In this document: positions 1-32,000 of the stretch, one piece after another
Layout of the letters: every line of letters begins with the position of its first letter
Numbering within the stretch: the stretch's first letter is position 1
Translations under genes and position numbers: made by a program
NCBI RefSeq assembly: GCF_900119845.1
Contig: NZ_FPKU01000003.1
Location: forward strand, 64,145-96,144
Direction: 5' to 3'
Origin: Devosia enhydra
GTDB lineage: Bacteria > Pseudomonadota > Alphaproteobacteria > Rhizobiales > Devosiaceae
Length of the DNA stretch: 32,000 nt
The notes under the pieces: generated by a model
The model's database searches: none
The model's input: only the letters and a program-made list of their open reading frames with translations
Told to the model about the DNA's origin: nothing

Positions 1-1
1 C

Positions 2-1543
2 GTTGGAGGAGACGCGGGGTTTTATGGCGCCGTCGAGGATGAGGAGCCTCCCGACCAGCTGGTGGCGCGGATGGCGAACGAGGCCGCCGCCTTGCCCGGG
101 CTCAGCATCCATCTCTGCGCCGAAGTCGTTGCGGTTACCGATGGCGCGGTTCGCGTGCATCTCTGCCGCCCGGACACGCATGGGCCGCGTGGCGTGATGG
201 CCGAGGCGCAGGCCCGCCTCGTGGTTCTTGCCACCGGCACGCTCGAGCGCCTGCCGGTATTTTCCGGCAATCGGCTGCCCGGAGTCAGCGGCGCCGTCAC
301 GGCATATCAGCGCGCGGCCCAGTTCGGCCTCTGGTCGGGTTCGCCCACCATTCTGGCAACCCAGAGCAATGCCGGCTATCGCCTTGCGCTGATGGCCGGC
401 AATGCCGGGGTCGAGATCGCACGCATCGTCGACAGCCGCGTCAACGCCCAGTCCCGCTTTATCGATTTCTGCAAGGCGTCGGGGTTTACGCTCGCCGGCG
501 GACAGATGCCGCGCTACGCCGTCCCGCGCTCCGGCGGCAGAGGCCTTTCGGTCGGCTTTGCCATGCAGGGCGAGGAGGCGGTGCAGGCCAGTGGCCCGTT
601 CGACTGCGAGGGGCTGGTCATTGCCGGCAGCACGCAGCCCGACATCACGCTCTGGTGCCGGGCCGGCGGTGGCGCGGTATGGAACGCGCGCGCTGGCCGG
701 CTCGAAGGGCGCGGGGAACGCGCCGGGCTCATGATGGCCGGCAGTGCAGCGGGCCTTCGCAACACCTCGGCCTGCCTTGCCGCAGGGGCTGCCGTGGCCG
801 CAGCCTATCTGGGCCACAAACTTCCCCTCATCGACGATACGCAGATCGAGACGGTGTTCGAAACCGCCGACGACACCAATCCGCTCGCTCCGCCCTCAGG
901 CGAGCAGGCGATCCCGGCCTTTCTCGATGTCGGAGACACGCTGCTGACCCGTCCCGTGACGCGTCGCCCCCGGCTGGTCGATCGGCTTCTGCGCCGCCGC
1001 CCACCGCAGTGGGATCCGCTTGTGCAAGGCAGCGCATTGGGACTGTGCGACCTCGTCGCGGCGGTCCATCTGGGCGTGATCCCGCGCGGCGGCGCGGGCA
1101 GTCTGGCTGCCGAACGCTGCCTTGCCCCTGCCAGCATCGCCACCGGCCCGTCTCCGCTGCCCCCTCCGCCGCAGTTAACGGGGTTGCCGCCTTATCTGGC
1201 TGGCCGCTTCGGGCCGGCGCCGATGCTGTGGACGGTGCTGTCCGATGATTCCCGCTTTTTCGAGGTCGGGTGCCTGGCTTTCGCGGATGCCGCCGAGACT
1301 GATCCGGGCAAGGCGCTCGGGGTGATCGTGGCGCCAGCGCCAGGCCGGCGCAGCGGCGGCCTGCTGCTGCTCGGCAAGCCCGACGCCGCCCCCGGCGAGC
1401 GGTTCTCTATCCGCGACGAAAACGGCGCCGTCCCCGTGCGCCTTATCGAGCGGTTCCGTACCGACAGTCTGAGGACGGGTACGCTGACCGCTGCCGAGTC
1501 GAGACCCGCCGACAAGGCACAAAAGACCGCGCCCAAACCCTGA
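2..1543 (+). CDS. FAD/NAD(P)-dependent oxidoreductase, sarcosine-oxidase-alpha-like with aminomethyltransferase-type C-terminal barrel (5' end outside window)
   Basis: Frame is open from base 2 (VGGDAGFYGAVEDEE...) into ORF 62..1543. Oxidoreductase-like segments (LATGTLERLPVF..., LVIAGSTQPD). High GC3 coding bias. Convergent with the next gene. Confidence 0.6.
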   Translation, partial: VGGDAGFYGAVEDEEPPDQLVARMANEAAALPGLSIHLCAEVVAVTDGAVRVHLCRPDTHGPRGVMAEAQARLVVLATGTLERLPVFSGNRLPGVSGAVTAYQRAAQFGLWSGSPTILATQSNAGYRLALMAGNAGVEIARIVDSRVNAQSRFIDFCKASGFTLAGGQMPRYAVPRSGGRGLSVGFAMQGEEAVQASGPFDCEGLVIAGSTQPDITLWCRAGGGAVWNARAGRLEGRGERAGLMMAGSAAGLRNTSACLAAGAAVAAAYLGHKLPLIDDTQIETVFETADDTNPLAPPSGEQAIPAFLDVGDTLLTRPVTRRPRLVDRLLRRRPPQWDPLVQGSALGLCDLVAAVHLGVIPRGGAGSLAAERCLAPASIATGPSPLPPPPQLTGLPPYLAGRFGPAPMLWTVLSDDSRFFEVGCLAFADAAETDPGKALGVIVAPAPGRRSGGLLLLGKPDAAPGERFSIRDENGAVPVRLIERFRTDSLRTGTLTAAESRPADKAQKTAPKP

Positions 1544-1549
1544 TCGGGC

Positions 1550-2794
1550 TCACAGCCGTCGCGTCGCAGCCTCGCGTGCGCGCCGCAGGATTTCGGCGTG
1601 CTCGGCGCCGAAACGCAGTTCCACCAGCCGCACGGCGCGGTCGTAGCGCGCCAGCCGCACGGCCGTCGGCTCGTGGGTTCGCAGAGCTTCGCGCTGCCGC
1701 TCCGAGTGATGCTCGATCACCTGCCCCACCTGTTGCCACAGCGGATCGATGAGCGTGTTGAGCGCCAGGGAATCGCGGCAGTCCCGGGCGGTCGCCAGCA
1801 TGTACATCGCGTTGAACGCCTCGAGCCCGCTTTCATGCTCGTCACTGGCGCTATCTCCGCGCAGGGCTCGGCTCAGCGTGGGCACCATGTCGCGCAGATG
1901 CAGCGCGACCCGGTCCGAGGCGTGGCGCGTCAGTCCCGAGACCACGCCGGTCCAGCGTCCGAGCGGCGCGAATTCGACATAGCCCGTCACGGCGCGGCTC
2001 AGCCTGTGGAATCGTTCGAGCGCAGCGCATGCCCGGTCGATATCGCGGAACGGCCCCTGCCCCTCCATCGCACCGAGCTGGTTCTGGGCATGCGCGAGCA
2101 GCGCCTCGACCAGCGGGGCGTAGCCGGCGCGGCCGATGGCTGCCTCGCTGCCGCTGCCCACCAACCGGATCAGCGCGCTCATGATGCGCGCCGGCTGCTG
2201 CACTTCGCCCATGGCCGCATGCATCAGCAAACCCGCGACGGTCTGGTCCTGCAGGGGCATCGATTGCAGCGCCCCGGCCAGCGCCGCCTCATCGGTCATG
2301 GCGTTGGTGGCGCGGCCGAAATCGCGGGCCTTGCCGATCACCGCCCGGCATCTGAGGGCGGTGAGCACGGCAGGCAGGCGCGAAACCACATCCTCGCCGC
2401 CCAGTTGCACGCGCATGCGTCGCTCGGCATCTTCGCTCGTGGAGGCGGCGGCGATGGCATCGCGCGCACGCGTCAGCAGAGTGCCCATGAGCCCGTCTAG
2501 CGACTCGGCCTGCTCGGCCGGCGGGGCCCCGGCAAGGGCCGCAACCAGGTCCGGCGCCAGGTCGCGTTTCATCCACGTCCATACGGACTGGGCTGTTGTG
2601 TCGTCTATGGCGCCTGCAAAGACAAAGGGTTGTGGCGCGCGCACCAGCACGCCGTCGATGAGCCCGGCGAAAGCGGGCTCGGCCCGGGTCTGGGCACGGA
2701 CAGGCGAGCGATGCCCCCTCGCCATCGTGGCGGCGGGTTCAGCAGGCTCACGGGTAAAACCGGTCGGGGACATGGCTGGACGGGCACGGATCAT
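1550..2794 (-). CDS. hypothetical all-alpha protein (no family recognised)
   Basis: 414-aa ORF with GC3-rich codons. The opposite-strand ORFs here are Arg/Pro-rich shadows. Start could be ATG 2794 or ATG 2773. Confidence 0.6.
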   Translation of the reverse strand: MIRARPAMSPTGFTREPAEPAATMARGHRSPVRAQTRAEPAFAGLIDGVLVRAPQPFVFAGAIDDTTAQSVWTWMKRDLAPDLVAALAGAPPAEQAESLDGLMGTLLTRARDAIAAASTSEDAERRMRVQLGGEDVVSRLPAVLTALRCRAVIGKARDFGRATNAMTDEAALAGALQSMPLQDQTVAGLLMHAAMGEVQQPARIMSALIRLVGSGSEAAIGRAGYAPLVEALLAHAQNQLGAMEGQGPFRDIDRACAALERFHRLSRAVTGYVEFAPLGRWTGVVSGLTRHASDRVALHLRDMVPTLSRALRGDSASDEHESGLEAFNAMYMLATARDCRDSLALNTLIDPLWQQVGQVIEHHSERQREALRTHEPTAVRLARYDRAVRLVELRFGAEHAEILRRAREAATRRL

Positions 2795-2852
2795 CCGGCC
2801 CCAGACTAGTCAGATCAGGTAAACAAATCGGTCGCGCCCGGCCCTTCCCGCA

Positions 2853-3371
2853 TCAGCTGGGGCTGGTCACGCTCCAGGTGCCGTCGGCCTCACGGCAGGC
2901 GGTGCCGCGGCGGGTATATTCGGAGCTCGTAGACTTCACCACATGGGTGAAATCGCGGCAATCGATGGCGTTCACCCGCACGAACGGGCCGACGCTCACC
3001 TGCCCGGACACCCCGCCATCGGCGGTCCAGCTGCGCGGTGCACCCGGCCGACCGAACTGCAGCGCATTATACTGGGCGTTCCGGGCATTGGCCTGCGCCG
3101 AGCTGCTCATCAGCGGCAATGCCGCCGGGTCGATGAAGCTGGCCACATCGGTCGAAGCGGCAGCCGATGCCGTCGCCACCGCAGCGCTCTGGGGCAGCGC
3201 GGCCGTCTGCATGGGTACCGACCCCTGCCCCTGAAGGGCGGGCAGGCTCGATTGTCCGACCGTGCTGCCGACGTAGGCAGGGCCCTGCGCAAGCTCGGCG
3301 GATGGCCCCATGGCGCAGGCGCCAAGGAAGAGAATCGGAAGCAGCAGCGGAAGTCGGGCGAATGAAAGCAT
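2853..3371 (-). CDS. outer-membrane lipoprotein, 17-kDa-surface-antigen-like
   Basis: N-terminal signal peptide with lipobox (LFLGAC). C-terminal segment ...VNAIDCRDFTHVV...GTACREADGTW resembles the surface-antigen (RT0821-like) domain. Confidence 0.7.
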   Translation of the reverse strand: MLSFARLPLLLPILFLGACAMGPSAELAQGPAYVGSTVGQSSLPALQGQGSVPMQTAALPQSAAVATASAAASTDVASFIDPAALPLMSSSAQANARNAQYNALQFGRPGAPRSWTADGGVSGQVSVGPFVRVNAIDCRDFTHVVKSTSSEYTRRGTACREADGTWSVTSPS

Positions 3372-3426
3372 GGAAAACCCTAGTCTTGCGGCTGTCTACA
3401 TCACGTCGCAATGCGGCGAAAGTGGG

Positions 3427-4896
3427 TCACCCCAGCCGCGGCCCGCCCAGCCGCGCGCCTGGCAGCCGCAACTCCGCCAGAACGCCGCCGAGAACCGAGC
3501 GCTTGAGCGCCAGCGAACCGCCATAAACGTCCACCAGTTCCTTGACGATGTCGAGCCCCAGCCCGCTGCCGGGCGTCTTTTCATCGAGCCGCACGCCGCG
3601 GCGGAGCACCTTTTCGGCCTCCTCAGGCGTAAGCCCGGGCCCGTCATCCTCGACCTTGATCAGCAGCATCGGCCCGCTCTGGGCGCGTTCGGCCACCATC
3701 GAGACGGCGATCTTGCCACGGCTCCACTTGCAGGCATTGTCGAGCAGATTGCCCGCCATTTCTTCGAGGTCGCCCTCGTCGCCCCGGAACCAGGGCAGCG
3801 AGGCATCGGGCCGCACGAAGGCGATGGTGGTGCCTGAATTGAGTTTTTCCATCACCCGCACCAGCCGCAGCATCACCAGCGTCGCATCGGCGCGCTTGCC
3901 GACGATGGCGGTGCGCGAGGCAATCCGGGCCCGGTCGAGATAGGTTGAAACCAGACTCGTCATCTTGTCCGATTCCGAAACCACCACTTTGGCGAGCGGG
4001 CTCCCCTTGTGCAGATGTGCCTCGTTGCGCAGCACCGCGAGCGGCGTCTTCAGCCCATGGGCCAGATTGCCGACCTGGTTGCGGGCACGTTCGATGATCT
4101 GGGTGTTGGAGCGCAGGAGTTCGTTGACCTCCTCGGCCAGAGGCGCAATCTCGCGGGGATAGGCCCCGGTGATCGCCTGCGCCTCGCCCTCGCGCACTTT
4201 CTCGATGGCGGCCTCGAGCCGGCCGATGGGCCGCAGCGCGAGCCGCGCGCCGATGCCGCTCATGATGGCGAGCGCGATCCCCACCGCGCCCAGCACCATC
4301 AGGGTCTGGCCCCGAAATTCGCCCACCAGCGCCAGGATCTCGTCGAGGCTGCCGGTGACCATCACCTGCAGGGGCCGTCCCTCGCTGATGATGGCCCGCT
4401 CCACCGCGCGGATACGCACGCCATTGTCGTCGGTCATCACCCCGCTGCGATAGCCGTCGGGGTCGAACGGCCCAATGATCGCGGGCAGCCGCATCCCCAC
4501 CGCAGAGCGCGAGAGATTGACGATATTGCCCTCGCCATCGCGGATCACCCAGTACCAGCCGGTGGCGGCCCGGCCGAAGCGCGGATCCTGGATGCGCAAT
4601 TCGTCCACCTGCGCCTCCGGCTCAAGGGAACGGCCGGCCAGCGAATCGATGTGGAATTTCAGCGTGTCGGTCAGGCTGTTGTCGAGCGCACGCGAATAAA
4701 GCTCGGTGAGGAGGAACGAGGTCCCCACAAGCGCCACGATTAGCCAGGCGGCCGAAAGCCAGAACAGCGAAACCGCGATCGAGCCCCGGCGGCTGGTCTT
4801 TGGGCCGGCGGTGTCGATTGCAGCCTCTTCGCCCGCGTTCGGCTGCACATTGGAGGGTCGGGTGCTGTCGGTGCCGCTCGGCACGGTCGGGCTCAC
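3427..4896 (-). CDS. two-component sensor histidine kinase (2 TM, HAMP, HisKA, HATPase_c)
   Basis: H-box NLAHGLKTPLAVL. N/G boxes (LLDNACKW, DDGPGL, GSGLGLDIV). GTG start overlaps the response-regulator stop (GTGA). Confidence 0.9.
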   Translation of the reverse strand: MSPTVPSGTDSTRPSNVQPNAGEEAAIDTAGPKTSRRGSIAVSLFWLSAAWLIVALVGTSFLLTELYSRALDNSLTDTLKFHIDSLAGRSLEPEAQVDELRIQDPRFGRAATGWYWVIRDGEGNIVNLSRSAVGMRLPAIIGPFDPDGYRSGVMTDDNGVRIRAVERAIISEGRPLQVMVTGSLDEILALVGEFRGQTLMVLGAVGIALAIMSGIGARLALRPIGRLEAAIEKVREGEAQAITGAYPREIAPLAEEVNELLRSNTQIIERARNQVGNLAHGLKTPLAVLRNEAHLHKGSPLAKVVVSESDKMTSLVSTYLDRARIASRTAIVGKRADATLVMLRLVRVMEKLNSGTTIAFVRPDASLPWFRGDEGDLEEMAGNLLDNACKWSRGKIAVSMVAERAQSGPMLLIKVEDDGPGLTPEEAEKVLRRGVRLDEKTPGSGLGLDIVKELVDVYGGSLALKRSVLGGVLAELRLPGARLGGPRLG

Positions 4897-5552
4897 GCGT
4901 CGGCGATCTGGTAGCCGAGCCCGCGCACCGTCTGGATGCAGTCATCGGGCAGCTTCTTGCGCAGGCGGCCCACGAACACCTCGATGGTGTTGCTGTCGCG
5001 GTCGAAATCCTGATCGTAAAGATGCTCGGTCAGCTCGGTGCGCGAGATCACCTTGCCCTTGTGGTGCATCAGATAGCTCAGCAGCCGCAATTCATGGCTT
5101 GTGAGCTTGATCGCCTGGCCATCGACCGTGACGCGCCCGGCCTTGACGTCGAGTCGCACCGACCCGGCGACGATCTCGTTTGAGGCATGCCCCGCCGCCC
5201 GGCGCACCAGCGCCCGCAGGCGAGCCAGCACCTCTTCCATATGGAAGGGCTTGGCGACGTAGTCGTCCGCCCCGGCATCGATGCCCTGGACTTTGTCACT
5301 CCAGCGATCGCGTGCCGTCAGCAGAAGCACCGGCATCGTACGGCCGGCGCGGCGCCATTCCTCGAGCACCGACAGCCCATCCATCTGCGGCAGGCCGATA
5401 TCGAGCACCACCGCGTCATAGGGTTCGGTATCGCCGAGAAAATGCCCCTCCTCGCCATCGAAGGCGACGTCGACGGCATAGCCGGCTTCGCTCAGGGCGT
5501 CCTTGATCTGGCGATTGAGATTGGTATCGTCTTCAACAACGAGAATGCGCAT
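4893..5552 (-). CDS. OmpR/PhoB-family DNA-binding response regulator
   Basis: MRILVVEDD...DAVVLDIGLPQMDG receiver domain plus winged-helix C-terminus (LTSHELRLLSYL..., RGLGY). Confidence 0.95.
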   Translation of the reverse strand: MRILVVEDDTNLNRQIKDALSEAGYAVDVAFDGEEGHFLGDTEPYDAVVLDIGLPQMDGLSVLEEWRRAGRTMPVLLLTARDRWSDKVQGIDAGADDYVAKPFHMEEVLARLRALVRRAAGHASNEIVAGSVRLDVKAGRVTVDGQAIKLTSHELRLLSYLMHHKGKVISRTELTEHLYDQDFDRDSNTIEVFVGRLRKKLPDDCIQTVRGLGYQIADA

Positions 5553-5584
5553 GGGTGGCCCCCCTCTGCCGCTCGCGCCTCAGC

Positions 5585-5893
5585 TTACCGCGAGCCGTCG
5601 ACTGCGTTCAAGGCAACCCTTTGCACTTCCCCCGAGGGACTGACGAGGCTGACCGAATAATAAAGCTGCCCGCCCCGCTGGCAGACCTCGACTGCCGAGA
5701 CCTCCGAGAAATTGGGCGGGATGCCGGCCATGCGCTTGACCGCCGCCCAGCTCTGGATTTCGCCGGACTGAATGGCCTGCTGGATGGCATTGGGCGAGAG
5801 GCAGGCCCCGCCCTGCGCCATGGCGGGAGATATCGTCCCGCCGATGGCCAGCATGGCCGCAATGCCCAGAACTGGAAGAAGTGCCTTTTTCAT
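5585..5893 (-). CDS. PepSY-domain periplasmic protein
   Basis: Signal peptide MKKALLPVLGIAAMLAIGG..AMA. Small size. Sits directly upstream of the RR/HK pair, a common PepSY-RR-HK arrangement. Confidence 0.7.
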   Translation of the reverse strand: MKKALLPVLGIAAMLAIGGTISPAMAQGGACLSPNAIQQAIQSGEIQSWAAVKRMAGIPPNFSEVSAVEVCQRGGQLYYSVSLVSPSGEVQRVALNAVDGSR

Positions 5894-5943
5894 GCCTCAG
5901 TCTTTAAGGGCGAGCGGCTGAACAGGGTATGAATGATACACGC

Positions 5944-6732
5944 TCAGGCGTTTTCCACCGCTGTCTTGATGCCCTGCCGCAGGAACACGATGGCGAGAGC
6001 CTCCATCATCAGATGGCCCGCCGACTGCCCCTCGAAGCTCGGCAGGTCGACGCCCATCACTTGTGCCAGCCCGGCGATCGCCATGGCCAGGGCGACAATG
6101 TAGGTCTTGTAGCCGGAAAGAAAAGTCATCATTTCGCTCCAGGGTTGCGCCGGGGCTAATCCCCCGGCTGAAGTTCGGTCGCCCGCCATGGCGAGCGCTG
6201 CAGCGCGGATGGCGGCCACCCGCCGGTTCCAGCCGCGTCCGAAGGTTGCGTAGGTCGCAAGCCGGTCGAGAAAGCTCAGGCGCCGGTCGCACAGCGCCTT
6301 GATAAGACCCGCCAGTCCCACTAGCCCGATGCTGCGCCTGATGGCGGCCAGCGTGATCGGGCCGACAAATCCATCGGCCTTCGCTCCCACGATCCCCTGC
6401 AGGGTCCTGATGGCACGGTCCGGTCCCGAATTGACGGCAAAATCGAAGAGCGCCAGGTCGAGCCCGGCCGGCAGATCGGCGCCCCCGCTCCTGCGCCAGA
6501 AGAGCGCCTCGTAGATCGTCGCGGCTTCGGCGCGATCGAGCCCGCGCACCTCGGCCTTGGGCAGGCTCCAATAGGGCGAAATCCCCCGCCAGCGGGCCAG
6601 CGTCTTGCGGGTGATCCCCATATTGGTCGCCCCGCCCGGGTCGGCCGGATGGTCGGCATAGCCGCCTTCATGGGCGAGCACATGGGTGAGGCAATGGGCA
6701 AAGCGCGCGCGTGCGTCACCGTCGTCAGTCAT
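5944..6732 (-). CDS. GH108-family N-acetylmuramidase with PG_binding_3 domain and two C-terminal transmembrane helices (holin-associated-muramidase-like)
   Basis: HEGGYADHPADPGGATNMGIT motif (GH108). DGFVGPITLAAI (PG_binding_3). C-terminal hydrophobic helices YIVALAMAIAGLAQVMGV and LMMEALAIVFL. ATG at 6732 overlaps the g15 stop by 8 nt (ATGACTGA). Confidence 0.85.
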   Translation of the reverse strand: MTDDGDARARFAHCLTHVLAHEGGYADHPADPGGATNMGITRKTLARWRGISPYWSLPKAEVRGLDRAEAATIYEALFWRRSGGADLPAGLDLALFDFAVNSGPDRAIRTLQGIVGAKADGFVGPITLAAIRRSIGLVGLAGLIKALCDRRLSFLDRLATYATFGRGWNRRVAAIRAAALAMAGDRTSAGGLAPAQPWSEMMTFLSGYKTYIVALAMAIAGLAQVMGVDLPSFEGQSAGHLMMEALAIVFLRQGIKTAVENA

Positions 6733-9700
6733 GAAACACCCCCTGTCCCGCATGCCCCGGTCCCAGCACCGGGCTCACCTGCTGCACAGCGAAGTCGAAT
6801 GCCGCCGGCAGCGCCCCGAAATCGGCGATCTGGTCGGCCGCCGAATAGAGCGCCGAGCGACCCGTCACGCCGAGAACCCGCGCCGTCTCGCCCTCGGCAC
6901 TGATGGTGATGCGCCAGTCGTCCGGAACCCCATCGGCCGGCACCTCCGCAAGTGCCCAGTTGCCCGGATCGGCGCGGCTGCGGCCGATCCAGCCCAGCGT
7001 TACGTCCCCGCTTGCTGGATCGCGGATGGCTGAGAGATGCACCGGCGCCAGCGGCAAGGCCGGCCCCAGCCCGGCATTGAGGTCCAGCGCCGTGCCATCG
7101 AGATCGCCCGGTCCCGCGAAAGCGAGGAGATCGGCACTGCCACCCAGCCACCCAATGGGCATCGGCAGCAGCGCCACCTTGTCGTCGAGCACCAGCGCCA
7201 GCGCGCCGCTGGCAGCCGGCGCCATTCCGGCATCGGTGCCGTCGAGCCCGCGCAACAGCCGCGTCAGCCGATAGGTCGCCGGCGCCACGAGCTCGGCCCC
7301 GGCATAGCCGACCACCTCCCAGCCCAATTCAGTCTGTAGCAGCAGCCGGTTGGCGCCCGCCAGCACCGGACCATCCTCGGCCGATGTCGGATGCCCGCTG
7401 CCAAACCGAATCAGCAGGCTGCCGAAGGCGTCCCAAACCGCCAGCGGGCCGGCGGGTGCCGGCTCCAGCAGCGTCCCGATGCTCGCCGATCGCGTCAGCC
7501 GCGACAGCCGCTCGCCCGTTGCGACATCGACCACCGTCACCGCCCCCGGCCAGGGCCGCGCGCTAGCCGCCAGCAACAGCCGCGACTGGCCGGGATTGGC
7601 CGGGCTTGCCGGCAGATGCGCCGCTACCACCTGCGGCAATGCCCGTGGCGCCGGTCCCGGCGCGACGGGCAAGGCCCGCTCGGCCGTCACCGCCACATCG
7701 ACGAGCGGCACGCGCGCCCGCGCCACCACCTGCCGCGTGCCAGCATCGCGCAACTCGGTGATCTCGAAGGGCCCCTCGCCTTCGCCAGACAGTGCAACCA
7801 CGTCGCCCGGTTCGAGTCGCGTCTCGGCCTCGGGCAGCGCAAAGCGCAGCGTTTCCCCGCTCATCGCCCGCGCCAGCAGCAGCCGTTCGGCGGCGAAGCG
7901 CGCACCCGACGCATCGAGCACCAGGGCGAAATCCTCGCCCGCCAGAGCCCCGCCGCCGAACCGGCTCGCCGTCACCGTGCCGGCCAGATAATCCCGTTCC
8001 CGGTCGCCATAGCCCAGCGCGAACTGGCGGACCGCCTCACCGGGGTCGGGCCGCCGCCGCGACAGGATCGCGCCCTCGCCGGCGACGAGATCCTCGCGCT
8101 CGATCGTCGCGACCACCCGCCGCGACGGAGCCACGCTGGCCAGCCCCGCCGGCCCATCGCGCAGCAAGAGGCTCGTGGCCTCCAGCACCGGTTCGAGCGC
8201 GGCGCGGCAATTGGTCGGCCCGGTCACCCGATAGCCATGAATGAAGGGCGGTCGCGCCGCCTCCGCGTTGACCGTCACCCCGAAATCGGCGGCAATCGCC
8301 GCCACCAGTTCATCGGCCGCCAGCCCGCCGAGCCGTCCGGTCAGCCAGTGGCCCGTAACGTGATTTACCCCGTCCGCCCAGTTCTCACGGTCGCGCGGAA
8401 AAGCCGGAAAAGGCCGCGCATCCCAGGTCCAGAGATGGATATGGCCCAGATCGACCATCGGCCCGCCATAGACACTCGAGACCGGGTTGGCCGTGCCATC
8501 CGCCCAATGCCCGAGATGGGCACGCAGCACCTGCCGCTGCATCAGCGGGTCGGGCGTACCGGCCGAAAAATACGGCCGCCCGTCCTCGGCGCTCTTGGCG
8601 TCGCCGAACACATTAGGCTGGTTGGCACCCCGATCCACCGCAGCGCAACCCAGCTCGGTGAACCAGATGGGCTTGCTCTGAGGCACCCAGGCGGTCGGCT
8701 CGGGGCTCCGTACCCCGCCGATGCGCTCGTGATGGGGCTCGCGCCACCAGCTCACAATATCCTTGAACCGCCACACCCACGGCTCGCCATGCACCGCATC
8801 GGTGATCGGCGTCCTGAGCCCGGCGATGCGGTCGGCAGGGTCGGCATAATACCAGTCGAACCCCTCGCCACCGGCAATACCGGAACGCAGGTAACCGAGA
8901 TCATACGGGCTCTCCCAGGCCTCGGCATCCGCATGCCGATCTCCATCGCGCCAGTCGGCGATGGGCATATAGGCGTCGATCCCCACCGCATCGATGGCGT
9001 CGGAGGCCCAGAGCGGATCGAGATGAAAGCGCCGATCCCCCGATCCATCCTGCGGCTGGTGCCCGAAGTACTCGCTCCAGTCGGCCGCATAGGTCAGCTT
9101 CACACCCGGCCCCGCCAGCGCCCGTGCCTCTTCGGCAAGCCCCATCAGCTCCGCGACGAAAGGATAGCTCCCGCCGTCCCCGCGCAGGGTCGTCAGCCCC
9201 ACAAGCTCCGAGCCGATCACCAGCGCATCGGCGCCCGCCTCTCCGGCGAGGCTTGCATAATGGCGCACTATGCGCCGCAGGCCCCAGTCCCCGGTCCCGC
9301 CCACCAGTTGCGCGATCTGCGTCTCGACCGCCCCCGAACCCTCCGGCGATCCCGCCCGCCCCGGTGCCGGATCGCAGGTGATGCGGCCGCGCCAGGGATG
9401 CGCCGGCTGCCCCGCCTCCCCCGTATAGGGGTTGGGCAGCGTGTTGCCGGCGGCAATATCCATCAGCACGATGGGGTAGAGCGTCACCGAAAGCCCGCGC
9501 GCCCTCAAATCGGCGATCGCCGCCCGCACGCTCTGGTCCGATGGCGTGCCGCCATAGGCCGGCCCGCCCGCGAACTGCGAGACCACCGGCGCCGTCCCCC
9601 GCGTCAGCCCGGCCACCGACCAGCCCAGCCCGGTCACGGTCCGGTCCGATGCTTCCACCTTCGGGCTGATCGTGCAGTGCCCTGCCCGGAGGTCGCTGCC

Positions 9701-10510
9701 GAACCAGGCCACCACCAGCGCCACCCGTTCGAGATTGGGGCAGAGCGCCTGCAATTCGTCGAGAGATAGCGTCCAGTCCGAGAGCGAGGCGCTCTGGTGC
9801 GTATTCTCGTTGCCCGTCGCGCCCGGCCCCAAAAGCCGCACGCGCGGGCTCGGGTCGTATCCAAACTCGGTCGCCCCGGGGATCACCGTCACCGCCCGGA
9901 TCTGCGGCTCGAGGTCGCCGACCACCCGGCAGAGCTCGGCCGAAATATTGGGAATGCGATTGCCGAAACCGGTGAGCGGCAGGCGCTCGAAGACGATGTA
10001 GCAGAGCCCGCGATAGGCCGGCGCCTGCCCGTCTCCCTGCCGCGCCGCGATCAGGCTGTCGACGCCCTGTGTCTCGGTGCCGCCATAAAACCGCATCGTC
10101 ACGGTTTCGGGGTCGAGCAGCTGGCCATCGGCCCACACCCTGCCCAGCCGCTGCACCGCGCCCTCGCAAAACGCCACAGCAAAGCTCGCGGCGATGGTTT
10201 CGGACTCCTCCTCCCGCCCGCCACCCTTGGCGCCGGCCCCCTCCTCGGCGAGCCGTTCGAGCTCGGTCGCCCAGATGATGTTGCCCTCGAGCCGCCCCCA
10301 GCCATAAAGCCTCGGAATCGCGGCGCCCTCGGTCGAACCGGTGAGGCGGATATCGGCGCGCGCTGGTTCGCGCGGGCGCTCGCCAAAGAGCGCACCATCG
10401 ATGGCCGAGCCGGCCAGCGCGCCGAGCGCCCGGCCGATGGTCGCCCCGACGGGGCCGCCCACGAGCCCGCCGGCAAACTGCCCGGCGAGCGATAATGCGA
10501 GTGTTGCCAT
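6725..10510 (-). CDS. GTA g15-type host-specificity/baseplate 'megatron' protein (glycoside hydrolase/phage-tail family)
   Basis: 1261 aa. Gly-zipper N-terminus. Long central region typical of RcGTA g15 and phage J-like proteins. Last gene of the colinear g1-g15 order. Confidence 0.9.
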   Translation of the reverse strand: MATLALSLAGQFAGGLVGGPVGATIGRALGALAGSAIDGALFGERPREPARADIRLTGSTEGAAIPRLYGWGRLEGNIIWATELERLAEEGAGAKGGGREEESETIAASFAVAFCEGAVQRLGRVWADGQLLDPETVTMRFYGGTETQGVDSLIAARQGDGQAPAYRGLCYIVFERLPLTGFGNRIPNISAELCRVVGDLEPQIRAVTVIPGATEFGYDPSPRVRLLGPGATGNENTHQSASLSDWTLSLDELQALCPNLERVALVVAWFGSDLRAGHCTISPKVEASDRTVTGLGWSVAGLTRGTAPVVSQFAGGPAYGGTPSDQSVRAAIADLRARGLSVTLYPIVLMDIAAGNTLPNPYTGEAGQPAHPWRGRITCDPAPGRAGSPEGSGAVETQIAQLVGGTGDWGLRRIVRHYASLAGEAGADALVIGSELVGLTTLRGDGGSYPFVAELMGLAEEARALAGPGVKLTYAADWSEYFGHQPQDGSGDRRFHLDPLWASDAIDAVGIDAYMPIADWRDGDRHADAEAWESPYDLGYLRSGIAGGEGFDWYYADPADRIAGLRTPITDAVHGEPWVWRFKDIVSWWREPHHERIGGVRSPEPTAWVPQSKPIWFTELGCAAVDRGANQPNVFGDAKSAEDGRPYFSAGTPDPLMQRQVLRAHLGHWADGTANPVSSVYGGPMVDLGHIHLWTWDARPFPAFPRDRENWADGVNHVTGHWLTGRLGGLAADELVAAIAADFGVTVNAEAARPPFIHGYRVTGPTNCRAALEPVLEATSLLLRDGPAGLASVAPSRRVVATIEREDLVAGEGAILSRRRPDPGEAVRQFALGYGDRERDYLAGTVTASRFGGGALAGEDFALVLDASGARFAAERLLLARAMSGETLRFALPEAETRLEPGDVVALSGEGEGPFEITELRDAGTRQVVARARVPLVDVAVTAERALPVAPGPAPRALPQVVAAHLPASPANPGQSRLLLAASARPWPGAVTVVDVATGERLSRLTRSASIGTLLEPAPAGPLAVWDAFGSLLIRFGSGHPTSAEDGPVLAGANRLLLQTELGWEVVGYAGAELVAPATYRLTRLLRGLDGTDAGMAPAASGALALVLDDKVALLPMPIGWLGGSADLLAFAGPGDLDGTALDLNAGLGPALPLAPVHLSAIRDPASGDVTLGWIGRSRADPGNWALAEVPADGVPDDWRITISAEGETARVLGVTGRSALYSAADQIADFGALPAAFDFAVQQVSPVLGPGHAGQGVFHD

Positions 10511-10516
10511 TGCTGG

Positions 10517-10963
10517 TCAGCCCTTGCAGGTGTCGGTGAGGGGTGGAAAGCGATAGAGCCCGGCAATGCGCCGGGCCCAGGGGTCGGTGAGGTCGGCCTC
10601 CACCACCCCCAGCCGCTCCTGCGCGTGGATGAAACGATTGGGCGTTACGAGAATGGCGCAGTGGCGCGGCTCGGGCTGGCCCGACAGCCGGAACAGCACC
10701 ACCTGCCCCGCCTCGGGCATCGGCCCGGCCGGCTGCAGCAGCTTTTCAGCCGCCGCCATCAGCGCCCCCTTGTGGCGCGGGTCGCGCAGGCTCGCGCCAT
10801 AGGCGGGCACCGCCATCGGCTCTGTGCCATAAAGGCTCCGCCACACCCCGCGCAAAAGCCCGAGGCAATCGCACCCGGCCCCGAGCGTTGCGGCGCGATG
10901 CCGATAGGGCGTGCCGAGCCAGCTCCGCGCGGTGGTGATGATTGCGTCCGTGTCCGCGTTCAT
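10517..10963 (-). CDS. GTA g14-type NlpC/P60 cell-wall peptidase
   Basis: ARSWLGTPYRHRA...GCDCLGLLRGVW catalytic-Cys motif. ATGA overlap with g13. Confidence 0.9.
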   Translation of the reverse strand: MNADTDAIITTARSWLGTPYRHRAATLGAGCDCLGLLRGVWRSLYGTEPMAVPAYGASLRDPRHKGALMAAAEKLLQPAGPMPEAGQVVLFRLSGQPEPRHCAILVTPNRFIHAQERLGVVEADLTDPWARRIAGLYRFPPLTDTCKG

Positions 10964-11850
10964 GACACCAACGGCCGCCCGTCGAGCACGTCCCCGCTCC
11001 TAGGATAGCGCAGCAGCAGATCGCTGCCGGGCACATGGGGGAAGCCGCGGAAGTTCACGGCATTGGCGAATTTCTCGCGGCAGGTGGCAAAACGCCGGTC
11101 GCAGCCGGCAATGACCACCAGCAGGTCGCCCGCGACGACGCGCTCGCCCACCGGCTCGGCAAAGCCTAGCACGTCGGCCTCACCCTGCCGCGACTGGCTG
11201 ATGATCCGGTCGACAATCCCGCTCCGCCCGCCGCTCGTCCATTGGGCCCGTCCCAGCGTGAACCAGCCGGGCGCAAAGCCTGAAAGCCCCGCCACCTGCA
11301 ACCGATACCGGTCGAGCACCGCCAGCACTTCGAGCTCGGCCCGCAGCGCCGGGGCCGAAACATCCACTCCACAACGGGCATCGCCCAGCTCGGCATCGCA
11401 GAGCGGCTGGCAGATGCGCCCCGAAACCCGCCCCAGCGCCGCCTGGCCAGAGCGCAGTTCGGCGCGAAAGGCGCCATCCTCGCGCACGATCTCGCCGATG
11501 GTCGCCACCGCCATCAGCGCCCGGGTCTCAGGCGCCCGCCAGTTGACGCGATAGGTCTCGACCCGCGCCCCGTCATAGCGCCCGAGCAGGATGTCGGCTT
11601 CCGCGATCGCGTCGGAAGCGATGACGCCCGCCACCTCGCCGGTATCGATCTGCGCCCCGAGCTTGCGCGCCACCTCCCCGCCCTCGAGCCCGCTTGTGGG
11701 CAGAAAATCGGTACCCTCGAACGCCAGCGGCCGGTCATGATCGGTAAACCCCAGCACCACCCCATCGCTGCGCGCGATGCGCCAGCACGTCGCCAGCGTC
11801 GTCGCGCCGGAGGCGATATGGTCCGCAAACGTGTCGGCGAACACTCTCAT
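10960..11850 (-). CDS. GTA g13-type baseplate hub protein (DUF2163 / BR0599 family)
   Basis: 296 aa. Position and sequence (TLATCWRI.R.DG...GFTDHD) match the DUF2163 family. 4-nt overlaps with both neighbours. Confidence 0.85.
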   Translation of the reverse strand: MRVFADTFADHIASGATTLATCWRIARSDGVVLGFTDHDRPLAFEGTDFLPTSGLEGGEVARKLGAQIDTGEVAGVIASDAIAEADILLGRYDGARVETYRVNWRAPETRALMAVATIGEIVREDGAFRAELRSGQAALGRVSGRICQPLCDAELGDARCGVDVSAPALRAELEVLAVLDRYRLQVAGLSGFAPGWFTLGRAQWTSGGRSGIVDRIISQSRQGEADVLGFAEPVGERVVAGDLLVVIAGCDRRFATCREKFANAVNFRGFPHVPGSDLLLRYPRSGDVLDGRPLVS

Positions 11851-12473
11851 TCGAGCACCTCGATCAGCGGAATCACGGGTGCGTCGGCGGCATCGAAGCC
11901 CGAAAGCTCGATATCGAGCCGGTCGGTATCGAAGCGCACCGGCACGTCGAAGACAAAGCCAGCCGTCAGCGCCGTGCCCTCGGCGGGCGGGGACGCAAAC
12001 GCCACGAGCCCGGTCAGCGCATCGACCGAGACCCCCTCCGAAAGCTCCACCCCATCCACCGCCACCCGCACCGTGCCGGCGACGGGCTTGGTGATCGGCC
12101 GCAGATAGGGATCGAAGCTCGCGCCATAGCGCTTGACCAGCTGGAACGTCGCGGTCTCCCCATCCCCCAGCCCCAGCGGCTGGTCGAGCGGCGTCGGCGC
12201 CCCGCCCGAAGGCGCCGAGGAATGGTCGAGCCCGTCACGCCACAGGAACGCGTGGAACCGCCCGCGCCGCTCCTCGAAAAACCCCAGTACCGCCTGCATG
12301 TCGGCGCGGCTCTTGATGCCATAGCCGGCATTATAGCGGCGGCGCGACTGCGCCCAGCGGCTGTTGCGCGCCTCGCGACCGCTGGCGAGCGTCACGATAT
12401 CGGTCGCCCGCTCCGGCCCGCCGCGCGCGCCCAGCGCAATGTCGAGCGGAAAGCGGATCGCATGGAATGCCAT
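11847..12473 (-). CDS. GTA g12-type distal tail protein (DUF2460)
   Basis: 208 aa starting MAFHAIRFPLDIALGARGGPE, typical of DUF2460. Colinear position. Confidence 0.85.
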   Translation of the reverse strand: MAFHAIRFPLDIALGARGGPERATDIVTLASGREARNSRWAQSRRRYNAGYGIKSRADMQAVLGFFEERRGRFHAFLWRDGLDHSSAPSGGAPTPLDQPLGLGDGETATFQLVKRYGASFDPYLRPITKPVAGTVRVAVDGVELSEGVSVDALTGLVAFASPPAEGTALTAGFVFDVPVRFDTDRLDIELSGFDAADAPVIPLIEVLE

Positions 12474-12476
12474 GGC

Positions 12477-13031
12477 TCAGCTCCCCCGCGATCCGCGCCG
12501 CACGGCGCGCAAAAGCATCGCGCCGATTTCGGCCTCGCTCGCGATCACCGAGCGCGCGTCGCTGGCATTGATGGTGACCGAGAGCGACACCCCGCCCCCG
12601 CCGCCCGGCATCGCCACCCCCAGCCGGCCGTCGCTGCCGCGTCGCAGCGGAAGGATCGCCTCGGGTCCCGCTTCGCCCGCAAGCCCCGTACCACGCCCGA
12701 GCGGAAAATAGGTTGGCGTCGCGATCACCCCGCCCTTGGCGAAGGGGGTCACACCCGATAGCGCCGGGTTGGTGCCGGCAAACAGCGTCGTGATCGCCCC
12801 TTCCACCAGCGTGCCCAAGGGCTTGAACGCCGCCTTGAGCGCGATGTCGGAAAAGCTGCGGGCGATCTCGCCCAGCACGCCGTTGAGCGAGCGCCCATCC
12901 AGAACCGCGCCGCGAAAGGCGCGCGAGAGCGTCCGCGACACCCCTTCGGCGAGATCGTCGATGCGGTCGAGTTCGAGCGACACATCGCCCAGTTCCTCGC
13001 CCAGCCGGGTCGATGAAAAGCCGTCAGCCAT
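12477..13031 (-). CDS. GTA g11-type short tail tape-measure protein
   Basis: 184 aa. C-terminal GEAGPEAILPL motif typical of RcGTA-like tape measures. Overlaps g10.1 by 8 nt. Confidence 0.8.
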   Translation of the reverse strand: MADGFSSTRLGEELGDVSLELDRIDDLAEGVSRTLSRAFRGAVLDGRSLNGVLGEIARSFSDIALKAAFKPLGTLVEGAITTLFAGTNPALSGVTPFAKGGVIATPTYFPLGRGTGLAGEAGPEAILPLRRGSDGRLGVAMPGGGGGVSLSVTINASDARSVIASEAEIGAMLLRAVRRGSRGS

Positions 13032-13227
13032 CCCTTGCCTCCCTGTCTGGAAATTGCGCCATCAGCGCCTCGAGTCCGGCGCGCCCCAGCGCTGCCCCGC
13101 GCTGGCCGAACACCCCCTCATGGGCGCGCGCCAGTTCCAAGGGCGTCATGGCCCAGAAGGCTTTGGGCGAAAGCTTCAGCACGCCGAGCCCAAAGCGCAT
13201 CGCCTCGGCCCAGGGAAACGGCGCCAT
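13024..13227 (-). CDS. GTA g10.1-type tail assembly chaperone (rcc01693 family)
   Basis: About 67 aa (MAPFPWAEAMRFGLGVLKLSPKAFWAMTPLEL). ATG 13227 overlaps the g10 stop (TGATG). A GTG at 13230 is the alternative start. Confidence 0.8.
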   Translation of the reverse strand: MAPFPWAEAMRFGLGVLKLSPKAFWAMTPLELARAHEGVFGQRGAALGRAGLEALMAQFPDREARDG

Positions 13228-13541
13228 CACCCCACCTCCCCGAAGGTGGCGCGCAGCAGCCGCGCCGCGATCTCGGCGGCCCCGCGCAAGCCGCCCTCGA
13301 CGCTCATCTGCGCCAACTCGTCATCGGTCACATTATTGCCACCGCCGCGCAGCCCGGCCCCGATGATGGCCGTCAGGTCCCGTGCGCTCACCTTCCCCGC
13401 TCCGAAGCGCTCGGCCAGCCCCGCGAGGTCCCCCGCCCCCAGCCGCTCTTCGAGCTCGGCCAGCGCCCCCAGCGTCAGGCACAGCGTCCGCACCTCGCCC
13501 CCGATCGATGCGGCAATCTCGCCGCGATGAGAATTGGCCAT
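13227..13541 (-). CDS. GTA g10-type tail assembly chaperone ('gene transfer agent family protein')
   Basis: MANSHRGEIAASIGGEVRTLCLTLGALAELE... matches the GTA gp10 family. The ORF-track start at 13568 is trimmed to ATG 13541. Confidence 0.8.
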   Translation of the reverse strand: MANSHRGEIAASIGGEVRTLCLTLGALAELEERLGAGDLAGLAERFGAGKVSARDLTAIIGAGLRGGGNNVTDDELAQMSVEGGLRGAAEIAARLLRATFGEVG

Positions 13542-13635
13542 TGCCTGTCTCTTGATGGTTGAAATCATTCGTTCGCCAGCCGCCGCCGAACGCGATCATC
13601 GCGAGGCTCTTGCTCTGCAGCTTGCCCCTCACCCG

Positions 13636-13711
13636 GTCGTCCCTGCGAAAGCAGGGACCTCTGTTTGAGAGGCAAGCGCAGCAACGGAGGTCCCTGCTTC
13701 GCAGGGACGAC
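13636..13711. repeat. REP/MITE-like double-hairpin palindrome, family C (GTCGTCCCTGCGAAAGCAGGGACCTC ... inverted copy)
   Basis: Near-perfect roughly 26-nt inverted arms, each itself a hairpin. A second full copy is at 15769-15846 and a half copy at 21804-21843. Confidence 0.85.
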
Positions 13712-13751
13712 AGCGGACGGGGCGGCAGTCGCCCCACCCACGGAGCCCCCT

Positions 13752-13772
13752 CCTCCCCCTTCACGGGGGAGG
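13752..13772. repeat. GC hairpin CCTCCCCC-ttcac-GGGGGAGG (family D-like)
   Basis: 8-bp perfect stem read directly. Related to the CTCCCCTCAAGGGGAG palindromes at 29.4-29.6 kb and 30.77 kb. Confidence 0.7.
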
Positions 13773-13809
13773 CCGGGAGGGGGTGCGCCCCACACACCGA
13801 CGCAGCGCG

Positions 13810-14223
13810 CTAAAGCGCCGCGAACCCCACCGCCCCGGCACTTTCGAGCGCCAGCTCGAAGGTCACCTCACCGGCATGGTCGGCGGAAAATTCCAGCGCC
13901 ACGATCTGGAACGGGCCGGAAACCGTGCCGAAGCCGGGCAGCAGCAGCTGCCAGGTGCGGATGGTGCCGGCAAAGAACAGCGCCCGCACCTCTTCGTCCG
14001 ACGCCTGGTCCTTGAATACACCCGAACCCGAGATCGCGGCGCGCCGCACGCCGCCGCCTTCGAGCAGTTCGCGCCAGCGCCCGGCGCTTTCGGCGTCGGT
14101 CACGTCCACCGGCGCGGCGTTGAAGGCGAGGCTGCGCGTGCGCAAGCCGGCGACGGTCAGATAATCGCCCGATCCGGTGCGGTCGAGCTTCACGAGCATG
14201 TCCTTGCCGCTCTGGGCTGCCAT
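13810..14223 (-). CDS. GTA g9-type major tail (tube) protein, TP901-1 family
   Basis: 137 aa, MAAQSGKDMLVKLD...LTVAGLRTRSLAFNA. AAGGA ribosome-binding site upstream. Confidence 0.9.
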   Translation of the reverse strand: MAAQSGKDMLVKLDRTGSGDYLTVAGLRTRSLAFNAAPVDVTDAESAGRWRELLEGGGVRRAAISGSGVFKDQASDEEVRALFFAGTIRTWQLLLPGFGTVSGPFQIVALEFSADHAGEVTFELALESAGAVGFAAL

Positions 14224-14255
14224 GGCTGATGATCCTTGTTGGGGTGAAAGGCGGG

Positions 14256-14666
14256 TCAGGCCGAGGGTTCGGTGAAAAGTCCCAGCGTCAGCGTGGCGCG
14301 GGCCCGGCCGGTGCGGGCATCGATCGCCGTTTCGGTGCGCTCGTGGCGCCTCAGCGTCACTGCCAGCCCATCGGGAGCAAGCGGCGCATCGAGCGCCACC
14401 GCGACCAGCCGGTCGACGATCGCCAGCGCCTCCTTGCGGCTCGGCCCCGCCGCCCAGGCCTGCAAAACCAGCCGGTGCGTGTGTCCGGGCGCGAGGTCAC
14501 CATCGCGCGGGGCGATGTCGTGGCGAAAAATGGTGACATAGGGCGGCTCGCGTCCGCGCGGCGGCGCATCGAACACGCCATCGGCCCCGATCAGCGCCAC
14601 CAGTACAGCGTCATCGGCAAAAGCTGCGCGCAGTGCTCCCTGCAGCGCCAGAATGGGGTGGGTCAT
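14256..14666 (-). CDS. GTA g8-type tail terminator (DUF3168)
   Basis: 136 aa. Colinear position between g7 and g9. DUF3168-like sequence. Confidence 0.8.
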   Translation of the reverse strand: MTHPILALQGALRAAFADDAVLVALIGADGVFDAPPRGREPPYVTIFRHDIAPRDGDLAPGHTHRLVLQAWAAGPSRKEALAIVDRLVAVALDAPLAPDGLAVTLRRHERTETAIDARTGRARATLTLGLFTEPSA

Positions 14667-14670
14667 GGCG

Positions 14671-15012
14671 CTATCCCGTCGTCAGGGTTTCGCTGCAGGC
14701 GCAGGCGATGAAGGCGCGTCGCCCATCGATATCCTCGGCTCGCTCGACAAAGAGATGCCGGCCCCGCGCCGTCAGCCGATCCCCCGGCTTCACGTCGCCC
14801 CGGTAGCGCAGCGTCACCATATGGGTGATGGTCACGCCGCGCCCGTCGGCCTCGGCCTGCCTGCGGCTCGAGAGCGCCCGCACCCGCCCCCAGAGGGTCG
14901 CAACGGGCATGTAGACCACGCCATGCCCACCCTCGGGTTCCGCCGTCATCTCCTTGCGGGCAAAACCGATCCGGTCACGCAAGAGGCCGATCGCGGGCAG
15001 CGTCTCGCTCAC
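14671..15012 (-). CDS. GTA g7-type head-tail adaptor/stopper (head-closure family)
   Basis: 113 aa. Overlaps the g6 stop by 4 nt. Sequence ...VTLRYR.D...GDRL... is typical of the head-closure family. Confidence 0.8.
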   Translation of the reverse strand: MSETLPAIGLLRDRIGFARKEMTAEPEGGHGVVYMPVATLWGRVRALSSRRQAEADGRGVTITHMVTLRYRGDVKPGDRLTARGRHLFVERAEDIDGRRAFIACACSETLTTG

Positions 15013-15584
15013 AGCCGCACCCTCCGCCAGGGGGTCAGCAGCGTATCGATGCCCATGGGCACGATGCTGCCCGATCCGGCGAGGATCACCGCGTCGCGGT
15101 TCTCGAACCAGTGCGCAACGAGCCGCAGCAGCGCCAGCCGCAGCCCCTCGGGCACATCCTCCGGCGCCTCGCCGAAGCCGGCGATGAAGTCGATCTCGAG
15201 CCCCTGCCGCTCCCGCAGGGGCGGCTGCGCCAGCAGGCGCGGCAGAAACAAGCGGGGCGGATGCGATCCGCTTTCGGGCATAATGCCGGCCAGCGGCACC
15301 GCCTGCGCCACCCCGTCGCCGTCATAGGCGGTAATGGCCTCGAGGCTAATCAGCGGGCCGATCGGCAGCGGCACGATCCGGTTGGCGGGAAACGCATCGC
15401 GCACCAGCCGCCAGCTCTGGGCGATCAGCGCCCGCCCCGTCACCGCCTCGACATGGATGCGCGCGGCGGTGACGAGCGTTGCAACCAGCCCATCCTCGCC
15501 CTCGCCATCGAGCCGCAGATGCGCCCGCGCCTCGGCAAGGCTCACAGGCTCCACAGCGGGCCCCGCCAGGAGATAGGAAGTCAT
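15009..15584 (-). CDS. GTA g6-type head-tail connector (gp6-like)
   Basis: ORF-track ORF trimmed to ATG 15584 (MTSYLLAGPAVEPVSLAEARAHLRLD...), which is preceded by AAGGA. The discarded N-terminal extension runs into repeat DNA. Confidence 0.8.
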   Translation of the reverse strand: MTSYLLAGPAVEPVSLAEARAHLRLDGEGEDGLVATLVTAARIHVEAVTGRALIAQSWRLVRDAFPANRIVPLPIGPLISLEAITAYDGDGVAQAVPLAGIMPESGSHPPRLFLPRLLAQPPLRERQGLEIDFIAGFGEAPEDVPEGLRLALLRLVAHWFENRDAVILAGSGSIVPMGIDTLLTPWRRVRL

Positions 15585-15691
15585 GGCAATGTCCTTGGTT
15601 ATGAATGGCGAGAGGGCCTGCGCCCGGACGGACCGTGGCAGCCTGGCACTCAGTCCCCCCGGAGGCTCCATCGCCACCGGAGACCTCGGAG

Positions 15692-15740
15692 GCCCTCATC
15701 CTGAGGAGCCTCGACAGAGGCGTCTCGAAGGACGAGAGCC
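15692..15740. repeat. REP-like palindrome, family A/B short form (GCCCTCATCCTGAGG...CGTCTCGAAGGACGAG)
   Basis: Inverted arms of the CCTC(A/G)T(C/G)CT..GAGG type shared with the copies listed below. Confidence 0.75.
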
Positions 15741-15768
15741 GGGCACCCCATCCCGCCCCCACCCCTGG

Positions 15769-15846
15769 GTCGTCCCTGCGAAAGCAGGGACCTCCGTTTG
15801 CGATGCGGACGGGCCAACAGAGGTTCCTGCTTCCGCAGGAACGACC
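15769..15846. repeat. family C double-hairpin palindrome (second copy)
   Basis: GTCGTCCCTGCGAAAGCAGGGACCTCCGTTTG...GAGGTTCCTGCTTCCGCAGGAACGAC. The left arm is identical to 13636-13661. Confidence 0.85.
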
Positions 15847-15870
15847 CGGTAGAGGGGGAGAAACGATTAG

Positions 15871-15926
15871 CCCGAACCTCGTCCTTCGAGGCCCCGCTGA
15901 TGCGGGGCGCCTCAGGATGAGGTTCG
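15871..15926 (-). terminator. nested stem-loop (family A REP) starting 6 nt after the g5 capsid stop; candidate leaky terminator or mRNA stabiliser
   Basis: CCGAACCTC(G/A)TCCT.GAGGC outer arms around the inner hairpin CCCCGC-tgat-GCGGGG. Followed on the mRNA strand by CTAATCGTTTCT. Confidence 0.5.
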
Positions 15927-15932
15927 GTCGCC

Positions 15933-17171
15933 TCAGCTCGCGGCGAACTTCAGCAGCTTGATGGCGTCGAAATCCTGCACGCCGCCGCCGACACGCTTGG
16001 TGGTGTAGAACAGCACATGCGGCTTGGCCGAATAGGGATCGCGCAGCACATTCACCCCCTGCCGGTCGACCACGAGATAGCCGCGCCGGAAGTCGCCGAA
16101 GGCGATCGGGGTGGCCGCAGCCCCGATATCGGGCATGTCCTCGGCCTCAACCAGCGGGAAGCCGAGCAGGGTCGAGCGGCCGCCCGCGCCCGCCGCCGGC
16201 TGCCAGAGATAATTGCCATCGGCATCCTTGAACTTGCGGATCGCCCCTTGCGTCCTGCGGTTCATCACCCAGCTGGCATTCTGGCGATAGCCGGCCTTGA
16301 GGGTGTAGACGAGGGCGACCAGCACGTCGCTCTCGTCCTCGGCCGGCCAGTCGCCCGAAACGCCGGTCGGCAGATACCCGATCTTGCCCCACTCCCAATC
16401 GTCCTCGGCCGCCTGGGTGTAGTTGAGAAAGCCGCGCGGGCGGTTGGTGCCGTTGCCCGAAACGAAGGCCGTGGTCTCCTGCGCCGCGAACGCCGCGTTC
16501 ACCTCGTCGGCCAGCCAGGCCCCCACATCCACCGCCGCATCATCGAGAAAGGCCGAGGTCGCCGCCGGCATGGCGTAGAGTTCCGCGGCCGGAAAGGCGA
16601 GGGAATCGAGGGTGGGCGATGCCGTCTCCGGCCGCGCCGCCGTCTCCCCGGCCCAGCCGGCCGCCGGCCCGGTCAGGGTGACCGGCTTGCGATAGGTGCC
16701 CGAGGAGATCACCCGCACCCCGGCTATGGCGCGGATGGGCGACAGCGCCGTCATCAGCCGGGTGATGGCTGCCTCGGTCTCTTGGGGCACCACATAGCCG
16801 CCATCGGGGTTCGAGCCGATCGAGAGCGCCTTTTCCTCGCCGCGCTTCACATAGGCGGCAAAGGCCTGCTTGTACTCGTCGGCGGCGGCCGGGCTCCCGC
16901 CATCGAGCTGCGGCCGGGCCCGGTCCACCGCCTGCCGGTCGAGCGCCGCCTTGGCCCCGTCGATGGCGCGGTTGAGGCGGTCGAGCTTGTCATCGATCAG
17001 CGTATCGGAGGATCCGCGCCGCTCGATGCGGTCGAGCCGCTCGTCATTGGTCTGCTTGAAGGTCTCGAAGGCGTGCATCAGCTCGCCCAGAAGCGCCTCG
17101 GCGCCGCCGGCCACGGGCTGGGCCCCGGCGCCGGCCTTGGTCTCGAAGGCATCGGTTGAAAAATCGGTCAT
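15933..17171 (-). CDS. GTA g5-type major capsid protein (HK97 fold)
   Basis: About 412 aa from ATG 17171 (MTDFSTDAFETK...), preceded by GAGGG. N-terminal scaffold-like coiled coil, then an HK97-type body (...YRKPV..., ...FGDF.RGY.VVDR). Confidence 0.9.
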   Translation of the reverse strand: MTDFSTDAFETKAGAGAQPVAGGAEALLGELMHAFETFKQTNDERLDRIERRGSSDTLIDDKLDRLNRAIDGAKAALDRQAVDRARPQLDGGSPAAADEYKQAFAAYVKRGEEKALSIGSNPDGGYVVPQETEAAITRLMTALSPIRAIAGVRVISSGTYRKPVTLTGPAAGWAGETAARPETASPTLDSLAFPAAELYAMPAATSAFLDDAAVDVGAWLADEVNAAFAAQETTAFVSGNGTNRPRGFLNYTQAAEDDWEWGKIGYLPTGVSGDWPAEDESDVLVALVYTLKAGYRQNASWVMNRRTQGAIRKFKDADGNYLWQPAAGAGGRSTLLGFPLVEAEDMPDIGAAATPIAFGDFRRGYLVVDRQGVNVLRDPYSAKPHVLFYTTKRVGGGVQDFDAIKLLKFAAS

Positions 17172-17176
17172 CGGGT

Positions 17177-17650
17177 TCATCCCTCGTTGCGGATTGCGGA
17201 AAAGCGCCGGTGGCGCGCGATGCGGGCGGCGTCGAGCATGGGAAAGGTGACGATGGAGATTTCCCACAGGTCGACCTGCCAGAGCCTGCGGCCCCCGCTC
17301 ACCGGCTCGCGCGTGGCGCGCCGTGTGCGAAAGCCGATGGACAGCCCGTCGAGCGCGCCCTTTTCGATCAGCCGCCGCAGCGCATCGGCGCGCGGCACGC
17401 CGGGCACCAGCCGGCCCTCGGCCCAGAGGCCGAAGCCGTCCTCGACGAGCTTTTCCCAGATGCCGACGGGCTCTTTCGGGTCATGCTGGAAGAGCAGGCG
17501 CACCTGCTCATGCCCGCGCGCTGCGAGGCTTTTGGCGAAGGCACCCTTCATCACGATGTCGCCGGTGTCGTCGGGGCGGCCGAATACGCTGGCATAGCCG
17601 GCGAACTGCCCCTCCTCGTCGATGGCGATATGGCGGGAGGCGAGCGCCAT
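17177..17650 (-). CDS. GTA g4-type HK97-family prohead protease
   Basis: 157 aa from ATG 17650 (GGAG 9-12 nt upstream). FAGYASVFGRPDDTGDIVMKGAF and LSIGF motifs. The 174-codon in-frame upstream extension is Arg/Pro-rich junk. Confidence 0.85.
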   Translation of the reverse strand: MALASRHIAIDEEGQFAGYASVFGRPDDTGDIVMKGAFAKSLAARGHEQVRLLFQHDPKEPVGIWEKLVEDGFGLWAEGRLVPGVPRADALRRLIEKGALDGLSIGFRTRRATREPVSGGRRLWQVDLWEISIVTFPMLDAARIARHRRFSAIRNEG

Positions 17651-17807
17651 CAGCTGCGCTCCGGCTGCGCCGGGGGCGGTGCCGGGTTGCGGGTGCCGGC
17701 CTGCCGTCCGCCATTGGGCGCGATGGCGCCGGCGATGTTCCAGGCGAATTGGCGGAACACCTGGGCGTGTTCCGCGCCGGCTTCGCGGGGGGATCGGTTG
17801 GATCTCG

Positions 17808-17999
17808 TCACTTGTCTCTCCGCTGGAAAAGCTGGTTGAGCGCCGCGATTTCCTTGACGAAATCGTTGAAGCGCCGGTTGGCGGTGCTGAGCTCGCGCAG
17901 GCTCCAGGCCAGAAGCGTCGATGCTCCCGAAGCCCAGAGAAACAGCGCCAGATGCGCCAGGTCGCCGCGCTCGGCGACGGTCTTGGTGAGTGTGTCCAT
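17808..17999 (-). CDS. small single-TM protein in the g3.5 position of the GTA cluster
   Basis: 63 codons from ATG 17999 (MDTLTKTVAERGDLAHLALFLWASGASTLLAWSL...). Third-codon positions are overwhelmingly G/C. Same strand as the GTA genes. No clear SD, and no homology recognised. Confidence 0.45.
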   Translation of the reverse strand: MDTLTKTVAERGDLAHLALFLWASGASTLLAWSLRELSTANRRFNDFVKEIAALNQLFQRRDK

Positions 18000-18036
18000 C
18001 TGCCGTATCGTGTGGTGGTGAAGGATGGAGGGAGCC

Positions 18037-18273
18037 ATGCCGACGGTGTTGCGTCTTGCCGGCTACCGGTTCTTCTTTTTCGCCAATGAAGGCGATGAGC
18101 CGCCCCATATTCACGTCGAGGCGGGCGACGGGCTTGCCAAGTATTGGCTTGAGCCCGTGGAACTGGCATCATCGCAGCGGTTTAAGGCCCATGAGCTGTC
18201 GACCCTGAGGCTTGTGATCCAGAGCAACCGCCAAAAGTTTCTTGAGGCGTGGAATGAATTCTTTAGTGCTTGA
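18037..18273 (+). CDS. DUF4160-domain protein
   Basis: MPTVLRLAGYRFFFFANEGDEPPHIHVEAGDG... is the characteristic DUF4160 N-terminus. GGAGGGAGCC precedes ATG 18037. Opposite strand to the GTA genes. Visibly lower GC than surroundings. Confidence 0.85.
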   Translation: MPTVLRLAGYRFFFFANEGDEPPHIHVEAGDGLAKYWLEPVELASSQRFKAHELSTLRLVIQSNRQKFLEAWNEFFSA

Positions 18274-18517
18274 TACCGAGCCGGTCGCAATCGACGTCAC
18301 TGTCGAAGCCGATGTTCTGCGTGTCGTCCTAGGCGATGGCCGCCAGATTTCCGTGCCGATCGAGTGGTTTCCGCGCCTCAGGGACGCCACAGCCACAGCT
18401 CGCGCCGATTGGCGGCTTTTGGGCGGCGGTGTCGGAATTCACTGGCCGCAGATCGATGAGGACATATCGATCAAGGGGCTGCTCGCCGGCCGCGGTGCCC
18501 GCAACCGCGCTGCTTGA
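18254..18517 (+). CDS. DUF2442-domain protein
   Basis: ...VLGDGRQISVPIEWFPRLRDATATARADWRLLGGGVGIHWPQIDEDISIKGLL is the characteristic DUF2442 core. Overlaps the DUF4160 gene. Start is uncertain: ATG 18254, the ORF-track start at 18242, or GTG about 18266. Confidence 0.85.
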   Translation: MNSLVLDTEPVAIDVTVEADVLRVVLGDGRQISVPIEWFPRLRDATATARADWRLLGGGVGIHWPQIDEDISIKGLLAGRGARNRAA

Positions 18518-18520
18518 GCC

Positions 18521-19681
18521 CTATTCGCCGACCCCAAGCATCGCGCGCTTTTCCGCATCGGTGAGGAAGCCTGCCTCACTCACGCGTCGCCAGAGCTGGG
18601 CGCGATCTTCGGCGAGCGCCTCGACCGCGTCGAAATCGGGGATGATCTCGATCCCCTCGCCAAAGGCGGGGGCGAGCCAGAATGACAAATCGTCGGCCAC
18701 CCGCCGCACCAAGGGAATGATGGTCTGCCGCCAGAGCCCCCGGCTCGCTTCCACGAGGTTGGCATAGGTATTGTCGCCCGGAATGCCGAGCAGCATCGGG
18801 GGCACGCCGAAGGCGAGCGCGATGTCGCGCGCCGCCCCGTTGCGCGCCTCGATGAAATCCATGTCGCGGGGGCTGAGCGCCATGGCCCGCCATTCGAGCC
18901 CGCCTTCGAGCACCATCGGTCGGCCGGCGTTGCGGGAGCCGGAAAATCCGTCCTCCAGCTCGCTCTTGAGCCGCTCGAACTGCTCCTGCGTCAGGTGCCC
19001 GCCGGTGGTGTAGACCAGCGCGCCCGAAGGCCGGGCCGAATTGTCGAGCAGCGCCTTGTTCCAGTTGGCCGAGGCATTGTGCAGGTCGATCGCCTGGCGC
19101 GCCGCATCGAGCGGGGAGAGCCCGTAGTGATCGTCAAGCGGGTTCATCAGGCTCATATGCAGAACCCGCGCGATGGGCAGGCTGTCCTGCCGCAGCCGTG
19201 TCGTGCGCCCGCCAGCCGTGTGTTCGTATCCCGTGATCCAGCCATCGGGGCCGGCAATCACCTTCACCCGGTCGGGTCGCAGCACATGCAGGCCCTTGAC
19301 CGCACCGTCGATGATCGCGGCATCGAGATAGGCGTTCCCCGCCACCATCAGGTGGGCATAGACCATTTCGAGCATCTCGCTGCCCGATTGCCGCGCATTG
19401 GGCCGGCGCAGCAGCGCGAGCGCCGGGTGTTCGGCCAGTCGCCGCCCACCCTCCTCGATGCGGAAGGGCACGCGATTGGCCGCCTCCGCCACCATCCGCA
19501 CGCAGCGATAGACCACGGGGTTGCGGGCAAAGCCGGCCTGCCCAAGCCCGCCTAGCCCGGCCGCGGTCCATTCGGCGGGGCTGAGGCTGTCGATCCGCAC
19601 GAGGTGATGCACGGGGGCGGCCTTGGTCTCGGCCGGCCGCGCGCCCTGCCCGCCCGTGAGGCGGCTGAGCCAGTTCGGCAT
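18521..19681 (-). CDS. GTA g3-type portal protein (HK97 family)
   Basis: About 386 aa from ATG 19681, preceded by AAGGA (the ORF-track start at 19705 is a TTG). Portal-like sequence throughout. Confidence 0.9.
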   Translation of the reverse strand: MPNWLSRLTGGQGARPAETKAAPVHHLVRIDSLSPAEWTAAGLGGLGQAGFARNPVVYRCVRMVAEAANRVPFRIEEGGRRLAEHPALALLRRPNARQSGSEMLEMVYAHLMVAGNAYLDAAIIDGAVKGLHVLRPDRVKVIAGPDGWITGYEHTAGGRTTRLRQDSLPIARVLHMSLMNPLDDHYGLSPLDAARQAIDLHNASANWNKALLDNSARPSGALVYTTGGHLTQEQFERLKSELEDGFSGSRNAGRPMVLEGGLEWRAMALSPRDMDFIEARNGAARDIALAFGVPPMLLGIPGDNTYANLVEASRGLWRQTIIPLVRRVADDLSFWLAPAFGEGIEIIPDFDAVEALAEDRAQLWRRVSEAGFLTDAEKRAMLGVGE

Positions 19682-19715
19682 GAACGCATTCCTTGTTGCA
19701 ATCAAATGGGTCGGC

Positions 19716-20972
19716 TCAGAGCCTGCGCACGCGCGGCCCCTGGTCGCCCAGCATCAGTTCGGTCAGGGCCCAGACCAGCGCATCGACCCGGTTGGGCGAG
19801 CGCCCCTCGCTCAGCCCGTCGGCCCCGAAGGCGCACATTTCGTCTTCGAGCGCGCCCAGCCCGGCCGCGTGGCGGATGAGCCCGCGGGCATAAAGCGCCG
19901 CCACCGGTTCGGCGCGCAGCCACTTGCCCCGGCTCGCATGCACGGATTTGACCGGTACGGAGGGGTCGATCTGGGCGATCATCTGGCGCACCAGCTCGCC
20001 GCCCTGGTTGACTTCGGCCACCACCAGATTGGCCTCATGGGCATGAAAGGCGCGCACCACGCGCTCGGCCCAGATCACCGGGGGCGCCGGATGCAGCGTC
20101 GCATCCTCCAGCACCACCGCCCCCGCTTCGCTGCGGGTGGCGACGACGATGCCGCAGGCATCCGATGTCTTTTTGCCCGTCACCGGCGGGTCCACCGCCA
20201 CCACGGTGCGCCCCGCCTCGGTGCCCGGTTCGGGCCGCAGGAACTGGTCGCGCCGCCACAACGCATCGGGCCGGTCCTCGATCAGCTCGCCATCGAGCTC
20301 CTGTCGCCCCAGCACCGTATCGCGATAGCGCGCCACCACCACCTCGAGAAAAGCCGGCGCCAGATGGCTGCGATTGTCGGCGGTCTTCATCCGCGTCACC
20401 ACCGTCTGCCCGTCGTGCAGCAGCCGCTTGATCAGCGGGGTGGGCCGTGGCGTCGTGGTCGCCAGCTGGCGGGGCCGGGGCCCCAGCCTCAGCCCGAATT
20501 GCAGCATGTCCCACGCCGCTTCGGGGTCCGGCCATTTGGCCACCTCGTCGCACCAGGCGGCGGCAAATTGCGGACCGCGAAACCGATCCGGGTCCGAGGC
20601 CGAAAGCACGCTCGCCACAGCGCCCGAAGGCCAGGTCAGCGTCGTGCCCTTGAGCACCGGCCGCTCGGCCGGCGGATGTACCGCCAGAAGCCCGCTTTCG
20701 CCCCGGATCATCACCGCGATCGCCTCGGCCATGGTTTCCCCCACCAGCGCGATGGGCGAGACCGGCACCGGCGCGGTGGCAAGGCTGCGGATCCATTCGG
20801 CCCCGGCGCGGGTCTTGCCCGACCCCCGCCCGCCGATCAGCAGCCAGGTCGTCCAGTCGCCGGGGGGCGGCAATTGCTGGGGCCGCGCTGTCAGGGCAAA
20901 ATCGTACCAGAGCTGCGTGATCTCGGCTTCGCTCAGCCCCGCGACGGCGCGGGCACCGATCGAGCGCTCCAC
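19716..20972 (-). CDS. GTA g2-type large terminase (DNA-packaging protein)
   Basis: 418 aa. Walker-A-like GGRGSGKT. GTG start 3 nt after the g1 stop. Confidence 0.9.
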   Translation of the reverse strand: MERSIGARAVAGLSEAEITQLWYDFALTARPQQLPPPGDWTTWLLIGGRGSGKTRAGAEWIRSLATAPVPVSPIALVGETMAEAIAVMIRGESGLLAVHPPAERPVLKGTTLTWPSGAVASVLSASDPDRFRGPQFAAAWCDEVAKWPDPEAAWDMLQFGLRLGPRPRQLATTTPRPTPLIKRLLHDGQTVVTRMKTADNRSHLAPAFLEVVVARYRDTVLGRQELDGELIEDRPDALWRRDQFLRPEPGTEAGRTVVAVDPPVTGKKTSDACGIVVATRSEAGAVVLEDATLHPAPPVIWAERVVRAFHAHEANLVVAEVNQGGELVRQMIAQIDPSVPVKSVHASRGKWLRAEPVAALYARGLIRHAAGLGALEDEMCAFGADGLSEGRSPNRVDALVWALTELMLGDQGPRVRRL

Positions 20973-20975
20973 GCC

Positions 20976-21413
20976 TCAGTCCTTGACCAGCCGGTCGATG
21001 CGCTCGGCCAGCTTGCGCCGCAGCCCCTCGGCATCCACGCTCTGGCGGCGCGGCGCCTTGCGGGCAGTGCGCTCGTCGATCTCGATCAGCTTTTCGAGCG
21101 TGGTGACGAGCTTGCCCAGCGCCGCCATCTCGCGATCGGGTTCATCGGACATCATCTTCTCCATGGCCAGGGTCTGGCGGTCGAGCAGGCGAAAGAGCCG
21201 GCCGACCATTGCACCGCGATCGACCCGAACTCCGCGCTGGCGTGTCGCCCAGGCCTCGCGGCGCGAGCGCCAGTCGAGCTGGCTCCGGGTGATGCCGTGG
21301 CGGACGATGATCTCGCGCACCAGCTCTTCACCGGCCTCGTATTCGGCCCGCACCGCCGCCCAGTCGACCGCCGCCGCCGGCGCCGGCGCCTCGCCTTCGG
21401 TCACATCCGTCAT
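20976..21413 (-). CDS. GTA g1-type small-terminase-like protein
   Basis: 145 aa from ATG 21413 (AGGA upstream). Charged helical protein in the g1 position. The ORF-track extension to 21467 has no support. Confidence 0.65.
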   Translation of the reverse strand: MTDVTEGEAPAPAAAVDWAAVRAEYEAGEELVREIIVRHGITRSQLDWRSRREAWATRQRGVRVDRGAMVGRLFRLLDRQTLAMEKMMSDEPDREMAALGKLVTTLEKLIEIDERTARKAPRRQSVDAEGLRRKLAERIDRLVKD

Positions 21414-21453
21414 CGCTGTCCTGAAACTATGAAGGCCGCCGGGCTCAGCGCCC

Positions 21454-21476
21454 AGTTCTGCGACCATGGCAGAACT
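21454..21476. promoter_or_regulatory. perfect palindrome AGTTCTGC-N7-GCAGAACT about 40-60 nt upstream of the g1 ATG; candidate operator
   Basis: 8-nt perfect inverted arms read directly. Located in the GTA leader. Confidence 0.45.
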
Positions 21477-21503
21477 CTACCCCATCACCGTGACGCGGGG
21501 ATA

Positions 21504-21531
21504 AGTTTGTGGCGGGCAATGAGTTTGTGGC
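21504..21531. promoter_or_regulatory. direct repeat AGTTTGTGGC x2 (GCCACAAACT on the coding strand), 18-nt period; candidate activator site upstream of g1
   Basis: Two identical 10-mers at 21504-21513 and 21522-21531, with a relatively AT-rich core in GC-rich DNA. Confidence 0.4.
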
Positions 21532-21568
21532 CTCTCCCCTGCCTCCCCCGAGCCCTCATGCCTTTGAG

Positions 21569-21694
21569 CCCTCATGCTGAGGCTTCCAAGCGACCCGCAG
21601 GGTCCGGGCGCTCCTGTGGAGCGACCGGAGCGCAGGAAGGCCATGAGCGCTATGCGCGAATGGCTCGCCAAAGGCGCGTCTCGAAGCACGAGGG
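21569..21694. repeat. family B long-form MITE-like element (about 125 nt)
   Basis: Nearly identical (a handful of differences by eye) to 24299-24424. Terminal inverted arms CCTCATGCTGAGG / TCTCGAAGCACGAGG. Confidence 0.85.
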
Positions 21695-21711
21695 CGGGCA
21701 GCACGGTGCGG

Positions 21712-21762
21712 GCGAACCTCGCCCTTCGAGACGCCCCTGCGGGGCTCCTCAGGGTGAGGTCC
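21712..21762. repeat. family A-like palindrome (CGAACCTCGCCCTTCGAGACGCCCCTGCGGGGCTCCTCAGGGTGAGG)
   Basis: Same architecture as 15871-15926: outer arms plus an inner CCCCTGCGGGG hairpin. Confidence 0.7.
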
Positions 21763-21803
21763 TCTCTATCCTTAGCAGCCCCCGACCCACCCCCACGCAC
21801 CGG

Positions 21804-21843
21804 GTCATTCCCGCGAAAGCGGGAATCTCCGTTCGCTTGCAGG
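21804..21843. repeat. family C half element (GTCATTCCCGCGAAAGCGGGAATCTCCGTT)
   Basis: Single hairpin arm homologous to the left arm of the family C copies. Confidence 0.7.
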
Positions 21844-21857
21844 CGCCCCCAAGCCCC

Positions 21858-22685
21858 TTACTTCCGCGGCAACCCCGCGTCCTCATCCCCCCGCCCCATC
21901 AGCACGCGGCCCGGCAGCGCCTCCTGCCCGGCCCGGCCCGCCAGAAAACCCGGCGCATGGCAGAAGCGGCCGGCCAGCGCCTCCCCCACCCAGATCTCGA
22001 GATCGGCGATCCGCCCATCGGCCTCGCGCGCCGAAGGGTCGGGGCTTTCCACCAGAAGCCGGTCGAGCGCGTAGAGATAGCTGGCGTGGCGGAATTCGAG
22101 CAGCGCCACGAAGCGGGTGATGGCGATGGCGTTGTCCTGCGCCCGCAGCGCCACCTGCCGGGTGAGCCGCGCATCGGCCACCGCCAGCTGGCTCGCCGCA
22201 TAAGCCCGTTGCGCATCGAGCTCCATCACCGCGCAGATCGCCGCGAAGGCCTGAGGCAAAAGATCGATATCGGCCCGCACATGGTCGGCCACGGTGCGAA
22301 ACCGCGTGCCCGAGGAGGCATAGCCCGTGCTCTTGAGCCAGTTGAAATAGCGCGACAGATCGAGCTTTGCCCGCGCCGATGAGGCGATGCGCACCCGCCG
22401 CAATTCGGCCGAGGCATCGAACACCCAGTCGGCGGCATGGGGCGAAATCTCGTAGCGCCAGAGCCGGTCGGCCATCTCGCGCTCGGCATCGGTCACGATG
22501 AGGTCCGAGCCGCCCTCCCCGAAGAGCCGTGCCCGCCCGCTGCCCAGCGCCGGCAGCACCTCGTCATGCCACACCGATGGCTTGGGGCGGCCGAAATCGC
22601 CCAGCGGACGCGGTTGCGCCAGCGCTCCGCTGGCCGTCGCAAGCGCGAGCACGAGCCCCAGGCCGACACGCGCCAAAGCCCTCAT
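21858..22685 (-). CDS. secreted hypothetical protein
   Basis: Signal peptide MRALARVGLGLVLALATASGALAQ. 275 aa. GC3-rich. ATGA overlap with the upstream micro-ORF. Confidence 0.7.
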   Translation of the reverse strand: MRALARVGLGLVLALATASGALAQPRPLGDFGRPKPSVWHDEVLPALGSGRARLFGEGGSDLIVTDAEREMADRLWRYEISPHAADWVFDASAELRRVRIASSARAKLDLSRYFNWLKSTGYASSGTRFRTVADHVRADIDLLPQAFAAICAVMELDAQRAYAASQLAVADARLTRQVALRAQDNAIAITRFVALLEFRHASYLYALDRLLVESPDPSAREADGRIADLEIWVGEALAGRFCHAPGFLAGRAGQEALPGRVLMGRGDEDAGLPRK

Positions 22686-22924
22686 CCGCGCCGGCGCCGC
22701 GAGCCGCTGCGCTGGTCGGGTTTGTCGGGCTGCGGTGCTTCGCTCCGCTCGTAGCGGATGCCGGTGAACAGCAGCAGCTTGCCCGGCATCGCCCCCGGCG
22801 GCGGCGGTTTTCGGTCCGTTTCCGGCTTTGCAGTAAACGACAACAGCTTTCCCAATCCGGCCTCCATCGACGACGGATCGCCCGGCCGGAATGGCCGGTT
22901 CGCCGCCCGGGCCGGCTTCCCCAA
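22682..22924 (-). CDS. small basic protein with duplicated GKLL(S/L)FT motif (start uncertain: TTG 22924 or ATG 22867)
   Basis: GC3-rich 61-80 codon ORF. Its stop overlaps the next gene's ATG. No family recognised. Confidence 0.4.
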   Translation of the reverse strand: MGKPARAANRPFRPGDPSSMEAGLGKLLSFTAKPETDRKPPPPGAMPGKLLLFTGIRYERSEAPQPDKPDQRSGSRRRRG

Positions 22925-22972
22925 GCCGGCTTCGAATTCGCCCCGATGCCTGCCATTAGGGGTTCGGTAAGG

Positions 22973-22988
22973 TTAACAGTTCGCTAAC
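22973..22988. promoter_or_regulatory. CtrA-box-like site TTAA-N7-CTAAC, adjacent to a TTGACT -35-like hexamer
   Basis: TTAAcagttcgCTAAC has one mismatch to TTAA-N7-TTAAC. TTAA is rare in this window. Lies in the divergent intergenic region 22925-23052. Confidence 0.4.
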
Positions 22989-23052
22989 GATTGACTGGAA
23001 GATTGGAGGTCAACGCGATTCGCGCCGCCGCGCGTGGCTTCCTGGACACAAG

Positions 23053-24198
23053 ATGGCCGGCTTCCAGCCCTACGATACCTTCCAGCAGATGATCGAGACC
23101 GGGGGTCTTGATCGCACCAACACGCTGCTCGTGGCGGCCTGCGATGCCTTTGCGCGCCGCAGCAAGCCCACCGCGGCCGAAACCGAGCAGTTCCTCGCGC
23201 TTGTGGACAGGCTCTTTGCCGCCGGCAGCCCCGCCGCCCGCTCCAAGGCCGCCGCGACGCTCGGGCGATCCGACAGTCTTTCCCCCGAGCTCGAAGCGCT
23301 GGTGGTGGCCAATATCGGCAGCGACCTGCCCGATTTCCTCGTCGCCGCCACCCGGCTCAGCGAAGCCACCATGCTTGGCGTGGTCTCCACCGGCGACGTG
23401 CTGGCCGGCGCCGCCCTCGCCCGGCGGAGCGATCTCACCAATCCGGTGCTTGCGCGGCTTTTCCAGATGAACAGCCGCAAGGTCTATCGCGCGCTCGCCA
23501 CCAACACCGCCATCCGGCCCTCGGGCGCCTATCTCGGGGCATTGGCCCGCGCCGCGCAGATGGATCATCAGGTCGCCTGGTCGCTGGCGGCGCGCGATGA
23601 TTTCGATGCCGCGCTGCTCGCGCCGGCCTTCTTTGACCTCAACGAAGCCGACCGGCTCAAGGTCATTTCCGCCTTTGCCCGCCGCCCGACGCCCGAGGCG
23701 CCGATCAGGCGCACGCTCGAACAGCTCACCGTCGCCATCGACGAGCTGACCCGCGCGCTGATGAAACTCTTCTCCGAAAACCGCCGTCCCGAGGTCACAC
23801 GCCTCCTGCACCAGATCACCGGGCTCGACGAGGTGCGCTGCGGCCAGATCGCCCATGATTCGAGCGGCGCGGCACTGTTCGTCATCCTGCGCGGCTTTGG
23901 CTGCCGGGCGGCCGACGGGCTCAAGGTGCTCATCCACGCCACCGCCCACGACACCGATAGGTCGGCCGCGCTCGCCACCTTCTCGGAGCTTTTCGACAGC
24001 GTCAGCGCCGATGCCTGCGCCTATCTCATGAGCTCGTGGCGCGGCGAGGTGAACCTGCTCGATCTCGGCAAACCCGAATTCGCCCCCTTCCGCGCCGAAC
24101 CGGTCCGCCGCACCCGCACCGGCCTCGCCACCCGCACTGTGGGGGTAGAAGCCGCCATCGAAGCCCTCGGCAAACTCAGCACCCGCCGCGCCAGCTAG
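23053..24198 (+). CDS. DUF2336-domain protein
   Basis: 381 aa. HEAT-like helical repeats with sequence typical of alphaproteobacterial DUF2336 (...LLVAACDAF..., ...LARRSDL...VL.RL...). The 418-aa antisense ORF is a shadow. Confidence 0.8.
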   Translation: MAGFQPYDTFQQMIETGGLDRTNTLLVAACDAFARRSKPTAAETEQFLALVDRLFAAGSPAARSKAAATLGRSDSLSPELEALVVANIGSDLPDFLVAATRLSEATMLGVVSTGDVLAGAALARRSDLTNPVLARLFQMNSRKVYRALATNTAIRPSGAYLGALARAAQMDHQVAWSLAARDDFDAALLAPAFFDLNEADRLKVISAFARRPTPEAPIRRTLEQLTVAIDELTRALMKLFSENRRPEVTRLLHQITGLDEVRCGQIAHDSSGAALFVILRGFGCRAADGLKVLIHATAHDTDRSAALATFSELFDSVSADACAYLMSSWRGEVNLLDLGKPEFAPFRAEPVRRTRTGLATRTVGVEAAIEALGKLSTRRAS

Positions 24199-24203
24199 GC
24201 GCC

Positions 24204-24428
24204 GCCCTCGTCCTTCGAGGCTTTGCTTTACGCAAAGCACCTCAGGATGAGGGCCGAAAGGCAGGTGCAGTAGATACTTTCTCTGAAACCCCTCAGAACC
24301 TCATGCTGAGGCTTCCAAGCGACCCGCAGGGTCCGGGCGCTCCTGTGGAGCGACCGAAGCGCAGGAAGGCCATGAGCGCTATGCGCGAATGGCTCGCCGC
24401 AGGGGCGTCTCGAAGCACGAGGTTCGGG
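24204..24428. repeat. composite repeat unit, copy 1 (family A palindrome, about 45-nt spacer, family B long form)
   Basis: A at 24204-24254, spacer 24255-24298, B at 24299-24428. Same order and orientation as 24731-24875. Confidence 0.85.
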
Positions 24429-24436
24429 CTCTTCGC

Positions 24437-31987: not shown

Positions 31988-32000
31988 ACTTGGCCCATCC

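Follow-up and report, generated by a model that had tools for sequence, protein, structure and literature searches.

[quoted passage not shown]

How do two small genes come to lie on the opposite strand in the midst of the head genes of a gene transfer agent (GTA), and what might they do there? The question is raised by a 32-kb stretch of the Devosia enhydra genome (hereafter the window), which houses a series of phage-like genes, all on the minus strand, for terminase, portal, S78 protease, capsid, a Phage_connect_1 protein, a head completion protein, a tail completion protein, tail tube, a DUF2460 protein, a g13-type hub and a GTA_TIM protein. These co-linear g1-g15-type genes include the GTA-specific GTA_TIM/Rcc01698, DUF2460 and g13 hub genes, and their synteny is kept in 80 related loci; by gene content the locus is assigned to the RcGTA-like GTA head-tail clusters. 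The portal gene (g3; 18521-19705, minus strand) matches Phage_portal PF04860 (E 6.6e-90) and TIGR01537, and the prohead protease gene (g4; 17177-17650, minus strand) matches Peptidase_S78 (E 9.8e-32) and TIGR01543. Between them lies a plus-strand pair encoding DUF4160 and DUF2442 proteins. An initial sequence-only reading of this DNA took the pair to be the only break in strand polarity in the cluster, and within the ORF listing and Pfam results this holds, no other plus-strand ORF of the cluster having family support.

The first gene of the pair (18037-18273, plus strand) encodes a putative DhiT-like toxin of 78 amino acids, which matches the whole of Pfam PF13711 (1-65/65; E 1.2e-18, 67.5 bits against a cutoff of 23). 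The second (18254-18517, plus strand) encodes a putative DhiA-like antitoxin of 87 amino acids, which matches PF10387 (E 1.8e-21, 76.5 bits against a cutoff of 23.9), and the coordinates and domains originally proposed for the two genes are thereby confirmed. The toxin gene comes first, and the ORFs overlap by 20 nt, an overlap that recurs in homologs at other sites. Both genes have Shine-Dalgarno sequences, that of the DUF4160 gene (GGAGGGAG) lying immediately 5' of it, and the start codons adopted here, in preference to those of longer listed ORFs, are backed by the N-termini of homologs (MPTV/IL... and MSTL/MNTL..., respectively). A search found 1511 DUF4160 homologs, and the invariant residues of the protein are P2, F14, E21, H24, H26, W37 and A44; all are kept in the D. 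enhydra copy, and both ORFs are intact. The DUF2442 protein ends in -NRAA, and the -RAA tail is kept in all the GTA-embedded copies as well as in the copy at locus L082. Comparison with relatives gave dN/dS values of 0.05-0.36 for the DUF4160 gene and 0.10-0.36 for the DUF2442 gene, all well below 1. An AF2 model of the DUF4160 protein (pLDDT 88) consists of five strands plus two helices and found no fold match in the PDB; the relatives of the DUF2442 protein there, 3k8r and 2x8n, are both uncharacterised.

[quoted passage not shown] That it has the look of a TA or addiction module had already been remarked, and is borne out by the fact that both Pfam domains are those of an experimentally demonstrated family; the accompanying statement that the function of such pairs is not experimentally established has been overtaken by work in Dickeya dadantii (PMC8198452) and on Thermus plasmids (PMC12724237). 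For DhiTA of D. dadantii 3937, toxicity, rescue, co-transcription and autorepression were demonstrated in 2021 (PMC8198452). The Dickeya genes share with the D. enhydra pair the same two domains, the reversed, toxin-first order and the form of small overlapping chromosomal ORFs; they differ in overlapping by 3 nt rather than 20 nt, and in occupying an ordinary chromosomal site, whereas the D. enhydra pair, known from its sequence, is antisense within a GTA operon. Since dhiTA in Dickeya gave no measurable stabilisation of a test plasmid (PMC8198452), addiction is not universal in the family. In the 'Persistence Enhancing Module' of a Thermus thermophilus plasmid, described in 2025, the domains and their order are again those of DhiTA; the product of the first ORF is tolerated only with the second, which neutralises it, and the module improves plasmid persistence (PMC12724237). 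This stabilisation of the carrier is the addiction behaviour proposed below for the D. enhydra pair, although the Thermus module lies on a plasmid downstream of a rep gene in a distant phylum, and the 'carrier' in D. enhydra would be a chromosomal GTA cluster. Against the NCBIfam model toxin_DhiT (NF048015) the DUF4160 protein scores 23.6 bits (E 5.9e-5), below the equivalog cutoff of 100, and it is best described as a superfamily relative, rather than an ortholog, of Dickeya DhiT. For neither protein was there a PADLOC-DB family at E <= 0.01 or a match in PHROGs.

The pair is packed closely against its neighbours. The DUF2442 stop codon (TGA, 18515-18517) and the portal stop codon (18521-18523, minus strand) converge with only a 3-nt spacer (18518-18520) between them. 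The contention that this leaves no room for a terminator stands, since the spacing is read directly from the sequence and neither scanning nor folding predicted one: a scan of 17000-19000 gave two terminator-like sites, no more than chance would yield, both of them away from the junction, and the junction folded on both strands gave no unusually stable structure (z +0.9 and -0.1). Nor did any Rfam family reach its gathering score in the whole window. Such tight convergent packing is not specific to GTAs: at three non-GTA loci the distance from the end of the pair to a convergent gene is 110, 21 or -15 nt. On its other side a divergent intergenic region of 37 nt (18000-18036) separates the ATG of the DUF4160 gene from that of a small minus-strand ORF, orf63, compared with 85-100 nt in the other GTA-embedded copies; no sigma-70-like promoter passed a scan of 17000-19000.

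The interval 17651-18036, included in the stretch marked out by the sequence-only reading, is not empty but holds two small minus-strand GTA ORFs. The first of these, orf63 (17808-17999), occupies the g3.5 position and is conserved, tblastn matches being found in 67 of the 80 related loci with alignment from residue 14 (MDTLTKT, compared with MDELTKT in relatives); its start is placed at MDTLTKT, and it contains the hydrophobic stretch LAHLALFLWASGASTLLAW. The other, orf53 (17650-17811), is joined by start/stop overlaps to orf63 (GTGA) and to the protease gene (TGATG), has a GC3 of 0.83, and has a counterpart in Arsenicitalea, where gene calling places a gene of 57 aa at the same position. Searches of Pfam and NCBIfam gave no match for orf63, and neither ORF matched PADLOC or PHROGs. 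The ancestral downstream neighbour of the portal gene is orf63.

The base composition of the pair is distinctive. Of all 480-nt stretches in the window, 17995-18474 is the poorest in GC (0.585; window mean 0.687); for the pair itself the GC content is 0.603 (z = -2.6) and GC3 is 0.67, compared with 0.80-0.88 for the GTA genes and most of the credible non-GTA ORFs in the window, and it is thus, as had been claimed, more AT-rich than its surroundings. It does not follow that the pair arrived recently. Its GC3 lies below that of its neighbours in every host lineage, non-GTA sites included, and even where it co-diverges with the portal gene; low GC3 that is constant in every host cannot date the insertion, and recent acquisition on this ground was ruled out. 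A transposon, IS element or integron-type cassette was likewise rejected: only short direct and inverted repeats at chance level were found around 17600-18700, and no recombinase ORF lies near the pair.

The age of the arrangement is better judged from relatives. In some 24 outgroup Hyphomicrobiales GTA clusters, comprising all those with a readable junction, the portal gene touches or overlaps the GTA gene that follows it, be this the small ORF or, where that was not detected, the protease gene, and the pair is absent; a comparison of related clusters for empty portal junctions, as the sequence-only reading advised, found them here and in some Devosiaceae. Ten Devosia/Arsenicitalea lineages have the pair at this site in an identical orientation. 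In six of them its 3' end faces that of the portal gene, 0-19 nt from the portal stop codon: the spacing in Arsenicitalea (L081) is the same 3 nt, and in L004, L036, L043 and L051 the ends of the DUF2442 and portal genes overlap by 0-19 nt. The pair is missing from about 82% of the Devosiaceae GTA clusters in which the junction can be read. Where it is present, its sequence identity tracks that of the portal gene (Spearman 0.65, 45 pairs), and groups in the TA tree mirror those in the portal tree. In the TA tree the Devosia/Arsenicitalea copies group together, but the D. enhydra copy does not separate from a non-GTA copy (bootstrap support for monophyly of the GTA-embedded copies, 28%), and D. 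enhydra may have acquired the pair independently. On this comparative evidence the pair is most simply viewed as a secondary but old insertion into the GTA head module. The earlier suggestion of secondary acquisition is upheld by the outgroup junctions and the atypical composition, but not in the sense of a private or recent event, the pair being present in ten lineages and co-varying with the portal gene. A pair common to all related clusters and host-like in composition, the picture set against that suggestion, is seen only in so far as some relatives share it; others lack it, and its composition is not host-like. Elsewhere, unrelated chromosomal genes flank homologs that share 62-65% identity with the concatenated pair. 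Homologs are also found on 49 plasmids, the DUF2442 partner being always present among the annotated rows listed; of 50,697 phage records, only 2 contain one. In two of the lineages the toxin gene has decayed and the antitoxin gene is intact: in L051 the toxin gene contains a stop codon, and in L020 it lacks the N-terminal half. Loss of the toxin first follows the pattern of TA systems and lends indirect support to a TA function.

Other relatives show that the portal/g3.5 junction can be either empty or differently filled. In about 20 related Devosia loci, among them those of Devosia sp. Root436 and D. ginsengisoli, it carries polymorphic-toxin/immunity-like cassettes coupled to the portal gene, beginning at or within a few bases of its stop codon, in which a conserved N-terminal part is joined to swappable C-terminal toxin domains, one of them CdiA-CT RNase A-like, and followed by an immunity-like ORF. 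In some relatives a second antisense module, a PIN toxin with a Phd/YefM antitoxin, lies between the terminase and portal genes. In related bacteria, then, toxin and immunity genes turn over rapidly at the portal/g3.5 junction. Cargo ('moron') genes and defence or TA hotspots are known between conserved genes of prophages; there too a fixed junction of structural genes holds varied small conflict cassettes and is empty in some relatives, but the host element in Devosia is a domesticated, vertically inherited GTA rather than a mobile prophage, and the literature searched contained no account of hotspots of this kind in GTA clusters. The sister-species cargo, though not the D. enhydra window, also resembles MuF polymorphic toxins and phage polyvalent proteins (PMC5576092, PMC5512222) in lying directly downstream of the portal gene and in combining a conserved N-terminus, a swappable toxin C-terminus and an immunity-like ORF. 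It differs in that the conserved N-terminus spans no more than about 50 aa, without a MuF Pfam match, and in that the genes lie in GTA clusters, whose particles may package and deliver the products. Large proteins with ART, Acb1, GNAT and Zeta domains contain 4-11 copies of the junction motif YRPDQPRxPxGTPEGGQW. One homolog of the sister-species toxins that bears an RNase A domain is located on a 1.9-kb contig (L087) with no portal end upstream. The cassettes had no PADLOC or PHROGs match, and the D. enhydra window contains neither a YRPDQPR...GGQW motif nor a tblastn match to a toxin cassette.

Taken with moderate confidence, the probable explanation of these results is that the pair is a functional DhiTA-family TA module, an old piece of cargo in the portal/g3.5 junction that is mainly selfish and is tolerated by the GTA operon. 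By analogy with its family, the DUF4160 gene would encode a growth-inhibiting toxin and the overlapping DUF2442 gene its neutralising partner; the complex of the two probably represses its own promoter, and the free antitoxin is probably short-lived, for which the conserved -RAA tail may serve as a protease tag. The intact ORFs, the dN/dS values and the toxin-first decay in L051 and L020 speak for a functional module. As an addiction cassette the pair would chiefly resist its own loss, and linkage to it may stabilise the neighbouring GTA genes; its frequent loss in Devosia implies that any addiction is weak on evolutionary time scales. It would not be a component of the GTA, since most readable Devosiaceae junctions lack it and homologs sit between unrelated chromosomal genes. 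That the GTA tolerates it is suggested by the downstream protease and capsid genes, which give full-length matches without internal stops in most of the pair-bearing loci that reach so far, and by the processive anti-termination of GafZ type used in the Caulobacter GTA cluster (PMC11150451). Given this precedent and the layout, it is reasonable to infer that the GTA operon is transcribed through the pair in antisense.

It is tempting to go further and to suppose that the pair is wired to GTA induction, with antisense read-through silencing the pair, so that the toxin, freed by decay of a labile antitoxin, would arrest or kill the producer cell, while transcription of the TA genes might conversely hold down leaky expression of g3.5-g15; antisense silencing and transcriptional gating were both put forward in the sequence-only reading. 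Transcription is necessarily convergent in this layout, in which no terminator separates the genes, the ancestral overlap of portal gene and orf63 implies their co-transcription, anti-termination is known in GTA clusters, and the arrangement has persisted while pair and portal co-diverged; moreover, all GTA-embedded DhiTA copies run antisense to the GTA genes, as do all PIN/Phd pairs found between terminase and portal. These orientations may, however, stem from only two insertion events and so carry little statistical weight, most Devosiaceae GTA clusters manage without the pair, and the packing is equally tight and convergent at non-GTA loci, so that such wiring is considered unlikely. A broader version, in which the junction in Devosiaceae GTAs is a functional 'weapon bay', is similarly improbable: in D. 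enhydra read-through would free the DhiTA toxin and commit the producer cell, and in sister species the toxins could be loaded into particles and delivered with the DNA, for they share a linker motif with proteins resembling the polyvalent proteins packaged in phage heads and could in this way enter GTA particles.

Phage defence is a role of many type II TA systems, and the pair might instead be an abortive-infection module in a defence-type hotspot, fired by phage shutoff of host transcription or by a trigger protein. The hypervariability of the junction, filled in relatives with TA modules and polymorphic-toxin/immunity-like cassettes, would suit this role, as would the presence of DUF4160 as an effector domain in Menshen NsnC proteins (PMC12065111). 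Yet no PADLOC model matches either protein, no defence phenotype for the DUF4160/DUF2442 family was found in the literature consulted, and nothing at the locus suggests a sensor component; a defensive role is accordingly thought doubtful. The opposite extreme, that the pair is a decaying remnant or a neutral hitchhiker without current activity, might be argued from inactivation of the toxin in two sister lineages, from the frequent loss of the pair and from the failure to detect a promoter, but is very unlikely in D. enhydra itself, where intact ORFs, invariant residues, overlap and Shine-Dalgarno sequences are all kept and dN/dS is well below 1 against all relatives.

For the D. enhydra pair itself, regarded as a mainly selfish and tolerated TA module, the result is a modest one, of use mainly as a natural experiment on the way a GTA operon deals with 0.5 kb of genes running against it. 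The hotspot in which it lies is of greater interest. GTA clusters are usually seen as conserved, cargo-free, vertically inherited operons, and here one GTA family carries intact conflict genes within its head module, with antisense TA modules at two junctions, to which relatives add swappable toxin/immunity cassettes at the portal stop codon. The existence of closely related GTA loci that are empty, bear a TA module or bear a toxin cassette makes direct comparison possible, and it raises the testable idea that GTAs may carry protein weapons besides DNA.

The minus strand of the window, which an exact sequence match assigns to Devosia enhydra, carries an RcGTA-like head-tail gene transfer agent (GTA) cluster, comprising a small-terminase-like ORF (20976-21467) and the genes for the large terminase (19716-20972), the portal (18521-19705), the prohead protease (17177-17650) and the capsid (15933-17267), after which come genes for a head-tail connector (Phage_connect_1 domain), head completion, tail completion and the tail tube. 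Further cluster genes encode a DUF2460 protein, a g13-type hub and a 1261-aa protein with GTA_TIM, Phage-tail_3 and Rcc01698_C domains. An endolysin-like 269-aa ORF with Glyco_hydro_108 and PG_binding_3 domains (5944-6753, minus strand) shares 29 nt with the end of the g15-type gene, which has the same orientation, and may be a cell-wall hydrolase of the cluster. A palindromic (REP/MITE-like) repeat family is found at 15715-15899, 13635-13700, 21570-21742, 24199-24440 and 24726-24875: a copy with 87-nt inverted arms occupies the capsid/g6 gap, a related 66-nt copy at 13635-13700 overlaps ORFs, and others precede g1 or fall outside the cluster. Such potential hairpins inside the operon are compatible with terminator-insensitive GTA transcription.

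Between the portal (g3) and protease (g4) genes, the plus strand bears a DUF4160 gene (18037-18273; PF13711, E 1.2e-18) and a DUF2442 gene (18254-18517; PF10387, E 1.8e-21), their overlap being 20 nt. The stop codons of the DUF2442 and portal genes are 3 nt apart, and 37 nt separate the DUF4160 ATG from the ATG of orf63 (17808-17999, minus strand, product starting MDTLTKT), a small ORF at the g3.5 position. A second small minus-strand ORF, orf53 (17650-17811), overlaps orf63 via GTGA and the protease gene via TGATG. Inspection of the sequence and Pfam searches bore out the coordinates, domain calls and 3-nt gap of an earlier, sequence-only reading, which had placed the pair correctly in this interval but left orf63 and orf53 unmentioned. 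It was also right about AT-richness: 17995-18474 is the lowest-GC 480 nt of the 32 kb (0.585 against a mean of 0.687), and the pair has a GC content of 0.603 (z = -2.6) and a GC3 of 0.67, compared with 0.80-0.88 in the genes of the GTA and in most of the credible ORFs nearby that do not belong to it. The GC3 of the pair lies below that of its neighbours in every host, non-GTA sites included, so low GC cannot date the insertion. No transposon-type marks (flanking repeats, recombinase) were found around the pair, and an Rfam search of the full window returned no family.

The resemblance to a toxin-antitoxin (TA) module that had been remarked on proved to be real, the pair belonging to the DhiTA family; the accompanying view that its function is not established is outdated, since such pairs have been tested in Dickeya (PMC8198452) and Thermus (PMC12724237). 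In Dickeya dadantii 3937, where DUF4160/DUF2442 was named dhiTA, the toxin inhibits growth of Dickeya and E. coli and the antitoxin rescues it; the genes are co-transcribed, toxin first, from a promoter on which the antitoxin acts as a repressor and the complex as a stronger one (PMC8198452). Thermus plasmids persist better when they carry a homologous pair, and one lacking the second ORF of the pair could not be introduced (PMC12724237). DUF2442 proteins come next after most DUF4160 proteins in a comparative study, and in Menshen systems DUF4160 also plays the part of effector domain (PMC12065111). The window toxin matches the NCBIfam DhiT equivalog model weakly, at 23.6 bits, and does not reach the cutoff of 100 bits; it is a member of the superfamily, not an ortholog. 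Of 72,556 plasmid records, 49 contain homologs, accompanied by the partner gene in every annotated match listed; of 50,697 phage records, only two do. Neither PADLOC nor PHROG models matched the pair. The confident AlphaFold model of the toxin (pLDDT 88) has five strands followed by two helices and no fold match in the PDB, in agreement with the literature. Invariant residues in a comparison of homologs include E21, H24 and H26, which hint at a candidate enzymatic site. The DUF2442 protein ends in -RAA in every GTA-embedded copy (18503-18514 in the window) and in one non-GTA copy; this ending resembles C-terminal protease tags and may be a ClpXP-type degron.

A scan with the portal protein, using one genome per species, yielded 80 GTA loci, the closest being from Devosia at 68% identity. 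In about 24 loci of outgroups (other Hyphomicrobiales) whose junction could be read, the portal gene abuts or overlaps the next GTA gene, which is the orf63 homolog, or the protease gene where no orf63 homolog was detected. This is the ancestral state, and the earlier proposal that the pair is an insertion holds. In the clade that unites the window with the named genomes of Devosia and Arsenicitalea, the portal/orf63 junction is hypervariable and can differ in state between very close relatives: it houses the pair in 10 loci, other cassettes with a polymorphic-toxin N-terminal motif in about 19 and other content in 10, and is empty (under about 260 nt) in about 15, 'empty' junctions being what the sequence-only reading had proposed to look for. 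Some of the otherwise empty Devosia junctions (L010:5156-5285 and L023:5174-5291) contain 120-130 nt that looked hairpin-rich by eye, perhaps small repeat elements or the traces left by cassettes since lost.

In all 10 pair-bearing loci (the window, L004, L007, L019, L020, L036, L040, L043, L051 and the Arsenicitalea locus L081) the pair runs antisense to the GTA genes and adjoins orf63; the DUF2442 stop is 0-19 nt from the portal stop in six of them, and the spacer in L081 is 3 nt, as in the window. Pair identity tracks portal identity (Spearman 0.65 over 45 non-independent pairs; for example 0.91/0.88, 0.85/0.86 and 0.83/0.85), and the groupings of the TA tree mirror those of the portal tree. 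Values of dN/dS (0.05-0.36) indicate purifying selection on both genes. The toxin has acquired an in-frame stop in L051 and lost its N-terminal half in L020, the antitoxin being intact in both, a decay pattern such as would be expected of a TA module. Together these observations point to a long, largely vertical residence of the pair at the junction, and not to the recent or unique event that had been implied. The TA tree (165 aa) leaves some room for a separate acquisition by D. enhydra, as it does not resolve the window copy from one outside the GTA clusters and supports a single group of GTA-embedded copies at 28%, but the use of the same junction by all of these copies argues to the contrary.

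Non-GTA homologs, with 62-65% identity over the concatenated pair, occupy ordinary chromosomal sites, for example between cupin and P450 genes near clpPX in Rhizobiales and beside dctM in Sulfuricella, and end 21, -15 or 110 nt from the convergent gene. Because these pairs likewise lie close to convergent genes, tight tail-to-tail packing is a habit of the cassette, not evidence for a GTA-specific circuit. What is special here is that the two neighbours of the pair belong to the same operon, on the other strand. The portal/orf63 overlap in outgroups implies co-transcription, so that orf63 to g15 can now be expressed only if transcription crosses some 0.5 kb in antisense or starts from a promoter in the 37-nt gap or immediately past it. 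A scan of 17000-19000 found no sigma-70-like promoter, and the convergent DUF2442/portal junction has neither a terminator-like site nor an unusually stable fold. Processive anti-termination, documented for the Caulobacter GTA cluster (PMC11150451), would make antisense read-through easy. Protease and capsid genes give full-length matches without internal stops in most pair-bearing loci reaching that far, so the arrangement is tolerated by the GTA.

The pair is most likely, and on balance we favour this reading, a working DhiTA-type module that acts as a selfish addiction cassette: both of its proteins would be produced from a single overlapping bicistron, the antitoxin, with its tag-like end, would probably be labile, and a penalty would fall on losing the module or the surrounding DNA. 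Coupling to GTA induction, by which antisense shut-off would free the toxin in producer cells, seems unlikely, the packing of the genes being no evidence for it. Abortive infection against phages is equally improbable. An inert remnant, to be weighed beside the signs of purifying selection, is a little less probable still.

Relatives carry a second TA module antisense to the GTA genes, a PIN-domain toxin with a Phd/YefM-type antitoxin, between the large terminase and portal genes. Its carriers are Arsenicitalea and at least three Devosia loci, and three further loci have the PIN ORF (L081:5704-6380, L002:3222-3644, L004:3212-3628, L017:3234-3994, L019:3206-3628, L020:3209-3625 and L039:3323-3837); those with an identified antitoxin ORF are L081, L017 and L039. 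Across Devosia, this g2/g3 junction ranges from 0 to 3.6 kb.

The portal/orf63 junction in sister species is itself rich in conflict genes. A small ORF begins directly at the portal stop or a few bases off it in about 20 loci of Devosia, with gaps of -4 to +4 nt (L006:5168-6582, in Devosia sp. Root436; L019:5369-8192; L003, L005, L011, L013, L014, L021, L026, L028, L030, L031, L033-L035, L041, L042, L045 and L047). The products share a conserved N-terminal segment of about 50 aa, closed by an invariant YRPDQPRxPxGTPEGGQW motif, and differ in the C-terminal domain behind it, of which there are at least eight unrelated types. Several of the types have their own kind of small immunity-like ORF downstream, and a CdiA-CT RNase A domain scored above the Pfam threshold in three homologs. 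By these features the post-portal ORFs resemble polymorphic-toxin cassettes; MuF polymorphic toxin genes likewise come directly after portal genes (PMC5576092). Within the cassette array there are duplicates of the portal 3' end (L019:6507-6863 and 6633-6728; L003:3073-3348), the telltale sign of displaced 'orphan' cassettes, one in L019 being joined to a DUF2442 fragment with a stop codon. This suggests that recombination at the end of the portal gene displaces cassettes, much as in the orphan arrays of CDI/Rhs systems. Another recombination product of the junction is the metagenomic protein P0198, which joins the initial ~28 residues of the protein at the orf63/g3.5 position (MDDLTKTIIERRDLAHLALFLWAKGA...) to the polymorphic-toxin N-terminal module.

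A profile search with the linker motif against 1.84 billion representatives returned database proteins P0214-P0351. The six 1-3 kb proteins scanned (P0214, P0215, P0216, P0219, P0220 and P0230) each contain YRPDQPR...GGQW 4-11 times, and five of the six carry ART (ADP-ribosyltransferase), ART-PolyVal, Acb1 (anti-CBASS), GNAT, PARP or Zeta-toxin domains (Pfam scan). They resemble phage 'polyvalent proteins', which are predicted to be packaged in the capsid and injected (PMC5512222), and the likeness suggests a role for the motif as linker or processing site in effectors packaged into the head. Post-portal toxin cassettes, linker motif and PIN/Phd module are all absent from the window.

GTAs go unmentioned in PMC5512222 and PMC5576092, and no earlier report of a hypervariable toxin/immunity slot in a GTA was found in the literature searched. 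The interpretation first put forward thus survives as to an inserted TA module, and not as to an unstudied function or a recent, unique event. The TA family was already known; what is new is the location of the pair, at a hypervariable toxin/immunity slot of a domesticated GTA.
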